The notes under the pieces are model-generated. The model did no database searches. It was not told where the DNA came from and saw nothing but the letters and a program-made list of their open reading frames with translations. 64,000 nt of DNA from a candidate division WOR-3 bacterium (GTDB lineage: Bacteria; Hydrothermota; Tepidihabitantia; Tepidihabitantales; CAIPLT01): NCBI GenBank assembly GCA_039801505.1, contig JBDRUV010000001.1, positions 275,681-339,680 on the forward strand, in the 5' to 3' direction. This document shows positions 1 to 64,000 of this stretch, piece after piece; the stretch's first letter is position 1; each line of letters starts with the position of its first letter. Made by a program: the position numbers and the translations under genes.

Positions 1-3000
1 TCAGTCCAGATCTTAGGTAAGAATCTTCTTTCGAAGACGATCTATGTAAAGCCCCAAGTTTCTAAAACCTCTGAGATTAATCACGATGTTGGGATCTTAT
101 CCATCGATAGTCCACCTGCAGTCGTGGACTCGCCAGGGGTTCTTATTCCAAGAGTTAAAATATATAACTACGGATCCCATATTGAAACTGTCCTAGTAAT
201 CTGTCGTATTGCTGATTGGCAGTCAGACGATACCATAGTCCATTTTCTTCCCAATACTACGCGATTTGCGGTGTTTGACTCCCCATCCTGGATAGTTGGG
301 CCTCGGGGCTACTACACTGTAAAATGTAGTACTGGTTTACCAACTGACCAAAACCCAGCGAATGATACCTTGTCCAAGGAATTTCGGGTACGCGTTCGGG
401 ATGTCGGCGTGGCGGCAATTCTAAATCCGTCAGGCGATTTCGATTCGGTCTATCAAATTAGACCCAAGGCGCGTATTAAAAATTTCGGCACCGAGGCTGA
501 GTCGTTAAAGGTTTATTTCCGGATTGGGACATTTTTCGATGACACCATAATTACACTTCCCATGGGCGGCGACTCCTTGGATGTCGAGTTTGAGCCTTGG
601 CTGGTAAGGCGGGGTAGTTTTGTGGCGCGGTGTTCCACAAGTAATGCTAATGATGTTAATCCTAATAACGACTTCGTAGAATTACCCTTTCGCGTTCGAG
701 TCCATGATGTTGGCGTCTTAAATATTATACAGCCAATGGGGATTTTAGACTCCAGCTTAATTATACCCCAGGCCACAGTTATCAATTATGGAACCGAAAT
801 CGAGTCCTTTAATGTCCGGTTTTCCATTTGGGATTCTTTAGCGCATGAGGTTTGGGCTACCGACACTCAAGTTAGCTTAAATCCCGGGGAAATTCAACTG
901 GTGGAGTTGAGTCCATGGATAGCACAACGGGGCCGCTATCAAGCACGATGCCAAAGCATGTTAGGGTTGGATATGAACCGAGCCAACGATACTATTACCA
1001 CCAATTTTTCGATTGTGGTACGGGACTTAGCCGTATTAAGCATTAGTGAACCCACAGGCGCCCAAGACTCGACAGGAATAATTAGACCCCGAGCCTGGGT
1101 AAGGAACTTAGGTACCGAAGAAGCCCAGAATGTTGCGGTGCAGTGTTGGATTGCCGGTGTTGATTACGCTGATACGCAGGATATAAGTTTAGCGCCGTTA
1201 GATTCGACTGAGGTTATGTTTAGGCCCCTGGCCTTAAATATTCCTCGGGGAGTTTATACTCTTTATTGCCGGAGCGATTTAGAAAATGATTTACAACCAG
1301 CCAATGACGAGATCAGCACGAGCTTTACCGTCGAAGTAAGCGATATCGGGATAATTGATATTATCTCCCCAGAGCTGGTGGTGGAATCGACCGCAACTTT
1401 ACGACCCCGGGTGCGGGTAAAAAATCTTGGCACCAGAGATGAAACTTTTGAGGTGGTCTTTCGGATTGGGGACTGGCGGCAAAGCCGGGAAGTCTCGGCC
1501 CTGGTGCCTGATAATGAAGAGCTTGTTGAGTTTGATAACTGGATTATACCGGTGCGAGGTAATTATCTGGCTCAGTGTAGCCTTTGCTTATCTCGAGATT
1601 TAGTTAAGAGCAACGATACCCTCAGTAAAGAGTTTCAAGTGATTGTGCGCGATTTCGCAATTTCGGGCATCTGGCCTGAAGATAGCACAGTGTATCTTAA
1701 CACGACAATTACCCCTCGAGCTCGAGTTACAAATCTGGGCTCAACCGATGAGTCGGATGTTTTGGTGCGCTGTTATATTCCGAATACAAGTTATTATGCC
1801 GAGCGCACAGTTAGCTTGGCTTGTGGTCAAGAAGCCAATATAACCTTTGATGATTGGCTGATTAACTTGCCTGACGGTCGATATCAGCTTGTGGCCCGTG
1901 CTTACTTGAATCGGGATTGTGTGCCGGTTAATGACAGTGATAGCACCTCTCTCTATGTGATTGTGCCCGGCTGGATTATCCAAGAGAGTGTGCCGGTTGG
2001 TTATGAAATTAAAGATGGCGGCGCTCTTACTAGCCTAGATAATAAAATCTATGCGCTAGTGGGTGGTAATACCAATTATTTTCTAATGTATGATCTTAAC
2101 GACGCCCGATGGCGCGCGAGATGCTCGTTACCGTTTGCGATTAGTCCTTCAGGTCAGTTAGTAAAAAAGCGCGTGAAAGCCGGTGGTGCACTAACTGCAG
2201 CTTCTGGTATGATATACGCCTTTAAGGGCAATAATACCACAGAGTTCTGGGCTTATGATCCGGCAAGAGATTCATGGATACCCAAGGCCCCAATACCAGA
2301 ATTTGCGTCTGCTACGATGGGAACTCGAAAACGCGTAAAAAGTGGCGCAAGCCTTGTGACAATTCAGGACTCAATCTATGCCCTTAAGGGTGGTAACTCA
2401 GAAGAGTTCTGGGTGTATGATGTGTGTCTCGATACCTGGTATGCAAGGCGCAGCCTCATCGGTCCGGGTGGCAAGAAACCTAAAGCCGGTGCTGCCCTGA
2501 CCACGGTGGGGGGGACGGTGTATGCCCTGTTAGGTGGCAATACTTGTTATTTCTATCAGTATCTTCCTGGTTTAGACAGTTGGGTCAGAAAAGCTGATGC
2601 CCGATTTGGTGATGAGCGAAGTGTGAAACGAAAACTCAAAGATGGTGCGTGTCTGGCCGCCTGGCAACGATATATCTTAGCCTTCAAAGGCGGCAATACC
2701 AAAGACTTTGGCTGCTATGATATTGACCGAGACACCTGGTTTACCTTAGATACTATCCCGGGCAATCAAAAGATTAAAGCTGGCGGTGCCTTAGTCACGG
2801 TGGGCAATTTAGTATATGCGATAAAAGGTGGCCGGAGTCGGGAGTTCTGGCGTTATGCTCTAATGCCAAGCGTTTTGACCTCGTTAGATCAACCAATACC
2901 AACTGTTCAAGCAACTAACCGGCAAAATGTTAACCATAATCCCGTGGTGATTCAGTTAAATAATCGTCAATTACTCGTAAAACTCCATTTACTAGCACCA

Positions 3001-3183
3001 ACCCAATTGAAAATTGCTTTATATAATGCGATTGGTCAAAAAGTAGCTCTCATTGGAGATGAGCAGTTCTCACCTGGTGAACACAAGCTACAGGTTTCCC
3101 TGCGAAATCTCTCTAGCGGTGTTTACTATCTTAAACTTCAAACTCCGACGGCAAACTATACAGCCAAGGCGGTGCTTAAATAA
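1..3183 (+). CDS. Large T9SS cargo surface protein, 5' partial. The frame is open to nt 1 and the pre-124 residues continue the repeat pattern. About 8 CARDB-like ~100-aa repeats, then 6 Kelch-type beta-propeller blades, then a Por/T9SS C-terminal sorting domain
   Basis: Open reading frame from nt 1 with no upstream stop; the reported GTG at 124 has no signal peptide. Repeats share RVRDxGV..I..P....DS...I.PRA.V.N.G and end in C.S.L..D..P.ND. Six GG(A/S)L...IYA.KGGN..EFW.YD blades. C-terminal LKL..YNAIGQKVALI...GEHKLQV...LSSGVYYLKL matches the T9SS type A sorting domain. Confidence 0.6.
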   Translation, partial: SVQILGKNLLSKTIYVKPQVSKTSEINHDVGILSIDSPPAVVDSPGVLIPRVKIYNYGSHIETVLVICRIADWQSDDTIVHFLPNTTRFAVFDSPSWIVGPRGYYTVKCSTGLPTDQNPANDTLSKEFRVRVRDVGVAAILNPSGDFDSVYQIRPKARIKNFGTEAESLKVYFRIGTFFDDTIITLPMGGDSLDVEFEPWLVRRGSFVARCSTSNANDVNPNNDFVELPFRVRVHDVGVLNIIQPMGILDSSLIIPQATVINYGTEIESFNVRFSIWDSLAHEVWATDTQVSLNPGEIQLVELSPWIAQRGRYQARCQSMLGLDMNRANDTITTNFSIVVRDLAVLSISEPTGAQDSTGIIRPRAWVRNLGTEEAQNVAVQCWIAGVDYADTQDISLAPLDSTEVMFRPLALNIPRGVYTLYCRSDLENDLQPANDEISTSFTVEVSDIGIIDIISPELVVESTATLRPRVRVKNLGTRDETFEVVFRIGDWRQSREVSALVPDNEELVEFDNWIIPVRGNYLAQCSLCLSRDLVKSNDTLSKEFQVIVRDFAISGIWPEDSTVYLNTTITPRARVTNLGSTDESDVLVRCYIPNTSYYAERTVSLACGQEANITFDDWLINLPDGRYQLVARAYLNRDCVPVNDSDSTSLYVIVPGWIIQESVPVGYEIKDGGALTSLDNKIYALVGGNTNYFLMYDLNDARWRARCSLPFAISPSGQLVKKRVKAGGALTAASGMIYAFKGNNTTEFWAYDPARDSWIPKAPIPEFASATMGTRKRVKSGASLVTIQDSIYALKGGNSEEFWVYDVCLDTWYARRSLIGPGGKKPKAGAALTTVGGTVYALLGGNTCYFYQYLPGLDSWVRKADARFGDERSVKRKLKDGACLAAWQRYILAFKGGNTKDFGCYDIDRDTWFTLDTIPGNQKIKAGGALVTVGNLVYAIKGGRSREFWRYALMPSVLTSLDQPIPTVQATNRQNVNHNPVVIQLNNRQLLVKLHLLAPTQLKIALYNAIGQKVALIGDEQFSPGEHKLQVSLRNLSSGVYYLKLQTPTANYTAKAVLK

Positions 3184-3207
3184 GCTAGTTTTGCGACACT
3201 TTAAGCA

Positions 3208-5691
3208 TTAGGCCAGACCGCCCTTATAGCGGTCTTTGAGTTCAGCCTTCTTGCCGAGATTCCAACCTGATACCCGCGAAAAATAACCTGTGACCCGTGT
3301 GATATGTTCTACATCGGTAGAATGACAATAGGGGCATTCGTCACGTAAACCCCGGCTAGTCCGAAAGCAGCTATTACATGAGGTAAACTCTGGAGAAAAG
3401 GTAATCTGGGCATTGCGGGTATTATAGAAAGTTTTGGTTACAAAGTTGGCGATTGTCTTGGGGGCTGGTTTACTATCGGCCAGCCAGATATGCGTTAAGG
3501 CTCCGGCTTCAATCAGATCATGGAACCGGCCTTCTTTTTCCACCCGTTCGATTGGATCGATTGGCAGACTGATATTAAGATAGGTCGAGTTAGTATAATA
3601 AACGGCTTTTTCTCTAAGATTACCTTTAAGAACCCGCGAGGCTTGATTGGGATAATATTCTAAGTCTAATAAGGCAAACCGATAAGCCGTGGACTCGGCT
3701 GGAGTCTGTTCTAAAACAAATCTCATTCCATATTCGCGTGATAATCTTCGCACCTCAGTATTTAGAAATGCGATGGTTTTAAGCCCAAATTTATAGGCCT
3801 CTTCATCTTCATGAAGTTCTTTGCCTAAATGATATTCAACCATCTCATTTAAGCCCAAGATGCCAATAAGATAAGTTGCCCGATGCATTCTGAGATAAGG
3901 TTCACCATCTCGGTCCATAGTGAGAAGGGCTAAAGGTCCGTTCTGCTTTAAGTCTAAGAGTTGAGTTAAAAATCTTCGTTTTTCGATATGAGCCTTAATT
4001 GCCAAATTGAGCTGGCGTTTAATTTCACTAAAGAGCCGTTCGTCGTCGTAATTAGCAATATAAGCAGCTCGGGGTAGATTTAGCGTTACATTCTGGATGG
4101 CAGAATAGCGCATCTTCCAGGGAGTCTGAGCATCTTCTAGGTCAGCTTGTTCTAACTTAAAAGACAGCCGGCAGCACTCAGAAATTTTTGCGGTATTGCC
4201 GCGGTCAAACACAAAATAAGTATTACCCTTCTCGGAAGCCACAAGACTGATGAGATCTAAGAATTCTTCCCATCCTTCGGTTTGGAAAAATCGTTCGGTA
4301 ATGTGCACTAAGGGCTTTGGGAAGAAAAACGGCCGGCCGGTGCCGTCGCCTTCTAAATATACCTGAAAGATTGCCTTAAGAAACTTTTGGGCATAAGGCA
4401 GATATTCAGCATAAGTTTTACCGGTATATTCGCCACCGGGCCCAATTGCTGGAGTATTTTCAAAGTGTTTTGGTATTTCCCAGTATAGATTAATATCAGA
4501 AAAAATTGCCTGGCCACCCCGCGCCACATTCTGTTGGGAGTATTCAAAAATTAGCATTTGGGCTAATTGGTAGAGATCTCGCTCAGGCATGCCAACCAAA
4601 AATGGAGCAAAATACAGATTAACCGCATCCCATCCGATTGCTCCAGCAAAATGCCCTTGAAGGGCCGCGGAAAATTTCACCATGTGGGCCAATAACGTCT
4701 CAGGATGGCGAGCCGGTTTCGCAATTGATAACGCCGAGGGGAGACTTAAGCCAAACTTTTTTACATACTCTAGGGATTGCCCAGAACAGTATGGCCGGTC
4801 AATAAATCCCAAGTCATGAAGATGAATATCACCACGACGATGAGCTTCGGCAATTTCTTCAGAGAAAACTCTAGTAAGCGCAAATTGTTTTTTTATCGAC
4901 TCGGCCAAGGTCATATTAGTAGCCTCTGGGCTGTGTGGAGTATTGGCATTCTCTTTGTTGGGATACATAAGAATTTTTTCTACATCATAGAGTGGCACAC
5001 CCAATCGGGAATGGAACTTCTGGGTTTCGCTTAGGCCGTGTTCGATTAACTTAGCGTTAACAACTTCTCGAATTAAACTTGAGGTTAAATATTTTACGCC
5101 CGAAGAGATGATAACATCTTCAACCTCTCGAGCAATTTTATCGGCCAGGCTAGGCGCCAGTTCAGCCTCTCTGATAAGAGCATTAATGATTCGATTACGG
5201 TCCCAATGAATAATTCGTTCATCCGAAGTACGGACAAATAATGCAAACTCTGTGGCCTCGGGTACTACGGCACTCTGAGCCTTTTGGAGCAGACGTTTTT
5301 TGCGCAGTTGAGCCCGTCGTTCCCGATACAGAATAAATGCCTTAGCGGTTTTGGCGTGGCCTTCTTCAATTAAGACTTTTTCAATCGCATCTTGGATTTC
5401 TTCAATATGCGGAATTTTAGGGGCATCCTGAAATTTTTCAATTAAATACGCAATGACTTTATCGGCCAATTTTTGAGCGGTCTCGCGATCTTCACCACCA
5501 ACCGAGCGTGCAGCCTTAAAAATGGCATTAACAATTTTGTCTTTATTAAACTCATGAATCTTTCCGTCCCGCTTTTTTACATAACGGAAAAATGTTTTAG
5601 TTTCTACTGGTTTAGATTTTACTGTCTGACTTATTGGAATTTCCCCGGAAGTATTATCTAGACTAGAATTATTATTGATTTCTGAAGTCAT
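3208..5691 (-). CDS. nrdD: Anaerobic ribonucleoside-triphosphate reductase (class III RNR), with N-terminal ATP-cone
   Basis: 827 aa. C-terminal glycyl-radical motif RVTGYFSRV is preceded by a CxxC...CPYC zinc ribbon. N-terminal ATP-cone (VKKRDGKIHEF). Overlaps the nrdR stop by 4 bp. Confidence 0.9.
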   Translation of the reverse strand: MTSEINNNSSLDNTSGEIPISQTVKSKPVETKTFFRYVKKRDGKIHEFNKDKIVNAIFKAARSVGGEDRETAQKLADKVIAYLIEKFQDAPKIPHIEEIQDAIEKVLIEEGHAKTAKAFILYRERRAQLRKKRLLQKAQSAVVPEATEFALFVRTSDERIIHWDRNRIINALIREAELAPSLADKIAREVEDVIISSGVKYLTSSLIREVVNAKLIEHGLSETQKFHSRLGVPLYDVEKILMYPNKENANTPHSPEATNMTLAESIKKQFALTRVFSEEIAEAHRRGDIHLHDLGFIDRPYCSGQSLEYVKKFGLSLPSALSIAKPARHPETLLAHMVKFSAALQGHFAGAIGWDAVNLYFAPFLVGMPERDLYQLAQMLIFEYSQQNVARGGQAIFSDINLYWEIPKHFENTPAIGPGGEYTGKTYAEYLPYAQKFLKAIFQVYLEGDGTGRPFFFPKPLVHITERFFQTEGWEEFLDLISLVASEKGNTYFVFDRGNTAKISECCRLSFKLEQADLEDAQTPWKMRYSAIQNVTLNLPRAAYIANYDDERLFSEIKRQLNLAIKAHIEKRRFLTQLLDLKQNGPLALLTMDRDGEPYLRMHRATYLIGILGLNEMVEYHLGKELHEDEEAYKFGLKTIAFLNTEVRRLSREYGMRFVLEQTPAESTAYRFALLDLEYYPNQASRVLKGNLREKAVYYTNSTYLNISLPIDPIERVEKEGRFHDLIEAGALTHIWLADSKPAPKTIANFVTKTFYNTRNAQITFSPEFTSCNSCFRTSRGLRDECPYCHSTDVEHITRVTGYFSRVSGWNLGKKAELKDRYKGGLA

Positions 5692-6155
5692 TTACACTCC
5701 TTTCTTATTTTTTGTAATTTGTTTAATTCTACGGTAAACTCCTCGATACTTTGAAACCGTCGATAAACCGACGCGAATCGCACATAAGCCACTTCATCAA
5801 TATTGATCAATTTATTTAATACCCGTTCCCCTAGTTCTTTAGATTCCACTTCTAATTTATACTCATCAGCCAGTTCTTCTTCGATTTCGGAAACCAACTT
5901 TTCAATCGTCTCCTGGCTTACCGGTCGTTTATTACAGGCCAGAGCAATACCCCGGATTAGCTTTTCCCGGTCATAGGCTTCCCGGCGGCCGTCGCTTTTA
6001 ATGATCATTAACGGCACCCGCTCCACATACTCATAAGTTGTAAAGCGGCGCTGACATTCCAGGCATTCTCGACGCCGCCGGACCGCTGAACCATCACGTG
6101 TTGGTCGCGAATCTAACACCCGGTCATTATCTTTATAGCAATAAGGACACTTCAT
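5688..6155 (-). CDS. nrdR: Transcriptional repressor NrdR (zinc ribbon plus ATP-cone)
   Basis: MKCPYC...DSRP...RRRRECLECQRRFTTYE matches NrdR exactly. 155 aa, directly upstream of nrdD. Confidence 0.9.
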   Translation of the reverse strand: MKCPYCYKDNDRVLDSRPTRDGSAVRRRRECLECQRRFTTYEYVERVPLMIIKSDGRREAYDREKLIRGIALACNKRPVSQETIEKLVSEIEEELADEYKLEVESKELGERVLNKLINIDEVAYVRFASVYRRFQSIEEFTVELNKLQKIRKECK

Positions 6156-6199
6156 ATTGTATTGGTTAAATTTTATTACCTAGATATTGTATTGTCAAG
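6154..6199 (-). promoter_or_regulatory. nrdR promoter, TTGACA-17-TAAAAT on the minus strand. Two direct repeats of CAATACAATAT lie 30 bp apart, one in the spacer and one over the start codon; these are candidate NrdR operator sites
   Basis: Reverse complement of 6150-6200 reads TTGACAatacaatatctaggtaaTAAAATttaaccaatacaatATG. The repeated 11-mer has the 30-31 bp phasing typical of tandem NrdR boxes. Confidence 0.35.
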
Positions 6200-6356
6200 A
6201 GTAAAATTTTTTACCCCGGGGTGAAAGAATGCTGATAAAATCAAGCTAATTGGGCTATCATTTTTAACTTGATGTTATTTTGGGAAATTTTTTTATAAGG
6301 GGGAATAGGGTTAGGCTTCAGGGTTTATTTATTTTGTGCGACATATAAAAAGTTAG

Positions 6357-6385
6357 TTGACAATTGAAACTGGTTATAGTATCAT
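6357..6385 (+). promoter_or_regulatory. sigma70-type promoter for the NSS transporter gene (TTGACA-17-TATCAT)
   Basis: TTGACA at 6357-6362, 17-bp spacer, TATCAT at 6380-6385. A GGAGG SD sits 6 nt before the ATG at 6414. Confidence 0.4.
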
Positions 6386-6413
6386 TACAGCAAAAATTTT
6401 TATGGAGGCGAAA

Positions 6414-7889
6414 ATGACTGAGACTTGGCAAAGTCGGACATCTTTTATTTTGGCCTCTATTGGTTCAGCCATTGGACTTGGGAATATCTGGCGATTTCCT
6501 TATATCTGTTATGCGAATGGTGGAGGGGCATTTTTAATACCCTATTTTATTGCCTTGTTTACGGCCGGAATTCCGTTGATGATTTTAGAATTCTCCCTCG
6601 GACACTACTTTAGCGCCCCGGCACCGATGGCCTTAGGCAGGGTCCGTAGACCGTTTGAAGTTTTAGGATGGTTTGCCTTGTTGGTCGGCTTTGGAATTTG
6701 TACCTACTATGCGGTGGTGATGGGGTGGTGTTTCGATTATCTGGGCTTAGCGATAAAAAAAGCTTGGGGCGAGAATACCCAGGAATTTTTCTTCAATAAT
6801 TTCTTAAAAATCTCCTCCGGTCCTTTAGAGATCGGTTCTATCCAAGGTTGGATCGTTTTAGGACTTATTCTTTCCTGGATCTGGATTATAGCTTGCATCT
6901 GGAAAGGTCCAACCACAGTCGGTAAGGTGGTCTATTTTACGGTGACGATCCCTTGGATAATATTAATTGTGTTTGTTATTCGTGGGGTAACTTTGCCGGG
7001 GGCAATTGAAGGGCTTAAGTTTTATCTAACTCCCAACTTCTCTAAGCTCTTAGATTATAAGGTCTGGCTCAATGCCTACTCCCAGGTCTTTTTCTCACTT
7101 ACGATTGGATTTGGAGTTCAGATCACTTATGCCAGTTGTCTCCCGAAGAAAGCTGATGTAATCAATAATGCCTTTTTAATAAGTTTAGCTGATGCTGCGA
7201 CCGCCTTTATTGGTGGTTTTGCTGTCTTTGCCACTCTGGGCTATTATGCGCTGAAAACCGGCCTACCGGTTGAGAGAGTTGTAGCCTCTGGTCCGCAACT
7301 GGCTTTTGTGACCTATCCGACAATTATTAATTTACTACCAATCGGTTCAATAGTATTTGGGGTATTATTCTTTGTGATGCTTCTGACCCTAGGAATTGAC
7401 TCAGCCTTTTCCTTAGTCGAAGCCGGGGCGGCCGGGATTAAAGAGAAGTTTAACCTAGATCGAACAAAAGTAAATATTGGCTTTGGCATCGTAGCCTTAT
7501 TAATTGGAATCATCTATACTACCCGGGGTGGCCTGTATTGGCTAGATATCGTGGACTATTTTATGAACAATTTTGGCTTAATGATTGTGGCACTGCTTCA
7601 ATGTATCTTTATTGGGTATTTCTATAATCTGCGGTCGCTTAGAGATTATGCCAATAATCAGTCCGATTTTAGTATTGGTCCTTGGTGGGATTTTTGTATT
7701 AAGTTTCTTACCCCAGTCGTGTTGGTATTTTTGGTGGCCTCAAATATTATCGATCGTCTACGGTCTTCCTATGGTAATTATCCACGCATTGCTGAGTTTT
7801 TGGGTGGTTGGCTTCTGGTTATATTATTTTTAATCGTTTCTGGAATCCTTTATCACCAAAAGCAGTCTAATAAAATAAAAAGACATTAA
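6414..7889 (+). CDS. Neurotransmitter:sodium symporter (NSS/SNF) family transporter
   Basis: GSAIGLGNIWRFPY...NGGGAFLIPY signature, ~12 TM helices. The longest ORF begins at 6357, but this is placed inside the promoter, so the start was trimmed to the SD-preceded ATG at 6414. Confidence 0.85.
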   Translation: MTETWQSRTSFILASIGSAIGLGNIWRFPYICYANGGGAFLIPYFIALFTAGIPLMILEFSLGHYFSAPAPMALGRVRRPFEVLGWFALLVGFGICTYYAVVMGWCFDYLGLAIKKAWGENTQEFFFNNFLKISSGPLEIGSIQGWIVLGLILSWIWIIACIWKGPTTVGKVVYFTVTIPWIILIVFVIRGVTLPGAIEGLKFYLTPNFSKLLDYKVWLNAYSQVFFSLTIGFGVQITYASCLPKKADVINNAFLISLADAATAFIGGFAVFATLGYYALKTGLPVERVVASGPQLAFVTYPTIINLLPIGSIVFGVLFFVMLLTLGIDSAFSLVEAGAAGIKEKFNLDRTKVNIGFGIVALLIGIIYTTRGGLYWLDIVDYFMNNFGLMIVALLQCIFIGYFYNLRSLRDYANNQSDFSIGPWWDFCIKFLTPVVLVFLVASNIIDRLRSSYGNYPRIAEFLGGWLLVILFLIVSGILYHQKQSNKIKRH

Positions 7890-7894
7890 AATTT

Positions 7895-8035
7895 ATGCCG
7901 ATATTAGCTTGGATAGTATTAATTTTTGCGGTGGTGATCTTGTTCGGCGGCATTATTTATTCCCTAATAAAGATGCGAAATCCCAATCCGAAACAAGGAA
8001 TTAAACCCGGTAAAGGAGGTAACCAAGCCTGTTGA
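7895..8035 (+). CDS. 46-aa single-TM protein immediately downstream of the NSS transporter; possible small accessory subunit (MetS-like arrangement)
   Basis: ATG 6 nt after the transporter stop. MPILAWIVLIFAVVILFGGIIYSLIKMRNPNPKQGIKPGKGGNQAC has a hydrophobic helix plus a basic tail. Absent from the ORF track because it is under 60 aa. Confidence 0.35.
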   Translation: MPILAWIVLIFAVVILFGGIIYSLIKMRNPNPKQGIKPGKGGNQAC

Positions 8036-8056
8036 GGATGCCAAACTGGTAAACCT

Positions 8057-8085
8057 CGGTAGGGGATACGGTCCCCCGGACGGCG
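8057..8085 (+). repeat. GC-rich hairpin element, copy A (CGGTAGGGGATACGGTCCCCCGGACGGCG)
   Basis: Shares GGTAGGGG and TACGGTCCCCC with copy E at 45104. GC-rich island in an AT-rich spacer. Confidence 0.45.
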
Positions 8086-8587
8086 TCATCTTAGCGCGAC
8101 ATAAGTCTGTAGTTTGGGAATTTGGGCGAAGATTCAATCATATTAGTGTGGACTATCCCCTTAAGAATCTTCACCTGACACTTGAGACTTTATTTAGTAC
8201 ATTATTAGTGAGGTTAGTGACGCTCAGCCATATTATGGTTGGCCATTTCCTGAGAACCTCAAAACCCTTAGTTAAAGTTGCTACCCGAAGTCAAACCAAG
8301 AAGTTTACTATATATAGTGTAGTTAATAATTAACCACAATAAACGGAGGGCTAAGGGCGCTTTTCTGTAGTCACCTAGCGATCTGTTAGTTATCTAAACA
8401 AGACCAGCTAACTAGAGGGATATTGTCGTAACTATTTGGCTTATAAGATATTATAATAAATTGATTTAAGTTATTGGTAATTAATACGTTATGCTCAAGG
8501 TATTGCTTGATGACCGGTTGAGGGGTAATGGTATATATATTGGTCGTGGATTTATGAGGTCGGCTTTTTGGGCCGGGCTATTTTTGA

Positions 8588-8685
8588 GTAAAAGTATATA
8601 TAGATGGCGAGTTTTTACATCAAAAGTATATATGTAGGTGATGAGTTTTACCTCAAAAGTATATATAGGTAAAAGTATATATACT
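8588..8685 (+). repeat. Iteron-like array: four AAAAGTATATATA repeats arranged as about 2.5 tandem copies of a 33-bp unit (CAAAAGTATATATGTAGGTGATGAGTTTTACCT)
   Basis: Direct repeats at 8590, 8625, 8658 and 8671, plus a related GGTATATATATTGG at 8530. Lies upstream of the first AAA+ ATPase gene. Confidence 0.5.
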
Positions 8686-8909
8686 GTCGTAAGAGAGGCG
8701 GTAAAAATGCCAACGAGGGTTAGCACAACACCGCTAATGGCGGTTATGAATCATAAAAACCCAGAAAGGGGGTATGGATGGTGTAAGTATCAATCTAAAA
8801 GAAATCTTAATTTAACCAGAAAGGGGGTGAAAACATGGATTTTAGGGCTAGTATTTGATTCCGGGAATGTAACTCCCAATATACCACAAAGAAAGGAGGG
8901 AAAGAGAAA

Positions 8910-9926
8910 ATGGATAACATTTTAGGTAAATATATCGATAAATGTTATAAATATGTAAAAAACGAGGAGAAGATCGCGGCGTTATCCCGCATCTCCTGGG
9001 CCCGTTCGGCCGGTGGTTGTTGGTCAACGAAAGAAGGATATATCCTAAGAGGGGACGTCTTGAAAATTACGGTTGACCAAAAGAATATAGACAAAGATCT
9101 GCGCCAGGCAATTGAGAAACGCGCTCTAATTGAAAAACAAATTAAGCTACTTATCAGAACTGCCAAACGGAGAGGTGTTAAACTGCCATTTGAAGAACTT
9201 GCCCAACGATATGGGCTATCGTCTTTGGAAAAATTGGTTTTTATGACAATTTTTTACAACCGATTATTCAATGTAAAAGACGGAGGCATCCCATACGATC
9301 TTACTGTTAATGAAGTTTTTAAAAAATTAGGAGTCGAACCGAGTAAATATCTTCAAATTGACCGAGCACTTAAGAGGTTAAAGCGGTTGGGATTAATATT
9401 TATAACAATCTCCACCGTATATGTCGACTATTGGGATAAGGATTTTAGGAAGATATCGAAATTGCACTCGTTGTTCCCGGTTTGCTCTAGCAAGATCGAA
9501 ATTAATCCCCAAATTTTTGAATACTTTAAGCTAGATACTCCTATTAATGACAGGCGTAAATTTACTAACAACCCTGATGACAACCCTGATGAATTACCGG
9601 TCGAAATCGAAACCACAATACTTCAAGTCCGAGAACCGAGGATAGATTTTGAGCAAATTATTCTCAATCAGGAACAAACCCAGTTGGTTAATCAAGTGAT
9701 CTATCATGCTAGCCAGGGCATTGAAACTTTATCTAATTGGGGTTTTGATAAAACCATAAAGTATGGCAAAGGGGTGGTGGTGCTGTTTTATGGACCACCT
9801 GGTACTGGCAAGACTGCAACCGCCGAAGCCATTGCCCATCGCTTGGGCAAAAGAATAGGGATTGTGAGCTATGACCAACTTTTAAGTAAATGGTTAGGGG
9901 AGTCAGAAAAAAAAACTTGGTGTTAG
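8910..9926 (+). CDS. AAA+ ATPase paralog 1, N-terminal part. Novel ~250-aa N-domain plus Walker A. The frame ends at an A9 tract and continues in the -1 frame as ORF 9890-10429
   Basis: Strong SD AAAGGAGGG. Ends ...YGPPGTGKTATAEAIA...LGESEKKTWC*. Homologous throughout to the 490-aa protein at 11213-12685. The A9 run is at 9907-9915. Confidence 0.6.
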   Translation: MDNILGKYIDKCYKYVKNEEKIAALSRISWARSAGGCWSTKEGYILRGDVLKITVDQKNIDKDLRQAIEKRALIEKQIKLLIRTAKRRGVKLPFEELAQRYGLSSLEKLVFMTIFYNRLFNVKDGGIPYDLTVNEVFKKLGVEPSKYLQIDRALKRLKRLGLIFITISTVYVDYWDKDFRKISKLHSLFPVCSSKIEINPQIFEYFKLDTPINDRRKFTNNPDDNPDELPVEIETTILQVREPRIDFEQIILNQEQTQLVNQVIYHASQGIETLSNWGFDKTIKYGKGVVVLFYGPPGTGKTATAEAIAHRLGKRIGIVSYDQLLSKWLGESEKKTWC

Positions 9927-10429
9927 CATTTAATGAAGCCCGGGAGACCGATTGTGTTCTACTATTTGACGAGGCTGATAGTCTTTTTGCTTGCCGCCTT
10001 ACTGAGTCACGGAGTGTAGATCGAATGCATAATTATATGACCAATATTCTGATGCAGGAACTAGAGCGATTTGATGGGGTGGTGATTTTAACCACCAATC
10101 GAGAATATGCGTTTGATGAGGCATTTCCGCGTCGGATTCTTTATAAGATTAAGTTTGATATTCCTGGGCCTGCCGAGCGGGCTAGGATCTGGCGGGCCTT
10201 AATACCCCCTGAGGCGCCCTTGGCTCCAGATGTCGATTTTAACCTATTAGCCGAGAAATATGCCCTTACCGGCGGAGAAATTAAAAATGTGATTATAAAA
10301 GCCGCCCTCGAAGGTGCCTCGCAGAATTCGAATATGTTGTCAATGGCATTATTTACTAAATATGCCGAGATCGAACTGGAAAATACAGATCGAAAAGTTA
10401 AACGTCATATTGGTTTTAGGAATGACTAA
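9890..10429 (+). CDS. AAA+ ATPase paralog 1, C-terminal part (Walker B DEAD-like LLFDEAD, sensor and lid). It is in the -1 frame relative to 8910-9926
   Basis: After the A9 tract the frame reads NLVLAFNEARETDCVLLFDEADSLFACRL..., which is collinear with residues ~320-490 of paralog 2. A ~320-bp stretch is 100% nucleotide-identical to 12219-12536. Confidence 0.6.
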   Translation: MVRGVRKKNLVLAFNEARETDCVLLFDEADSLFACRLTESRSVDRMHNYMTNILMQELERFDGVVILTTNREYAFDEAFPRRILYKIKFDIPGPAERARIWRALIPPEAPLAPDVDFNLLAEKYALTGGEIKNVIIKAALEGASQNSNMLSMALFTKYAEIELENTDRKVKRHIGFRND

Positions 10430-10512
10430 TAATTGCTCGAAAAGCAGGTTTCAGGCGCGATATATAACGCTCGATAGCCAATTATACAGATCAACTAAAA
10501 GCTAAAATAGAA

Positions 10513-10556
10513 GGCGGGGTGGTGGTAGGGTACACAGTCCCCTACACCCCCGCCGA
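10513..10556 (+). repeat. GC-rich hairpin element, copy B (GGCGGGGTGGTGGTAGGGTACACAGTCCCCTACACCCCCGCC). It forms a ~17-bp stem and sits 84 nt after the AAA paralog 1 stop
   Basis: Near-perfect inverted repeat with no downstream U-tract. Shares GGTAGGG, TACACAGT and TCCCCTAC with copies C and E. Confidence 0.45.
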
Positions 10557-11212
10557 TAAACCTTACGCAAATAAGCCAGACACGATTAAATTGCACTTAG
10601 GTGGATATTATTTTAACCATAATCAAATCATCACCAGTCTTTCAGCCTGGTATTTGGTGGTTATATTATTGGGATACCCATATCTCAACATTACCCCGAT
10701 GATTAACGATAGCTCTATGTCCCCTAAGCTTGCAGCAAAACTCGGAGGTCTCATTTTAAGTTATAAGTGTTTGATTAACAAAGCATTCTCTAAAAACAGT
10801 CCATCGGACGCAATTATTGTGTGTTGTAAGTCTTTGTTTTATAAATTATTACAAAAATGATATATTTTATGTAATGTTTAAGTCCTTGATAATTAATATC
10901 TTGGAAACACGATCGAAACGATTTTATAAATCATTGTGTATCAAGGCGAAATTTGTTGTTTTATTAGTGTGAACAAGGGGGGTAACTGCCATTATATGTT
11001 AGGAAGACATGTAACGCTGTTAGGAGCAAAAATGCACTGCGATTGGCGGATTATGGAGATAAGAAGGCTGTTATTAGGGAAAACTTTATGGGTTATCATA
11101 TAAAGAGGGGCTATGTTAAACTTCAATAAAGAAAGGAGGTTATATGGACTAAAAATAACCTTAAATCCCAGCAATTTGGCCATAAAAAATAAAGTCAAGA
11201 AAGGAGGATTGA

Positions 11213-12685
11213 ATGAATAGCCAAAAATCAATGGATTTGGATAGCAAAAAATCAATAATAAACTCGTATATTGATAAATGCTATGAGCTAGTTAGGATCC
11301 ATGAGAGATTAGTTAGGCTCTCGCGACAAGAAGGTAGGTGGTTTCCATTCGGCGGTTCCGATTTGGATATAAATGATACCTCAGTTAACAAAACATTCCG
11401 AGAAACATTAAAAGAGAAAGCACGCATTGAAAAAGAACTCAAGAAAATTATACGCCAGGCGAAAGCTCAAGGGTTAACTTTGCCATTTGAGGAAATTGCC
11501 CAAAAGTATAATTTATCGCCATCAGCAAAATTACTGCTCATGGTGGTTTTTTACCATGGAACTCTGGATTCGAGGGACGAAGAGGTAGTGTGTGGACGGA
11601 TTTTTGAGGTTTTGGCTACGAAGCCCAGTGAAAATTTAGAGCTTAGGAGGATAATTAACCAGTTTTTAGAAACTGAACTATTAGAAGAGGCCTCAGATGA
11701 CTCTTGGTTGCTTACATCCCGGTCCCGGCGAGCTGAGCTTTTAAGCAATCTTCAAGTTCGGCTAGGTCCAAAAGTCCTTGAGATTTTAAAACCGGCCCTA
11801 GATCTCAATTTTATAAACCCTCGAGGTTCTAAAAAAATTTTTAATGAGTTGAGGATGAAGCCGAAAGCCCATAAAATTCTTAGTATTCGGGAGCCTCAAT
11901 TGAGCTTTGACCAAATTGTTCATCCTGAGGAGCGACTTCAAATGCTTAATCGGATTATTTTTGATATTAAGTACGGTAATGAAAAATTATTAAAATGGGG
12001 TTTTGATAAAACCATAAAGTATGGCAAAGGGGTGGTGGTGCTGTTTTATGGACCACCTGGCACCGGTAAGACCGCAACTGCCGAGGCTATAGCCTGCGAA
12101 ACTAAAAAGAAACTTGGAGTTGTAAACTACGCACAACTTTTAAACTACTATGTTGGTGAGTCAGAAAAGAATTTGATGAAAGTTTTTAACGAGGCTCGAG
12201 ACGAGAACTGTATATTGCTATTTGACGAGGCTGATAGTCTTTTTGCTTGCCGCCTTACTGAGTCACGGAGTGTAGATCGAATGCATAATTATATGACCAA
12301 TATTCTGATGCAGGAACTAGAGCGATTTGATGGGGTGGTGATTTTAACCACCAATCGAGAATATGCGTTTGATGAGGCATTTCCGCGTCGGATTCTTTAT
12401 AAGATTAAGTTTGATATTCCTGGGCCTGCCGAGCGGGCTAGGATCTGGCGGGCCTTAATACCCCCTGAGGCGCCCTTGGCTCCAGATGTCGATTTTAACC
12501 TATTAGCCGAGAAATATGCCCTTACCGGCGGAGAAATCAAAAATGCCATACTTAAAGCTGTCAAAGATAGTATTTATTTAGGAAATGAGTGTATTACGAT
12601 GGAGTTGCTCTCGAAACACGCCCAGGCTGAGCTGGAAAATGTCAATCGGAAGACTAAGAAGTCAGTAGGATTTAAGGCCGAATGA
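11213..12685 (+). CDS. AAA+ ATPase paralog 2, intact (490 aa; classic clade, SpoVK/Ycf46/Vps4-like core; novel N-terminal domain)
   Basis: Walker A GPPGTGKT, Walker B ILLFDEAD, TTNR sensor-1 and arginine-finger region. SD AAGAAAGGAGG. N-domain shares YIDKCY and LPFEE(I/L)AQ(K/R)Y.LS with paralog 1. Confidence 0.8.
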   Translation: MNSQKSMDLDSKKSIINSYIDKCYELVRIHERLVRLSRQEGRWFPFGGSDLDINDTSVNKTFRETLKEKARIEKELKKIIRQAKAQGLTLPFEEIAQKYNLSPSAKLLLMVVFYHGTLDSRDEEVVCGRIFEVLATKPSENLELRRIINQFLETELLEEASDDSWLLTSRSRRAELLSNLQVRLGPKVLEILKPALDLNFINPRGSKKIFNELRMKPKAHKILSIREPQLSFDQIVHPEERLQMLNRIIFDIKYGNEKLLKWGFDKTIKYGKGVVVLFYGPPGTGKTATAEAIACETKKKLGVVNYAQLLNYYVGESEKNLMKVFNEARDENCILLFDEADSLFACRLTESRSVDRMHNYMTNILMQELERFDGVVILTTNREYAFDEAFPRRILYKIKFDIPGPAERARIWRALIPPEAPLAPDVDFNLLAEKYALTGGEIKNAILKAVKDSIYLGNECITMELLSKHAQAELENVNRKTKKSVGFKAE

Positions 12686-12740
12686 ACTAGTTATGTTTAC
12701 CCCTGGAATTATTCTCGGCCTCGATGCTAAATAGTTTATG

Positions 12741-12768
12741 TTGACATTTGAGCTATAAAAGTTATAAT
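12741..12768 (+). promoter_or_regulatory. sigma70 promoter TTGACA-16-TATAAT for htrA; the predicted transcription start is at or next to the ATG, giving a leaderless mRNA
   Basis: TTGACA at 12741-12746, TATAAT at 12763-12768, ATG at 12776, no SD. Confidence 0.4.
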
Positions 12769-12775
12769 TACAGAT

Positions 12776-13963
12776 ATGCGACGAATCATCGTCTATCTTG
12801 TTGCTCTCCTTCTGATTATCCTAGGTGGTGCGTTTATCTTATTACCCCGGGCCAGTAAGACGATTGTGCTTCATCAATATGACACCTCGGATCTTATAAA
12901 AAAGACAAGTCTTGAGACCGAGCTTAATAATTCTCGAGTTACAGCCATTGTTCGGGCGGCAAGAAAGGTAAGCCCAGCCGTGGTTTCAATTACTGTGATT
13001 CAGGAACGCATTGTTACCACTGCGCCATTTTTTAGTCCATTTGCTGATCCATTTTTTGACGAGTTCTTTCGAGATTTTTTCCCTCGTCGCCAATATCGTG
13101 AGCAGGTTCAGAGTTTAGGATCTGGGGTTATCATTAGCCCGGATGGCGATATTGTGACAAACGCCCATGTTGTAGAAAAAGCCACAAAAATCAAAGTAAC
13201 TCTACCAGATAATCGCGAGTTTGACGGTGAAGTCGTTGAGATCGATCCTACTTATGACTTGGCTTTAGTACGGGTCAAAGGGAAAAATTTACCATACGCT
13301 GAGCTAGGCAGCTCTGATGATTTAATGATTGGTGAATGGTGTATTGCTCTAGGTAATCCCTTTGGTTTTTTACTTGAGGATGCCCAACCAACTGTTACCG
13401 TTGGTGTAATCTCAGCTGTAAACCGGACAATAAAGTCTAGTCGGGGTGACGAACGGGTTTATCGGAATATGATTCAGACCGATGCCGCTATTAATCCAGG
13501 AAATTCCGGTGGGCCATTAGTAAACGCTTTAGGTGAGGTTATTGGCATAAACACATTTATTTTCTCACGCAGCGGTGGTTCCGAGGGTATTGGCTTTGCG
13601 ATTCCTATAAATGTTGTGAAGAAATTCATTAAAGAAGCCCAAAGCACAGCAAAGAAAAAGATCAGCGAAGCGGAAATCCCGAAAGTGAAGACCAAGATCG
13701 GCCTTATTGTCAGTGATAACAATTATACGCTAATGCGGAAATATCGGCTAACTTCAGCTGAGGGGGTTGTAGTAGTGGAAGTGGAACGAAACTCGATTGG
13801 CGAGATTTTAGGCGTGATGGCAGGCGATATTGTGAAATCACTTAATAACACCCAGCCAAAGAATGCGCAAGATTTAGCAAAAATTGCCGAACAGATAGGC
13901 CGCCAAGTTGATTTAGTTATTGACCGACAGGGCGAAACAATTAGAATGTTTTACCGATACTAA
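12776..13963 (+). CDS. htrA: HtrA/DegP-family periplasmic serine protease (trypsin-like domain plus one PDZ)
   Basis: N-terminal TM anchor, catalytic motifs TNAHV, D and GNSGGPL, C-terminal PDZ. Confidence 0.85.
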   Translation: MRRIIVYLVALLLIILGGAFILLPRASKTIVLHQYDTSDLIKKTSLETELNNSRVTAIVRAARKVSPAVVSITVIQERIVTTAPFFSPFADPFFDEFFRDFFPRRQYREQVQSLGSGVIISPDGDIVTNAHVVEKATKIKVTLPDNREFDGEVVEIDPTYDLALVRVKGKNLPYAELGSSDDLMIGEWCIALGNPFGFLLEDAQPTVTVGVISAVNRTIKSSRGDERVYRNMIQTDAAINPGNSGGPLVNALGEVIGINTFIFSRSGGSEGIGFAIPINVVKKFIKEAQSTAKKKISEAEIPKVKTKIGLIVSDNNYTLMRKYRLTSAEGVVVVEVERNSIGEILGVMAGDIVKSLNNTQPKNAQDLAKIAEQIGRQVDLVIDRQGETIRMFYRY

Positions 13964-13968
13964 CGAAG

Positions 13969-15288
13969 ATGCTGGAACGATATACGACTCCAGAGATGAA
14001 AATACTTTGGTCGGAGGAGACCAAGTATCAATTATGGCTAGAAGTTGAACAAGCCGTAGCCCGAGTCCAAGGTGAATTGAGGATTATTCCTAAAAATTTT
14101 TATAAAAAGCTAAAAAAAATTAAATTAGACACTTCAAAGATCTCCGAGTACGAAGGACTATTTCAGCATGATGTCATTGGATTTCTACGAGCGATTGAGG
14201 ACCAGTTAGCTACTGACAGTAAATATCTTCATTGGGGGCTAACATCTTATGATATTGTTGATACCGCCTTAGCGCTTAGATGCCTAAAAGCAATTGATTA
14301 TTTACTGGAAGCCTTGCGAGATCTCAGGACAGTTATAAAAAATTTAGCCCTAAAATACAAATACACCCTCATGATTGGCCGTACCCATGGTATTCATGCC
14401 CAACCGATTACTTTTGGCGTTAAGTGTCTTTCTTGGTATAGCGAGATACAACGAAATATTATGCGTCTAATAATTACTAAAGAAAATTTACGGTACGGCA
14501 AAATTTCTGGTGCGGTTGGGTGTTATCAAACCGTCTCACCCGAGGTGGAACGTCGGGCATTGAAATATTTAGGGTTGAAGCCAGAGCCGGTTTCTACTCA
14601 GATTATTCCCCGAGACCGTCACGCCGAGCTATTAGCGGTTTTAGCAATTTTGGCTGGCGGCTTAGAACGGATTGCGACTGAGATTCGGAATCTGCAGCGG
14701 AGCGAAATCGACGAGGTCTCAGAGCCATTTAGCAAGACGCAACGAGGTTCGTCTGCTATGCCACATAAGAGAAATCCAATCATTTCCGAGAGAATCTGTA
14801 GTTTAGCACGCTTAATTAGGGGTTATCTTCTAGTTAGTTTAGAAAACATTGCTCAATGGCATGAGCGCGATTTAACCAATTCGGCTAACGAACGCATAAC
14901 AATTCCTGCAACAACTAGTATTATTCATTATATGATTTTAAAGCTAATAGCGGTGCTAAAAAACTTAGTTGTGAAGCCAGAACAGATGGCGAAAAATCTC
15001 CAAGCCTCAAATGAGCTTTATTTATCTCAGAATTTAATGCTTCATTTAATTAAAAAAGGGCTGGATCGAAACAAGGCTTATGAATTAGTTCAAAAACTTT
15101 CCTTTGAGGCACAAGCGCGGTCTCAACCGTTAAGTCGTGTCGCTTTAGAGCATAAACAAATTAAAGAGATTTTGTCGCACCAAGAACTAGATGATTTATT
15201 TTCAGAAAACCGGTTAAAAAGTAATGTAGACATTATTTTTAACCGTACTTTAAAGCTTAAGGAAAGGAGTAACAATGATCGATTTTAG
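13969..15288 (+). CDS. purB: Adenylosuccinate lyase
   Basis: MLERYTTPEM..LWSEE.K...WLEVE N-terminus is typical of PurB. Fumarate-lyase signature GSSAMPHKRNP. Confidence 0.9.
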   Translation: MLERYTTPEMKILWSEETKYQLWLEVEQAVARVQGELRIIPKNFYKKLKKIKLDTSKISEYEGLFQHDVIGFLRAIEDQLATDSKYLHWGLTSYDIVDTALALRCLKAIDYLLEALRDLRTVIKNLALKYKYTLMIGRTHGIHAQPITFGVKCLSWYSEIQRNIMRLIITKENLRYGKISGAVGCYQTVSPEVERRALKYLGLKPEPVSTQIIPRDRHAELLAVLAILAGGLERIATEIRNLQRSEIDEVSEPFSKTQRGSSAMPHKRNPIISERICSLARLIRGYLLVSLENIAQWHERDLTNSANERITIPATTSIIHYMILKLIAVLKNLVVKPEQMAKNLQASNELYLSQNLMLHLIKKGLDRNKAYELVQKLSFEAQARSQPLSRVALEHKQIKEILSHQELDDLFSENRLKSNVDIIFNRTLKLKERSNNDRF

Positions 15289-16477
15289 TTTCACCGAGGA
15301 ACAACTAATGATCCAAAAGTTAGCTCGGGATTTTGCCCAAAAAGAAGTAGCACCGCGGATTAAAGAACTCGATGAAAAAGCCGAGTTTGACCGTTCGATC
15401 TTAACCAAAATGGCGGAATTAGGGCTATTAGGTCTAACAATCCCTACCCGATACGGTGGGAGTGGCGGTGATTACATCTCACTGGGTTTGGCATGTGAGG
15501 AATTAGAATATGTAGATACCTCACTGCGCGTAATTCTTTCTGTGCATATCGGACTTAATAGCTTAACACTCTTAAGCTGGGGAACCGAAGAACAGAAGCA
15601 GAAATATCTAGTACCTCAAGCCCAGGGCAAAAAAATTGCAACTTTTGGGCTTACCGAACCCAATGCCGGCAGCGACGTTGTGGCGATTGAGGCCCGGGCA
15701 CACCGGGATGGTGACGATTGGATTCTTAATGGCGAGAAAATGTGGATTTCCTTAGCCGATGTTGCTGATAATTTTCTAATCTTTGCCTGGACCGATCCCG
15801 AAAAGCGCAAGAAACGCGATCATTCCGGCATCAGTTGTTTTATTGTCGAGCGCAGTTTTCCCGGTGTCAGCACAGCAACTATTCACGGAAAACTAGGAAT
15901 TCGGGCTGGTAACACCGGTTCCATCTCATTAGCTGATGTTCGAGTGCCCAAAGAAAATATGCTTGGACAAGAAGGTGAGGGTTTTAAAATTGCCATGTTT
16001 GCATTAGACCAGGGGCGATACACTGTAGCCGCAGGCGCTACCGGATTAATTCGGGCTTGCCTTGACCACTCAATAAAATATGCTAATGAACGTAAAACCT
16101 TTGGTGAAGTTATTGGCAAACACCAGCTAGTAAAAGAAATGATTACCGAAATGGTCGTAGGATATGAATGTGCGCGTCTTTTGTGGTTAAAAGCTGGTTG
16201 GTGTAAGAACAAAGGCTTAAGGAGTACCCGAGAAACCTCTTTGGCAAAAATGTTTGCCTGCGACGCTTCAGAACGAGCAGCATCCCTGGCCGTACAGATT
16301 TATGGTGCTTATGGTTATTCTAATGAATATCCGGTCGAGCGATTCTATCGCAATGCCAAAGGCGCAGTGATTTACGAAGGCTCACGAGAAATCCATAAAA
16401 TTATGCAAGCCGATTATGCATTAGGTTACCGAGTGGATAAGCCAACTCGTTGCACTTTACCACTTCCTGAGGAATAA
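15275..16477 (+). CDS. Acyl-CoA dehydrogenase (short-chain/butyryl-CoA dehydrogenase-like)
   Basis: FTEEQ..I...ARDFA..E..P N-terminus; ACAD middle and C-terminal domains; catalytic YEGS.EI near the C-terminus. Confidence 0.85.
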   Translation: MIDFSFTEEQLMIQKLARDFAQKEVAPRIKELDEKAEFDRSILTKMAELGLLGLTIPTRYGGSGGDYISLGLACEELEYVDTSLRVILSVHIGLNSLTLLSWGTEEQKQKYLVPQAQGKKIATFGLTEPNAGSDVVAIEARAHRDGDDWILNGEKMWISLADVADNFLIFAWTDPEKRKKRDHSGISCFIVERSFPGVSTATIHGKLGIRAGNTGSISLADVRVPKENMLGQEGEGFKIAMFALDQGRYTVAAGATGLIRACLDHSIKYANERKTFGEVIGKHQLVKEMITEMVVGYECARLLWLKAGWCKNKGLRSTRETSLAKMFACDASERAASLAVQIYGAYGYSNEYPVERFYRNAKGAVIYEGSREIHKIMQADYALGYRVDKPTRCTLPLPEE

Positions 16478-16481
16478 CCTT

Positions 16482-16676
16482 ATGCCCGTAATATATCTTA
16501 AATCCGGAGGTTATATTGAATGCGAAGGATATACCATAAAAGATAATTGTGCCCGAGCGATTGGCGCAGTGTTGAAAGAAACTGAACAGCTACCAGAATC
16601 CAAAAAGTACGCGGAGGCAGTAATCCCTCTAGCGAATATTCTATTTATTTTGCCTCAGCAGTTAAGTAATAAGTAA
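16482..16676 (+). CDS. Hypothetical 64-aa protein; weak call
   Basis: ORF follows the acyl-CoA dehydrogenase with a 4-nt gap; no recognisable motifs. Confidence 0.2.
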   Translation: MPVIYLKSGGYIECEGYTIKDNCARAIGAVLKETEQLPESKKYAEAVIPLANILFILPQQLSNK

Positions 16677-16699
16677 ATAGATATTAAGGTAAATAGATA

Positions 16700-17179
16700 T
16701 TAAGACAGTTTTGCTTCGGGTTTTCGTACGGTAAGCACAGGCCGGCTAGAAAGTCTGATAATTTTTTCGGCAACTGAGCCGAAAATAAAATGACGCCAGC
16801 CGGTTCGGCCATGGGTGGCTGTAACAATAAGGTCAACATCGAAGAGATTAGCAACATGCAGAATTCGTTCGGCCGGCTCACCATATTCGACAATTGGCGT
16901 GATTTTTAACTCCAAGCTTAAATGGGTTTTTATAAGCTCGTCTAAATTTTTTTGTGCTTCAGTGATTAATGTTTGCCGATAGGCGTTGAAATCGAGACTT
17001 CCGGGAATACCAGCCGCAGTAAAAGGCGGCGGTGTACTAGTTAAAGGAATTGTGGGTACGACATAAATTACAAAAAGCTCAGCGTTAAATTGTCGCGCTA
17101 AATCGTGAGCGAATTGCAACGCATATAATGAAGGTTCAGAAAAATCAGTTGGACAAAGGATTTTAGATACTTTAAACAT
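16700..17179 (-). CDS. Universal stress protein (UspA family)
   Basis: ILCPTDFSE...A...A...A.....A.L.V..V...; C-terminal ATP-binding motif VTATHGRTGWRHFIFGSVAEK. Confidence 0.8.
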   Translation of the reverse strand: MFKVSKILCPTDFSEPSLYALQFAHDLARQFNAELFVIYVVPTIPLTSTPPPFTAAGIPGSLDFNAYRQTLITEAQKNLDELIKTHLSLELKITPIVEYGEPAERILHVANLFDVDLIVTATHGRTGWRHFIFGSVAEKIIRLSSRPVLTVRKPEAKLS

Positions 17180-17181
17180 TC

Positions 17182-20100
17182 TTAATCCTTCCGTGTTTTA
17201 AATTTTTCAAAAGTTGTATAGAGAGTTGGTATAAAAATTAAAGTCAAGAATGTAGATACAACCAATCCGCCAATTACAGCCCGTCCCAGTGGTGACCACA
17301 ACTCCGAGCCTTCCCCAATTTTTAATGCTAAGGGCAAAAGCCCAAAAATTGTTGTTAATGCGGTCATAAGAATTGGACGTAACCGGACTTTACCAGCATA
17401 AATTACTGCTTCTTCTAATGGCAGGTTCTTTTTTTCTTGAAGTTGTTTTGAGTAATCTATATAGACAATGCCGTTGTTGACAACGATACCCACCAAAACC
17501 AAAACACCGATTCCGGAGATAATCGAGAGGCTGGTTTTAGTTATAAACAACATCCAAATGACGCCAATAATTGCCAACGGTATCGTGAATAAAATTACAA
17601 ACGGATCTCGTAATGACTCAAATTGCGAGGCCATGACCATATAAACTAAGATGATTGCCACAAACACGGCAAAAGCAATATCTTTAAACGCATTTGTCAT
17701 TTGTTCATAAGCACCACTTACTTTAATATCAAAACCTGGTGGCATTTTGAGGTTTTTAAGCAGAGAGCTAACTTTCTGGGCTACTTTGCCGGCCGAACCG
17801 GTAGTTATATCGCCGGTAATAGTAATAATTCGTTCATTGTTTTTATGTTCAATATGTAAGGGGGCAAAACCGGTTTTTATTTTAACTAAGTCTTTTAACA
17901 ATACAGGGCCAGCTTGGGTATTAATTGTAGTACTTAATACCTGAGATAACTCTTGACGTTGTGATTTTTTGAGTCTTAATACGATATCAAATTCTTTACC
18001 TTTTAGCCGATAATAAGAAGGTGTCATTCCGGAAAGCTGGGTGCGCAAGATACTTCCGATTTGGTATGGAGTTAACCCGCAATAACTTGCTTTGACGCGA
18101 TCGACTATTAGTTGGATTTCTGGATCGCCATATTCCCACGATGATTTTACCGCTGTAACTTCTGGTATCGATTTCAACAATCCGAGTATCTGATTATTTA
18201 GTGATTCGGCAACTTGCAGATCATGGCCAATGATTTCGATTTGAATTGGGGCTCCCGCAAACATTCTTGTAAAACCACCGCGTGTCAACGAACGAATACC
18301 GAGTCCGGGTATTTCATTTATTTTAGCATTAATATCAGAAATTATCAGTGGAAGTTTATGCCGCGCCTCTTTTTTTAGAATGATATTTAACTCGCAAAAA
18401 TTCGAGCCCGCTTCGCCAAAGATTTGTTGGTATATAGAAGTTGCTTCACCAACTTGAACACTAAAATTAGATAAATCCTTTTGCCACCGGCTCAGGATAT
18501 GGTCTTCGAGCTTTAAGATTGCTTCATTTGTTTTATCCAGACTTGTTCCTTTGGGCATCTCTAAGCTGATCTCTAAAAAGCGAACCTGTTGTTCAGGCAT
18601 AAATTCTGTGCCTAAAAATGGGAGTATTGCCAAAGTGATTAAAAAAAGGCCTAAAGTTCCACCAATAATTACCTTTCGATGGTTAAGTGCCCAACGAATA
18701 CTTTTGTCATAAAAACTCTCTAAGTTTCTGTATATTCGTTCCGAGAACCCATAAGCTCCTCTTTTGGTATTAATTGGCTGAAGTCTTAAAAACTTACTAG
18801 TTAGCATTGGAGTAAGAGTTAAGGCAATTCCTAATGATACTGAAAGGGAGAAAATGACCGCCCAAGATAATTCTGTGAACATTATTTTTAGAAAACCTCG
18901 GATTAGGAGCAACGGGAAAAATACCGCTAAAGTTGTAAGAGTCGATGCGGTGATCGCGGTCGCAACTTCACTAGTACCAATCTCTGCGGCTTCAAGTGGA
19001 GATATTCCAGCTTCTCGGTGCCGGTAGATACTTTCGAAAACAACTATAGCGTTATCAACAACCATACCAATAGCAATTGCTAAGCCGGCCATTGAGAGAA
19101 TATTTATCGTGAAACCACAAATGTACATCAAAAAGAGCGCGAAAAAGATAGAAGTTGGGATCGCGAAGGCAACAAATAATGTAGGTCGAAAACGTCTTAA
19201 GAACACAAAGAGAATAAAAATTGCTAAAAGTCCCCCAAGAATCAAATTGGTTATTACATTTCGGACCGAGCGTCTAATCGACTCCGAACTGTCCCAGAAA
19301 ATTTCGAGATTAACTGAAGGCGGCAAGGTGGTATTGATTTTAGCTACCTCTTTTTTTACTAGATTAGCCACCGCAATGGTATTGGCGTCGGGTCGTTTCT
19401 GAACCCACATAAAGATTGCATCTTCTTTATTAGCTCGGACATAATTTTTCTGTTCTTCACTTCCCCAACTTATTTCGGCAATATCTTTAAGAAAAATTGG
19501 TTGGGCTGTAGTTCTACCCACGATGATGTTTTTGATTTGTTCTAAGTCTTGATATTGTCCAATAAGTCTTATAAGATATTTCTGGTTTTGGGTGGTTATC
19601 GCACCAATCGGAAAATTAATGTTTTGAGCTTTAAGTGCCAACGCAATTTGATCAAAATTTATACCCTTTTTGGTAATTTCCGCTAAATCCAAATTAACTT
19701 GAACTTGTTTGGTTAGTCCTCCCGAGACTCCAACCGCAGCTACTCCATTGAGTCGCTGCAACTGTATGACAACATCATCAGCCAGTTCTTGTAATTCGGT
19801 AGGGGCAAGTTTGCCGCGCAGTATTAGGTTTACTACGGGGATCATTGAGGCGCTGAATTTTAACACGAACGGCTTTTGGGCCTCTTGAGGCAAAAAGGTC
19901 TCGACCATATTAAGTTTATCTCGTATGTCACTAGCCACCGCATCAAGATTACTGCCCCATTCAAGTTCTAATGTAATTACCGAGATTCCCTCAGAACTTC
20001 GTGAAGTAATATTTTTTAAGTTGCTTACAGTTCCTAATTGTTTTTCTAGTGGGTTTGTGATCTCGCTTTCTACTTCTTCGGGTCCGGCGCCCGGATAAAC

Positions 20101-20247
20101 CGTAGCTACCACAATGGTTGGTAATGTTACCTTCGGGAAAATATCAACCTGCATTCGGGGAATACTGATAATGCCGAAAAGCACCAGACCTAAGGCAATC
20201 ATTATTGTGGTAATCGGGTGATAAATTGCTGATCGAGAGATCCTCAT
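17182..20247 (-). CDS. RND efflux pump permease (HAE1/AcrB family)
   Basis: 1021 aa, 12 TM helices with two large periplasmic loops, AcrB-like motifs. Confidence 0.9.
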   Translation of the reverse strand: MRISRSAIYHPITTIMIALGLVLFGIISIPRMQVDIFPKVTLPTIVVATVYPGAGPEEVESEITNPLEKQLGTVSNLKNITSRSSEGISVITLELEWGSNLDAVASDIRDKLNMVETFLPQEAQKPFVLKFSASMIPVVNLILRGKLAPTELQELADDVVIQLQRLNGVAAVGVSGGLTKQVQVNLDLAEITKKGINFDQIALALKAQNINFPIGAITTQNQKYLIRLIGQYQDLEQIKNIIVGRTTAQPIFLKDIAEISWGSEEQKNYVRANKEDAIFMWVQKRPDANTIAVANLVKKEVAKINTTLPPSVNLEIFWDSSESIRRSVRNVITNLILGGLLAIFILFVFLRRFRPTLFVAFAIPTSIFFALFLMYICGFTINILSMAGLAIAIGMVVDNAIVVFESIYRHREAGISPLEAAEIGTSEVATAITASTLTTLAVFFPLLLIRGFLKIMFTELSWAVIFSLSVSLGIALTLTPMLTSKFLRLQPINTKRGAYGFSERIYRNLESFYDKSIRWALNHRKVIIGGTLGLFLITLAILPFLGTEFMPEQQVRFLEISLEMPKGTSLDKTNEAILKLEDHILSRWQKDLSNFSVQVGEATSIYQQIFGEAGSNFCELNIILKKEARHKLPLIISDINAKINEIPGLGIRSLTRGGFTRMFAGAPIQIEIIGHDLQVAESLNNQILGLLKSIPEVTAVKSSWEYGDPEIQLIVDRVKASYCGLTPYQIGSILRTQLSGMTPSYYRLKGKEFDIVLRLKKSQRQELSQVLSTTINTQAGPVLLKDLVKIKTGFAPLHIEHKNNERIITITGDITTGSAGKVAQKVSSLLKNLKMPPGFDIKVSGAYEQMTNAFKDIAFAVFVAIILVYMVMASQFESLRDPFVILFTIPLAIIGVIWMLFITKTSLSIISGIGVLVLVGIVVNNGIVYIDYSKQLQEKKNLPLEEAVIYAGKVRLRPILMTALTTIFGLLPLALKIGEGSELWSPLGRAVIGGLVVSTFLTLIFIPTLYTTFEKFKTRKD

Positions 20248-21137
20248 TGGTTCACCTCAATGATATTTAGACTATCACCCTCAGCAATTCGTTCTTTACC
20301 GGTCGTAATAACCTTTTCTTCGATGTTAAGGCCTGTTTTTATTTCTGCCCACTGGTCGCCAATTATACCTAAAGTGATGAGCTTGCGCCGAGCGCGAAAA
20401 TCGTGAGCAACAGTTAAGACCGAAGCAGTATCAGTAGTTAACGAAGTATTAGTAAGTAATGCACTTAGGGGCACAGCTAAAATATTTTCTTTTTTGTCTA
20501 AATAGAGCCTAACTTCACAGGCCATTCCGGGGATTAGTTTACGTTCTAAATTTGGCACAAAAATTTCCACGGCAGCCGAACCTAAAATTGGGTCAAGGAC
20601 CGCTGAAATATTAATAACTCGGCCTTCAAACTGAAGACCAGGAAGATTTGTAGTTGTAATGACTGCTTTGGCATCCTTGTTTAGGTACCTAAGGTCAACC
20701 TCAGAAATCGGTGCTTTTACTCTAACTCGTTCCGAATATTTACTTACTAAGGCCACTGGGGTAGCTTGCGTGACCGTCTGCCCTAAGTCAACATATATTT
20801 TACCGACAATCCCGGTGATAGGCGAAAGCACAGGTGATGGCTGATAATCCATACCTGGAATATCATTTAACACATAAAGCACGGTGTCATTTTGATTAAC
20901 TATTGAGCCTTCTGGTTTTAAGATTTTTATGACTCGACCGACAACTTTTGGGGTCAAGACTACCTGTTCTTCGCCATATATCGTGCCGTAGAGGATTGCG
21001 GTGCGATATACTGTGCGCGGAGTAATTTTTACTACTTCCACCGTAGGAACCTTTTTTAAAGAGCCGGCTTTCTTTTCAGCTCGACATCCCAATATAATTA
21101 CTAATATTATCAAGACAGCTTTTATATATTTTGTCAT
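20244..21137 (-). CDS. RND efflux membrane-fusion (periplasmic adaptor) protein
   Basis: Lipoprotein signal (ILGC), biotinyl/lipoyl-like hairpin and beta-barrel domains; 4-bp overlap with the RND permease gene. Confidence 0.8.
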   Translation of the reverse strand: MTKYIKAVLIILVIILGCRAEKKAGSLKKVPTVEVVKITPRTVYRTAILYGTIYGEEQVVLTPKVVGRVIKILKPEGSIVNQNDTVLYVLNDIPGMDYQPSPVLSPITGIVGKIYVDLGQTVTQATPVALVSKYSERVRVKAPISEVDLRYLNKDAKAVITTTNLPGLQFEGRVINISAVLDPILGSAAVEIFVPNLERKLIPGMACEVRLYLDKKENILAVPLSALLTNTSLTTDTASVLTVAHDFRARRKLITLGIIGDQWAEIKTGLNIEEKVITTGKERIAEGDSLNIIEVNQ

Positions 21138-21146
21138 AACTACTCC

Positions 21147-22541
21147 TTATTTTCCCATGACGTTTAATAATTTCTTTTGAGCCACAAGACAATTAATTGT
21201 GGCGTTAAGTTTTTCAAACTGTGCCTGTTGGAGTTGCAATTGGGTGCTAATGTATTCTAAATTCGTAATTAGGCCATTGGCATATCTGGTAGTTGCCAGC
21301 TCTAACGCCCGCTGAGCTTTTTTTAGATTTTCTTCTTGCATTTTCAGCACTTCTAACTCATTTTGTAAAGTTCGATAGGTGGTTTTAACTTCAAGGCTTA
21401 TCTGCTCTTCGAGCATCACCAAACTGAGTTGGCTCTGTTTTAGTTCATGTTCGCTTTTTTTTATCTTATAGTAATCAGCCCCACCTAGCGAGAGTGCCAT
21501 CTGACCGCCCAAGGTAATATTATAATCACTGCCCCAGTTATTGCCCGTAAAGCCATAAGGTTTTTTGTAATCATAATTAAAATTTGCAAACAGATTCGGC
21601 AGGGTTAAAGTCTTAGAGATTGCCTTTGACTTTTTAAGAATTTCTATAGTAGTTCGTAAGTTTTTAAGTTCGCTGCGATTTTGTAATGCGGTATTAATTG
21701 CTTCGTGAAGCGAAATTGTCTCGGGTTTAAACTCAATGTCTTCAGTTAATACAATTGGTGTTTCATCGGGAATACCGATTAAATTTTTTAAGAAACTATA
21801 AGCAAGTTCACACGAGCTTTGTGAGCGTAACAGTTGGGTCCTAAGATTCGCTAAAGCGACTTGGGCTTGCAATAAGTCTAATTCACTGGCTAAGCCATTG
21901 CGGTACAAGTTTTCCACTTGGTGAAGATGTTTTTCCATTTGGCTATACGATTCTGAGATTAATTCTAACCCTTTTTGAGCCAAAATCGTCTGATAATAAC
22001 TTTGAGTCACCTGAAACTTTAGGTTGCGTTCTTGTTGACGATAATTTTCCTGCTCGATCTCGAAAAATGCCCGAGCAATTTGATAATTATTGAACAGTTT
22101 ACCCCAGCTAAATAAGGTTTGACTAATTGAGGTCCGTAATAGATAATTATCTTGTTTAGTCATCTCTAAAGTATCAACGGATGCTCCAATAATCGTTGGA
22201 ATGCTTTCGGTAAAACCCAATAGATTACCAGTCAAGTCGTATACCGGGAAACGGATTTTGCCATAAATCGGCATAGTCAAAGGAAACCCTTGAGTTTTCG
22301 AGAGCCGCGTATAAGTTGCCGAGAGATTAGCCTGAGGTAAAAACGATGCTCGGGCAATATCTTTTTCGGCCGCTTTGGCTTTGACCTTTTCTAAGCTGAT
22401 TTTTAAGGTTTTATTGTTATTGACAGCCAGGGTAAGGGCATCATCTAATTTAAGATACAAGGTCTCTTGCTCGCTGAATAAGAGCTCACCATATCCAACC
22501 CCGACAGCTAAGGCTAATAACATTATAAAAAATTTTTTCAT
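21147..22541 (-). CDS. TolC-like outer membrane efflux protein
   Basis: Signal peptide; two repeated coiled-coil/beta-barrel halves typical of the OMF family; operon position. Confidence 0.8.
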   Translation of the reverse strand: MKKFFIMLLALAVGVGYGELLFSEQETLYLKLDDALTLAVNNNKTLKISLEKVKAKAAEKDIARASFLPQANLSATYTRLSKTQGFPLTMPIYGKIRFPVYDLTGNLLGFTESIPTIIGASVDTLEMTKQDNYLLRTSISQTLFSWGKLFNNYQIARAFFEIEQENYRQQERNLKFQVTQSYYQTILAQKGLELISESYSQMEKHLHQVENLYRNGLASELDLLQAQVALANLRTQLLRSQSSCELAYSFLKNLIGIPDETPIVLTEDIEFKPETISLHEAINTALQNRSELKNLRTTIEILKKSKAISKTLTLPNLFANFNYDYKKPYGFTGNNWGSDYNITLGGQMALSLGGADYYKIKKSEHELKQSQLSLVMLEEQISLEVKTTYRTLQNELEVLKMQEENLKKAQRALELATTRYANGLITNLEYISTQLQLQQAQFEKLNATINCLVAQKKLLNVMGK

Positions 22542-23149
22542 TGTCCACCCCGCGGTTTTAAGATCTCAAAAAATAATTCTTTTAAGGATTTACTACTATA
22601 TTGGTAATTATGGGGATAAAACTTTAGTAAGGAGAGGCTGCGAATTGTACTCATAAAAAGCAATGCCAGAAGCTTCGGATCCAATTGGCGAAACTCCTGG
22701 TTTTTTATCCCCTGGTTTATAATCTCAGTAATGATTTTTATAATTCTTTTAAGCTCTGGTTTGACTTTTTGTTCAAATTCTTTCATCACCGCCTGCGAAA
22801 TCGTAATAACCTTTTCTGATGAAGTAGAAAACAAGGTGTTCTGCTGCGAGTTAAACATTCCTCGGGCCAGACAATCAAAGATTTTACGCAATTTAGCTTC
22901 GCTGGTAAGATTCTCTCGACTGATTTCTAAAAGCCGCGTTTTGACCTCAGCAAGTTTTTTGGCCAGAAGACCAATAAAGATACTGGGCTTATCCGGAAAA
23001 TAAAGATAAATGGTGCCTTTAGCAATCTGAGCTTTTTGGGCAATCTCATCGATCGTGGCCTTGAAAAATCCCTTTTGGGTAAACACAACCTCGGCCGCCT
23101 CTAAAATCTTTTGCCGCTTGGCTGCTTCCAAGGAATTTTCTTTGTTCAT
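22538..23149 (-). CDS. TetR/AcrR-family transcriptional repressor of the efflux operon
   Basis: N-terminal HTH TIDEIAQKAQIAKGTIYLYF; sits at the 5' end of the tetR-omf-mfp-rnd-usp operon. Confidence 0.85.
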   Translation of the reverse strand: MNKENSLEAAKRQKILEAAEVVFTQKGFFKATIDEIAQKAQIAKGTIYLYFPDKPSIFIGLLAKKLAEVKTRLLEISRENLTSEAKLRKIFDCLARGMFNSQQNTLFSTSSEKVITISQAVMKEFEQKVKPELKRIIKIITEIINQGIKNQEFRQLDPKLLALLFMSTIRSLSLLKFYPHNYQYSSKSLKELFFEILKPRGGQ

Positions 23150-23164
23150 AGCAAACTCTGTATG

Positions 23165-23184
23165 CTGACTGACTGGTCAGTCAG
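23165..23184 (-). promoter_or_regulatory. Perfect inverted repeat CTGACTGAC-TG-GTCAGTCAG, 16 nt upstream of the tetR start codon; probable TetR operator
   Basis: 9-bp arms that are perfectly complementary, positioned over the expected tetR promoter. Confidence 0.45.
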
Positions 23185-23229
23185 TATTAGTTATTATACT
23201 ATAGCTTGAACTAGCTGTCAAGAAGATCT

Positions 23230-24072
23230 TTATCCGGCTAATAGGTCCTGAAGAATCTTTTTTGTCTGTTTAGGGAGTGTGGCTAGTTTAATGGTTTCGC
23301 GGCCCAAAACCCGGTAGAGTGGTAAAAGTTCTGGGGCTTTTTTCTTAAGGGTTTTGAGGTGAGCTTGGATGGTTGCAATATCACCCCGTTCTATGGGTCC
23401 ACTTAAGGCATTTTTAAGGCCCAGATTTTTGATATTGTCCCAGGTGCTTAAAACTAAAGGTTCAAGTAGTCTAAAAAGTTTTTTTTCCGGCAACCGGATT
23501 TTCTGGCCTAAGATTTTCACTGCACCCATTAAGCTTACTAAATAGTTTGAAGCGATAACTAATAATAGGTGATAAATCGGCTTATCCTTGGGGGAAAGAA
23601 AAATTACGTTAGCCTCAAGGTCGTTAATAAGTTTCAGAATAATTGTTCGCGCCGCCTTAGACCCTTCCAAACTAAAATATATACCCGAAAATGGATTATG
23701 ATCCGTAATAATTTTAGGAAAAGTTTGTATCGGATGAAGACTTATTGGGATTATTTTTCGACCCCGTGGCGGCTTGAGGATATTACTAGCCAGCACGCCA
23801 CTGCAATGGATTACAAGGCTGCCCTTGGTTAATTGAGGCAAGATTTCTTGATAAGCTTCTTTAATATTTTGGTCTTGCGTCGTAATAAAGATTATTTTAG
23901 TCTCCTTAAATGGTAATTCTTTGGGCAGTGGTTTTTTTATGAGTTGATAAAACCTTTTTAATTTTTTCCGATCCCGGTCATAAGCATATACCTGGTAATT
24001 TTTTTGCGCCAGCACATAACCTAAGGTGCTACCCAGCTTGCCGGTGCCGATAATGATTACCCTAGATGCCAT
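23230..24072 (-). CDS. Rossmann-fold NAD(P)-binding oxidoreductase (DUF2520/ProC-like)
   Basis: N-terminal IIIGTGKLGSTLG dinucleotide-binding motif; ~280 aa; family assignment is tentative. Confidence 0.45.
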   Translation of the reverse strand: MASRVIIIGTGKLGSTLGYVLAQKNYQVYAYDRDRKKLKRFYQLIKKPLPKELPFKETKIIFITTQDQNIKEAYQEILPQLTKGSLVIHCSGVLASNILKPPRGRKIIPISLHPIQTFPKIITDHNPFSGIYFSLEGSKAARTIILKLINDLEANVIFLSPKDKPIYHLLLVIASNYLVSLMGAVKILGQKIRLPEKKLFRLLEPLVLSTWDNIKNLGLKNALSGPIERGDIATIQAHLKTLKKKAPELLPLYRVLGRETIKLATLPKQTKKILQDLLAG

Positions 24073-24253
24073 AATTAACTATACTGGAATGTCGCTTATG
24101 GTCAAGAATAAATTGCGGCTAATAGTTTGGTAGTAAAGACAAGCTAAAAAATCTCAAACGCTCCTTTTGATTTTAACTATTAATCAGCGAACTATAAAGC
24201 TTATCTCAAATATTTCAGCGGCACCCTTTATAACTTTTATTAATATCTATTAA

Positions 24254-24288
24254 CCGTATCGGGGACCGCCTAGACACTGTGTACCCCT
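24254..24288 (+). repeat. GC-rich hairpin element, copy C (CCGTATCGGGGACCGCCTAGACACTGTGTACCCC)
   Basis: About 85% identical to the reverse complement of copy D (32225-32262). Lies in a 550-bp divergent intergenic region. Confidence 0.45.
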
Positions 24289-24526
24289 AAGCAGTAGAGT
24301 TTTACTCACCACTTAGAGAGACTCAGGGCTTCCAAAACTATTGATTTCAAAGAACTTACAAAGTCAAAATTCAGAACCCCCACCAATTTTACCCGTTTTT
24401 TGCTTAATAAAATAATTTTTACGCGCAAAATCGGTAGTGGGTTAATATAACATAAGACACTGTTGTTGTCAAGATGCTTAATTGTTATTTATTGATTAAC
24501 AACTAACTGGCTGGTGCTAAATACTC

Positions 24527-24555
24527 TTGACTTTTAGGTAAAATCTCAGTATTAT
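24527..24555 (+). promoter_or_regulatory. sigma70 promoter TTGACT-17-TATTAT upstream of the EF-G-like gene
   Basis: Hexamers at 24527-24532 and 24550-24555. Confidence 0.35.
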
Positions 24556-24626
24556 TAAAACTTATAAAAGTAACCGGCAATACCGGAAAATCTTAAAATT
24601 TCTTAAAGTGTTATGCGGAGGAGAAA

Positions 24627-26714
24627 GTGAAAGCATATCCACCAGAAAAGATTATTAATCTTGGATTTTTTGGGCACGGCGGATGTGGTAAGACAACCTT
24701 AGGTGAGGGTATCTTGTATATCCTGAAAGAGAATACCAGAATTGGCCGTGTTGATGAGGGAAGTTCTATTTTCAATTATGATGAAGACGAAATTACCCGA
24801 AAAATTAGTATCAATTTGGCACTAGGTTATGGTGACTATCAGGGATATTACTTTAATCTTGTGGATACGCCAGGTTATCAGGATTTTATTGGTGAGGTGC
24901 TATCCGGGATACGGGCTGTTGATGCTGCGGTGTTGGTAATTGACGGCACCGCCGGTATTGAGGTCGGTACCGAAATTGTCTGGCGGCAGTTAAATCAGGA
25001 AGAATTGCCCCGGGTTATCTTTATCAACAAACTGAAAAAAGAGCACGCGGACTTTTATAAGGTTTTAGATGAGATTATTGCTGAATGGGGTAGTGGGGTT
25101 TGCCCATTATATTTACCGATCGGCCGAGAAGCCAATTTTGAAGGTGTCTATTCGATCATCGAAAATAAAGCCTACCGGTATAAAAATGGCACGCGGGAAG
25201 AAATTACTCCAAGTCCAGAATTACAAGAGCGGGCCCGAAGTTATAAAGAAAAGATTATTGAAGCAGCCTGCGAGGTCTCAGAAGAGATAATGGAGAAATA
25301 TTTAGAGGGCCAGGAAGTCAGTTTTGAAGAATTAGCCGTAGCCATTAAAGAAGGCATTAAGGCCCATAAAATCTTCCCGGTGCTTTGCGGTGATGCCTAT
25401 GAGCTAATCGGTCTCTATGAGCTATTAGACTTTGCGACCAAGACTTTATCTGGCTTGGCCGTAACGAGAAAACTTAAGGCGATAAATCTTAAAACCAAGG
25501 AAACCGAAGAAATTACGCCATCAGCTAATGGGCCGACTATTGTATTTGTTTTCAAGACAGTTTCTGAACCGCATATTGGCGATATGAACTATGTTCGGGT
25601 GTTTTCAGGAGTCTTAGAGGCCGGTAAAACGATGATTAATGCCACTACAGAACGCGAAGAAAAGATCAATCAGATATATTACATAAAGGGTAAAGAACGG
25701 ACCGAAACCAATAAATTACAAATTGGCGAGATTGGCGCCTTAGTCAAACTAAAACAGACCAGAACCTCGGATACTTTAACCACCCCAGAGGCACCGTATA
25801 AGTTAGAGCCGATTAAATTCCCCGAGCCTTCAATCTCAATTGCCATTGTGCCGAAAACCAAAGGCGACGAAGAAAAAGTCTCTAATGGTTTAGCCCGGCT
25901 GCACGAAGAGGATCCAACATTTACTTATTATTATGACAATGAACTAAAACAACAGATCATTTCGGGTTTAGGCGAGCTTCATTTAGACATTATTATCGGT
26001 CGACTCAAGCGAAAGTTTGATGTCTCGGTTGACTTAGAAAAGCCCAAAATTCCCTATCGCGAGACAATTGTTAAGAAAGCCGAAGCCCAAGGTAAATACA
26101 AGAAACAGACTGGTGGTCGTGGTCAATATGGCGATGTTTGGCTACGGATCGAACCGAAAGAGCGCGGTTCCGGATTCGAATTTGCCGAAGAGATTTTCGG
26201 TGGTGCCGTGCCAGCTAAATATTTTCCGTCCGTAGAAAAAGGAGTAGTGGAGACAATGGCTAATGGCGTGTTGGCCGGTTATCCGGTGGTTGATGTCAAA
26301 GTTACTCTCTTTGATGGATCTTACCACGAAGTCGACTCCTCAGATATTGCTTTTAAGATCGCAGCCTCGATGGCCTTTAAAGCTGCCTGCGAGAAGGCCG
26401 GCATGGTAATTTTAGAGCCGATTTATGATGTGGAAGTTCGGGTGCCCGAGCAGTATACCGGGGATATTATGGGTGATCTCAATGCTCGTCGGGGTAAAAT
26501 TTTAGGTATTGAAGCTGAGGGTAAATTACAAGTTATTAAAGCTAAAGTCCCACTAGCTGAGATGTATAAATATTCTAACACCTTACGGTCAATTACTCAG
26601 GGGCGAGGGTATTTTACAATGCGTTTTTCCCATTATGAAGAAGCACCAAGAGAGCTCCAAGCCAAGATTATTGAAGAAGCCAAACGTCAGAAAGAATCCC
26701 AGGAGAACAAGTAA
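24627..26714 (+). CDS. Elongation factor G family GTPase (divergent EF-G paralog, EF-G2-like)
   Basis: All five EF-G domains present. G1 is GFFGHGGCGKTT (valid P-loop, but not the canonical AHIDAGKTT). G3 is DTPGYQDF. GTG start after GGAGGA. Confidence 0.8.
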   Translation: MKAYPPEKIINLGFFGHGGCGKTTLGEGILYILKENTRIGRVDEGSSIFNYDEDEITRKISINLALGYGDYQGYYFNLVDTPGYQDFIGEVLSGIRAVDAAVLVIDGTAGIEVGTEIVWRQLNQEELPRVIFINKLKKEHADFYKVLDEIIAEWGSGVCPLYLPIGREANFEGVYSIIENKAYRYKNGTREEITPSPELQERARSYKEKIIEAACEVSEEIMEKYLEGQEVSFEELAVAIKEGIKAHKIFPVLCGDAYELIGLYELLDFATKTLSGLAVTRKLKAINLKTKETEEITPSANGPTIVFVFKTVSEPHIGDMNYVRVFSGVLEAGKTMINATTEREEKINQIYYIKGKERTETNKLQIGEIGALVKLKQTRTSDTLTTPEAPYKLEPIKFPEPSISIAIVPKTKGDEEKVSNGLARLHEEDPTFTYYYDNELKQQIISGLGELHLDIIIGRLKRKFDVSVDLEKPKIPYRETIVKKAEAQGKYKKQTGGRGQYGDVWLRIEPKERGSGFEFAEEIFGGAVPAKYFPSVEKGVVETMANGVLAGYPVVDVKVTLFDGSYHEVDSSDIAFKIAASMAFKAACEKAGMVILEPIYDVEVRVPEQYTGDIMGDLNARRGKILGIEAEGKLQVIKAKVPLAEMYKYSNTLRSITQGRGYFTMRFSHYEEAPRELQAKIIEEAKRQKESQENK

Positions 26715-26758
26715 GTATTTAGCAAAACATTGTTGATAAACCGCTGGAACATATTCTC

Positions 26759-27850
26759 ATGAACGGCCATATACAATCAGCTGACGAACTTTATATGCGT
26801 TACGCCCTAGCGTTAGCTGAACAAGCACGAGGGTTTACTTCACCTAATCCCTTGGTGGGAGCTGTTATTGTTAAAGACCAGAAAATTATCGGCGAAGGCC
26901 ATCACCAGTATTTTGGGGGTCCTCATGCGGAAATCAATGCTTTACATAATGCCCAGGGAGATGTCCGCGGGGCAACAATGTATGTAACATTAGAGCCGTG
27001 CGCCTTCACGAACAAGAAGACCCCGCCATGTGCGCCGGCTCTAATTGCAGCTGGACTTAAAAGAGTAGTCATCGGTTCAGTAGATCCTAATCCCCAAAAT
27101 ACCAATAAAGGAATTGCTGAGTTGACAAAAGCGGGAATTGAAGTCACAGTCGGGGTATTGGCTGAGGAAGTTAAAAGACAAAACGAAGTTTATTTTAAAT
27201 ACATCAAAGAAAAACTTCCCTTAGTGACATTAAAACTTGCTTTAACTCTTGACGGCAAAATTGCCACAAAAAAGGGTATATCCCAATGGATAACTTCCAA
27301 AACTAGTCGGGACTATGTTCAATTATTACGTAGAGCAGCTGATGCCGTTTTAGTTGGTATTAGAACAGTTCTTAAGGATAATCCACGTCTTACCTGCCGA
27401 ATAGCACCAAAGAAGAAACTGTGGCGAGTTATTTTAGACTCCGAGCTTAAAATTCCCCCTAATGCCCGTGTTTTTAATAAAAAAGATCCAGCACTAATAT
27501 TTGTGAATAAAAAGAAACTTAAACGAATATTTAAAAAACTACCAGCCGAAATTGTTCCGGTATCTGCACACGGCTCAGAACTTGACTGGCCAGAAATTTT
27601 GTCCGAACTCTCAAAACGCAACATTGCTTCCGTACTAATTGAAGGTGGTGCCCAAGTTGCCAGTTCATCGCTTAAAAATAAAATTGTCGATAAAGTTTAC
27701 TTCTTTTATGCCACTAAAATTTTAGGCCCAGGGCTCGGATTCAGTGACTACCTTAAAAGCAGTAATCTTTTATCCGCCATAGTAATAAATGAATATTCTG
27801 TTGTCCGGTGCGATACCGATTTTATTATTCAGGGAACCGTTGACAAATAG
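26759..27850 (+). CDS. ribD: Bifunctional riboflavin biosynthesis protein RibD (pyrimidine deaminase/reductase)
   Basis: CMP/dCMP deaminase zinc motifs HAE...PCxxC (TLEPC) plus a C-terminal RibG reductase domain. Confidence 0.9.
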   Translation: MNGHIQSADELYMRYALALAEQARGFTSPNPLVGAVIVKDQKIIGEGHHQYFGGPHAEINALHNAQGDVRGATMYVTLEPCAFTNKKTPPCAPALIAAGLKRVVIGSVDPNPQNTNKGIAELTKAGIEVTVGVLAEEVKRQNEVYFKYIKEKLPLVTLKLALTLDGKIATKKGISQWITSKTSRDYVQLLRRAADAVLVGIRTVLKDNPRLTCRIAPKKKLWRVILDSELKIPPNARVFNKKDPALIFVNKKKLKRIFKKLPAEIVPVSAHGSELDWPEILSELSKRNIASVLIEGGAQVASSSLKNKIVDKVYFFYATKILGPGLGFSDYLKSSNLLSAIVINEYSVVRCDTDFIIQGTVDK

Positions 27851-27874
27851 ATAATCAGCAGTTTTAATATTATT

Positions 27875-28465
27875 ATGTTTAGCGGCATTATTGAAACCGT
27901 CGGTAAGGTTCAAAGTATCAAAACTAGTCGAGGTAATAAAATTTTAACCATTGAAGCAGATTTTGCTCCTGAGTTAAAAACTAAAGATAGCGTGGCAATT
28001 AATGGTTGTTGCCTTACCGTTATTTCAACTGAGCGCAAATCATTTACGGTAGAGATAACCTCAAATACTTTAGAAGCGACCAATCTAAGGTTTCTAAGGA
28101 TTTCAGAGTATGTGAATTTAGAACGGCCATTAAAAATTACAGATCGGCTGGATGGCCACATAGTTTTAGGACATGTTGACGAAGTTGCTCGGATTTCTAA
28201 GATTATCCCTAGACAAGGTTTTTATGAGCTTAAAATTACTAACATAAATAACCATGGTCTTCTTACCTCCAGGGGGTCGGTAGCGATTGATGGCATAAGC
28301 CTTACCGTTGCCCAGCTTACATCTGATGGGTTTGTGGTTAATATAATACCTTTCACTTATGAACATACTAATCTTAGGTATCGTCGGATTGGGGATTTTG
28401 TTAATATTGAATATGATATTATCGGTAAATATGTGAAACAAATACTAAAGCCAATTAATAAGTAA
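27875..28465 (+). CDS. ribE: Riboflavin synthase alpha subunit
   Basis: MFSGIIE..G N-terminus and two internal lumazine-binding repeats. Confidence 0.85.
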   Translation: MFSGIIETVGKVQSIKTSRGNKILTIEADFAPELKTKDSVAINGCCLTVISTERKSFTVEITSNTLEATNLRFLRISEYVNLERPLKITDRLDGHIVLGHVDEVARISKIIPRQGFYELKITNINNHGLLTSRGSVAIDGISLTVAQLTSDGFVVNIIPFTYEHTNLRYRRIGDFVNIEYDIIGKYVKQILKPINK

Positions 28466-29035
28466 ATGCTTCAAAGAGCCTTTAAAATTTTATTGTTTGT
28501 TATAATACTTTACAATACTGTCTGGGCAACATTAGATGAAAATGTTTCTCAATATATCGAGGACCGCTGGCACTCGCCGGCAATGGATAAAATTATGGCG
28601 GTTCCCAATTTTGTGTCAAGCGTTTTGGGAATTAGTTTAGGAAATCTCTCGGTCTTTTATTTGGGGCAGGAAAAAGAGGTCGCAACTGCCAAATTAGCTA
28701 TCACAGCCTGGGGATTTTCCGCAGGCACCACTTTTCTTTTGAAGGCCGCATTTAATCGTCCCCGACCATCCAATACCGATATGCCACGTTATAACTCATC
28801 GTTTCCATCCGGCCATACTGCTAGTTGGTTTTCTCAAGCAATTATATATAGTGCCAAGTATCCTCGACTTACGATTCCGCTATATGTATTTGGGGCTTTT
28901 GTTGGACTATCCCGAATTTACTATGGCGAACACTATTTTACCGATGTGTTGGCTGGGGCCGCAGTCGGTAGTATAGCGGGCTATATGACCCTTAAACTAG
29001 AAAATCACTTAAGAAAAATTCCGTTTTTGCGTTAA
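28466..29035 (+). CDS. PAP2-family membrane phosphatase
   Basis: All three PAP2 motifs: K......RP (FNRPRP), PSGH, SR.....H...D (SRIYYGEHYFTD). Confidence 0.7.
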   Translation: MLQRAFKILLFVIILYNTVWATLDENVSQYIEDRWHSPAMDKIMAVPNFVSSVLGISLGNLSVFYLGQEKEVATAKLAITAWGFSAGTTFLLKAAFNRPRPSNTDMPRYNSSFPSGHTASWFSQAIIYSAKYPRLTIPLYVFGAFVGLSRIYYGEHYFTDVLAGAAVGSIAGYMTLKLENHLRKIPFLR

Positions 29036-29048
29036 ATCACTGTTTTCT

Positions 29049-30356
29049 TCAGAAAATAAAAAGATAATTATTTACAATTACCTTGGTAATTTTCCCTTTA
29101 AAGCTACGGCCTAGAAACGGTGTATTTGAAGAACGAGAAAATATTAAATCTTTTTCATATATCCAATCGATTGACAAATCAAATATAGTAATTAAAGCAT
29201 CGTCGCCGGCCTCCAGCGTAAGCGAACGAGCCAAAATTCTCCGCGGATTCTGAGTCAAACAAGCGATAAATTTTTCTAAACTCAGATATTTTTTTAAGAC
29301 CAACTGTTCATAACCTAAAGAAAATGCTGTTTCCAACCCAATCATGCCCGGCCGAGCTTTTTGCCAACCACTCTGTTTGTATCGACGATGCCACGGGGCA
29401 TGATCTGTGGCAATTACTTCAATTATGCCATCGGCCAGTGCTTCTTTTATTGCTTCAACATCGGCTTTAGTTCGTAACGGCGGTGAGACTTTATAATTCG
29501 GGTCCAATCCTGCGCAATAGTTTTCGGTTAACGTAAAATAATGCGGGCAAGTCTCAGCCGTAAATCTAATCCCCTGGGCTTTTGCCCAACGTAGCACTTC
29601 AACGGATTTTTTAGTTGATACATGGGCGATATGAAGAATTCCTCCGGTGTGTGTTTGAAGTATAAGGTCCCTTAAAACCATAATAGACTCAGCAATGTCC
29701 GGAATGCCCTTAAGTCCAAGTTTTTTACTTATTTTCCCATCGTTAATTGTCCCATTGCGACTTAGTGCCCGCACTTCACAATGATTAATGATCGGAAGTC
29801 TGTATTCCTTAGAGAGCAATAGAAGTTTGTACATTAACCGATCATCTTCAATTGGTGCGCCGTCATCAGATAAGGCTACAGCACCGGCTCGAATTAGACT
29901 TTTTACTGGTGATAATACTTTGCCTTCTCGATTTTTAGTAGCTGAGGCAATTACATAAACGCGGGCATTTTCAGTCCTTCTGGCTTTAGTAATCACTTGT
30001 TTAACTAACTTTGGGTTATCAAGCGGTGGATTAGTATTAGGCATACATAAAATTTCCGTAAAACCGCCAGCTACTGCCGAAAGGCTTCCTCGCTCAATAG
30101 TTTCAGATTCCGGATTGCCTGGTTCTCGAAGATGGCAGTGTAAATCAATAAAGCCCGGGGCAATATATTCTGTGTCTTTAAGCTGTAAGATATTAACGCC
30201 TTTTTTACCCTCTGGGGTCCCTTTACTTATTTTACCGTTTGTAATATAAATGCCCGGGTTATTAATTGTCTTTTTTCCGGGCAAGACGAGTTTACCGCCC
30301 GATATAAAAAGTTCCGTGATTTTAATTTTTTTATATTGAGGAATCTTAGAACTCAA
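29049..30356 (-). CDS. pyrC: Dihydroorotase
   Basis: DLHCHLREPG metal-binding motif; amidohydrolase fold; adjacent to pyrB. Confidence 0.85.
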   Translation of the reverse strand: MSSKIPQYKKIKITELFISGGKLVLPGKKTINNPGIYITNGKISKGTPEGKKGVNILQLKDTEYIAPGFIDLHCHLREPGNPESETIERGSLSAVAGGFTEILCMPNTNPPLDNPKLVKQVITKARRTENARVYVIASATKNREGKVLSPVKSLIRAGAVALSDDGAPIEDDRLMYKLLLLSKEYRLPIINHCEVRALSRNGTINDGKISKKLGLKGIPDIAESIMVLRDLILQTHTGGILHIAHVSTKKSVEVLRWAKAQGIRFTAETCPHYFTLTENYCAGLDPNYKVSPPLRTKADVEAIKEALADGIIEVIATDHAPWHRRYKQSGWQKARPGMIGLETAFSLGYEQLVLKKYLSLEKFIACLTQNPRRILARSLTLEAGDDALITIFDLSIDWIYEKDLIFSRSSNTPFLGRSFKGKITKVIVNNYLFIF

Positions 30357-30361
30357 AGATA

Positions 30362-31285
30362 TTATCCGATCAGAATCATCTTAAGTAGTGCCATTCGAAT
30401 ATAAAGGCCATTTTGAGCTTGTCGAAAATATGCTGCTCTTGGGTCTTCATCACATTCTAGGGTAATCTCGTTGACTCGTGGTAGAGGATGCATCACAATG
30501 GCGTTGGGCTTCATAACCGAAAGGACCTCTTTATTGATAATATACTTATCTTTGGCTTTTTCAAAATCCTCAATGTTTTCACCAAAGCGTTCTTTTTGAA
30601 TCCGGGTTTGATAGATCACATCGACTTCAGCGGCGACTTTTAAGAGGTCAGTTTCTTCATAAAATGGAATCTTATGGTTGTTAAGATAATTTTTAATATC
30701 ACCACGCATTTTAACTACTTCCGGAGCCACAAAATAGATCGTAATATCTTGATACTTGGTCAGAAGATATGTCAGGGACCGGACTGTCCGGCTGTAGGCT
30801 AAATCACCAACCATGGCAATTTTAATGCCGTCAATATGGCCACACTCTTTTTTAATAGTATATAAATCAAGTAGTGCCTGGGTAGGATGCTGTCCTGGTC
30901 CATCTCCGGCATTAATAATTGGAACCGGTGAAACCTTAGCTGCCCGTTCGGCAGCACCGCTTTCGTAATGCCGTAAGACAATGACATCAACATAACTGCC
31001 AATTATGCGCACCGTGTCTTCTAATGATTCGCCTTTAGCAGTTGACGAGAATTCTCGGGCATTTTCAGTCGAGATTAACTCACCACCCAATTTGAGCATT
31101 GCGGCTTCGAAAGAAAGTCGGGTCCGGGTGCTTGGCTCATAGAAAACTGTGGCCATAAGTTTGCCCTTAAGGATCTCAGCACCGCCGTTGCGAGCGATCT
31201 TTTCCATTTCTTCGGTTTCGCGAAAAATTTCTTCTAAGGTTTTACGGTCAAATTGTTGGGCTTTAAGAATATGATTTAATTTCAT
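30362..31285 (-). CDS. pyrB: Aspartate carbamoyltransferase catalytic subunit
   Basis: STRTR carbamoyl-phosphate motif (FYEPSTRTRLSFE) and HPLP motif. Confidence 0.9.
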   Translation of the reverse strand: MKLNHILKAQQFDRKTLEEIFRETEEMEKIARNGGAEILKGKLMATVFYEPSTRTRLSFEAAMLKLGGELISTENAREFSSTAKGESLEDTVRIIGSYVDVIVLRHYESGAAERAAKVSPVPIINAGDGPGQHPTQALLDLYTIKKECGHIDGIKIAMVGDLAYSRTVRSLTYLLTKYQDITIYFVAPEVVKMRGDIKNYLNNHKIPFYEETDLLKVAAEVDVIYQTRIQKERFGENIEDFEKAKDKYIINKEVLSVMKPNAIVMHPLPRVNEITLECDEDPRAAYFRQAQNGLYIRMALLKMILIG

Positions 31286-31328
31286 ACCTGGTTAGGATTA
31301 ATCATATTTAATTCATTTTAGTGATGAA

Positions 31329-31550
31329 TTATTTGACGATGATTGATAGGGGAATTAAGATCACATAACCGAAAACTAAAAGAATTGGTGCCAAAACCGT
31401 TGACCCCCGGGCCAAAAATATGTAGCCTAAGCCAATCGTAAAAATTCCAACTCCAAAGAGAATATAATTTTTCTTCGTAAATGCGATATTGGGTCTTAGT
31501 AAAACTTTCGGTTTTACTTTCTCTTTTATTGGTTTTGCTTTTTCTTTCAT
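31329..31550 (-). CDS. Small two-TM membrane protein (hypothetical)
   Basis: 73 aa, lysine-rich N-terminus then two hydrophobic helices. The overlapping alternative frame 31318-31557 was judged less likely. Confidence 0.3.
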   Translation of the reverse strand: MKEKAKPIKEKVKPKVLLRPNIAFTKKNYILFGVGIFTIGLGYIFLARGSTVLAPILLVFGYVILIPLSIIVK

Positions 31551-31561
31551 TAGCCAAAATA

Positions 31562-31975
31562 TTAAGTTAAATTTTTCTGATTGTCAAGTTTTTGTTTAAT
31601 AAATTCTAAAATTTCGGCTTGTCCTTCTTTGGGTAAAATTAAATGCACCCCGCGAAAGTTATCAAGAAAATTCCTGCGGGAAAACGGGCTTAAAACTATT
31701 CCGTTCCGGGTGAAATAATATTTTTTAAAATGCGTCCAGGGCAACCGGTTGGTTACAATTCGTTTATCAATGATTACTTCATTGTCGGTAAGGGTATATT
31801 GGGTTGGAAGAAAATAGGCGTTAAGGGTGATAAATAAAAATCCCCAAGCCACCAAAGTCAATACTAGTCCATAAAACTTAATGAAAAAGATACTTACTAA
31901 GAGTAAAAAAAGTCCGACCAGGATAGTCTTTTTGGGGTGTTCTTTAGCTAAATGGACTTGCCAGGATATGGTCAT
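31562..31975 (-). CDS. Hypothetical membrane protein (138 aa). Start trimmed to the Met downstream of tRNA-Met; the ORF-track version would read through the tRNA
   Basis: Two TM helices. The first 50 codons of the long ORF are a translation of the tRNA gene (VVGSSPTGP). Confidence 0.4.
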   Translation of the reverse strand: MTISWQVHLAKEHPKKTILVGLFLLLVSIFFIKFYGLVLTLVAWGFLFITLNAYFLPTQYTLTDNEVIIDKRIVTNRLPWTHFKKYYFTRNGIVLSPFSRRNFLDNFRGVHLILPKEGQAEILEFIKQKLDNQKNLT

Positions 31976-31989
31976 TGGGTTATAGCTTA

Positions 31990-32064
31990 TGGGTCCGGTA
32001 GGACTCGAACCTACGACCCGCTGATTATGAGTCAGCTGCTCTAACCGAACTGAGCTACGGACCC
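31990..32064 (-). tRNA. tRNA-Met (anticodon CAT; elongator type, G1-C72). A tRNA-Ile2 (lysidine) cannot be excluded
   Basis: Reverse complement folds as a cloverleaf. Acceptor GGGTCCG/CGGACCC; D-stem GCTC/GAGC; anticodon stem GCTGA/TCAGC with loop CTCATAA; T-arm GTAGG-TTCGAGT-CCTAC. Confidence 0.85.
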
Positions 32065-32224
32065 AAATTTTTATAAATATCTTATCAAAATTATCATGAT
32101 TGTCAAGAATTCCAGAATGAAGCATTATTAAATTAATTCCCCAGATTAGTATTTTGAAGCATCAATATATTATATGCCGGAGCCGAAATCAGTAATTAAC
32201 CAGTATTCTAAATTCCTAATAAGT

Positions 32225-32262
32225 AGGATACACAGTGCCTAGACGGTACCCGATACGGCCTT
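32225..32262 (+). repeat. GC-rich hairpin element, copy D (GGATACACAGTGCCTAGACGGTACCCGATACGGCC), 161 bp from the 5' end of tRNA-Met
   Basis: The reverse complement matches copy C. Shares CCGTATCGGGTACC with copy F. Confidence 0.45.
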
Positions 32263-32505
32263 GCGGTTTTAAGAAAAGTTAACTAAGCGATGACCCGAGC
32301 ATCAATCATATGATTTATTGCCCTCAGCGTAATCGATAAAGTTCTTGGATACTTTGTTTAATTCCCCCATTAACTCCTTCCCGCAAGGATCCTCGAAAAT
32401 CCTACCGGGTTAATTTTCTTGGTAATAAGTACCATATAAAAGATCTTGACAGTGTGTAATCGATCTTTAGAATATTAAAACAAGCTCAAAATATTAGGAG
32501 GGTTT

Positions 32506-33312
32506 ATGGAGCTTTTAGATAAAGTAATTGATAGTGCTCAAGAAGTATTAAAAATTATCGGTCCGGGATACGGTGAGTCAGTTTACGAAGAAGCCCTAGC
32601 ACATGAACTGCGGATCCGAGGTATTGCTTATGAACGCCAGCGCAATTTTGATGTGTTATATAAAGGCTATGCAGTAGGAAGCGCCCGAGCCGATTTAATT
32701 GTTAATCCCGTATGGGCTGGTGCCGGTGGTGAGGAGTTGGTATTGGAGTTAAAGACTACGAAAAACATCCAGGATGCCCATAAAAAACAAGCGCAGGTCT
32801 ATATGGCATCTTTAAATATCCCTAATGGCGCAGTATTAAGTTTTAGCAAAGAAGTTCTTGTAGAAACTGTTAGTAAGCCAGAACGAAAATTTGAAACCAG
32901 ACCAATTGCTCCAAAAAAATGTAAGGGCGGTGAAATTACTGTAATCCTTAGAGATGCCGCTAATGAGGTCTATCAGTATCTAGGAACAGAAATTCTTTAT
33001 TACGGATCACAAAATGAAGGCAAAAAAATTTATACCAATGCTATTGGCGTAGAATTACGACTCAACGGGATTGAGTTTGTCGAAGGGACATATAATATTT
33101 TATATAAAAACCAAGTGGTCGATAAATATACCTTTGATTTTGTATTCAGCGACCGTATAGCAGCTAATATATTTGTACCAAAGAAAGATGTCAGTTTAGA
33201 AGAGGAGATTGATGAACTGAGTTTATATAAGAAACTATTTAATTTTAAGAAATGTTATCTGGTATCGTTTCCGAACAAAGAAAACGGCCAAGTAACAGTT
33301 GCGGAAGTTTAG
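32506..33312 (+). CDS. GxxExxY-family PD-(D/E)xK protein with a tandem-duplicated domain
   Basis: First half has G-YGESVYEEAL..EL...G, YKG, R.DLIV and ELK motifs diagnostic of the GxxExxY family. Second half repeats the pattern in degenerate form (EVYQYLGTEILYY...IGVELRLNGIEF). Confidence 0.55.
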   Translation: MELLDKVIDSAQEVLKIIGPGYGESVYEEALAHELRIRGIAYERQRNFDVLYKGYAVGSARADLIVNPVWAGAGGEELVLELKTTKNIQDAHKKQAQVYMASLNIPNGAVLSFSKEVLVETVSKPERKFETRPIAPKKCKGGEITVILRDAANEVYQYLGTEILYYGSQNEGKKIYTNAIGVELRLNGIEFVEGTYNILYKNQVVDKYTFDFVFSDRIAANIFVPKKDVSLEEEIDELSLYKKLFNFKKCYLVSFPNKENGQVTVAEV

Positions 33313-33315
33313 AAG

Positions 33316-34338
33316 CTAATTAGTAGCTCGGCCGGCTAATTGGCCACAGGCGGCTAAAATTTCCGAACCCTTGCTTTTTCGGACAGTGACGCAGGATAGT
33401 TGAGGGTAAAGTTTATTAACAAAACTCAAGGTTTCTTTAAGGGTTGGGGCCTCAAAGCTACAATCAGGGAAGGGGTTAAACGGAATAATATTGATTTTAC
33501 AGGGGATATTTTTTAGTAGCTTAGTAAGTCTTATGACATCAGCGTCGGTATCATTTAGGCCTTTAATTAACACATATTCAAAAGTGATTCGTTTTTGTTT
33601 GTGCTCGGTAAAATATTTAACTGCTGATAATAGTTCTTTAAGGGGATAACGCTTATTAATTGGCATTAGAATGTCCCGCAGTTTATCAGTTGTGGCATTT
33701 AACGAGATGGCTAGCTTAACCTGGAGCGGAACGTGAGTAAAGTCATAAATGCGGGGTACAATGCCGGCAGTCGATACAGTAATTTTTCGGGCCCCAATAT
33801 TTAAGCCATAATCTGAATTCAAAATTTCGATTGCCTTTAAGACTTCAGAATAGTTTAGGAATGGTTCACCCATACCCATAAAAACCACATTAGTAATTCT
33901 CGCAGCTAATATCTTTTGGATTTGTAGCACCTGGTCAGCGATCTCATAAAACTTAAGATTTCTTATGAAGCTTATTTTGCCAGTATAGCAGATTTTACAT
34001 TTTAAAGCACAGCCAATCTGACTAGAGACGCAAACGGTTTTTCGTGGACCGTCAGGAATAAACACCGATTCGATACAATTTTTATCTTCTAACTCAAATA
34101 AAAACTTTATCGCCCCATCGGAGGCTTCTTTATGTTCAAGAAGGGTTAGGCTACTGATATAATATTTACTGGCTAGTAGTTGGCGTCGTTCTTTGGAAAG
34201 ATTTGTCATGGCATTGATATCCGTAACACCCTTTTGCCAAATCCACGAGAAGATCTGATCAGCGCGATATTTCTCCCAGCCCAATTTATTAATTTCGGTA
34301 ATTAATTCTTCTAAGGTATAGGCTTTGAGATTTTTCAT
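33316..34338 (-). CDS. rlmN: 23S rRNA/tRNA m2A methyltransferase, radical SAM (RlmN/Cfr family)
   Basis: CALKCKICYTG radical-SAM cysteine cluster; N-terminal ...RADQIFSWIWQKGV... Confidence 0.85.
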   Translation of the reverse strand: MKNLKAYTLEELITEINKLGWEKYRADQIFSWIWQKGVTDINAMTNLSKERRQLLASKYYISSLTLLEHKEASDGAIKFLFELEDKNCIESVFIPDGPRKTVCVSSQIGCALKCKICYTGKISFIRNLKFYEIADQVLQIQKILAARITNVVFMGMGEPFLNYSEVLKAIEILNSDYGLNIGARKITVSTAGIVPRIYDFTHVPLQVKLAISLNATTDKLRDILMPINKRYPLKELLSAVKYFTEHKQKRITFEYVLIKGLNDTDADVIRLTKLLKNIPCKINIIPFNPFPDCSFEAPTLKETLSFVNKLYPQLSCVTVRKSKGSEILAACGQLAGRATN

Positions 34339-35510
34339 ACTTGACTTTCTTTATGGATTCGTACCACCAGCCCAATCATTAGATATGAAATAATTAGCGA
34401 GGACCCCCCATAACTTAAAAACGGCAACGCAATGCCGGTAATCGGTAGTAGTCCTAAAACCATACCAATATTAACGACTACTTGATAACTCAATACCATA
34501 AAGATGCCGATAGCTACAAGTCGGGCAAATTCATTTTGGGCTTTTTGGGCAATTCTAAAGATATTATATAAAAGCGCGAAGTACAATCCTAAGGTAATTA
34601 TTGCACCGATAAAACCAAATTCTTCAGATAGGGTGGAAAAGATAAAGTCAGTCTGCCGGTTCGGTAGAAATGCTAATTTTTTCTGAGTGCCAGAAAGAAA
34701 ACCCTTACCAAAGATCCGACCAGAACCGATTGCGATTTGAGATTGAATCAGATTCCAACTCATACCTTTGGGATCAAGCCAGGGCGAGAGAAAACCGATA
34801 ATACGGGCTTTTTGATAATCTTTAAGATTGGACCAAATAATCGGTGAGGAGAGTCCAGCCAAAATATTAATCATCAATACTACAATCCAACTCACAATTG
34901 TAATTCGTCGATAACTTATAACGGCGAAGGCAACAAAGTATAATATCCATAGATAAGTGGAAAAACCAAATACAAAACTAAATAGTGGTGAAAAGAGTAA
35001 AAAAACTTGAAAAATTGAGAATCCCTGCCAAACCATCATACCAGCTAAAATTGGTAAAAATATCAGACCACTACCCAGATCTGGTTCTAGAAAAACTAAG
35101 GCTGAATAAGCTAGGATAGCCAAAAGAGGAAGCAATAAATCCTTAGGTAGAAACTCAACTTTTTTATAAGCCCAGCGTTGAGCAATATATAAGATGATCG
35201 CCAACTTGGCCAATTCACTTGGTTGAAAATTGAATATACTCAAATCAAACCACCGACGGGCTGAGCCTTTTCCCAAAAACAATACTAAGATCAATAGAAG
35301 AAGTGTTATAAAAAAAATATGACTGCTAAAATTCTCCCAAAACCTAATCGGAATTTTGATTACTATAAATAAAAGTCCAATTCCAATTGTAGTCCAAAGC
35401 AATTCTCGTAGAAAATAAACATTTCCTCCAGCACTATAAATCGTTACTAATCCCACGATATTTAAGATTATAGCTAATATAATAACTGAGGGTATTGATA
35501 ATTTATTCAT
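34335..35510 (-). CDS. rodA: Peptidoglycan glycosyltransferase RodA (SEDS family)
   Basis: FtsW/RodA/SpoVE topology and motifs; placed downstream of mrdA in the mre cluster. Confidence 0.85.
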   Translation of the reverse strand: MNKLSIPSVIILAIILNIVGLVTIYSAGGNVYFLRELLWTTIGIGLLFIVIKIPIRFWENFSSHIFFITLLLLILVLFLGKGSARRWFDLSIFNFQPSELAKLAIILYIAQRWAYKKVEFLPKDLLLPLLAILAYSALVFLEPDLGSGLIFLPILAGMMVWQGFSIFQVFLLFSPLFSFVFGFSTYLWILYFVAFAVISYRRITIVSWIVVLMINILAGLSSPIIWSNLKDYQKARIIGFLSPWLDPKGMSWNLIQSQIAIGSGRIFGKGFLSGTQKKLAFLPNRQTDFIFSTLSEEFGFIGAIITLGLYFALLYNIFRIAQKAQNEFARLVAIGIFMVLSYQVVVNIGMVLGLLPITGIALPFLSYGGSSLIISYLMIGLVVRIHKESQV

Positions 35511-37248
35511 GAGCTACGGAGTCGCGTTGTTGGAAATATTTTTTTATAAGTTCCCGCACAATTGGGGCTGCATAGGCTCCACCCTTGCCGACATTCTCGA
35601 CAATTGCGCAAAACAGGACTTCAGGATTATTAGCTGGGGCATAACCAACAAACCAGGCATGATCGCGTCGGGGCGGATTTTCGGCTGTCCCAGTTTTGCC
35701 CGCAACACTTATGTCAGGAATAGATGCCCCCCAACCGGTGCCATATGATACAACATCACATAAGGCATTTTTTATGATTTCACAAGAATACTTCGAAACT
35801 GGTAATAGTTTTTTTTGTGGCTGGTAGCGATAGATAACCGAATCCGATTTTCGAATTTCTTTAAGAAGATGCGGCTGGTAGTATTCACCTTCTTGAGCTA
35901 GCGCACTGTAGATTAATGCTAATCGTAGCGGTGTGACTAAAATTTCTCCCTGTCCTACACCGTAATTAACCAGTAGCCCGGATGTCCAGCGATTTTTGCC
36001 ATATTTGGTGTCGAGATAACTCCGGTTCGGAATATTACCACGTTTTTCTCCAGGTAAATCAATGCCTGTTTTTCGGTCAATTTCCCAAAAGGAAAGAAAT
36101 TCGGAGTATTTATCAAGTCCTAATTTTAAGGCTAATTGATAAAAATAGACATTACAGGAATAAACAATAGCATCATGTAATATTAAAGAACCATGTTTTC
36201 CTAAGCACCGAAATATTCGGTTGCCAAAGTGAAATTCACCATAACAAGGATTAAATCGGGTGTTTTCACTGATGATATTTTTTTCTAAGGCCAGTAAAGA
36301 AATTGCCGGTTTTATAGTGGAACCTGGTGAATAGACTGCTGAAATTGCGCGGTTAATAAGCGGTGCTGATTTATCGCTGGTTAATCTTACCCACTCTTTA
36401 TAAGGAATTCCTTTGGTTAATAATTCTGGATTAAAACTGGGATAAGAAACAAGACAAAGAACCCCGCCGTCTTTTAGGTCTAATCCAACTACAGCACCTC
36501 GTTGGTATTGACTTAATAATGTGTAGGCGAGTTTTTGAAGTTCGATATCAATTGTTAAAACAATATCACAACCCGGTTCCGGTAATATTTCACGTTTTTC
36601 GGGTATAGGACCAAGTTCTCGACCTAACGCATCAATTTCGGTATAGCGAATACCATCCTGACCCCGCAAATATTTTTCATAAATTGCCTCAAGACCATGC
36701 CGACCCACATAATGCCAAGGTTTATAAAAACTGTCAGATTTCAACTCCTCGCTCGTAATTTCACCCAGATAACCAATAATATGAGCCGATGTTTCGCTAC
36801 AAGGATAGATTCGCACCGGTTCAATTTCAATTGTGACGCCTGGGAGTTCTGATAAAAGTTCCTCAATTTGGGAGGCAATTTGAATATCAATATCGCGTTT
36901 AACCTTTATGGGAGTCCTAAGATAGGTTTGGTCATGGATTAGAGTGTTTATTTTATTAGAATCCAGCTCCACAATTTTATTCAATTTCGTAATAGTTCTC
37001 AAATCGATTTCACAAGGTATTATTGAAAGAGCAAATGATGGGCGCGTATCAGCTAGGGGGTTATTATTGCGGTCTAAAATTTTCCCTCGAGCTCCAGGGG
37101 TGTAGACTTTTCGAATGTGATTGGCTTCTGATAATCGAAAATATCTTTGACCTTGAAAGATCTGTAGAGAGACCAGTTTTACTATAATAGCAATAAAACA
37201 AATTCCCAAGAAAATTAATAGAGACTTTCTTTGGGTACACTCGGCCAT
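35503..37248 (-). CDS. mrdA: Penicillin-binding protein 2 (elongasome transpeptidase)
   Basis: PBP dimerisation plus transpeptidase domains (SxxK STIKP, SCN, KTGT). Start trimmed to MAECTQRK, which precedes the TM helix; the longest ORF starts at 37326. Confidence 0.85.
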   Translation of the reverse strand: MAECTQRKSLLIFLGICFIAIIVKLVSLQIFQGQRYFRLSEANHIRKVYTPGARGKILDRNNNPLADTRPSFALSIIPCEIDLRTITKLNKIVELDSNKINTLIHDQTYLRTPIKVKRDIDIQIASQIEELLSELPGVTIEIEPVRIYPCSETSAHIIGYLGEITSEELKSDSFYKPWHYVGRHGLEAIYEKYLRGQDGIRYTEIDALGRELGPIPEKREILPEPGCDIVLTIDIELQKLAYTLLSQYQRGAVVGLDLKDGGVLCLVSYPSFNPELLTKGIPYKEWVRLTSDKSAPLINRAISAVYSPGSTIKPAISLLALEKNIISENTRFNPCYGEFHFGNRIFRCLGKHGSLILHDAIVYSCNVYFYQLALKLGLDKYSEFLSFWEIDRKTGIDLPGEKRGNIPNRSYLDTKYGKNRWTSGLLVNYGVGQGEILVTPLRLALIYSALAQEGEYYQPHLLKEIRKSDSVIYRYQPQKKLLPVSKYSCEIIKNALCDVVSYGTGWGASIPDISVAGKTGTAENPPRRDHAWFVGYAPANNPEVLFCAIVENVGKGGAYAAPIVRELIKKYFQQRDSVAHE

Positions 37249-37679
37249 TTTCGAAGAATAATTCTTATGATTAAAAAATCTAATGGTATTGCAATACTCA
37301 AGAGAATTATAAAAGAGACAAGCCAACTTACGAAACGAATGTTGGTTTTAAGAATTAATAATCCTAACAAATATTTGGTAATTAAGGCTAAAGCAACAAT
37401 TACTAAAAAGTAAATTCTATTATTGTATAAAGCTCGGCGTATATTACTTAAACTATAGGCAACCAGCACAAAAAATACTACATGAAACCCCAAATAAAGT
37501 GGTGCTGCTAAATCTAATAAAGTACCAGCCCAAAAAGCATTTATTAGCGCGTAATAAGGTTCATCATAAAGCGATAAGATTACGATCACTAAAAGTAAAA
37601 TTTCCAAGGGAAGTTTAACTACAGCATATTGGAACATAAAGAAAAGATAAATAACAAGAAATCTTAGCAATAACCTCAT
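37215..37679 (-). CDS. mreD: Rod shape-determining protein MreD
   Basis: 154-aa polytopic membrane protein between mreC and mrdA. Confidence 0.7.
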   Translation of the reverse strand: MRLLLRFLVIYLFFMFQYAVVKLPLEILLLVIVILSLYDEPYYALINAFWAGTLLDLAAPLYLGFHVVFFVLVAYSLSNIRRALYNNRIYFLVIVALALITKYLLGLLILKTNIRFVSWLVSFIILLSIAIPLDFLIIRIILRKWPSVPKESLY

Positions 37680-38503
37680 CTGATTCGTGGTGTAGCTGGA
37701 ATTTCAATTTGGACTTCCTGAATTTTACTAGCTTTTGCGCGAGGGAGATTAATTTTCTCAGTAGGGAATTCTTCAAGCAGGACTAAGACATTATCTAGGG
37801 TGGTAAAATTATTTGTCGGTGTTACCTCTACGTATTGAAAAAATTTAGTGGGATCCGGTTTAATATTACGAACAACACCGATTTTTAATCCCCGAGGAAA
37901 AGTTCCTCCAAGTCCTGAGGTTACAATTGTATCGCCAACTACAATGTCGCTTTCGGCAAATGCGTATTTAAATCGCAACAAGTGACGATGGTCATATTCA
38001 ATAACTCCGACAACTTTACTTCTTAAGTTTATCGCACTAATTTTTAATTGTGGGCTAAGTGCAGTTTCAACTATTGCATTAAAGGGATTACAATCAAGCA
38101 CCTTGCCAACTATGCCGAGCGGTGTAATAACCGGTAAGTCTTTCTTTATTCGATGGGTACTGCCCTTGTTAATAACCAGATATCTTACCATGGTTTCTTG
38201 ATCACGACCGATTACTTGAGCCACAACTAAATTTTTTGATAAGTTAGTGATACTTTCTTGCTTTAGAGCCGATAATTCTTCTCGCAGTCGTGCATTTTCC
38301 AGCGTAAGTTCGCTAACCAGCAAGTTTAGTTTTTCTAACTCCTGGTTTTTCACTTTTATTTTGCCAATAATGTTATTAAGATAGTGAATCGGCCACATTA
38401 ATATGAACCCAGGGTAACGGCCAATTATTAATTTAATTCTTTGAGGCATGAAAAACATTATTAATCCAATGATTAAAAAAGCCACAAATAATTTTTTACC
38501 CAT
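37676..38503 (-). CDS. mreC: Rod shape-determining protein MreC
   Basis: N-terminal TM, coiled coil, then MreC beta-barrel domains. Confidence 0.8.
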   Translation of the reverse strand: MGKKLFVAFLIIGLIMFFMPQRIKLIIGRYPGFILMWPIHYLNNIIGKIKVKNQELEKLNLLVSELTLENARLREELSALKQESITNLSKNLVVAQVIGRDQETMVRYLVINKGSTHRIKKDLPVITPLGIVGKVLDCNPFNAIVETALSPQLKISAINLRSKVVGVIEYDHRHLLRFKYAFAESDIVVGDTIVTSGLGGTFPRGLKIGVVRNIKPDPTKFFQYVEVTPTNNFTTLDNVLVLLEEFPTEKINLPRAKASKIQEVQIEIPATPRIR

Positions 38504-38561
38504 TGTTATCTAGCGACTACCAACTAATTGGATATCTCAAGTTACAAGTAAATAGTTACTG

Positions 38562-39605
38562 TTATTGCGTTGGCAACAATAGCTTTTGATAGCGTGGGAT
38601 ATCTTCTAAAATTTTTCCGGCGCCCAGGACAACACAATCAATAGCGTTTTCAGCCACGTAAACTGGCAGATTAGTTTCTTCGTGGATAAGGATATCCAGT
38701 CCTTTGAGCAGGGAACCACCGCCGGCCATATAAATCCCCCGGTCAACGATATCCGAAGCGAGTTCCGGGGGGGTTTTCTCTAAAGCAGAATGAATTGCCG
38801 AAATAATTGCCGAAACTGGCTCTTCTAATGCTTCACGAATTTTAGAACTAGTCACTTTAATGGTTTTAGGAATACCGGTAATTACATCCCGGCCCTTTAC
38901 CTCCATGGTTTCTTCTTTACCGGTAGCATAAGCTGAACCAATAGTTATTTTAATGTTTTCGGCAGTCTGTTCCCCAATAATCAAATTATAATTCTTTTTA
39001 ACATAATTAATAATTGCCTCATCCATTTCATCACCAGCTACCCTTATTGAGCAGGAATTCACCACTCCAGATAAGGCAACAACAGCGATTTCAGTTGTGC
39101 CACCCCCGATGTCGATAATCATATTTCCGATCGGTGCTTCTACCGGCAAGCCAGCCCCCATAGCCGCCGCAATTGGTTCGGATACCAGATAAACTTCTCG
39201 AGCTCCAGTGGCCTCTACAGAATCGCGCACGGCTCTTTTTTCCACTTCAGTTGTGCCTGATGGTACACAGACAATAACTCTGGGACGTACAAATGGTTTC
39301 TTTTTCTGGACCATTTCGATGTAGTTTTTTAGCATGAGTTTAACAATACCGAAATCGGCAATTACGCCGTCTTTCATTGGCCGAACTGCTCGAATGCCTT
39401 CAGGGGTTCTGCCCAACATGCGTTTGGCTTCATTACCTACAGCAACTACTTTATGATTGACTTCATCGACAGCCACGATTGACGGCTCTCGTAACTGGAC
39501 TCCCTTGCCTTTTACATAAATTAATGTCGAATAAGTACCTAGGTCAATGGCAATATCGTTGCTGAAGCGTTCTTTTATTCCCCGGAAAAAACCATCGATA
39601 AACAT
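38562..39605 (-). CDS. mreB: Rod shape-determining actin-like protein MreB
   Basis: Actin-fold ATPase motifs (DLGT.ST, GGG.T..A). Confidence 0.9.
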   Translation of the reverse strand: MFIDGFFRGIKERFSNDIAIDLGTYSTLIYVKGKGVQLREPSIVAVDEVNHKVVAVGNEAKRMLGRTPEGIRAVRPMKDGVIADFGIVKLMLKNYIEMVQKKKPFVRPRVIVCVPSGTTEVEKRAVRDSVEATGAREVYLVSEPIAAAMGAGLPVEAPIGNMIIDIGGGTTEIAVVALSGVVNSCSIRVAGDEMDEAIINYVKKNYNLIIGEQTAENIKITIGSAYATGKEETMEVKGRDVITGIPKTIKVTSSKIREALEEPVSAIISAIHSALEKTPPELASDIVDRGIYMAGGGSLLKGLDILIHEETNLPVYVAENAIDCVVLGAGKILEDIPRYQKLLLPTQ

Positions 39606-39689
39606 TGAGATAGTGTACTTAAAAAATTGTAAAAGTCAATAGCACTTACTAAGTTGCACACTTTAGGATGTAAAAATTTTTAAGTTGTA

Positions 39690-40868
39690 GTGCTAAAACA
39701 ATTATTGACATTTGTTACATTTTCTTTTATGCTATTCCCTATGGCGCATGTTTATACACCGGGCTTGAAAGTTACTTCAAAAACTATTATAAGAAAAGAA
39801 CGGCGACTGCCGCTTAAAGGACAAGTTTTAGTTAATAAAGGGCAAAAGGTAAAGGGAGAGGATATTGTTGCCCGGACATCGTTACCGGGTAATGTGACCA
39901 CAGTAAATGTTGCTGGGCTATTGGGGGTTCCCCCGGAAGATATTAAGTTAATGATGGTAAAAAAAATTGGTGACCAAGTTGAAAAGAACGAGGTAATTGC
40001 TCAGTCTAAGGGATTTTTGGGGCTTTTTAAATCTACCGTAAAATCACCAATTGAAGGTATTATTGAAAGTATTTCAGAAATTACCGGCCAGGTTATTTTA
40101 CGGGAACCCCCAAAACCAGTTGAAATTAAGGCGTATATTGACGGCGTCGTTTCAGAAGTGCTTCCCGAAGAAGGGGTAATAATTGAAACCCAAGCAAGTT
40201 TGATTCAAGGTATTTTTGGGGTCGGAGGCGAAACCCGAGGAATTATAAAAGTTTTAGCTAATTCACCAGATGAACCATTAACCGCCGAGGCAATAACCGA
40301 AGAGTGTAAAAACAAAATAATTGTTGGGGGGTCAATTGTTGATTTTCCAGCTTTACAAAAAGCACGAGAAATTGGTGCCAAAGGGGTAGTGGTAGGCGGT
40401 ATAGAGGACGCTACCCTGAAGGCTTTTTTAGGATATGATATTGGTGTAGCAATCACCGGGCATGAGAATTGCGGCTTAACGATAATGGTTACCGAGGGAT
40501 TTGGACGAATGCGCATGGCAAATCATACGTTTAAATTGATCAAGGAATTGAACGGCAAAATGGCCTCAATGAATGGTGCTACTCAAATCCGGGCCGGCGT
40601 AATTCGACCGGAGTTGATCGTTCCTATAGAAGATGGAACCGGAGTGCTTGAAGATAGCACTCGGATACTAGAGCGAGGGCTCGAAATTGGATCTATTGTG
40701 AGAATCATTCGGGAACCATTATTCGGGAAAATCGGCAAGGTGGTTGCACTTCCAGTAGAACTTCAACAAATCGAAACTGAGTCAAAAGTAAGAATATTAG
40801 AAGTTGAACTTGAAGATGGCAAGCGTGTAGTACTCCCTCGAGCTAATGTAGAAATCATTGAAGAATAA
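39690..40868 (+). CDS. Hypothetical 392-aa protein: signal/TM N-terminus, several hybrid-barrel (biotinyl/lipoyl-like/KOW-like) segments, and a central Gly-rich region
   Basis: No confident family match from sequence alone. Transcribed divergently from mreB and followed by an outer-membrane barrel gene. Confidence 0.4.
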   Translation: MLKQLLTFVTFSFMLFPMAHVYTPGLKVTSKTIIRKERRLPLKGQVLVNKGQKVKGEDIVARTSLPGNVTTVNVAGLLGVPPEDIKLMMVKKIGDQVEKNEVIAQSKGFLGLFKSTVKSPIEGIIESISEITGQVILREPPKPVEIKAYIDGVVSEVLPEEGVIIETQASLIQGIFGVGGETRGIIKVLANSPDEPLTAEAITEECKNKIIVGGSIVDFPALQKAREIGAKGVVVGGIEDATLKAFLGYDIGVAITGHENCGLTIMVTEGFGRMRMANHTFKLIKELNGKMASMNGATQIRAGVIRPELIVPIEDGTGVLEDSTRILERGLEIGSIVRIIREPLFGKIGKVVALPVELQQIETESKVRILEVELEDGKRVVLPRANVEIIEE

Positions 40869-40876
40869 ATTTAATT

Positions 40877-41788
40877 ATGAGCGGGTATAAAAATTTTGGT
40901 TGGTTTATTATTATTTTATTAAGTGTAATATTACCACTTAATGGCTTTGTTTCTTTAAAAATTATTCCTTGCGCTCGGGAACAAAGTATGGGTGGGGTAG
41001 GTGCAAGCTCAGCAATTGGACCTCAAGGGATGTATTTTAATCCCAGTATTACGGCTGGTTTACAGACATTTGCGGTAGCCATGAATTATCAAAAGCGGTT
41101 TTTAGATACCTATGCTCAAAGCATATTTATTATAAGACCCCTGAAGAGTTTTAACGTAGGATTAGGGATCAGTATTTTTAATGCCGGAAAGGTTGAAGTA
41201 CGACCACCTTATCCTACCACAGAGGCACTCGGTGAAATTAATCCAATAGATTTTACGGCATATCTTAATATAAGCCGAGAGATTAAAGCTGATAATAAAT
41301 CCTTCAGATTTGGGATTTCACCTCGGATTTATTATTCTAAAATTGCTGAATATGACGCGTCTGGTTATGGGCTAGATTTAGGTATATTTTTCGCGCCGAC
41401 GCCTAATTTTAGCTGGGGGGTATCTATACTAGATTTCGGCAGCGAAATTAAATATTATCGAACAAGTGATAATTTACCAACGCGTCTGGTTGGCGGTTTT
41501 GAATATTTTCTTGGTTGGCTGAGTGTTAAATCCTTTCCAAACGTAAAAATTAGTACCGATCTTAATTATTTCATATACGAACGTCAGGCTAATTTAAACA
41601 TTGGTAGCGAATTTGACATTAATCGGAAATTTTTTATGCGTGCTGGTTATCGGTTAGGAAGTGGCAGTGAAACCTACACTTTAGGTCTAGGAGTTATAGC
41701 TGGTAAATTCCGGATCGATTATGCATTTATACCCTACTCGTTAAATTTAGGCGTTGGACACCATTTAAGTTTAGGAATGGGATACTAG
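40877..41788 (+). CDS. Outer-membrane beta-barrel protein (PorP/PorQ/UPF0164-like; possibly T9SS-associated)
   Basis: Signal peptide, alternating amphipathic beta-strands, C-terminal aromatic residue. Family assignment is tentative. Confidence 0.4.
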   Translation: MSGYKNFGWFIIILLSVILPLNGFVSLKIIPCAREQSMGGVGASSAIGPQGMYFNPSITAGLQTFAVAMNYQKRFLDTYAQSIFIIRPLKSFNVGLGISIFNAGKVEVRPPYPTTEALGEINPIDFTAYLNISREIKADNKSFRFGISPRIYYSKIAEYDASGYGLDLGIFFAPTPNFSWGVSILDFGSEIKYYRTSDNLPTRLVGGFEYFLGWLSVKSFPNVKISTDLNYFIYERQANLNIGSEFDINRKFFMRAGYRLGSGSETYTLGLGVIAGKFRIDYAFIPYSLNLGVGHHLSLGMGY

Positions 41789-41792
41789 TTAC

Positions 41793-42749
41793 ATGAAACA
41801 ATATCTAGACTTTGAACATCCGATTGCAGAGCTAGAAAAACGAATTGAAGAGTTATCTGTTATTTCTGGATATGAAGATGAAGTTAGTAAACTTAAGAGT
41901 CAGGTTGAGAAACTTAAAACCCGAATTTATTCGAATCTATCACCATGGCAAAAGGTCCTTTTAGCCCGCCATCCAGCTCGGCCTTATACTTTAGATTATA
42001 TTAATTTAATTACTAGTGAGTTTATCGAACTTTCCGGAGATCGTTATTTTGCTGATGATAAAGCAATTGTTGGGGGGCTAGCCAAAATTAGCGTTTCAGA
42101 TTCTAAATTTATCTCACTAGTAATAATTGGTACCCAAAAAGGCCGTGAGACAAAAGAAAAGATCTACCGAAATTTCGGTATGCCCCACCCGGAAGGTTAT
42201 CGCAAAGCTCTTCGATTAATGAAATTGGCTGAGAAATTCAATTTACCGGTGGTGACATTGGTTGATACACCTGGAGCTTATCCGGGTGTTGGGGCTGAAG
42301 AGCGAGGTCAAGCCGAAGCCATCGCTCGAAATTTACGAGAGATGGCTAGATTAGAGGTACCGATCATTGCCGTGATTACCGGTGAAGGCGGGTCTGGTGG
42401 TGCCTTGGCGCTTGCTGTTGGAAATCGGGTATTGATGATGGAGTATGCAATATATTCGGTAATCTCACCCGAGGGCTGTGCTTCGATTTTGTGGCGCGAT
42501 CCGGAAAAAGCTCCTGAAGCCGCTGAGGCTTTGAAGCTCACTGCACAGGATCTTTATCAGTTTGGAATTATTGACGAAATTATTCCTGAACCCCTAGGTG
42601 GTGCGCATCATGATTACACTTTAGCTGCTCAATACATAAAAACAAGTATCATAAAAAATATTTCAGAATTACAAGGTCTGTCTTCCCAAGAATTAGTATC
42701 ACAGCGAATTGAAAAATTTCGTTCATTTGGAATATATTTTGAGGAATGA
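41793..42749 (+). CDS. accA: Acetyl-CoA carboxylase carboxyltransferase alpha subunit
   Basis: LDFE.PI.ELE..I..L N-terminus; crotonase-fold carboxyltransferase motifs. Confidence 0.9.
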   Translation: MKQYLDFEHPIAELEKRIEELSVISGYEDEVSKLKSQVEKLKTRIYSNLSPWQKVLLARHPARPYTLDYINLITSEFIELSGDRYFADDKAIVGGLAKISVSDSKFISLVIIGTQKGRETKEKIYRNFGMPHPEGYRKALRLMKLAEKFNLPVVTLVDTPGAYPGVGAEERGQAEAIARNLREMARLEVPIIAVITGEGGSGGALALAVGNRVLMMEYAIYSVISPEGCASILWRDPEKAPEAAEALKLTAQDLYQFGIIDEIIPEPLGGAHHDYTLAAQYIKTSIIKNISELQGLSSQELVSQRIEKFRSFGIYFEE

Positions 42750-42755
42750 AAAGTT

Positions 42756-43646
42756 ATGGCATCGGAATTTCGTGCTGGATATGTAGCAATTGTTGGCAAG
42801 CCCAATGTTGGAAAGTCAACCCTGTTGAATGTTTTAATCAATTATCGCCTCTCGGCGATATCGCCTAAACCCCAGACAACCCGCCATAAAATTTTAGGCA
42901 TTCTAAATGGCGATAATTACCAGGCAGTTTTTATTGATACTCCCGGGGTTCTTAAACCACGTTACGAATTACATCGATTTATGCAGAAAGAGATCGAAGA
43001 GGCAGTTGATACTGCCGATTTATCAGTTGTGGTTGTGGAACCATTTCACGAACCACAAGCCGAGGAAGTTTCCATAATCGAGCAGGTAAAGGCCCTTCCT
43101 AAAATCTTAGCAATTAATAAAATCGATCTTATTGAAAAACCTCTTTTGTTGCCGCTAATTGATAAATACCGGGCGTACAACTTTCTTGAGATTCATCCAA
43201 TTTCCGCATTAAAAGGTTCAGGGATTGATGAACTAAAATCAAGTATTGTCAAAAATTTACCGACCGGAGAACCATTTTATCCTCAAAACCAAATTACTGA
43301 AAAACCGGAACGATTTTTTGTGGAAGAACTTATCCGCGAAGGAATTTTTCATCGCTACGGTGAAGAAATTCCTTACTCCTGCGCTGTGGAAGTGGAAGAA
43401 TTTCAAGAGCGGCCGGAAGGACAAAAGGATTATATTCGTGCTGTAATCTATGTGGAAAAACCATCCCAGCGTGCGATTCTTCTGGGCAAAAATGGTGAAG
43501 CTATAAAGCGGCTTGGCAAATTGGCTCGTGAAAATATCGAAAAGCTGCTTGGCCGACCGGTATACTTAGAATTATTTGTTAAAGTAAAACCTGACTGGCG
43601 GGACGATAAACGCTTTATAAAAGATACGGTTTATCGATACGATTAG
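42756..43646 (+). CDS. era: GTPase Era
   Basis: G1 GKPNVGKST, G3 DTPG, NKID G4, C-terminal KH domain. Confidence 0.9.
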   Translation: MASEFRAGYVAIVGKPNVGKSTLLNVLINYRLSAISPKPQTTRHKILGILNGDNYQAVFIDTPGVLKPRYELHRFMQKEIEEAVDTADLSVVVVEPFHEPQAEEVSIIEQVKALPKILAINKIDLIEKPLLLPLIDKYRAYNFLEIHPISALKGSGIDELKSSIVKNLPTGEPFYPQNQITEKPERFFVEELIREGIFHRYGEEIPYSCAVEVEEFQERPEGQKDYIRAVIYVEKPSQRAILLGKNGEAIKRLGKLARENIEKLLGRPVYLELFVKVKPDWRDDKRFIKDTVYRYD

Positions 43647-44454
43647 TTGGGGGTTCAAGTTTCAACCGATTATAAAAAAATTGTGCTTCTTTTTCATTAT
43701 CAGCAATGCGGCTTAAAAAGTCATTGATGCCCGCGGCTTGTAATATATAATCAGCATTACCCAAAATTAAGGCCCGATGTTTTGCCATCTCTAAGAGAAA
43801 CTCGTCAGCGGATTTTAATCGTAAATAGGTATCATAATCAGTCAGGGGTTTTTCTTTATCGATATCAATCATAAACGCTACCAAAAGATAGGGAAGAGAC
43901 TTAAGACGAATCAGATAAGCTGGCGGATTATTATAGGTTGGCGGTATGACATCTATTTGGGTAATTTTGTTATTTCTTACGAACTCGGCAAAATCATACT
44001 CACAGGAGAGCCCCAGCTTATAAGCGATGACCCCAATACCAATATTTTTAAGCTTTACCTCGTTTTTTTTATCCGGTTCAAATAACCTGAGCATCCGAAT
44101 ACGGAATTCATTGGTTTTTTGACGCATTAAAAGCTCGCGGACCTGATATTTAATTAAAAGTTCAGCTAGTCCATAGTTACGAAACTTTTGGTGGACTACT
44201 ACATCCCAAATCGTAATGCTAGTGTCTTTTTGATATTCACAAAAGACATGGGCAAGTTCCTGGACATGGGTAGTGGGGAGTGGGCTGTACAGATAGGAGT
44301 CGAAAAGGCCAGGTTTTTCTTGGTTTTGTAAAATAAATTCTTGCTCACATAATGGACCGCTGGTAATCTTAATAAGATTTTTTCCGGTCCACTCAAAAGT
44401 TGGTCCAAAAGGTCGAGCATAGAATCTAAATTGCGGATAGCTTGTAAGTTCCAT
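43615..44454 (-). CDS. Hypothetical protein with an N-terminal GNAT-like acetyltransferase fold
   Basis: VVHQKFRNYGLAELLI resembles GNAT motif A; the C-terminal ~150 aa are unassigned. Convergent 32-bp overlap with era. Confidence 0.4.
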   Translation of the reverse strand: MELTSYPQFRFYARPFGPTFEWTGKNLIKITSGPLCEQEFILQNQEKPGLFDSYLYSPLPTTHVQELAHVFCEYQKDTSITIWDVVVHQKFRNYGLAELLIKYQVRELLMRQKTNEFRIRMLRLFEPDKKNEVKLKNIGIGVIAYKLGLSCEYDFAEFVRNNKITQIDVIPPTYNNPPAYLIRLKSLPYLLVAFMIDIDKEKPLTDYDTYLRLKSADEFLLEMAKHRALILGNADYILQAAGINDFLSRIADNEKEAQFFYNRLKLEPPTNRIDKPYLL

Positions 44455-44459
44455 AATTT

Positions 44460-44861
44460 TTATTGGGATAAGAGTAAAATTCCTATTAAAGCCAAAATGA
44501 TGCCGAAAAGATGGGTTGCGCTTATTGGCTCTTTAAGAAAAATAATTCCTAAAATGATTGGGATGATAATATAAAGATTCGATACCGTGATTACTACGGT
44601 TAACGGTCCTTTTACCATTGCCGCATAGAACGCAAAGGTTCCAACCATGGCTAAAGCCCCAACGGCGATTGCCCAAATCGCATATTGGTTAAATACCACC
44701 TTGGTTCGAAAGCCCATATACAAAATAATCGCAACAAAGGACCCCAAGGTTGTATAAAATGCCAGATGTTCGGTTTTCATATGATAGGCCAGGATTTTAC
44801 TGAAATAGGCCCACAGCCCCCAACAGATTAAGGCGATTCCTGAATAGATGCGGTAGTCCAT
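44460..44861 (-). CDS. Small 4-TM EamA/DMT-like membrane protein
   Basis: 133 aa, four hydrophobic helices, EamA-like half-domain. Confidence 0.5.
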   Translation of the reverse strand: MDYRIYSGIALICWGLWAYFSKILAYHMKTEHLAFYTTLGSFVAIILYMGFRTKVVFNQYAIWAIAVGALAMVGTFAFYAAMVKGPLTVVITVSNLYIIIPIILGIIFLKEPISATHLFGIILALIGILLLSQ

Positions 44862-44874
44862 AAATTTACCTAAA

Positions 44875-44945
44875 CTGGGGGACAGGGATTCGAACCCCGA
44901 TAGACAGATCCAGAGTCTGCCGTCCTGCCGTTAGACGATCCCCCA
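44875..44945 (-). tRNA. tRNA-Gln (anticodon CTG)
   Basis: Reverse complement TGGGGGA...TCCCCCA-G has U1-A72, typical of tRNA-Gln. Anticodon loop CTCTGGA. T-arm CGGGG-TTCGAAT-CCCTG. Confidence 0.85.
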
Positions 44946-45103
44946 ATTATTATTTTAGTTTACCCTGAAAATTCTTAATTGTCAATTAGTTTGATTAACT
45001 ACCATTCTATTCCTTATCCTGGGTGTCCTAATTCAGCATTTTTTGTTATATTGTTGGGGGCTCGTGATAAATTTTTTAGAAATCAAGCGCTTAAAACGAT
45101 TTA

Positions 45104-45175
45104 GGTAGGGGGTACGGTCCCCCTACGGTCCGGGAGATATCCCGGGCAGCTTCAGACTGCTGCTTTTCGCAAGAA
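45104..45175 (+). repeat. GC-rich hairpin element, copy E, the longest: three consecutive hairpins (GTAGGGGG/CCCCCTAC, CCGGGA/TCCCGG, GCAGC/GCTGC) ending in TTTTCG. This is sRNA-like or terminator-like. It lies 159 bp from the 5' end of tRNA-Gln
   Basis: GGTAGGGGGTACGGTCCCCCTACGGTCCGGGAGATATCCCGGGCAGCTTCAGACTGCTGCTTTTCG. Confidence 0.45.
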
Positions 45176-45308
45176 TACGGTAAGCTTGCCAGCTGGATAT
45201 GTTGGGTGAATGTAGGTGGCATATAATAACGGTAATCATCCGGCTCAATCTATGATGTTTTTTGTATATTCATAGGCTTATGGTTACCGGTAGCGTATTA
45301 AATATTCA

Positions 45309-45337
45309 TTGACATTACGAGTTAGTTTGGGTAATGT
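45309..45337 (+). promoter_or_regulatory. sigma70 promoter TTGACA-17-TAATGT for the amidohydrolase gene
   Basis: Located inside the ORF-track version of the gene (TTG start), which argues for the downstream ATG at 45345. Confidence 0.35.
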
Positions 45338-45344
45338 ATTGAAA

Positions 45345-46610
45345 ATGAAAGTTTATCGGGCGCGGGTGCTTAATATCTTATTCCCCAACAAAGTTGAAGA
45401 TTTTCCGAATGGTTTTGTGGCAGTCAGCGACGACGGCCGATTTCTTGATTATGGGGAGTTTAATAATCTTAAGCTTAGAAAATTACAAAAAATTGATTCA
45501 AAACTTGAGATTATTGATTATACGAATTACATTATTCTACCCGCCTTTATTGATATGCATCTTCATTTGCCGCAGTTTCATTTGCGTGGTCGATATGGGG
45601 TAAACCTGCTGGACTGGCTTAAAAACCATATAATCCCGGCTGAACGTCGTCTGACATATGCCGAACAGGCCTATTCCTATATCAAGGCATTTTATGAGGA
45701 GCTATACCGCAATGGCACAACAACTGCAGTGATTTTTTCTTCTTCTTCGACTTCGTTTACCAACAAGGCCTTTGAGGTTGCTTCCGAGCTCGGTTTTCGG
45801 GTAATTTTAGGTAAAGCGATGATGGACCGACAGTATCTTCCCTTTGGAACAAAAATGGAAAGCACCGAAAAGGCGATGCGAGATAGTATTAAACTTTATG
45901 AGAAATGGCACCAGAGCAAGGATTATTTATTTTATGCCTTTTCCCCGCGGTTTGCACCGGCAACTTCAGAGCGGCTTTTACGACTAGTTGGTGAATTTGC
46001 CCAGCGCCATCAGGTTTACATTCATACCCATTTGGCTGAAACTGAAGAAGAGGTAAAATTAGTTAAAAGGCTATTTCCCAAATATAAGACTTATACTGAA
46101 GTATATTATAAAACGGGCATTTTAGGGACACGAACCATTGTAGCCCATGCCGTACATCTCCAAGAGTCAGAGTACAAATTATTGGCAATAACTAAGACTA
46201 AAGTAGCTCACTGTCCATCATCTAATTTCTTTTTACATTCAGGACGGGCGAATACGGATAAGATGCTTAAGTACGGGATTGAAATTGGATTAGGCAGCGA
46301 TGTTGGTGCTGGTCCATCGTTTTCGTTATTTACGATTATGCGCGATGCCTATTACGTCCGCAAAATGCCTCCAGCTGAAGCTTTTTATTATGCAACCTTA
46401 GGTGCAGCTCGGGCCTTAGGACTTGATGATCGGATTGGTAATATTGGCGTCGATAAGGATGCGGACTTTATTGTGATTAAATATCCGTACTGGTGTCGAA
46501 AAGACAGTTCTACCGACATTTTGATGTCGCAATTAATGTTTTTAGGTAATGATCACTTAACCCTCGAGACTTATTCCCGCGGTCACTTAAAATACCAGAA
46601 GGCTAATTAA
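45345..46610 (+). CDS. Metal-dependent amidohydrolase (guanine deaminase / MTA-SAH deaminase-like chlorohydrolase family)
   Basis: PAFIDMHLHLPQ HxH metal motif plus downstream H, H and D ligands of the amidohydrolase fold. Confidence 0.7.
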   Translation: MKVYRARVLNILFPNKVEDFPNGFVAVSDDGRFLDYGEFNNLKLRKLQKIDSKLEIIDYTNYIILPAFIDMHLHLPQFHLRGRYGVNLLDWLKNHIIPAERRLTYAEQAYSYIKAFYEELYRNGTTTAVIFSSSSTSFTNKAFEVASELGFRVILGKAMMDRQYLPFGTKMESTEKAMRDSIKLYEKWHQSKDYLFYAFSPRFAPATSERLLRLVGEFAQRHQVYIHTHLAETEEEVKLVKRLFPKYKTYTEVYYKTGILGTRTIVAHAVHLQESEYKLLAITKTKVAHCPSSNFFLHSGRANTDKMLKYGIEIGLGSDVGAGPSFSLFTIMRDAYYVRKMPPAEAFYYATLGAARALGLDDRIGNIGVDKDADFIVIKYPYWCRKDSSTDILMSQLMFLGNDHLTLETYSRGHLKYQKAN

Positions 46611-46615
46611 AAAGT

Positions 46616-46694
46616 AACGGAAGGAACAGTGCGAAGGCACCATCTTTATTCTTTCCAATTTAAGGTGCCTTTTTACTCGCCCGTAACCTTCCGT
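46616..46694 (+). terminator. Nested-hairpin rho-independent terminator for the amidohydrolase gene
   Basis: Outer stem ACGGAAGG/CCTTCCGT; inner stem GAAGGCACC/GGTGCCTT followed by TTTTT. Confidence 0.5.
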
Positions 46695-46728
46695 CCATTT
46701 TATTAGACTCAAAAATTTATAAAAGGTT

Positions 46729-46766
46729 GCATAAAAAAATAAGTGGGGAATAAAGCTATTCCCCAC
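46729..46766 (-). terminator. Rho-independent terminator for the minus-strand lipoprotein gene
   Basis: GTGGGGAAT-aaagct-ATTCCCCAC perfect 9-bp stem, followed on the minus strand by TTATTTTTTTAT. Confidence 0.5.
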
Positions 46767-46795
46767 CTTGAAGGATTAAGATTAAGCTTCGCTAA

Positions 46796-47617
46796 TTAAT
46801 GCTGAATTAAACGAAGCCCCTTGACTTTCTGGAACCAGGATTCGACATTCACTGTGCCGTTAGTAGTATTAAGCCCGTCAATTTTGACTAATGCATAATA
46901 GACATCAGACCCGGAGTTCATTCTAATTGCGACATAGGCTGGATAGCTGGTAAGTTCTGTATAGTTAAAATAGGTTGTACCCTGGATATAACGAGGTAGC
47001 GGAGCTTGGGGGTCGGTGATCGGGTTAGAAATCCCGTTTACTTTCCATTGACCATTGGGCACAACACCGCCTGGATCATTAGGACCTTGATCTGGACTAG
47101 CGATGCAGTACGGTGTTGTAGTCCAGCCGGTTGCAAAATTGGTGATATAAAAATCGACATTAGGAGCATTGGCCGCATTAGTCATAGAGTAAGTAGAGCC
47201 GGCTCCGGTGGTTCGATCCCAACCATAACCACTATTTCCGGCGGCATTTAATTCCCAAACCGTATAAATTGAACTTGCGACCGGTTCCGTACTCACTACT
47301 GACGAGTTATATTCATTAGAACCATAAACAGCTGCAACATAATACTTACCAGTTTTCCCTTGCGGATCATGAATGTAAGATGTGGCGGTGGTTTCACCAA
47401 TCTTAGTATAATTAGCAGCATCGATTGCCTTGAAATAAATGTAATATTTGTCCGGAGCGGTTTGTGGTGCTGTCCAGGTAATTTTTACTGTGGTATCTGT
47501 CGCCGCTTCCAAAGCAACGTTGGTCGGCTCTTCACCAGTAACCTCTTCACAGCCAGTAAACAATGCTAGGACCACGAAAATTACCAGAACGCCCAAAATT
47601 AATGAGAAATATTTCAT
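46796..47617 (-). CDS. Secreted lipoprotein (hypothetical)
   Basis: Signal peptide with an LFTGC lipobox; Thr/Gly/Tyr-rich beta-rich sequence. Confidence 0.5.
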   Translation of the reverse strand: MKYFSLILGVLVIFVVLALFTGCEEVTGEEPTNVALEAATDTTVKITWTAPQTAPDKYYIYFKAIDAANYTKIGETTATSYIHDPQGKTGKYYVAAVYGSNEYNSSVVSTEPVASSIYTVWELNAAGNSGYGWDRTTGAGSTYSMTNAANAPNVDFYITNFATGWTTTPYCIASPDQGPNDPGGVVPNGQWKVNGISNPITDPQAPLPRYIQGTTYFNYTELTSYPAYVAIRMNSGSDVYYALVKIDGLNTTNGTVNVESWFQKVKGLRLIQH

Positions 47618-47635
47618 ATTTTACCTCCTTATCAG

Positions 47636-47905
47636 TTATCGGCCAACTCTGGTTGGTGGTTTCGGAGTCGAGGGTTCAGTAGTAGTTTTGGGGGCTGGGG
47701 TTTTAGGCTTGTGAAAATCCTCCATATGCTTTTGGAAATCAGCCTTCAGTTGTTCAATCGCAGTCTGTTGCTCGGCCAGTTTGGTTTCTAGTTGTTTTAT
47801 CTGTTCAGCCTGCTTATCGAGCTGGGTTTTTATCTCTTGCGGCGCTTGGCAAGAGACGACAAATAAAAACGCTAATGCTATTGATAATAGAGCTAGGTAC
47901 CGCAT
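47636..47905 (-). CDS. Small coiled-coil lipoprotein with a Pro/Thr-rich C-terminus
   Basis: Signal peptide with a VVSC lipobox; QLDKQAEQIKQLETKLAEQQ coiled coil. Confidence 0.4.
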   Translation of the reverse strand: MRYLALLSIALAFLFVVSCQAPQEIKTQLDKQAEQIKQLETKLAEQQTAIEQLKADFQKHMEDFHKPKTPAPKTTTEPSTPKPPTRVGR

Positions 47906-48483
47906 ATCCTACTCCTTTCTTTGATTTTAGCGGACATATCTCCGCTTTTTGATATTATATATTGGTTAATATTATTTGTCAAGACCTTTTTGGGATTTTG
48001 TTTCTTTTGGGGCAATGTTTGGATATTTGGGGGCTTCAGTTTAGTTATCTTAGCGCCTAATTCCATAATTCGTGGAGCCAAATACGACCGGTTGATAACT
48101 GGTGTTACATTTGGAAAGATGCTAATTATTAATAATATTACTAGCCAAACCACGATTAGCCCCTTGATAGCTCCAAAAACCAAACCTAAAAGTTTATCAA
48201 GCCAACTGAGTAATACCAAGCTTACAATTTTTTTAAGGATCAAGCCGATCAAATAAACTATCACATAGGTAACTAGAAAAACAATCATGAACCAGATGAT
48301 CTGATAAGGTGGTTTGGGAGCCTGCTTGAAGAACAGTTGCCAAATTACTAAGTATTTTTTAGCCGCCAGATATACCCCCAGAATCAAACCTAAAATTATC
48401 GCAGAACTTTTAACTAACCCCTGTTTTACCCCATTAACGATAGAGATAATAACAATAACAACAATTGCCAAATCAATAATCAT
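47893..48483 (-). CDS. CvpA-family membrane protein (colicin V production protein-like)
   Basis: MIIDLAIVVIVIISIVNGVKQGLV...LGLILGVYLA matches the CvpA N-terminal pattern. Start trimmed from 48552. Confidence 0.5.
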   Translation of the reverse strand: MIIDLAIVVIVIISIVNGVKQGLVKSSAIILGLILGVYLAAKKYLVIWQLFFKQAPKPPYQIIWFMIVFLVTYVIVYLIGLILKKIVSLVLLSWLDKLLGLVFGAIKGLIVVWLVILLIISIFPNVTPVINRSYLAPRIMELGAKITKLKPPNIQTLPQKKQNPKKVLTNNINQYIISKSGDMSAKIKERSRICGT

Positions 48484-48566
48484 TTGCCTTAGATTGTAAC
48501 GCATATCGACAATTGTGTCAATTATTTTTTCTTGACGATCATCGGTTTTCAAAGTATAGTTTTTAT

Positions 48567-49205
48567 ATGAAGAAACATCTGGGTTTATTGCTTGTAATTT
48601 TTAGTATTATCAGTATTAATTTTTTATGTGGTGATACGTTATTTGACATGGTACGAGAAAAATACCGTCAGGTTTATTCTTTGCATGGCAATTTTTATCA
48701 GACAATTTGTTCTGAAAATTATGGAACCTGTCAGGAATTTTCAGGAAAATTTTATATTTTAAGACCTTATTACACCCGACTTGAGGTTGCCTCGCCGCAA
48801 AGGCAGCTTATTATTTCTGATAGTCTTAACTTATATATCTACCTTATCGATCAAAAGCGAATTTATGAGCAAAGTAGTGAATTAAGTTACAATTTCTTTA
48901 AACTTTTTGATGCTTTTATGAATGAAAGTCAGAGGGTTATAAAGCGTAACGAAGAAGACGGTTTAGTTTATTATACTTGTGTTAACCCCAAAGATTCTCT
49001 AAATTTAAGCAGCACAGTTTCTTTCGAGAATTTTGTATTTGGCATTAATAAAAAAAGCAAATTAATCGAAGCTTTTAGCTTTGTTACTCCGAGCAGCGAT
49101 GAGGTGACATTTAAGCTATCAGCCCTTAAGGTTAATGAAAAGATTCCTCGTAAAATGTTTTTGTTTAAAATTCCCCAAGGAGTTGAGGTCATAAAATTAA
49201 AATGA
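48567..49205 (+). CDS. LolA-like periplasmic lipoprotein-carrier fold protein (hypothetical)
   Basis: Signal peptide MKKHLGLLLVIFSIISINFLCG; size and beta-rich composition resemble LolA/LppX. Start trimmed from 48513. Confidence 0.35.
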   Translation: MKKHLGLLLVIFSIISINFLCGDTLFDMVREKYRQVYSLHGNFYQTICSENYGTCQEFSGKFYILRPYYTRLEVASPQRQLIISDSLNLYIYLIDQKRIYEQSSELSYNFFKLFDAFMNESQRVIKRNEEDGLVYYTCVNPKDSLNLSSTVSFENFVFGINKKSKLIEAFSFVTPSSDEVTFKLSALKVNEKIPRKMFLFKIPQGVEVIKLK

Positions 49206-49597
49206 TCGTTAAAAATACCAACTATTGTTTTGCCTGTGGTAGTGAAAACCCCATAGGGTTGAAATTAAAATTTGCGCCAACATCCAATGGGGTTGAAACA
49301 AAATTTGTTCCCGGTCAGCTTTATGAGGGTTTCCAGAATATTATTCATGGAGGCATTATTGCCACGGTATTAGATGAGGCAATCGCCTGGGCTTGTCGAC
49401 GATTTGGGGTTGATGCGGTAACCGGCGAGCTAACTGTGCGCTATAAGAAACCTCTGTTTGCTAATACTCTGGTGCATGTTGTTGGACTTATTGAAGCCCA
49501 GAGAGGGAAATTACTTTACGGCAGGGCATACATAAGAGATACCAACGGGACGATAATTGCTAGTGCCACAGCCAAAATGGTCCGGGCTAATCAATAA
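49202..49597 (+). CDS. PaaI-type hot-dog fold thioesterase
   Basis: CFACGSENPIGLKLKF and the catalytic GG..A...D region are typical of the PaaI/YbgC thioesterase family. Confidence 0.7.
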   Translation: MIVKNTNYCFACGSENPIGLKLKFAPTSNGVETKFVPGQLYEGFQNIIHGGIIATVLDEAIAWACRRFGVDAVTGELTVRYKKPLFANTLVHVVGLIEAQRGKLLYGRAYIRDTNGTIIASATAKMVRANQ

Positions 49598-49615
49598 AAA
49601 CTTCGGTTACAAAAC

Positions 49616-50944
49616 TTGAGAGTTGCAGTTATTTCATTGGGGTGCCCGAAAAATTTAGTAGATTCCGAAGTAATTATAGGATTATTATTAAAAAACCGTT
49701 ACTCGTTAACCAATAAGTGGCATAGTGCCGATGCTGTAATTATTAACACCTGTGCCTTTATCAAATCGGCTGTTCGGGAATCTGAACAATGGATTAAGGA
49801 GGTATTAGCGTATAAGAAATTTGGACATATAAAAAAAGTTATTGTTACTGGCTGCCTTGTAGAAAGGTACCGTGAAGTATTACTTAAAAAATTTTCTGGT
49901 CTAGATAGCATAGTAGGAATTAATGAAAATCACCGGTTGCCACAAATTCTAAAAGCCGCACCGGAAAAAATACTTATTTCCTCACCGCCTTCTTCACTAT
50001 ATACATTTCGAACTCCCCGGTTGCTAACTACAAATTCTTTTGCTTATGTAAAGATTGCTGATGGTTGTAATAATTTTTGCAGCTACTGCCTTATTCCTAG
50101 CCTTCGGGGCTATTTCCGGAGCCGGGCGATTTCTGATGTCGTAAATGAAGCACAGCACTTAGTAAATCAGGGGTTTAAAGAACTCGTGCTTGTTGCCCAA
50201 GATACAACATTATATGGTAAAGACTTATATAATAAGTTAGCTTTATCGGATTTGCTAAAACAATTAACAAGGCTTAAAAATTTGGTCTGGCTTCGATTAT
50301 TATACACCCATCCTGCCCACTTTACCGACGAGTTAGTTGAAGTTTTTCGAGATACCCGGAAGTTGTGTCGGTATGTTGATCTGCCCATTCAACATATTTC
50401 TAATAGAATCCTAATTTTAATGAACCGCAAATATACTGGCCGAGATATTAGAATACTTTTAGATAAGTTGTATAAAATTCCTGAAATGGCAGTTAGATCG
50501 ACGGTAATTGTTGGATTTCCTTCTGAGACCGATAAGGAATTTCAAAAGCTTTTAGATTTTATCAGTGAAGCTCGATTTACCCATTTGGGCTGTTTTATGT
50601 ACTCACGAGAAAAAGGACCCAAAGCATACAATCTCCCGAAGCAAATACCTTGGCGTATTAAAAAACAACGCTACAATGAAGTTATGCGGCTTCAGAGGAC
50701 AATTTCTGAGGTGCGGTTAAGAAACTTTATCGGAAAAGAAATCCCAGTAATTATCGACGAGAAACTTACCAGTAATGATTATAGATATAAAGGACGCACT
50801 GAATTTGACGCTCCAGAGATTGATGGTGCGGTATATATAAAATGTTCTAGAAAAACCGCTCCCAACATTAATATCGGAGATATTATCAAGGTTAAAATTA
50901 CTGCGGCAGATAGCTACGATCTATTTGGTGAAGTGTCCACCTAA
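49616..50944 (+). CDS. rimO: Ribosomal protein S12 methylthiotransferase (MiaB-like radical SAM, C-terminal TRAM domain)
   Basis: MRVAVISLGCPKNLVDSE N-terminal MTTase domain; CNNFCSYC radical-SAM cluster; TRAM domain. Confidence 0.85.
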   Translation: MRVAVISLGCPKNLVDSEVIIGLLLKNRYSLTNKWHSADAVIINTCAFIKSAVRESEQWIKEVLAYKKFGHIKKVIVTGCLVERYREVLLKKFSGLDSIVGINENHRLPQILKAAPEKILISSPPSSLYTFRTPRLLTTNSFAYVKIADGCNNFCSYCLIPSLRGYFRSRAISDVVNEAQHLVNQGFKELVLVAQDTTLYGKDLYNKLALSDLLKQLTRLKNLVWLRLLYTHPAHFTDELVEVFRDTRKLCRYVDLPIQHISNRILILMNRKYTGRDIRILLDKLYKIPEMAVRSTVIVGFPSETDKEFQKLLDFISEARFTHLGCFMYSREKGPKAYNLPKQIPWRIKKQRYNEVMRLQRTISEVRLRNFIGKEIPVIIDEKLTSNDYRYKGRTEFDAPEIDGAVYIKCSRKTAPNINIGDIIKVKITAADSYDLFGEVST

Positions 50945-52011
50945 AATGTTTTTAAATATTTATTACCGGGAAGTTGTTTGATAAGCCCTTTGATTTCCAG
51001 GGAGAGTAATTGCGGCAATAAAACTTGCATCGTGGTTTTAGTAAGTTCGGCGATCTCATCAGGATACCGGGGTTCGTCACTAATAGCGTTAAGAATTTGT
51101 TTTTCAAGGTCCGATAAAGGCACTTCTTTTTTAGTCTCATTGGTGTAAGCAATTTTAAGCTCCTCACAAATATCCTCAATGTTCGTTACGGGCTTGGCAC
51201 CATCTTTTATTAGTTGATTAGTTCCCCCTGAAGTGCTTTTATCAATTGCCCCAGGTATGGCAAAAACTTCTTTCCCTTGGTCTAATGCCCAGTTTACAGT
51301 ATTTAACACTCCGGAGTTTTGTGGTGCCTCTACAGCTAAGACTCCAAGGGCCAGTCCGCTGATAATGCGGTTGCGTTTGGGGAAATTCATAGCTAACGGC
51401 GGCGTGCCCAAATTGAACTCCGATATTACAGCACCATTGTTACTAATTTCTTCGTAATATTTTTTATTCTCCGGTGGGTAATAAATATCAATGCCGCATC
51501 CTAACACGGCAATTGTTCGACCTTGAGCCTTTAATGCCCCAAGGTGGGCATGAGTGTCGATTCCCCGGGCTAGACCACTTACAATTGTTATGCCTAAATT
51601 AGCTAGCTCATAAGCAAATTTTTCCGCGACCATGCGGCCATAAGCTGTCGGTCTTCTTGTGCCAACGATTGCTAGCGACCGGCTGTCCTTTTCGGTAATT
51701 GTTCCTAACACAAATAATACCGGTGGTGAATGGGCAATGTGCCGTAAGTTTTTGGGATAACTATCGTCAAGATAAGATATAATTTTGCCGCCTAACAGCT
51801 GCAAGCGCTTGTGCTTTTCTTCGGTTTCCTTACTGCGTTGGTAATGTTTTATAGCCCGGGCAAGCTCTTCATCGATACCTTTGATTTCTAGTAGCTCATG
51901 TTTCGACGCATTAAAAATATTTTCTGGATTTTTAAAGGCCGCAAGGAGATTTTTAACCTTAGCTTCGGTCATGCGCGGAATCTCGTAGAGATCAATAAAA
52001 AGTTCGTTCAT
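50941..52011 (-). CDS. dprA: DNA-processing protein DprA (Smf)
   Basis: Rossmann-like DprA core LAIVGTRRPT.YG; C-terminal winged-helix region. Confidence 0.85.
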   Translation of the reverse strand: MNELFIDLYEIPRMTEAKVKNLLAAFKNPENIFNASKHELLEIKGIDEELARAIKHYQRSKETEEKHKRLQLLGGKIISYLDDSYPKNLRHIAHSPPVLFVLGTITEKDSRSLAIVGTRRPTAYGRMVAEKFAYELANLGITIVSGLARGIDTHAHLGALKAQGRTIAVLGCGIDIYYPPENKKYYEEISNNGAVISEFNLGTPPLAMNFPKRNRIISGLALGVLAVEAPQNSGVLNTVNWALDQGKEVFAIPGAIDKSTSGGTNQLIKDGAKPVTNIEDICEELKIAYTNETKKEVPLSDLEKQILNAISDEPRYPDEIAELTKTTMQVLLPQLLSLEIKGLIKQLPGNKYLKTF

Positions 52012-52964
52012 AATAGAGTTTTCAGGTATTCTTTAAGTTCCGAAATTCCCTCACCGGTTAACGCTGAGACATAAAAAGTGGGTAGGCCGGTATAAACCTT
52101 TCTTACCCTTTTTACCAAATCTATCTTATTAAAAACCACAACCTGCTTTTTTTGAAGGATTTCCGGATTATAACTTTTAATTTCATTCCTTAAAATCGTG
52201 AGATCGTTAAGAGGATCCTTTTGGGAAATATCAATTACATAAATAATAATCTTAGTCCGCTCAATGTGTCGCAGAAAAATTAAGCCTAAACCCTTACCTG
52301 CTGATGCCCCTTCAATAATTCCAGGCATATCAGCAATGGTAAAATAAAGCGATTCGGATTTTAGGACCCCGAGGTTGGGGGTTAGGGTTGTAAAAGGATA
52401 ATCCGCAATTTTGGGATGGGCGCTAGTAAGTTTCGAGAGAAGAGTTGATTTACCAGCATTGGGAAGACCAACCAATCCAATATCAGCAATTAACCTAAGA
52501 ATTAGTTTCAAACGTCGTTTCTCACCAGGTTCTCCTTTCTCTCTAATGCGTGGCGCTCGGTTAGTGGAACTGGCAAACGCCCGGTTACCCCGTCCGCCGC
52601 GACCACCTCGGGCCACAAGTAATGTTTGGTTGGGCTGTAGAATCTCGCCTAAAAATTCATTGGTATCGGCATCATAAACATCTGTTCCCAGAGGGACTGG
52701 AACGTAAACATCTTTACCATTTTTGCCGTCACAGTTTGAGCCTTTACCGTGTTGACCGCGTTGGGCCTTGTATCGGCAATGATACTCTAAATCAGCTAAG
52801 GTTTGTAAGTTGGGATTACCTACAAGATACACCGAACCGCCTTGACCGCCATTACCGCCATCCGGACCACCGCGTGGTACAAATTTCTCACGCCGAAACG
52901 AGATACAGCCATCACCCCCGGCCCCAGCCTCGACTTCGATAACAACCTGGTCAACAAATTTCAT
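52008..52964 (-). CDS. obg: GTPase Obg/CgtA
   Basis: Glycine-rich Obg fold N-terminus (GGDGG..GGNGG.GG); G-domain GLPNAGKST, DMPG, NKID. Confidence 0.9.
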   Translation of the reverse strand: MKFVDQVVIEVEAGAGGDGCISFRREKFVPRGGPDGGNGGQGGSVYLVGNPNLQTLADLEYHCRYKAQRGQHGKGSNCDGKNGKDVYVPVPLGTDVYDADTNEFLGEILQPNQTLLVARGGRGGRGNRAFASSTNRAPRIREKGEPGEKRRLKLILRLIADIGLVGLPNAGKSTLLSKLTSAHPKIADYPFTTLTPNLGVLKSESLYFTIADMPGIIEGASAGKGLGLIFLRHIERTKIIIYVIDISQKDPLNDLTILRNEIKSYNPEILQKKQVVVFNKIDLVKRVRKVYTGLPTFYVSALTGEGISELKEYLKTLL

Positions 52965-53440
52965 GTTTTAATCTTTTTGCGTAGCGCCTCAATTACTGGT
53001 TCCGGCAAAAATTCTTTTAAATTGCCACCCAGTCGGGCAATCTCTTTTACTAAACTGGCTGACAGATAGGCATATTCTTCTGAGGCTAAAAAGAAAATCG
53101 TTTCGATTTGCGGTGAGAGCTTGCGGTTCATAAAGGCCATCTGAAATTCATAGTCAAAATCAGAAATGGTTCTTAGACCTCGGATAATAGTACAGGCGCG
53201 TTCTTTTTTGACAAAGTCGACCAATAATCCTGTAAACGGCTTAACGACTACGTTGGACAGATGGCTGGTTGACTTTTGGGCTAAGGCTATGCGTTCCTTA
53301 AAAGAAAACAATGGTTTTTTTTCTTTGCGATAAGCGATCGCTACAATAATTTGATCAAAAAGTTTTAGGGCTCGGGTAATAATATCAATGTGGCCATTGG
53401 TTATCGGATCAAAGCTACCCGGAAATACAGCTTTTTTCAT
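52961..53440 (-). CDS. coaD: Phosphopantetheine adenylyltransferase
   Basis: FPGSFDPITNGH (HxGH-type nucleotidyltransferase); 159 aa. Confidence 0.9.
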   Translation of the reverse strand: MKKAVFPGSFDPITNGHIDIITRALKLFDQIIVAIAYRKEKKPLFSFKERIALAQKSTSHLSNVVVKPFTGLLVDFVKKERACTIIRGLRTISDFDYEFQMAFMNRKLSPQIETIFFLASEEYAYLSASLVKEIARLGGNLKEFLPEPVIEALRKKIKT

Positions 53441-53443
53441 AGG

Positions 53444-53989
53444 TTACTCCTTAGAGGTTAAAATGGTAATTAAGGTGTTTTTATATTGTTTGCGTTTATA
53501 AACATTAAAATCCTGAGGAATTTCATACTCTTCACTAATATGACTTTCCACCACTATAATACCTTGCGGTTTTACTAACTGATATTGGGCAATTTTTTTA
53601 AGCACTGGGGCAATGAGATTTTGGTTATAGGGAGGATCTAAATAGATAATATCAAATTTTTCGTTAATGTAGCTCAATGCTCGGCGAGCATCGGCTTTGA
53701 TCACTAAAGATTTATTTTCAAGCCCTTTTAGATTTTCATAAAGATACTTAAGCGTCGGTTTGTGATTTTCAATAAAAACTACCTTCTGAGCTCCCCGGGA
53801 AATTGCCTCGATTCCCACCGAGCCCGCGCCAGCAAAGATATCGCAGAATACAGAATTTTCTAAAAGTTCTGGAAAGTTCGCCGTGATGATGCTAAACACT
53901 GCACCGCGGAGCTTGTCGGTTGTCGGACGAATGTCATGTGTCGGATAACGCAGTTTTCGGCCCTTAAGCGTTCCAGCAATAACACGCAT
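53444..53989 (-). CDS. rsmD: 16S rRNA m2G966 methyltransferase
   Basis: DLFAGSG SAM motif and DPPY catalytic motif; 181 aa. Confidence 0.85.
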   Translation of the reverse strand: MRVIAGTLKGRKLRYPTHDIRPTTDKLRGAVFSIITANFPELLENSVFCDIFAGAGSVGIEAISRGAQKVVFIENHKPTLKYLYENLKGLENKSLVIKADARRALSYINEKFDIIYLDPPYNQNLIAPVLKKIAQYQLVKPQGIIVVESHISEEYEIPQDFNVYKRKQYKNTLITILTSKE

Positions 53990-54087
53990 CGCTTCAGTAT
54001 ATAGTTAGTTTCAGGATATTGTCAATATGAGGTTATTTTAAAATCTGGTAAGTCTAACGGTATAGCCTTAAGGCTTGGATTACAGGC

Positions 54088-54130
54088 CATCCCCCAGACC
54101 GTATCGGGTACGGGGCGTGCTGAGGGGTGT
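54088..54130 (+). repeat. GC-rich hairpin element, copy F (CCATCCCCCAGACCGTATCGGGTACGGGGCGTGCTGAGGGGTG)
   Basis: Contains CCGTATCGGGTACGG, which is the reverse complement of the copy D core. Lies in a divergent intergenic region. Confidence 0.45.
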
Positions 54131-54244
54131 TTCCGAAAGAGGCATTTAAGGGTTATTAATACTAAGTAGTTTTTAATTACCACGGCGTTCATACTTTAAT
54201 AAGATGCCGAAAATTAACAGTTTGGGGAAATAATTTTGTTAGAC

Positions 54245-54272
54245 TTGACAATCAAGAAAGCTTGGTCATAAT
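54245..54272 (+). promoter_or_regulatory. sigma70 promoter TTGACA-16-CATAAT for the YbbR-like gene
   Basis: Hexamers at 54245-54250 and 54267-54272; AAGGA SD; ATG at 54289. Confidence 0.35.
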
Positions 54273-54288
54273 AATCTTTTAAGGACGC

Positions 54289-55209
54289 ATGAGACTACTA
54301 AAATTTTTCTTTTCAGATTTTAGCGCCAAATTTGTAGCCTTGCTACTCGCAGTTTTTATTTGGATTTTAGCGGTGCTATTTCGAACCAATAAAATTACAG
54401 TGAACATACCAGTTGAATTTAGTAATCAGCCCAGTGAAGTTGTGATCACTGAATACTCGCCAGATAAAGTTACTCTTGAACTAGAAGGTCAGGGTAGCGA
54501 GTTAGTTAAATTGATCTTTAAGCAACCCAAATATAGACTGAATCTTATGGGGCTAAGATACGGTAGACATTTTTATCGAACAAACCCAGCCGATGTGATC
54601 GTGCCGGCTGCAATCTTAATTAAATCCTTAGCCCCGGAGACGATTTTTCTAAAAGCCGATTTTTTAGCCCGAAAACCGGTTAAAATTTTTGTACCGTACA
54701 AAATTGACTTTTCCCCAGATATCTATATAAGTGAAGTTAAGGTATTAGAAGATGTAATCTTAGAAGGCCCGGAATCTAAGGTTACTCAGATCTGGGAACT
54801 AGAGACCGAAAGTTTACGGATAACCAGTAAAGAAAGCCTGCCGGTATATAAGCGATTACAAGTATTATTGCCCGAGAAACAAACCTTTCGCGTCAGACCA
54901 GAGTCGGTATTAGTAAGTGTCCAGTTAGAACAGAAAATAACTAAAACTTTTGACAGTATCCCTATACAATTAATTCGACCGAGCCAAGCGGTAATAAAGA
55001 TCAACCCGGCGTTAGCTAAGCTTACGATCAGTGGCCCGGAAAGTAAGATCAACAATCTAAGTCCGGACGAGATTATTATTCAAATTAATCTTTCAGAACT
55101 CAAGGCGGGGCGTTATAAACTACCAGCCGAGATAGTTTTGCCGAAAAATATTTATTTAGAAAGATGCGAACCAAAACTTTTTGAAGTTGAAATTCGCGAG
55201 CACCGATGA
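54289..55209 (+). CDS. YbbR-domain protein (CdaR-like)
   Basis: N-terminal TM, then three YbbR-like repeats. Confidence 0.55.
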   Translation: MRLLKFFFSDFSAKFVALLLAVFIWILAVLFRTNKITVNIPVEFSNQPSEVVITEYSPDKVTLELEGQGSELVKLIFKQPKYRLNLMGLRYGRHFYRTNPADVIVPAAILIKSLAPETIFLKADFLARKPVKIFVPYKIDFSPDIYISEVKVLEDVILEGPESKVTQIWELETESLRITSKESLPVYKRLQVLLPEKQTFRVRPESVLVSVQLEQKITKTFDSIPIQLIRPSQAVIKINPALAKLTISGPESKINNLSPDEIIIQINLSELKAGRYKLPAEIVLPKNIYLERCEPKLFEVEIREHR

Positions 55210-56192
55210 TTTTCTTAGGCATCGAAACCTCTTGTGACGAAACCGCGGTTGGGATTGTTAGCCAAGAAGATACTCGTGAAAAAATTCTTAGTAATATTGT
55301 ATCGTCGCAATGGGTTCATCAGCGTTATGCCGGGGTATTGCCGGAGTTAGCGTCGCGAGCCCATATTCAATTAATTGTTCCGGTACTCAAAACCGCCTTA
55401 GAGGTTGCCAAGATAGATTATTCTGAGCTTGACGGTATTGCTGTGACTTATGCTCCAGGTTTAGTTGGTGCACTCCTTGTGGGGCTATCTTTTGCTAAGG
55501 CCCTTTCTATTAGCATTAATAAACCATTTGTCGGAGTCAATCATCTGGAAGGCCATATCTTTGCTCTTTTTCTTTCGCATCCGCACATTGAATTGCCATT
55601 TATTAACTTAATTATTTCCGGGGGCCATACTGAGCTTATATTAGTCAAAGGCCGATGTGAATATCAGGTTTTAGGTTCTACGATTGACGATGCCTGTGGT
55701 GAAGCTTTTGATAAAGTAGCACGTATGCTCGGTTATTCTTATCCGGGAGGGGCATTTATCGAAAAGCTAGCTGAAAAGGGAAGACGAAGCATTAAATTTC
55801 CCATGCCGAATGTTCCGAAATTAGATTTCAGTTTTTCAGGACTAAAGACCGCTGTGCTATATTTTATAAGAGAAAATCCTGATTATCCCAAAGAAGATAT
55901 CGCTCGAAGCTTTGAAGATGTGGTGATTGATTTTTTGTTAAAAAAGATTACCGACGCAACTAAATTATACGGAATTAATCGGATTGGGGTCTCAGGCGGT
56001 GTGGCAATAAATAAACATTTACAGCAACAGTTTCTGCGCTATGGGCAAACTAATAATATAAAGTTTTATTTTCCTCATCCCGCATTGTGTATGGATAACG
56101 GCGCAATGATTGCCCTAGCTGGTCTGGAGCGTTATCAGCGATTTGGGCCTTCGAGCTTAAATTTAGGACCAATTGCCCGAATCAAACTTTAA
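55206..56192 (+). CDS. tsaD: tRNA N6-adenosine threonylcarbamoyltransferase
   Basis: [18 protein letters not shown] Kae1/TsaD N-terminus; HLEGH metal motif. Confidence 0.9.
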
Positions 56193-56305
56193 CCCTGTCG
56201 TTGCTTATGGGTTGGGTCCCGTTTGCAGATAACACGTGTGACACCTTTGCGCTTAACAATCTTGCAGTGGATACACCGCTTTTTTATTGATGGTTTGACT
56301 TTCAT
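56189..56305 (-). CDS. rpmJ: 50S ribosomal protein L36 (38 aa), missing from the ORF track
   Basis: Reverse complement reads GGAGG-N7-[41 protein letters not shown], a zinc-ribbon L36. Lies directly downstream of infA and overlaps the tsaD stop by 4 bp. Confidence 0.8.
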
Positions 56306-56326
56306 ATTGGCCTCCAATTTTATTTA

Positions 56327-56545
56327 TTACTTAAATCTATAGATAATTCTTCCCCGATTTAAATCATAAGGGGAAAATTCAACAGTAACCCGATCACCAG
56401 GAAGAATTCGAATATGATACATACGCATTTTGCCGGAAATGTGTGCTAACACCTTATGGCCATTATCTAATTCCACTCGAAACATCGCATTTGGTAAGGC
56501 TTCAATCACAGTCCCTTCTAAAGTAATGACGTCCTTTTTCGGCAT
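56327..56545 (-). CDS. infA: Translation initiation factor IF-1
   Basis: 72-aa S1-like OB fold; MPKKD...[18 protein letters not shown]. Confidence 0.9.
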
Positions 56546-56547
56546 AA

Positions 56548-57300
56548 TTATTCTTTAGTTAAAATTTCTGCGTCATTTTCGGTAATTACAATTGTATGTT
56601 CAAAATGAGCCGATGGCAAGCGGTCCTTAGTGATTATTGTCCATTTGTTTTGTGCTGTAATTACTTCAGGTCGTCCCATGTTAACCATGGGCTCGATTGC
56701 TAAGGTCATACCTTTTTGTAGTTCAGGCCCGTCATTTGGTCTACCAAAATTCGGGATTATCGGCTCTTCATGGAGATAAATTCCTACACCGTGGCCACCG
56801 AGTTCTTTAACCACCGAGAAGCCATTTTTTTCCACATGCTCTTGGATTGCCGACGAGATGTCACCGATCCGATTTCCAACTTTGGCCGCCTTAATTCCTA
56901 AGTACAAGGCTTCTTCAGTTACTGTAAGTAATTTTTTGATTTCAGGTTCAATATGATTGCCAACATGAAATGTTTTGGCACCATCAGCGTAAAAGCCGTT
57001 TTTAATTACTCCCACATCAATTTTCACTAAGTCACCTAGTTTAAGCCGTCGACTGTCCGGTATACCGTGGACTACCTCTTCATTTATACTAATACAAACT
57101 GCCGCCGGGAATCCTCGGTACCCCTTGAAAGCTGATATAGCCTTGTGCTTTTTAATACATTCCTCGCAAATTGTTTCAAGTTCTGTGAGCGTAACATCAG
57201 GTTTAATAAAATTCTCAATGTGGCGTAGGGTTAGAGCGACTATTTTTCCGGCCTCTCTGATTCCTGTAATTTCGGTGGCTTTTTTAATAAGAATTGCCAT
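56548..57300 (-). CDS. map: Methionine aminopeptidase type I
   Basis: Pita-bread fold with metal ligands D, D, H, E, E; 250 aa. Confidence 0.9.
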
Positions 57301-57302
57301 AT

Positions 57303-57947
57303 TTACGCCAAGCCTAAAATTTTAATGATTGCCTGATGCACACGATCCCGGCCTGCACTACCATCGACTATATGCATTTTGTTAGAATTTTCATAATAAG
57401 ACTTTAATTCTAGAGTTTGGTTACGATACACGTTAAGTCTTTGGCGGATTACCGTCTCGGTATCATCTGTTCGTTGGATTAACTGGGCTTGACAGATATC
57501 ACAAACTCCAGCTGTTTTGGGCGGAGTAAAACCTAAGTTATAAATTGCCCCACAATTTGAACAGATTCGGCGTGCCGTAAGCCGGCGAACAATTTCGTCA
57601 TCTGATAATTCGATAAAAATAACAAAGTCTACTTGGCCATTTAACTCGCTAAGAATTTTATCTAAGCCCCGGGCCTGTGGTAAAGTTCGAGGAAATCCGT
57701 CAAAAATAATGCTGTGATTTTGATTTTTTATTATAAAATTTTTAGTAATTTCTAGAGTGATTTCATCGGGTACAAGCCGACCTTCTTTAACATACGCTTC
57801 AGCCATAATTCCAATGGACGTTTTTTTGGCTATTTCATCCCGGAAAACATCACCAGTTGAAAAATGTACAAAGTGATACTTTGAAACCAAAAGTTCGGCT
57901 TGTGTACCTTTACCACTGCCAGGTGGCCCACTTAAAATTACGTTCAT
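57303..57947 (-). CDS. adk: Adenylate kinase (long form with a zinc-lid CxxC...CxxC)
   Basis: P-loop GPPGSGKGTQ; lid domain CSNCG...CDIC. Confidence 0.9.
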   Translation of the reverse strand: MNVILSGPPGSGKGTQAELLVSKYHFVHFSTGDVFRDEIAKKTSIGIMAEAYVKEGRLVPDEITLEITKNFIIKNQNHSIIFDGFPRTLPQARGLDKILSELNGQVDFVIFIELSDDEIVRRLTARRICSNCGAIYNLGFTPPKTAGVCDICQAQLIQRTDDTETVIRQRLNVYRNQTLELKSYYENSNKMHIVDGSAGRDRVHQAIIKILGLA

Positions 57948-57972
57948 AGTGTTTATTCTACTTTAAGTGCCT

Positions 57973-58746
57973 TCAAAAGTCAATCTTTTTCGCTTTTCTA
58001 GGGCCTTGTTTAATCTTTTCCCAAATTCGATCCATTTCTTTTAAAGTAACTTGGTGTAAGTTTTTATTTTGATCCTTAAAATGTTTTTCAAGCTTAGAAA
58101 ATCTATCTATAAATTTTTTGTTAGCTTTATTTAAAACCTCCTCGGCATCGAGTCCTAAATGTCTGGTGAGATTAACCAAGGCAAAATAGAGGTCGCCGAG
58201 TTCTTCTTCGATCGCCTTTTTATTACTAGTTTGCATCGCCGATCCTAATTCTTTAATTTCTTCGATGATTTTTTTAAAGACCTCTTCTTTCTTTTTCCAG
58301 TCAAAGCCGACGCGCGCGACGCGTTCTTGAATTAATTGAGCACGCCTGAGCGCCGGAAGCGTTTTTGGAATACGCTCAAGCATCGGAATATTACTTTCTT
58401 TGGTTTTAATTACCTCCCAGCGCGAAAGAACCTCGTCAGCATTTTTTATTCGATGGTTACTAAAGACATGGGGATGACGCGTAATAATTTTCTTTACGGT
58501 AAATGATTCGATTTCGCTAAAGTCGATTTTCTTTTTCTCGTTAAGAATATTAGCCACAAACAATGTGGTAAAAATTAAATCCCCAATTTCCTCTGTAATT
58601 TTTTGGTAATCTCTGGTGAGTAATGCTTCATCTAGTTCGTATGCTTCGTTTAAAATATAACGCCGTGATGATTTAACAGTTTGCTTTCGATCCCAAGGAC
58701 ATTTTTTTCGTAAAATTTTAATAAGTTCTAAATATTTTTCAAACAT
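57973..58746 (-). CDS. mazG: Nucleoside triphosphate pyrophosphohydrolase MazG (tandem MazG domains)
   Basis: E..EE..EL..A and EE.GD motifs repeated twice. Confidence 0.8.
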   Translation of the reverse strand: MFEKYLELIKILRKKCPWDRKQTVKSSRRYILNEAYELDEALLTRDYQKITEEIGDLIFTTLFVANILNEKKKIDFSEIESFTVKKIITRHPHVFSNHRIKNADEVLSRWEVIKTKESNIPMLERIPKTLPALRRAQLIQERVARVGFDWKKKEEVFKKIIEEIKELGSAMQTSNKKAIEEELGDLYFALVNLTRHLGLDAEEVLNKANKKFIDRFSKLEKHFKDQNKNLHQVTLKEMDRIWEKIKQGPRKAKKIDF

Positions 58747-58847
58747 GTTTTAAGTATAGAGAATTATTAGAAAATAATCAATACATGTCTTGACTTTTCA
58801 GTAATCTCTAATTAATCTTTATGGTGACTAAATAATGGAGGCAGTTA

Positions 58848-60119
58848 ATGCATAATGCTAAGACCTTAAAAGAAGTTGATCCGGAAATTTTTGAGGTTAT
58901 AAAAAATGAAACGCGTCGCGAGCATGAAACTTTAGAATTGATCGCCTCAGAAAACTTCTGTTCTGAAGCCGTACTTGCAGCATTGGGGTCGGTTTTAACC
59001 AACAAATACGCTGAAGGCTTGCCCCAAAAACGTTACTACGGCGGTTGTGAATTCGTCGATATCGGTGAAAGTTTGGCGATCGAACGCGCTAAAAAACTTT
59101 TCGGTGCTGAACATGTCAATGTGCAGCCTCATTCTGGAACTCAAGCCAATATGATCGCCTATTTGGCTTTAGCCAATCCTGGAGATACTATAATGGGGCT
59201 AAATCTCGCACATGGGGGCCATCTTTCTCACGGCCATCCTATTAACTTTTCGGGAAAATATTTTAGGGTAGTTCATTATGGGGTGGATCCCCAGACTGAG
59301 ACTATTGATTATGACGCCGTTCGTAAACTAGCCCAAGAACATAAACCCAAGATTATTGTAACTGGGGCATCAGCCTACCCCCGATATTTTTACTTTGATA
59401 AATTTCAAGAAATTTGTGAAGAAATTGGTGCTTATCAAGTTGCAGATATCGCCCATACTGCCGGTTTAGTTGCCTGCGGACTTCATCCCAGTCCGGTCCC
59501 CTATGCTGATATTGTAACGACAACCACGCATAAAACCTTAAGGGGGCCACGCGGTGCAATCATTATGTGCAAGGCCAAATACGCTGAAATAGTTGATAAA
59601 ACGACCTTTCCGGGGGTTCAGGGTGGTCCCTTAGAACATGTGATTGCAGCCAAGGCGGTCGCGTTTAAGGAGGCCCTCTCAGAAGATTTTAAGCACTATC
59701 AAATGCAAGTTGTAAAGAATGCGAAAGCCTTAGCAGAAGAGCTTATGCGATTAGGCTACCGATTAGTTGCTGGAGGAACTGATACCCATCTAATGTTGGT
59801 AGATCTTCGAAGTAAAAATGTTACTGGTCGTGATGCCGAGACTGCCCTGGGCAATGCCGGGATCACTGTTAACCGTAATACAATTCCTTACGATCCTCAA
59901 AAACCATTTATCGCTTCAGGCATCAGGCTTGGGACACCGGCATTGACTACCCGTGGTATGAAAGAGACCGAAATGAAAAAGATTGCTCACTTGATTGATA
60001 AAGTACTCGTTAATATTGGTAATGAAAAGATTTATCAAGAAGTTAAAAACGAGGTAAAAGAGCTTACCGAAGCCTTTCCGCTTTACAAAGAGAGACGAGA
60101 ATTATATGAAAAACTTTAG
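58848..60119 (+). CDS. glyA: Serine hydroxymethyltransferase
   Basis: LIASENF...; PLP-lysine motif [13 protein letters not shown]. Confidence 0.9.
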
Positions 60120-61368
60120 TGGAAACAAAATTAGTCAAATCTGGGCTCGAGAAATTTTAGATTCCCGAGGTAACCCGACCTTAGAAGTTCGATGCTGCTT
60201 AGAATCCGGAATCGATGTGTCGGCATCAGTACCATCAGGTGCTTCGGTGGGACAATATGAAGCCCTAGAGCTTCGTGACAATGATCCCAAACGATATTTT
60301 GGTAAGGGGGTTCTAAAAGCAATAGAAAATGTCAATAAAATAATTGGACCAGCGCTAGTTGGCAAACAGGTTTTAAACCAAGAAAAAATCGATCGCTATT
60401 TGTTAGAACTGGATGGAACACCGAATAAATCAAAACTAGGAGCGAATGCGATTTTGGGCGTTTCCATGGCTGTCGCCCGAGCCGGTGCGGAATTTTTGGG
60501 TATACCGTTGTACCGATATTTAGGGGGAGTTATTCCCAAGCGGCTACCAACTCCCATGCTTAATGTGATAAATGGTGGGATTCATGCACCTAATAATCTT
60601 GATTTACAAGAATATATGATTGTTCCGCAGACAAGCTATTCATTTCCTGAACAAATACGAATCAGTGTTGAAGTCTATCATACATTAAAAAAAGTACTGG
60701 CCGAGAGAAATAAAGCTACAGCAATTGGGGACGAGGGGGGATTTGCGGCTGATTTTTCCTCTAACGAAGAACCTTTAAGTGTAATTATTGAAAGTATTGA
60801 ACGTGCTGGCTATGAACCTGGAAAGGACCTTTTTTTAGCCATAGATGCGGCAGCAAGCGAATTTTATCGTGACGGTAAATATCATCTTAAGTTAGATGAT
60901 AAATTATTTGATCCCGAAAAATTGCTTAGGATGTATGAAAACTGGATAAATACTTACCCGATCATTTCTATTGAAGATGGATTTGCCCAGGACGATGAAG
61001 TGGGATGGCGAATTTTTACTAAAGAATTAGGCAGAAAGATCCAGATAGTTGGGGACGACATATTTGTTACAAACCTTCTTCGGCTTCGTCGTGGTTATGA
61101 ACAGGGTATTGCTAATGCCATACTTATTAAATTAAATCAGATTGGCACGGTAAGCGAAACTTTGGAATGTATAAAGTATGCCTACGAAATAGGATACAAG
61201 CCGATAATTTCACACCGTTCTGGAGAAACCGAGGATACTTTTATTAGTGACCTAGCGGTATCGGTAAGCGTCCCCTACATCAAGACCGGTGCTCCAGCTC
61301 GGGGTGAACGGGTATGTAAGTACAACCGGTTATTGCTTATCGACTCAGAACTTAAACAGGAATCGTAA
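60106..61368 (+). CDS. eno: Enolase
   Basis: [16 protein letters not shown]-terminus; enolase signature [10 protein letters not shown]. Confidence 0.9.
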
Positions 61369-61682
61369 TGTATTTACAGTCTAATTTTCAAAAAAAATTA
61401 AAACAACGTCGATATCAAAAGCGCGGTCGAATAAATTCAATGCTTATTATCTGGGGCATCACGGTTTTAATATTAATGGTGTTTCTGTTTAATCCCTCAG
61501 GAATAGTAAGACTTTTATATCAAAAAAGCACGATAAAAAAAATGAGCAATGAAATTGAACAACTTAAACTTAAGGCTGAACTTATTGAGGCTAAGCTTGA
61601 TAAAGTTAATAACGACGAGTATTTAAAGAAATTCTTACAAGACTTTTGTAAATTCGTTCCTGTAGAGAGCGTTCCAAAATAA
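61368..61682 (+). CDS. ftsB: Septum formation initiator (FtsB/DivIC family)
   Basis: 104 aa; basic N-terminus, one TM, then a coiled coil (EIEQLKLKAELIEAKLDK). Conserved position immediately downstream of eno. Confidence 0.6.
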   Translation: MYLQSNFQKKLKQRRYQKRGRINSMLIIWGITVLILMVFLFNPSGIVRLLYQKSTIKKMSNEIEQLKLKAELIEAKLDKVNNDEYLKKFLQDFCKFVPVESVPK

Positions 61683-61684
61683 CA

Positions 61685-63139
61685 ATGTGTGGGGTAATTG
61701 GGATAATTGCAGATTACGAAGTGGCCCATGATTTGTATGTTGGACTATATGCTCTTCAGCATCGTGGCCAGACTTCAGCTGGTATTATTACTTATGATAC
61801 AACTTTTCATTTAAAAAAAGGTAACGGGCTTGTTAGTAAAGTTTTCAACGAAAAAAATCTTGCGCGCTTAAAAGGGAAAATCGGTATCGGGCAGGTTCGT
61901 TATCCAACCATTGGTCCAGGAAATGAAGAAGATGCCCAACCTTTTATGGTCAACGCACCCTTAGGTATAGCGATGGCTCACAACGGCAATGTTACTAACT
62001 ACTGGGAACTTCGCGAAGAACTTGCTAATAAATGTTTTCGGCATTTAACTTCTTACTCTGATGTTGAAGTTATACTTAATGTTTTTGCTGACGAATTATC
62101 GATACAGTCTCTTCATAAATTTTCGTTTGATATTCTGGTTAAAGCAATTAGGGGAGTATTTAATAGAGTTAAGGGAAGTTATTCTGTGGTTGGATTTATT
62201 GCCCAACAAGGACTTTTTGCATTTCGCGACCCCTATGGAATAAAACCGCTCTGTTTAGGAAAAAGGGGGAGTAATTATATCTTGGCATCTGAATCCGCTG
62301 CGATTGATCACTTAGGATACCAATTTTTACGAGATGTTTTACCTGGGGAAATCGTATTTATTGATAATAAAAGAAAACTGTACAGCAAAATAATAGAGAC
62401 TAAGGTAGCTACTCCGTGTATTTTTGAATGGGTTTATTTTGCCCGACCGGACTCAATAATTGATAATATTGAAGTATATAGTGCTCGGGAACGCTTAGGA
62501 GAAAAACTTGGCTTGGCGTGTCGCCAATTAAATTTAAGTCCAGATGTTGTAATTCCAGTCCCGGATTCTGGACGAGGTGCAGCTCAAGCCGTCGCAAGGA
62601 TTTTGGGTGTTCCCCAGAAAGAAGGCTTAATTAAAAATTATTATATTGGACGAACCTTCATAATGCCTAAACATTCACAACGGGTTAATTCTGTAACCAT
62701 CAAATTAAACGTTGTAAAAAGTGTAATAGCCCGCAAAAAAGTATTAGTAGTAGATGACAGTATCGTCCGAGGAACCACTGCCCAGCAAATTGTAAGGTTG
62801 CTTAGGCGAGCTAAAGCATCCAAAGTATATTATGCGGTAACTTGTCCACCCATACGATATCCTTGTGTGTATGGTATAGATATGATGACTCGGGGTGAAT
62901 TCATTGCACGAGATATGTCGCTTGAGGATATAAGACGAAAGATTGGAGCCGATGTATTAATTTATCAAACCCTTGAAGATATGTGTGATGCAATTAGGGA
63001 CCAAGACAAAAATCAAAACCAAAAATTTTGTACAGCGTGTTATACGGGAATTTATCCCACCGGGATTTCAACTAAGCAAATATTAAAACTAGAAAAAGAA
63101 AGGTTAAAGGCAACAGCCGACAAAAAATCAAGGAGTTAA
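61685..63139 (+). CDS. purF: Amidophosphoribosyltransferase
   Basis: N-terminal MCGVIGI (Cys1 Ntn glutaminase) plus a PRTase domain. Confidence 0.9.
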   Translation: MCGVIGIIADYEVAHDLYVGLYALQHRGQTSAGIITYDTTFHLKKGNGLVSKVFNEKNLARLKGKIGIGQVRYPTIGPGNEEDAQPFMVNAPLGIAMAHNGNVTNYWELREELANKCFRHLTSYSDVEVILNVFADELSIQSLHKFSFDILVKAIRGVFNRVKGSYSVVGFIAQQGLFAFRDPYGIKPLCLGKRGSNYILASESAAIDHLGYQFLRDVLPGEIVFIDNKRKLYSKIIETKVATPCIFEWVYFARPDSIIDNIEVYSARERLGEKLGLACRQLNLSPDVVIPVPDSGRGAAQAVARILGVPQKEGLIKNYYIGRTFIMPKHSQRVNSVTIKLNVVKSVIARKKVLVVDDSIVRGTTAQQIVRLLRRAKASKVYYAVTCPPIRYPCVYGIDMMTRGEFIARDMSLEDIRRKIGADVLIYQTLEDMCDAIRDQDKNQNQKFCTACYTGIYPTGISTKQILKLEKERLKATADKKSRS

Positions 63140-63140
63140 T

Positions 63141-64000
63141 GTGAGTTTCAACCTGAGTTTGAAGTTAATAAGTTCAATAGCGTTCTTTATAGCTAGTGCA
63201 TGGGCATTAACACCTCCGGAATCTGTAACAGCTCAAGATAATCCTAATGATGCCGGGCAAAAGATACTAATTAAATGGACACTATCAATGGATGATTCTA
63301 TTTTGGACGGCTATCGGGTTTTACGACGAAAAGAGAATGAAACGGAGGCAGAAGTTGTTGGATTCGTAGGCCGAGGACGTAATTATTATGTTGATGAAAA
63401 TGCGATTGATACTATAAAGTATGCATATCAAATAGTAGCAGTATATGACACAATCACCAGTCCATCGACATGGTCAAATTACACCAAATCGTCCCCCCAG
63501 TGGATTCATACTCAAAGAATTGATGTTATCATCTTTACACTTGTTTTTACTTTTTTAATTTTATATTTTATTAACCAAGCACGCAAAGGACAGGAGTTAT
63601 TTATCAGAAAAATTGCTGGCCTATTAGCAGTTGAAGAAGCTGTCGGGCGAGCGACAGAAATGGGGAAACCTATTCTTTATGTGCCTGGACTTACTGGAAT
63701 AAACGATGTTGCCACTATTGCAGCTATGAATATTTTGGGAGAAGTTGCGAAAAAGGTAGCACTGTATGATTCGCAGTTAATTGTACCTAATACTGATCCA
63801 ATAGTTTATACGGTTGCCCAACAGATTGTGAAAGAAGCCTATACCCAAATGGGCCGGCCGGATGCATTTAAGGCTGATTCGGTATACTTTGTTACCGATA
63901 GTCAATTTGCCTATGCAGCAGCCGTCGATGGTATTATGACTCGAGAAAAGCCGGCGACCAATTTTTTTATGGGATACTTTTATGCTGAGGCCCTAATTTT
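63141..64000 (+). CDS. Hypothetical membrane protein, 3' partial: signal peptide, Fn3-like ectodomain, one TM, then a cytoplasmic domain
   Basis: GTG start 6 nt after an AAGGAG SD; the frame is open to the window end. Confidence 0.4.
   Translation, partial: MSFNLSLKLISSIAFFIASAWALTPPESVTAQDNPNDAGQKILIKWTLSMDDSILDGYRVLRRKENETEAEVVGFVGRGRNYYVDENAIDTIKYAYQIVAVYDTITSPSTWSNYTKSSPQWIHTQRIDVIIFTLVFTFLILYFINQARKGQELFIRKIAGLLAVEEAVGRATEMGKPILYVPGLTGINDVATIAAMNILGEVAKKVALYDSQLIVPNTDPIVYTVAQQIVKEAYTQMGRPDAFKADSVYFVTDSQFAYAAAVDGIMTREKPATNFFMGYFYAEALI

Follow-up and report, generated by a model that had tools for sequence, protein, structure and literature searches.

A phased direct-repeat array and Shine-Dalgarno-led mini-ORFs: an apparent private control region of two fast-evolving AAA+ ATPase genes in a WOR-3 bacterium

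Two AAA+ ATPase genes stand in tandem in this WOR-3 genome, and the 875-nt gene-free spacer in front of the first holds both an array of short direct repeats and, further downstream, two mini-ORFs led by strong Shine-Dalgarno (SD) sequences. Taken together, the array and the SD/mini-ORF modules look like the control region of this fast-evolving ATPase pair, and a private one. Our preferred reading, to which we give a probability of about 40%, is that a non-consensus promoter of the first gene (AAA1) is governed by protein-binding sites in helical phase, and that the C-poor leader which follows contains independent SD/mini-ORF elements comparable to STAB-SD or to uORFs. The initial annotation of this DNA had offered several functions for the region; among them, multi-site regulator binding and special regulation stay the most plausible, whereas replication-origin iterons, a foreign island and attenuation are not supported.

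Within the window (the whole 64-kb stretch of DNA analysed), the gene order reads nrdD-nrdR on the minus strand, an SNF transporter, a MetS-like peptide of 46 aa (7895-8035), the 875-nt spacer, AAA1, a second spacer of 783 nt, AAA2, htrA, purB and an acyl-CoA dehydrogenase gene. The features with which this report is concerned are the following.

8305-8320, no strand assigned: palindromic element TTACTATATATAGTGT with a TA core, lying apart from the array; distantly a copy of its unit (8307-8320), with six of six conserved NrdR-box positions
8530-8543, plus strand: GGTATATATATTGG, a degenerate copy of the repeat, which precedes copy 1 by 63 nt (2 x 31.5)
8558-8586, plus strand: terminator-like weak GC hairpin with a T run, between the degenerate copy and copy 1; 7-pair stem with several G-T pairs
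8581-8685, plus strand: the direct-repeat array as a whole, with cores at 8590-8602, 8622-8634, 8655-8667 and 8671-8683
8745-8773, plus strand: conserved leader block TATGAATCATAAAAACCCAGAAAGGGGGT, which holds SD module 1; 24 of 29 positions match positions 7839-7867 of the sister species L202
8774-8815, plus strand: mini-ORF 1, MDGVSINLKEILI, 13 codons, from ATG 8774 to TAA 8815
8816-8858, plus strand: SD module 2 (CCAGAAAGGGGGT, 8816-8828) and mini-ORF 2, MDFRASI, 7 codons, from ATG 8835 to TGA 8858
8888-10429, plus strand: SD AAAGAAAGGAGG (8888-8899) and the AAA1 gene, ATG 8910; an A9 run at 9907-9915 breaks the frame in this assembly
11128-11152, plus strand: second-gene leader AAAGAAAGGAGGTTATATGGACTAA, in which SD AAAGAAAGGAGG is followed by ATG-GAC-TAA (M-D-stop)
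11197-12685, plus strand: SD AAGAAAGGAGG and the AAA2 gene, ATG 11213, 490 aa, intact

The two ATPases belong to the classical CDC48/Vps4-like clade and not to the initiator clade, and AAA1 and AAA2 have a near-identical stretch of about 566 nt in common. Two other assemblies of the same species carry a single AAA gene of 505 aa, joined across this stretch, and read A7 where the window has the frame-breaking A9 run. The N-terminal part of the ATPases appears helical-hairpin plus winged-helix-like, with a weak winged-helix signal (PF22977, E = 3.5e-4) and MarR proteins as best Foldseek matches (E at least 0.03). The best match in a defence library is IetA, far under the cut-off, and among metagenome loci AAA1 found only three distant relatives (41-42% identity), which come without repeats. 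No regulator gene was found in the AAA island.

The array is a real, non-random cluster. AAAAGTATATATA occurs at 8590-8602, 8655-8667 and 8671-8683, and AAAAGTATATATG, which agrees with it at 12 of 13 positions, at 8622-8634, so that the four copies agree throughout the 12-mer AAAAGTATATAT. They lie on the plus strand at start-to-start distances of 32, 33 and 16 nt, and the last completes the palindrome AGTATATATACT. The four copies had been reported from inspection of the letters; two of them had been placed 3 nt too high, at 8625 and 8658 instead of 8622 and 8655. Tandem Repeats Finder describes 8590-8666 as 2.4 copies of a 33-nt period with 84% matches, and its score of 103 is the highest among the 20 rows returned for the 64-kb window. 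With up to one mismatch, the 13-mer is confined to the array over the 64 kb, where shuffling predicts 0.32 matches and four or more did not occur in any of 100 shuffles; the clustering check that had been proposed for this word, here run on the 64-kb window, thus finds it strictly clustered. Further afield, a pattern of paired 12-mers gave 107 matches in viral contigs (unrelated AT-rich sequences, mostly of giant-virus MAGs) and 82 unrelated matches in genome contigs, such as a dispersed repeat of a Prevotella MAG.

The related copy noted earlier at 8530 is present as well, and another is found at 8307-8320, so that six (G/C)TATATAT elements can be followed along the spacer (8308, 8531, 8594, 8626, 8659 and 8675, spaced by 223, 63, 32, 33 and 16 nt). 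From 8531 to 8659 the spacings of 63, 32 and 33 nt are multiples of three helical turns, which would place these copies on one side of the helix. In this the array resembles the phased operator or UAS arrays found ahead of bacterial promoters under an activator or a repressor, in which one short word recurs several times on one strand, at multiples of the helical repeat, a few hundred nucleotides upstream of a gene without a consensus promoter. It differs from them in having no adjacent regulator gene and no match to a known motif, and binding here is putative. The sites of response regulators, AraC and LytTR proteins usually recur every 10-22 nt, and the 32-33 nt of the array is longer.

A somewhat unlikely alternative is that the array is a functionless minisatellite produced by slippage and duplication in an AT-rich, decaying spacer within a cluster of tandem paralogues, and that the SD/ATGGA modules are gene starts of AAA copies left behind by past duplications and deletions. 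As a head-to-tail array of 2.4 copies with 84% matches it is ordinary by Tandem Repeats Finder standards, and in related WOR-3 genomes long spacers contain several tandem repeats of unrelated sequence, one of them with a 33-nt unit and a ATATATATAA core; such repeats being common there, part of the array or leader may be neutral. The locus is also active in recombination, as judged from the 566-nt stretch common to AAA1 and AAA2, the chimeric single gene of the two other assemblies and the relic of a paralogue in L202. On the other hand, the core is perfect while its flanks have diverged: pairwise mismatches number 0 of 72 in the 12-mer and 71 of 108 in the 9-nt flanks, an ungapped count that overstates flank divergence because the array units differ by small indels, although a gapped alignment still gives a sharp core. 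The copies furthermore fall into two subtypes, GTAAAAGTATATATA and TCAAAAGTATATAT, and this, with the more diverged copies at 8531 and 8308, argues against one recent duplication; a neutral origin would need several independent duplications of one word. Copy number may speak against neutrality too, as the array is unchanged and equal in copy number in three assemblies, the window and the two others of its species. These three, the only genomes with the array, are 99.2-99.8% identical, too few and too close for copy number or the core to be judged by comparison.

Comparison with L202 (GCA_026418235.1), a sister WOR-3 species whose HtrA is 81% identical, sheds light on the age and the mobility of the locus. 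The order SNF/MetS, spacer, AAA, htrA, purB is conserved there, with 76% identity for the SNF gene and 74% for the AAA domain, and the ATPase has diverged far faster than its neighbours (44% vs 81% identity). This shared order, with AAA at the same place, makes the locus a chromosomal one whose age is at least that of the genus. The suggestion that the island is foreign DNA does not agree with the gene order kept in a species at that distance. A more distant relative, with HtrA 68% identical, has no AAA gene at the corresponding site, and four other WOR-3 AAA homologues lie in different contexts, with upstream regions unlike this leader. In L202, a relic of a further AAA paralogue lies just upstream of a direct repeat, which points to a decaying, recombining cluster of tandem paralogues. 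A separate search for a decayed AAA gene in the first spacer of the window returned by blastx only a 42-aa match (E = 0.05), and this candidate was set aside.

The direct repeat of L202 comprises two 42-nt units at a distance of 72 nt, with 98% identity and in both cases a TATATATATA core, (TA)5, and it is situated directly upstream of ACCCAGAAAGGAGGT and a 6-codon ORF. No alignment could be obtained between these units and the array, so that the resemblance is one of layout and not of sequence; this absence of the array sequence from L202 is in keeping with neutral repeat DNA. Seen from the side of an operator reading, the presence of (TA)5-core repeats at this place in L202 counts in favour, and the difference in repeat sequence between the window and L202 counts against.

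That the repeats are iterons in the replication origin of a plasmid, a phage or an integrated element, or else form a partition site, is extremely improbable. Direct repeats in helical phase within an AT-rich stretch do recall the iteron origins of pSC101, R6K, F, P1 and lambda ori, and the neighbouring ATPases carry the weak winged-helix signal in their N-terminal part; at least three in-phase repeats are present (the four cores and the copy 63 nt upstream). Their conserved core, however, is just 12 nt, against 17-22 nt for iterons. No cognate Rep gene was found, the neighbours being the SNF transporter, the MetS-like peptide, the classical-clade ATPases (a clade that is not that of initiators) and HtrA, and genes for DnaA, ParA/B, integrase or transposase are likewise absent from the neighbourhood. 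DnaA boxes occur at chance level (20 found vs 17.6 expected) and unclustered, and the DnaA boxes or DUE and the plasmid, phage or mobile-element location expected of an iteron origin were not found. Moreover, cumulative GC skew takes no turn at the locus, the 64 kb contain no inverted partner of the array, and a BLAST comparison of the spacer with 72,556 plasmid and 50,697 phage records yielded no match. The synteny with L202 weighs in the same direction, and the iteron proposal of the initial annotation finds no support in the gene context, in the DnaA boxes or in the plasmid and phage comparison.

Returning to the reading of the array as operator sites, we examined the promoters of the region. 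The nrdR, SNF and htrA genes have near-consensus sigma-70 promoters (TTGACA-17-TAAAAT, TTGACA-17-TATCAT and TTGACA-16-TATAAT, respectively), all of which recur in L202. Neither AAA leader has a near-consensus promoter: in the spacer (8036-8909) nothing scores above 9 of 12, compared with 11-12 of 12 for the real promoters of the genome, the best plus-strand site being CTGACA-17-TACATT at 8175 (9 of 12), and sigma-70 hexamers 16-18 nt apart do not occur within 8500-8760. As the AAA leaders lack a promoter comparable to those of the neighbouring genes, the promoter of AAA1 is probably atypical or dependent on a factor. Other assignments of the core were tried and rejected. Read by eye as a -10-only, extended -10, sigma-54, sigma-E/ECF or sigma-32 element, it fits none of them; for the Bacteroidetes-type TAnnTTTG promoter, also read by eye and on the minus strand, the -7 word is present in copies 2 and 3 with the wrong TTTG spacing; and a CIRCE-like TTAGCAC at 8720 has the wrong arm spacing.

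Both AAA leaders have the highest G>C skew of the window (0.40-0.45, vs a mean of 0.05 and an s.d. of 0.11). Upstream of AAA1 the skew is 0.39 over 8441-8909, setting in near 8440, upstream of the array, and reaching the start codon; the second leader has a like pattern with an onset near 10900. Such an onset fits an array that is transcribed and does not lie upstream of the start site. An RNA-level element is accordingly worth considering, unlikely as we judge it: transcription would start upstream of the array, for instance from TATAAT at 8452-8457 or a weak promoter at 8304-8330, the AAAAGUAUAUAU words would be sites for an RNA-binding protein or a processing enzyme in a 5' UTR of about 450-570 nt, and the downstream SDs would protect the processed 5' end, as in cry3Aa, where transcription begins at -558 and trimming leaves a form protected by STAB-SD (PMC12970973). 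Sense-strand C depletion in both leaders, the presence of all copies on the sense strand and the folding of the array, slightly better than that of shuffles (z = -2.35, marginal), are consistent with this possibility. Against it, the folds of 8684-8930 (z = -0.39) and 8036-8520 (z = 0.0) do not surpass those of shuffled sequences, and an upstream promoter of the organism's usual quality is absent. Rfam gave only two tRNAs for the whole window at gathering thresholds, and an E-value search of 7700-11400 gave no family even at E = 5. The 32/33-nt period also suits the helical phasing of DNA more than any known RNA-protein register.

The presence of nrdR 2.4 kb upstream raises the question of whether the TA-rich 16-mers are degenerate NrdR boxes, through which this dNTP-sensing repressor would also control the AAA genes; we regard such an NrdR-related operator as very improbable. 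NrdR sites are paired 16-bp AT-rich boxes with 15-16-bp linkers (PMC12051234), dimensions that put the box centres three helical turns apart, and their conserved positions are C4, A6, A8, T9, T11 and G13, with C4 and G13 as the critical contacts (PMC13584703). Several observations recall this arrangement. The array cores are AT-rich and their 32- and 33-nt spacings leave linkers of 16-17 bp, within the 14-17 bp looked for between two boxes; copies 1 and 3 retain A6, A8, T9, T11 and G13. Among the elements of the spacer described here, only the one at 8305-8320, a solitary box, has all six positions, and it is, together with array copy 4, the only match to the palindrome with at most three mismatches in the 64 kb (0.25 expected). 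The layout is also like that of the genuine operator of this genome (6147-6192), whose boxes ATACAATATCTAGGTA and ATACAATATGAAGTGT lie on the minus strand (6192-6147) with a 14-nt linker in the nrdR-nrdD promoter. Yet where NrdR boxes have the critical C4 and G13, all four array cores (AAAGTATATATAGNNN) read G at position 4, and copy 4 also reads C at position 13. The array does not overlap the promoter of a ribonucleotide reductase operon, the downstream gene encoding an AAA ATPase; the six-position pattern alone occurs at chance level (23 found vs 20 expected), and L202 has no such array.

Downstream of the array, the leader holds a second set of elements. The two near-identical SD modules described earlier are indeed present, with CCAGAAAGGGGGT at 8761 and 8816 (rather than 8760 and 8817), each ahead of a mini-ORF, and the 13- and 7-codon lengths given for these ORFs were correct, as was the account of the second gene, in which an M-D-stop uORF (11128-11152) precedes an SD at 11197 and ATG 11213. 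As a pair, the CCAGAAAGGGGGT copies are within chance, since 38 of 100 shuffles yield at least two matches when up to two mismatches are allowed. Chance does not account for the SD cluster as a group: matches to GAAAGGRGG or AAAGGAGG in the window are confined to 8012 (coding), 8764, 8819, 8891, 11131 and 11199, all but the coding one in the AAA island. All five SD modules share AGAAAGGRGG, complementary over about 10 nt to the usual 16S rRNA tail, and four of them are followed by ATGGA. An SD is weak or absent for most of the roughly 52 long ORFs, and the AAA genes have the longest match (10 nt) to that tail. The SD-led mini-ORFs are real and unusual for this genome.

The block at 8745-8773, which holds ACCCAGAAAGGRGGT, is the only part of the leader that aligns with L202 (24 of 29 positions, 83%, with 7839-7867); none of 300 shuffles reaches its score, and the remaining leader is unalignable. 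This conservation around SD module 1 amid an unalignable spacer does not favour neutral decay. The sequence common to all five modules, with ATGGA after four, is what leftover gene starts would leave, but beyond the SD the mini-ORF regions are unlike gene starts (first mini-ORF module vs first gene start, p = 0.75). The candidate reading of the mini-ORFs as decayed AAA gene starts was rejected for want of significant similarity in that same comparison. As for the ORFs themselves, the ATG of mini-ORF 1 comes just 1 nt past the SD core, an alternative ATG at 8778 opens M-V-stop with better SD spacing, and the stop codon of mini-ORF 1 adjoins SD module 2. The L202 mini-ORF peptide, MYVGKN, is unrelated to either MDGVSINLKEILI or MDFRASI; this difference between species and the 1-nt SD-ATG gap of mini-ORF 1 are two observations at odds with our preferred reading.

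Two known kinds of leader element may be compared with these modules. Extra SDs far upstream of a start codon act as mRNA stabilisers in the STAB-SD of Bacillus thuringiensis cry3Aa (PMC12970973; Agaisse & Lereclus 1996, as cited there), and hbs offers another 5'-UTR stabiliser that works through ribosome binding (PMC5737220). The likeness, one of sequence, lies in near-perfect SDs (GAAAGGRGG) within a long leader, additional to the gene's own: AGAAAGGGGG at 8763-8772 and 8818-8827 stands at -146 and -91 from ATG 8910, far from the start codon. Unlike STAB-SD, the extra SDs here are each followed by a start and a stop codon, come in two copies with a third in the paralogue's leader, and belong to a different phylum. 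The modules also resemble uORFs and leader peptides (erm/cat-type attenuation, minimal start-stop ORFs) in combining an SD with a very short leader ORF whose presence, and not its sequence, is kept in L202. They differ in that they show neither alternative hairpins, a terminator nor a conserved stalling peptide, and the SD-to-ATG distance of ORF 1 is poor. Indeed, no terminator or alternative structure was found between the mini-ORFs and AAA1 (8774 to 8910), and neither mutually exclusive terminator and antiterminator hairpins nor a conserved leader peptide could be recognized, so that the attenuation proposed at first finds no counterpart in the leader.

Put together, our preferred reading would run as follows. 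The array would provide sites for one sequence-specific DNA-binding protein, with AAAAGTATATAT as the core, in the control region of the first of the two tandem ATPase genes. Three-turn phasing, closed by a final half-spaced copy 16 nt on, may allow cooperative binding that turns on or off a promoter without the usual TTGACA/TATAAT. The transcript would have a long C-poor leader in which, ahead of the SD of the gene itself, two very strong stand-alone SDs bring ribosomes to tiny ORFs, and these SDs may act like STAB-SD or like position-conserved uORFs on mRNA stability or on translation of the ATPase. A bolder version, which we consider improbable, is that the AAA+ ATPases themselves bind the phased AAAAGTATATAT sites, or that the neighbouring dNTP sensor NrdR controls them via half-boxes, with the SD/mini-ORF modules forming a ribosome-sensing switch.

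If the operator reading is true, the locus would illustrate, in compact form, the control of two rapidly diversifying AAA+ ATPase genes in an uncultured WOR-3 bacterium, with a private operator array and extra ribosome-loading sites in a genome in which most genes have little or no SD. It would also supply a defined 12-mer usable for DNA-affinity work and a conserved 29-nt leader block for reporters. The finding has no bearing on replication origins or mobile DNA, and its lesson is not to see iterons in phased AT-rich direct repeats that lack an initiator gene. Were the ATPases or NrdR to bind the array, with the ribosome switch downstream, the whole would amount to a self-contained, previously undescribed circuit for a conflict or stress ATPase module of WOR-3.

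The first of the tandem AAA+ ATPase genes of the window, AAA1, is cut into two ORFs (8910-9926 and 9890-10429) by an A9 homopolymer at 9907-9915, where two assemblies of the same species carry A7 and an uninterrupted frame of 505 aa. The A9 run may reflect a sequencing error, act as a slippage-prone phase switch or mark a real pseudogene. AAA1 and the second gene, AAA2, have in common a near-identical stretch of about 566 nt (9724-10289 and 11980-12545, respectively), whereas identity between their N-terminal halves is about 30%. Assemblies GCA_039801585.1 and GCA_965649175.1 hold a single chimeric AAA gene joined across this stretch, which reflects either gene conversion combined with a collapse in assembly or a genuine deletion polymorphism. 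In L202, the corresponding locus of the sister species, a relic of another AAA paralogue (7284-7781) covers the N-terminal and linker region, matches that locus's own AAA gene with E = 1e-8 and terminates within a 42-nt direct repeat, in the first of its copies.

Long GC-rich hairpins lie 3' of the AAA gene in both species (window 10513-10556; L202 9684-9732), and the MetS-like gene of the window is likewise followed by one (8056-8080). All three are of a similar sequence type, GGGGA...TCCCC, without a U run.

In most genes of the window the Shine-Dalgarno sequence (SD) is weak or absent. The two AAA leaders (8400-8900 and 10850-11250) show the highest G>C skew among its 300-nt stretches, 0.40-0.45 versus a mean of 0.05. 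A 6-nt indel (AGATAT) at 8446-8451 sets apart one same-species assembly and adjoins a perfect TATAAT (8452-8457), where the skew of the leader starts.

The minus-strand nrdR-nrdD promoter (window 6147-6198) contains a textbook NrdR operator, and the stretch at 8304-8349, with no gene close by, has a lone full NrdR-like box and a weak TTTACT-15-AATAAT arrangement that resembles the nrdR promoter layout:

6147-6198 region, minus strand: NrdR box 1, ATACAATATCTAGGTA, occupying the spacer of TTGACA-17-TAAAAT
14 nt after box 1, minus strand: NrdR box 2, ATACAATATGAAGTGT, overlapping the nrdR start codon
8305-8320: lone full NrdR-like box, TTACTATATATAGTGT
8334-8349: weak partner of the lone box, CCACAATAAACGGAGG, linker of 13

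Downstream of AAA2, htrA has a perfect TTGACA-16-TATAAT promoter (12741-12776). Since this promoter ends 7 nt upstream of the htrA ATG, the htrA mRNA probably has little or no leader, and htrA and the AAA genes probably form separate transcription units.

Among loci from other WOR-3 genomes, the AAA homologues of L196 (4860-5003) and L197 (4855-5003) have a common leader, 75% conserved, in which TTGACA/TTGACC-17-TATAAT/TATATT is present. Two hairpins of this leader are CAGAAGT..ACTTCTG and TTGTCAGA..TCTGACAA, and a third, terminator-like and accompanied by a U run, lies immediately 5' of the SD. The leader may be an attenuator or riboswitch-like. Upstream of htrA, related WOR-3 genomes contain gene-free stretches of 1.5-1.9 kb with tandem repeats:

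L209, 5602-5667: tandem repeat
L209, 6632-6775: tandem repeat
L206, 6339-6450: tandem repeat

One of these repeats has a 33-nt unit with a ATATATATAA core. Long repeat-bearing spacers appear to characterise this lineage.

Follow-up and report, generated by a model that had tools for sequence, protein, structure and literature searches.

A loose family of GC-rich, tentatively REP-type repeats in the intergenic DNA of a candidate division WOR-3 bacterium

The window and its six GC-rich islands

The 64-kb stretch of DNA analysed here (the window) comes from the chromosome of an uncultured bacterium of candidate division WOR-3 and has a GC content of about 40%. Its genes are housekeeping genes and include nrdD, purB, an RND efflux operon, fusA, pyrB, mreB, guaD, obg and tsaD; dprA and two tRNA genes, tRNA-Met and tRNA-Gln, are also present. 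No transposase and no Y1_Tnp/RAYT domain was found with Pfam in the called genes that cover the window. The window is 99.9% identical to CBFGJW010000001.1 (GCA_965649175.1) and 99.6-99.7% identical to a 242-kb contig of GCA_039801585.1. Logan contigs from SRR27730047 match it as well, and proteins identical to those of the window are also encoded on another contig of 553,804 bp. With a further 13.4 kb, about 77 kb of DNA of this species was read. The nearest other species, referred to below as the sister species (GCA_026418235.1, GCA_033582495.1 and GCA_025061975.1), shares 75-83% protein identity and a conserved gene order with the window, while a more distant WOR-3 relative (JGI metagenome 3300043544) shows 68-73% identity.

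A preliminary description of this DNA had pointed out six GC-rich islands, A to F, and reading the sequence confirmed each of them at its coordinates. They are 24-44 nt long, are found in both orientations and represent almost all the GC-rich islands in the true spacers of the window. Their composition had been given as 60-75% GC in DNA of about 38%. The contrast is real, with values of 55-76% for the islands (0.76, 0.70, 0.63, 0.55, 0.61 and 0.67 for A to F) versus 32-40% in the 300-nt flanks.

Elements A and B are located after genes. A (8057..8085, plus strand; cGGTAGGGGATACGGTCCCCCGGACGG) is a short-form element lying 20 nt past the stop codon of a 46-aa ORF, a gene call taken from loci L005 and L006, which itself follows an SNF transporter gene; its sequence is identical in three other assemblies. 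B (10513..10556, plus strand) is a near-perfect 44-nt palindrome, GGCGGGG..GGTAGGGTACACAGTCCCCTAC..CCCCGCC, located 84 nt past the first of two tandem AAA-ATPase paralogs. It belongs to a segment (10290-11979) that is absent from two other assemblies. The paralogs themselves (8910-12685) are 93% identical over 300 nt at a spacing of 2256 nt, and a 1-nt indel breaks the first one into the ORFs 8910-9926 and 9890-10429. In two other assemblies of this species a single 505-aa hybrid AAA-ATPase gene is present and 10290-11979 is missing, which corresponds either to a recombination deletion or to a repeat collapsed in the MAGs. Upstream of the first AAA-ATPase gene, the region 8548-8760 contains three copies of a 21-nt repeat (TTTTAC.TCAAAAGTATATAT) about 32 nt apart (8581-8666) and is highly structured (z as low as -5.6, minus strand).

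The other elements are located in spacers between divergent genes. C (24252..24292, minus strand; cTTAGGGGTACACAGTGTCTAGGCGGTCCCCGATACGG) is a long-form element between a DUF2520 gene (-) and fusA, encoding EF-G (+). D (32223..32262, plus strand; GTAGGATACACAGTGCCTAGACGGTACCCGATACGG), also of the long form, lies between tRNA-Met (-) and a GxxExxY, PD-(D/E)XK_3 gene (+). F (54088..54130, minus strand; CCCCGTACCCGATACGGTCTGGGGG) is a partial member between rsmD (-) and a ybbR-like gene (+). The 72-nt stretch initially flagged as E begins with a short-form element of 24 nt, E1 (45104..45127, plus strand; GGTAGGGGGTACGGTCCCCCTACG), which is its sole family part and forms a perfect 8-bp stem (GTAGGGGG/CCCCCTAC) with a 6-nt loop. 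It is followed on the same strand by the hairpins E2 (45130-45145, CCGGGA-GATA-TCCCGG) and E3 (45146-45163, GCAGC-N8-GCTGC, then TTTT), which together span 45130..45167. Neither belongs to the family, and blastn detected no above-chance similarity of E2 or E3 to the other elements. E2 and E3 are a separate local structure adjoining E1. Two elements vary between strains: the change 32248 A>C in GCA_039801585.1 brings D closer to C, and position 54123 in F is changed from A to T in three other assemblies. SNPs in two of six elements are not clearly above the 0.1-0.4% background divergence.

Sequence relationships and folding of the islands

The relatedness of the elements was assessed by comparing Smith-Waterman scores of each pair with those of 1000 dinucleotide shuffles of one partner. 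Eight of the 15 pairs reached p<0.05 and connected all six elements in one graph: A-E1 and C-D (both <=0.001), D-F (0.002), B-D (0.004), A-B (0.005), C-F (0.006), B-C (0.015) and C-E1 (0.048). The closest pairs are those already singled out. The claimed likeness of C to the reverse complement of D corresponds to the longest inverted repeat of the window (56 nt, 77% identity, core 29/33), and that of A to E to a match of 23/26 between A and E1. These two pairs alone are significant by themselves against the whole window in blastn (E=2e-6 for C-D and 2e-4 for A-E).

The remaining links are made of short words. D and F share an exact 13-mer on opposite strands, but CCGTATCGGGTACC is absent from F and the word does not extend to the 14-mer initially proposed. 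B does share GGTAGGG with A and E and GGGTACACAGT with C, while its 22-mer is unique. In blastn, the links of B and F are words of 11-14 nt with E of about 0.06-3, alone no better than chance elsewhere, and about 12 chance matches of at least 10 nt to the elements were seen in the window. The 13-mer TACCCGATACGGT in an acyl-CoA dehydrogenase gene (15445-15457) was judged a chance match, with about 0.3 expected. CCCGATACGG occurs four times in the window versus 0.1 expected, three of these occurrences being the elements themselves, and the family words of 7-8 nt occur at expectation, with no enrichment in the window.

Once oriented with the GTAG-like end first, the elements show a modular organization. 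The long form of C and D, about 36 nt, reads GTAGG.TACACAGTG.CTAG.CGGT.CCCGATACGG. The short form is GGTAGGGGATACGGTCCCCCGGACGG in A and GGTAGGGGGTACGGTCCCCC-TACGG in E1, and lacks the central ACAGTG.CTAG.C module of the long form; the two forms align module by module. In B, the 5' module GGTAGGGTACACAGT is enclosed in a longer private palindrome and the family resemblance is confined to the inner ~22 nt, while F shares with C and D only the 3' module GTACCCGATACGG. The GTAG head is present in A, B, D and E1, reads TTAG in C and is missing from F; it is base-paired within the stem in E1 and B. A profile HMM built from all six elements recovered C (E=1.4e-9), D (1.4e-8), E1 (0.0095), B (0.02) and A (0.02), and did not recover F.

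These data also bear on whether there is a single family at all. Two independent small duplications (A/E1 and C/D) could have been grouped with unrelated GC-rich hairpins (B, F, E2 and E3), the likeness arising from G-runs, C-runs and short words that recur in any GC-rich island. This would agree with the individual significance of A-E and C-D only, with B and F matches comparable to the chance 13-mer of the acyl-CoA dehydrogenase gene, with the ordinary frequency of the family words and with the failure of the HMM to find F. We regard it as improbable. The shuffles were matched in composition and still gave p<=0.015 for A-B, B-C, B-D, C-F and D-F, which join all six elements. The shared 13-mer is significant among the six elements because this search space is tiny (about 7e-5 expected). 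Moreover, the long and short forms are alignable by module, and the copy at the E site of the sister species bridges them: in it, GTAGGGGGTA of E1 precedes the long-form TACAGT. The six islands are thus related beyond composition and form a loose but real family.

The family HMM detected no further copy in the window or in the additional 13.4 kb of the same species. A seventh candidate, "G" (L003 19118-19155), was dropped, with p of 0.06-0.35 in the shuffle test and no HMM match. Exact searches for the word common to A and E, GGTAGGGGNTACGGTCCCCC, gave no match in GTDB species genomes, JGI metagenomes or IMG/VR, collections in which the species is absent; the same holds for the C/D long form in IMG/VR, where the species is likewise absent. 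Comparison of C and E with PLSDB plasmids by blastn gave only chance-level matches (E 0.2-0.7) and no IS end.

All six elements had been said to fold into stable hairpins, which turned out to be the case for two of them when dinucleotide shuffles are used as the reference. B folds at -25.9 kcal/mol with z of -2.8 and -3.0 on the two strands, and E (45100-45178) at -37.3 kcal/mol with z of -4.1 (+) and -4.9 (-). A (+0.8/+0.2), C (+0.4/-0.1), D (+0.7/-0.4) and F (-0.6/+0.4) fold no better than shuffles. The stems of E1, B and A pair a G-run with a C-run and measure 8 bp in E1, 6 bp plus an outer stem in B and 5-6 bp in A, where GGGGA pairs with TCCCC. A search for a shared structure supported by covariation was negative: RNAalifold gave a consensus of -1.07 kcal/mol with a covariation term of +0.58, and its sole helix, 6 bp of GGGG/CCCC, is broken in several members.

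Could the islands nevertheless act as RNA, as small RNAs, 3' stabilising hairpins or terminators? E would then correspond to an RNA of some 85 nt with a hairpin and a U-tract at its end, and A and B would be 3'-UTR hairpins. The folding of E and B, far better than that of shuffles, points in this direction, as do the UUUU after E3, the sense-strand position of A and B 20 and 84 nt past stop codons, and a block, TTTAGAAATCAA, located 20-30 nt upstream of E1 in both species, which could be a -10 region. Against this, z is similar on both strands for E and B, as DNA palindromes would give, A, C, D and F fold no better than shuffles, and no structure is common to the six elements. Rfam 15 retrieved only the two tRNAs at the gathering score in the window and nothing at the elements even at E<=10; at E<=1, nothing was found at the elements of three related loci either. 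The three hairpins described in E do exist, but only four T follow E3, which is not called terminator-like, and no gene precedes E3 on that strand. None of A, B, C, D and F is followed by a T-run, and the terminator scan made no call at any element, whereas real terminators of this genome, such as the one after guaD (46617-46700), have clear T-runs. C, D, E and F lie upstream of recognisable promoters on either side, and the hairpins of E are missing from its ortholog in the sister species. The small-RNA reading is not upheld by these data, and a role as RNA in any of the three forms seems quite improbable. Rho-independent terminators and 3' stabilising hairpins thus resemble the islands in being GC-rich hairpins after genes (A, B) or a hairpin followed by UUUU (E3), and differ in their T-runs, in being called by the scan and in having an upstream gene to terminate, which four of the elements lack.

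The hairpin after guaD is an observation of its own. It is nested, ACGGAAGG...GGCACC-loop-GGTGCC TTTTT...CCTTCCGT, and its 26-mer ACGGAAGGAACAGTGCGACGGCACCA is identical in the sister species (L009 11276-11359) and in the 73% relative (L012 11294-11319), with one base different in the window. Such conservation is unusually strong for a terminator.

Promoters, neighbouring genes and the sister species

As stated in the preliminary description, all the elements are outside annotated genes; the sole overlap is that of B with a mechanical 113-aa ORF, which has no Pfam match. The count of four elements out of six in divergent spacers is also correct, but the excess is not significant (binomial p about 0.13) because such spacers make up about a third (~36%) of the spacer DNA. 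C, D, E and F are found in the promoter-free middle of long divergent spacers, with strong, outward-facing sigma-70-like promoters near the genes that match the consensus at 10-11 of 12 positions. Each -35 hexamer is 63-190 nt downstream of the element. Promoter-like sites were located at 24105-24078 (-), 24472-24444 (-) and 24527-24555 (+) around C, at 32106-32079 (-) and 32446-32473 (+) around D, and at 54025-53996 (-) and 54245-54272 (+) around F. A and B are downstream of genes and not near promoters. The known copies are confined to places that tolerate insertions, just after genes or in the promoter-free middle of long divergent spacers.

Beyond one of the promoters around C, at 24472-24444 (TTGACA-17-TATATT with an upstream TG, 11 of 12 positions), come a long hairpin, AACCCACUACCG...CGGGUAAAAUUGGUGGGGGUU, and a U-rich tail. 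Folding in this region (24340-24472, minus strand) is strongly strand-asymmetric, 120-nt windows giving z of -6.0 (-) versus -1.7 (+). It is a candidate small RNA or leader upstream of C and of the DUF2520/TetR/efflux operon, with no Rfam match.

A uniform distance between elements and promoters was considered and rejected; only D and E1 agree. Measured to the 5' end of the tRNA, the GTAG of D is 158 nt upstream of tRNA-Met and the GTAG of E1 159 nt upstream of tRNA-Gln, both in the same orientation. Both tRNAs are on the minus strand, and the intervening sequences (32065-32226 and 44946-45108) are unrelated save for the -35 region. In the sister species, tRNA-Gln and the E-site island have four genes between them. 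These genes, absent from the window, encode a ferredoxin, two unknown proteins and a T9SS-tail protein between tRNA-Gln and guaD (L009 6622-10000 versus 44947-45344 in the window) and mark an insertion/deletion breakpoint at or beside the E spacer.

Three sites, C, E and F, could be compared with the sister species, and all three carry a related GC-rich island in the same orientation. At the F site, the sister copy (L009 18889-18925, ATCCCCCAGACGGTATCAGGGG...) matches F at 23/27 positions. At the C site (L014 11643-11620, minus strand) the match to C is 15/21. At the E site, upstream of guaD (L010 9733-9751, AAGTAGGGGGTATACAGTT), the copy shares the 5' half of E1, a match of only 10 nt; its head is GTAG in one strain and GCAG in the other. 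The E-site and C-site islands are the two best HMM matches outside the training set in more than 150 kb. The E site had at one stage been read as inverted in the sister species (GCGAAAAGCAG...CGGGATAT); this was rejected, CCGGGA..TCCCGG being palindromic and both the alignment and the HMM giving the same orientation. The sister spacers around the islands have 19-30% GC, and the islands are GC-rich in both species. The GxxExxY protein beside D has no paralogs listed from the genome and its nearest homologs are in non-syntenic contigs, so the D, A and B sites are not comparable with the sister species. Over the 34 kb compared, no site was gained or lost. The sites compared were already occupied before the two species separated and have stayed so.

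Paralogs within the window (88%; C-D 29/33, A-E1 23/26) are at least as alike as orthologs between species (71-85%), a pattern suggestive of copying or gene conversion at stable sites. Furthermore, the E-site copy of the sister species is of the long type, whereas E1 has the same internal deletion as A. Since two identical independent deletions are unlikely, sequence was probably copied between sites after the species split.

In the preliminary description, a global operator was among the options for the islands. Their distance and orientation to promoters vary and their sequences are too heterogeneous for one binding motif, which speaks against such an operator. More generally, the islands could be cis-acting DNA sites for a DNA-binding protein of an architectural, insulator or upstream-activator type, which would act between back-to-back promoters and whose specificity would co-evolve with its sites. 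The location of C, D, E1 and F in mid-spacer, upstream of both -35 hexamers, is consistent with this, as are the conserved and still GC-rich positions in the sister species, the matching distances of D and E1 to the tRNAs in the same orientation, and the many neighbours involved in translation (fusA, two tRNAs, rsmD/obg and tsaD). We nonetheless consider such sites unlikely. There is no motif common to the six elements, the HMM misses F and B shares only ~11-14 nt; promoter distances and orientations differ, A and B are away from promoters, the enrichment in divergent spacers is not significant, and the sister E-site island is four genes away from tRNA-Gln. In addition, orthologous copies diverge faster than the neighbouring promoter blocks. 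A more specific proposal holds that the islands are not selfish repeats but WOR-3-specific, site-stable and concertedly evolving GC-rich elements midway between back-to-back promoters, two of them at 158-159 nt from tRNA genes. A chromosomal protein that evolves fast would use them as binding or structural sites, for instance as a topological insulator or as a platform for upstream activation, with a sequence family that turns over between species while its positions persist. This proposal has, in our opinion, little chance of being correct.

Relation to REP repeats and other known elements

GTAG-type REPs have a stem of about 6-13 bp (rarely 5), a short loop and an unpaired GTAG/GT[AG]G end; they are usually present in more than 100 copies per genome, and the cognate RAYT gene is typically flanked by inverted REPs. 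They are palindromes of 20-40 bp with a terminal GTAG, often species-specific (PMC3733652, PMC2817692), and are thought to be mobilised by RAYT/TnpA-REP transposases (PMC3733652, PMC2817692, PMC8266576). REP classes switch between related strains (PMC3686654), and REPs are mostly found between co-directional or convergent genes, often as inverted doublets, BIME/REPIN (PMC3733652).

Of the three options raised at the outset, namely REP-like repeats, small RNAs or a global operator, the first fits best. The islands are short (20-40 nt), GC-rich, extragenic and partly palindromic, mostly with a GTAG head; they are dispersed in either orientation, species-specific, and resemble each other more within the genome than they do across related species. 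Several features set them apart from GTAG-REPs. C, D and F have weak stems or none, with no better-than-shuffle hairpin, and there is no shared family fold; GTAG is paired in E1 and B and absent in F. All six elements are singletons, with no BIME/REPIN or other inverted doublets, and divergent genes flank four of them. The called genes of the window include no RAYT, and the copies found number six in 64 kb and none in a further 13.4 kb of the same species. Finally, there is no direct evidence of mobility, because no site was gained or lost relative to the sister species in the 34 kb compared. Weighing these points, we tentatively favour, at slightly less than even confidence, a low-copy, lineage-specific family of short GC-rich dispersed repeats of the REP type, some copies being fragments; we do not claim membership in a RAYT-mobilised class.

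Each element of such a family would carry a GTAG-like head and, after it, an imperfect palindrome based on a G-run and a C-run. Copying between sites would keep the islands GC-rich and alike within the genome. It may proceed by gene conversion, or by replacement through a REP-processing enzyme such as a RAYT-type HUH transposase that would be encoded elsewhere, and would act on DNA hairpins and not via RNA. A host function, in protein binding or topology, would be secondary and is putative.

The islands were also compared with two other kinds of short sequences. Like MITEs, they are small, non-coding, dispersed intergenic repeats in permissive sites, and the related WOR-3 genome carries a longer dispersed repeat (~200-400 nt) in equivalent spacers. 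Unlike MITEs, they are shorter than is typical of that class and no insertion polymorphism was seen between the species; the homology of C and D, which ends after ~58 nt, is flanked by neither terminal inverted repeats nor target-site duplications, and inspection of its borders revealed no direct repeats. DNA uptake sequences (USS/DUS) are likewise short words found in both orientations and partly in palindromes, as is CCCGATACGG, and dprA is present in the window. CCCGATACGG departs from uptake sequences in its low number of occurrences (four in the 64 kb), in the lack of any excess of its shorter sub-words and in not being distributed across coding DNA.

The repeat of the 68-73% relative is specific to that species and has a core, CCACCCCCTGG, found in four copies in 40 kb (L012 2731-3109 and 13317-13682; L016 8355-8386 and 20545-20569), located in long spacers of the same kinds as those of the window elements, including one by DUF2520. 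In two of the copies a 190-nt core is 98% identical, and the flanks are ~70% identical. The core folds well on one strand only (z -2.7 versus 0.0), and a TATAAT is present just upstream of it on one strand. This repeat may be a multi-copy small RNA or a MITE, and nothing in Rfam matches it. Its 380-nt sequence showed no homology to the window by blastn. A likeness between TAGGGGGTATAGTGCC in this repeat and TAGGGGTACACAGTGTC in the window was set aside as visual only, and the TAAGATGCC.GAAAA module, common to the relative's repeats and the F spacer, as not enriched in the window (7 versus 5.3 expected). The core word CCACCCCCTGGTACGTATTAG is present in L012 and had no match in the metagenome set, which omits its source.

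The finding as it stands is a modest annotation result and not a new mechanism. The REP literature cited here reports no REP from candidate division WOR-3. Repeats of this kind, together with the tandem AAA-ATPase paralogs beside B, are places where MAG assemblies break or collapse. If confirmed genome-wide, the family would extend REP-type short repeats to WOR-3, an uncultured phylum known only from metagenome bins. It would also provide a case in which repeat positions persist across species while their sequences are homogenised in each genome, which bears on how REP families are maintained.
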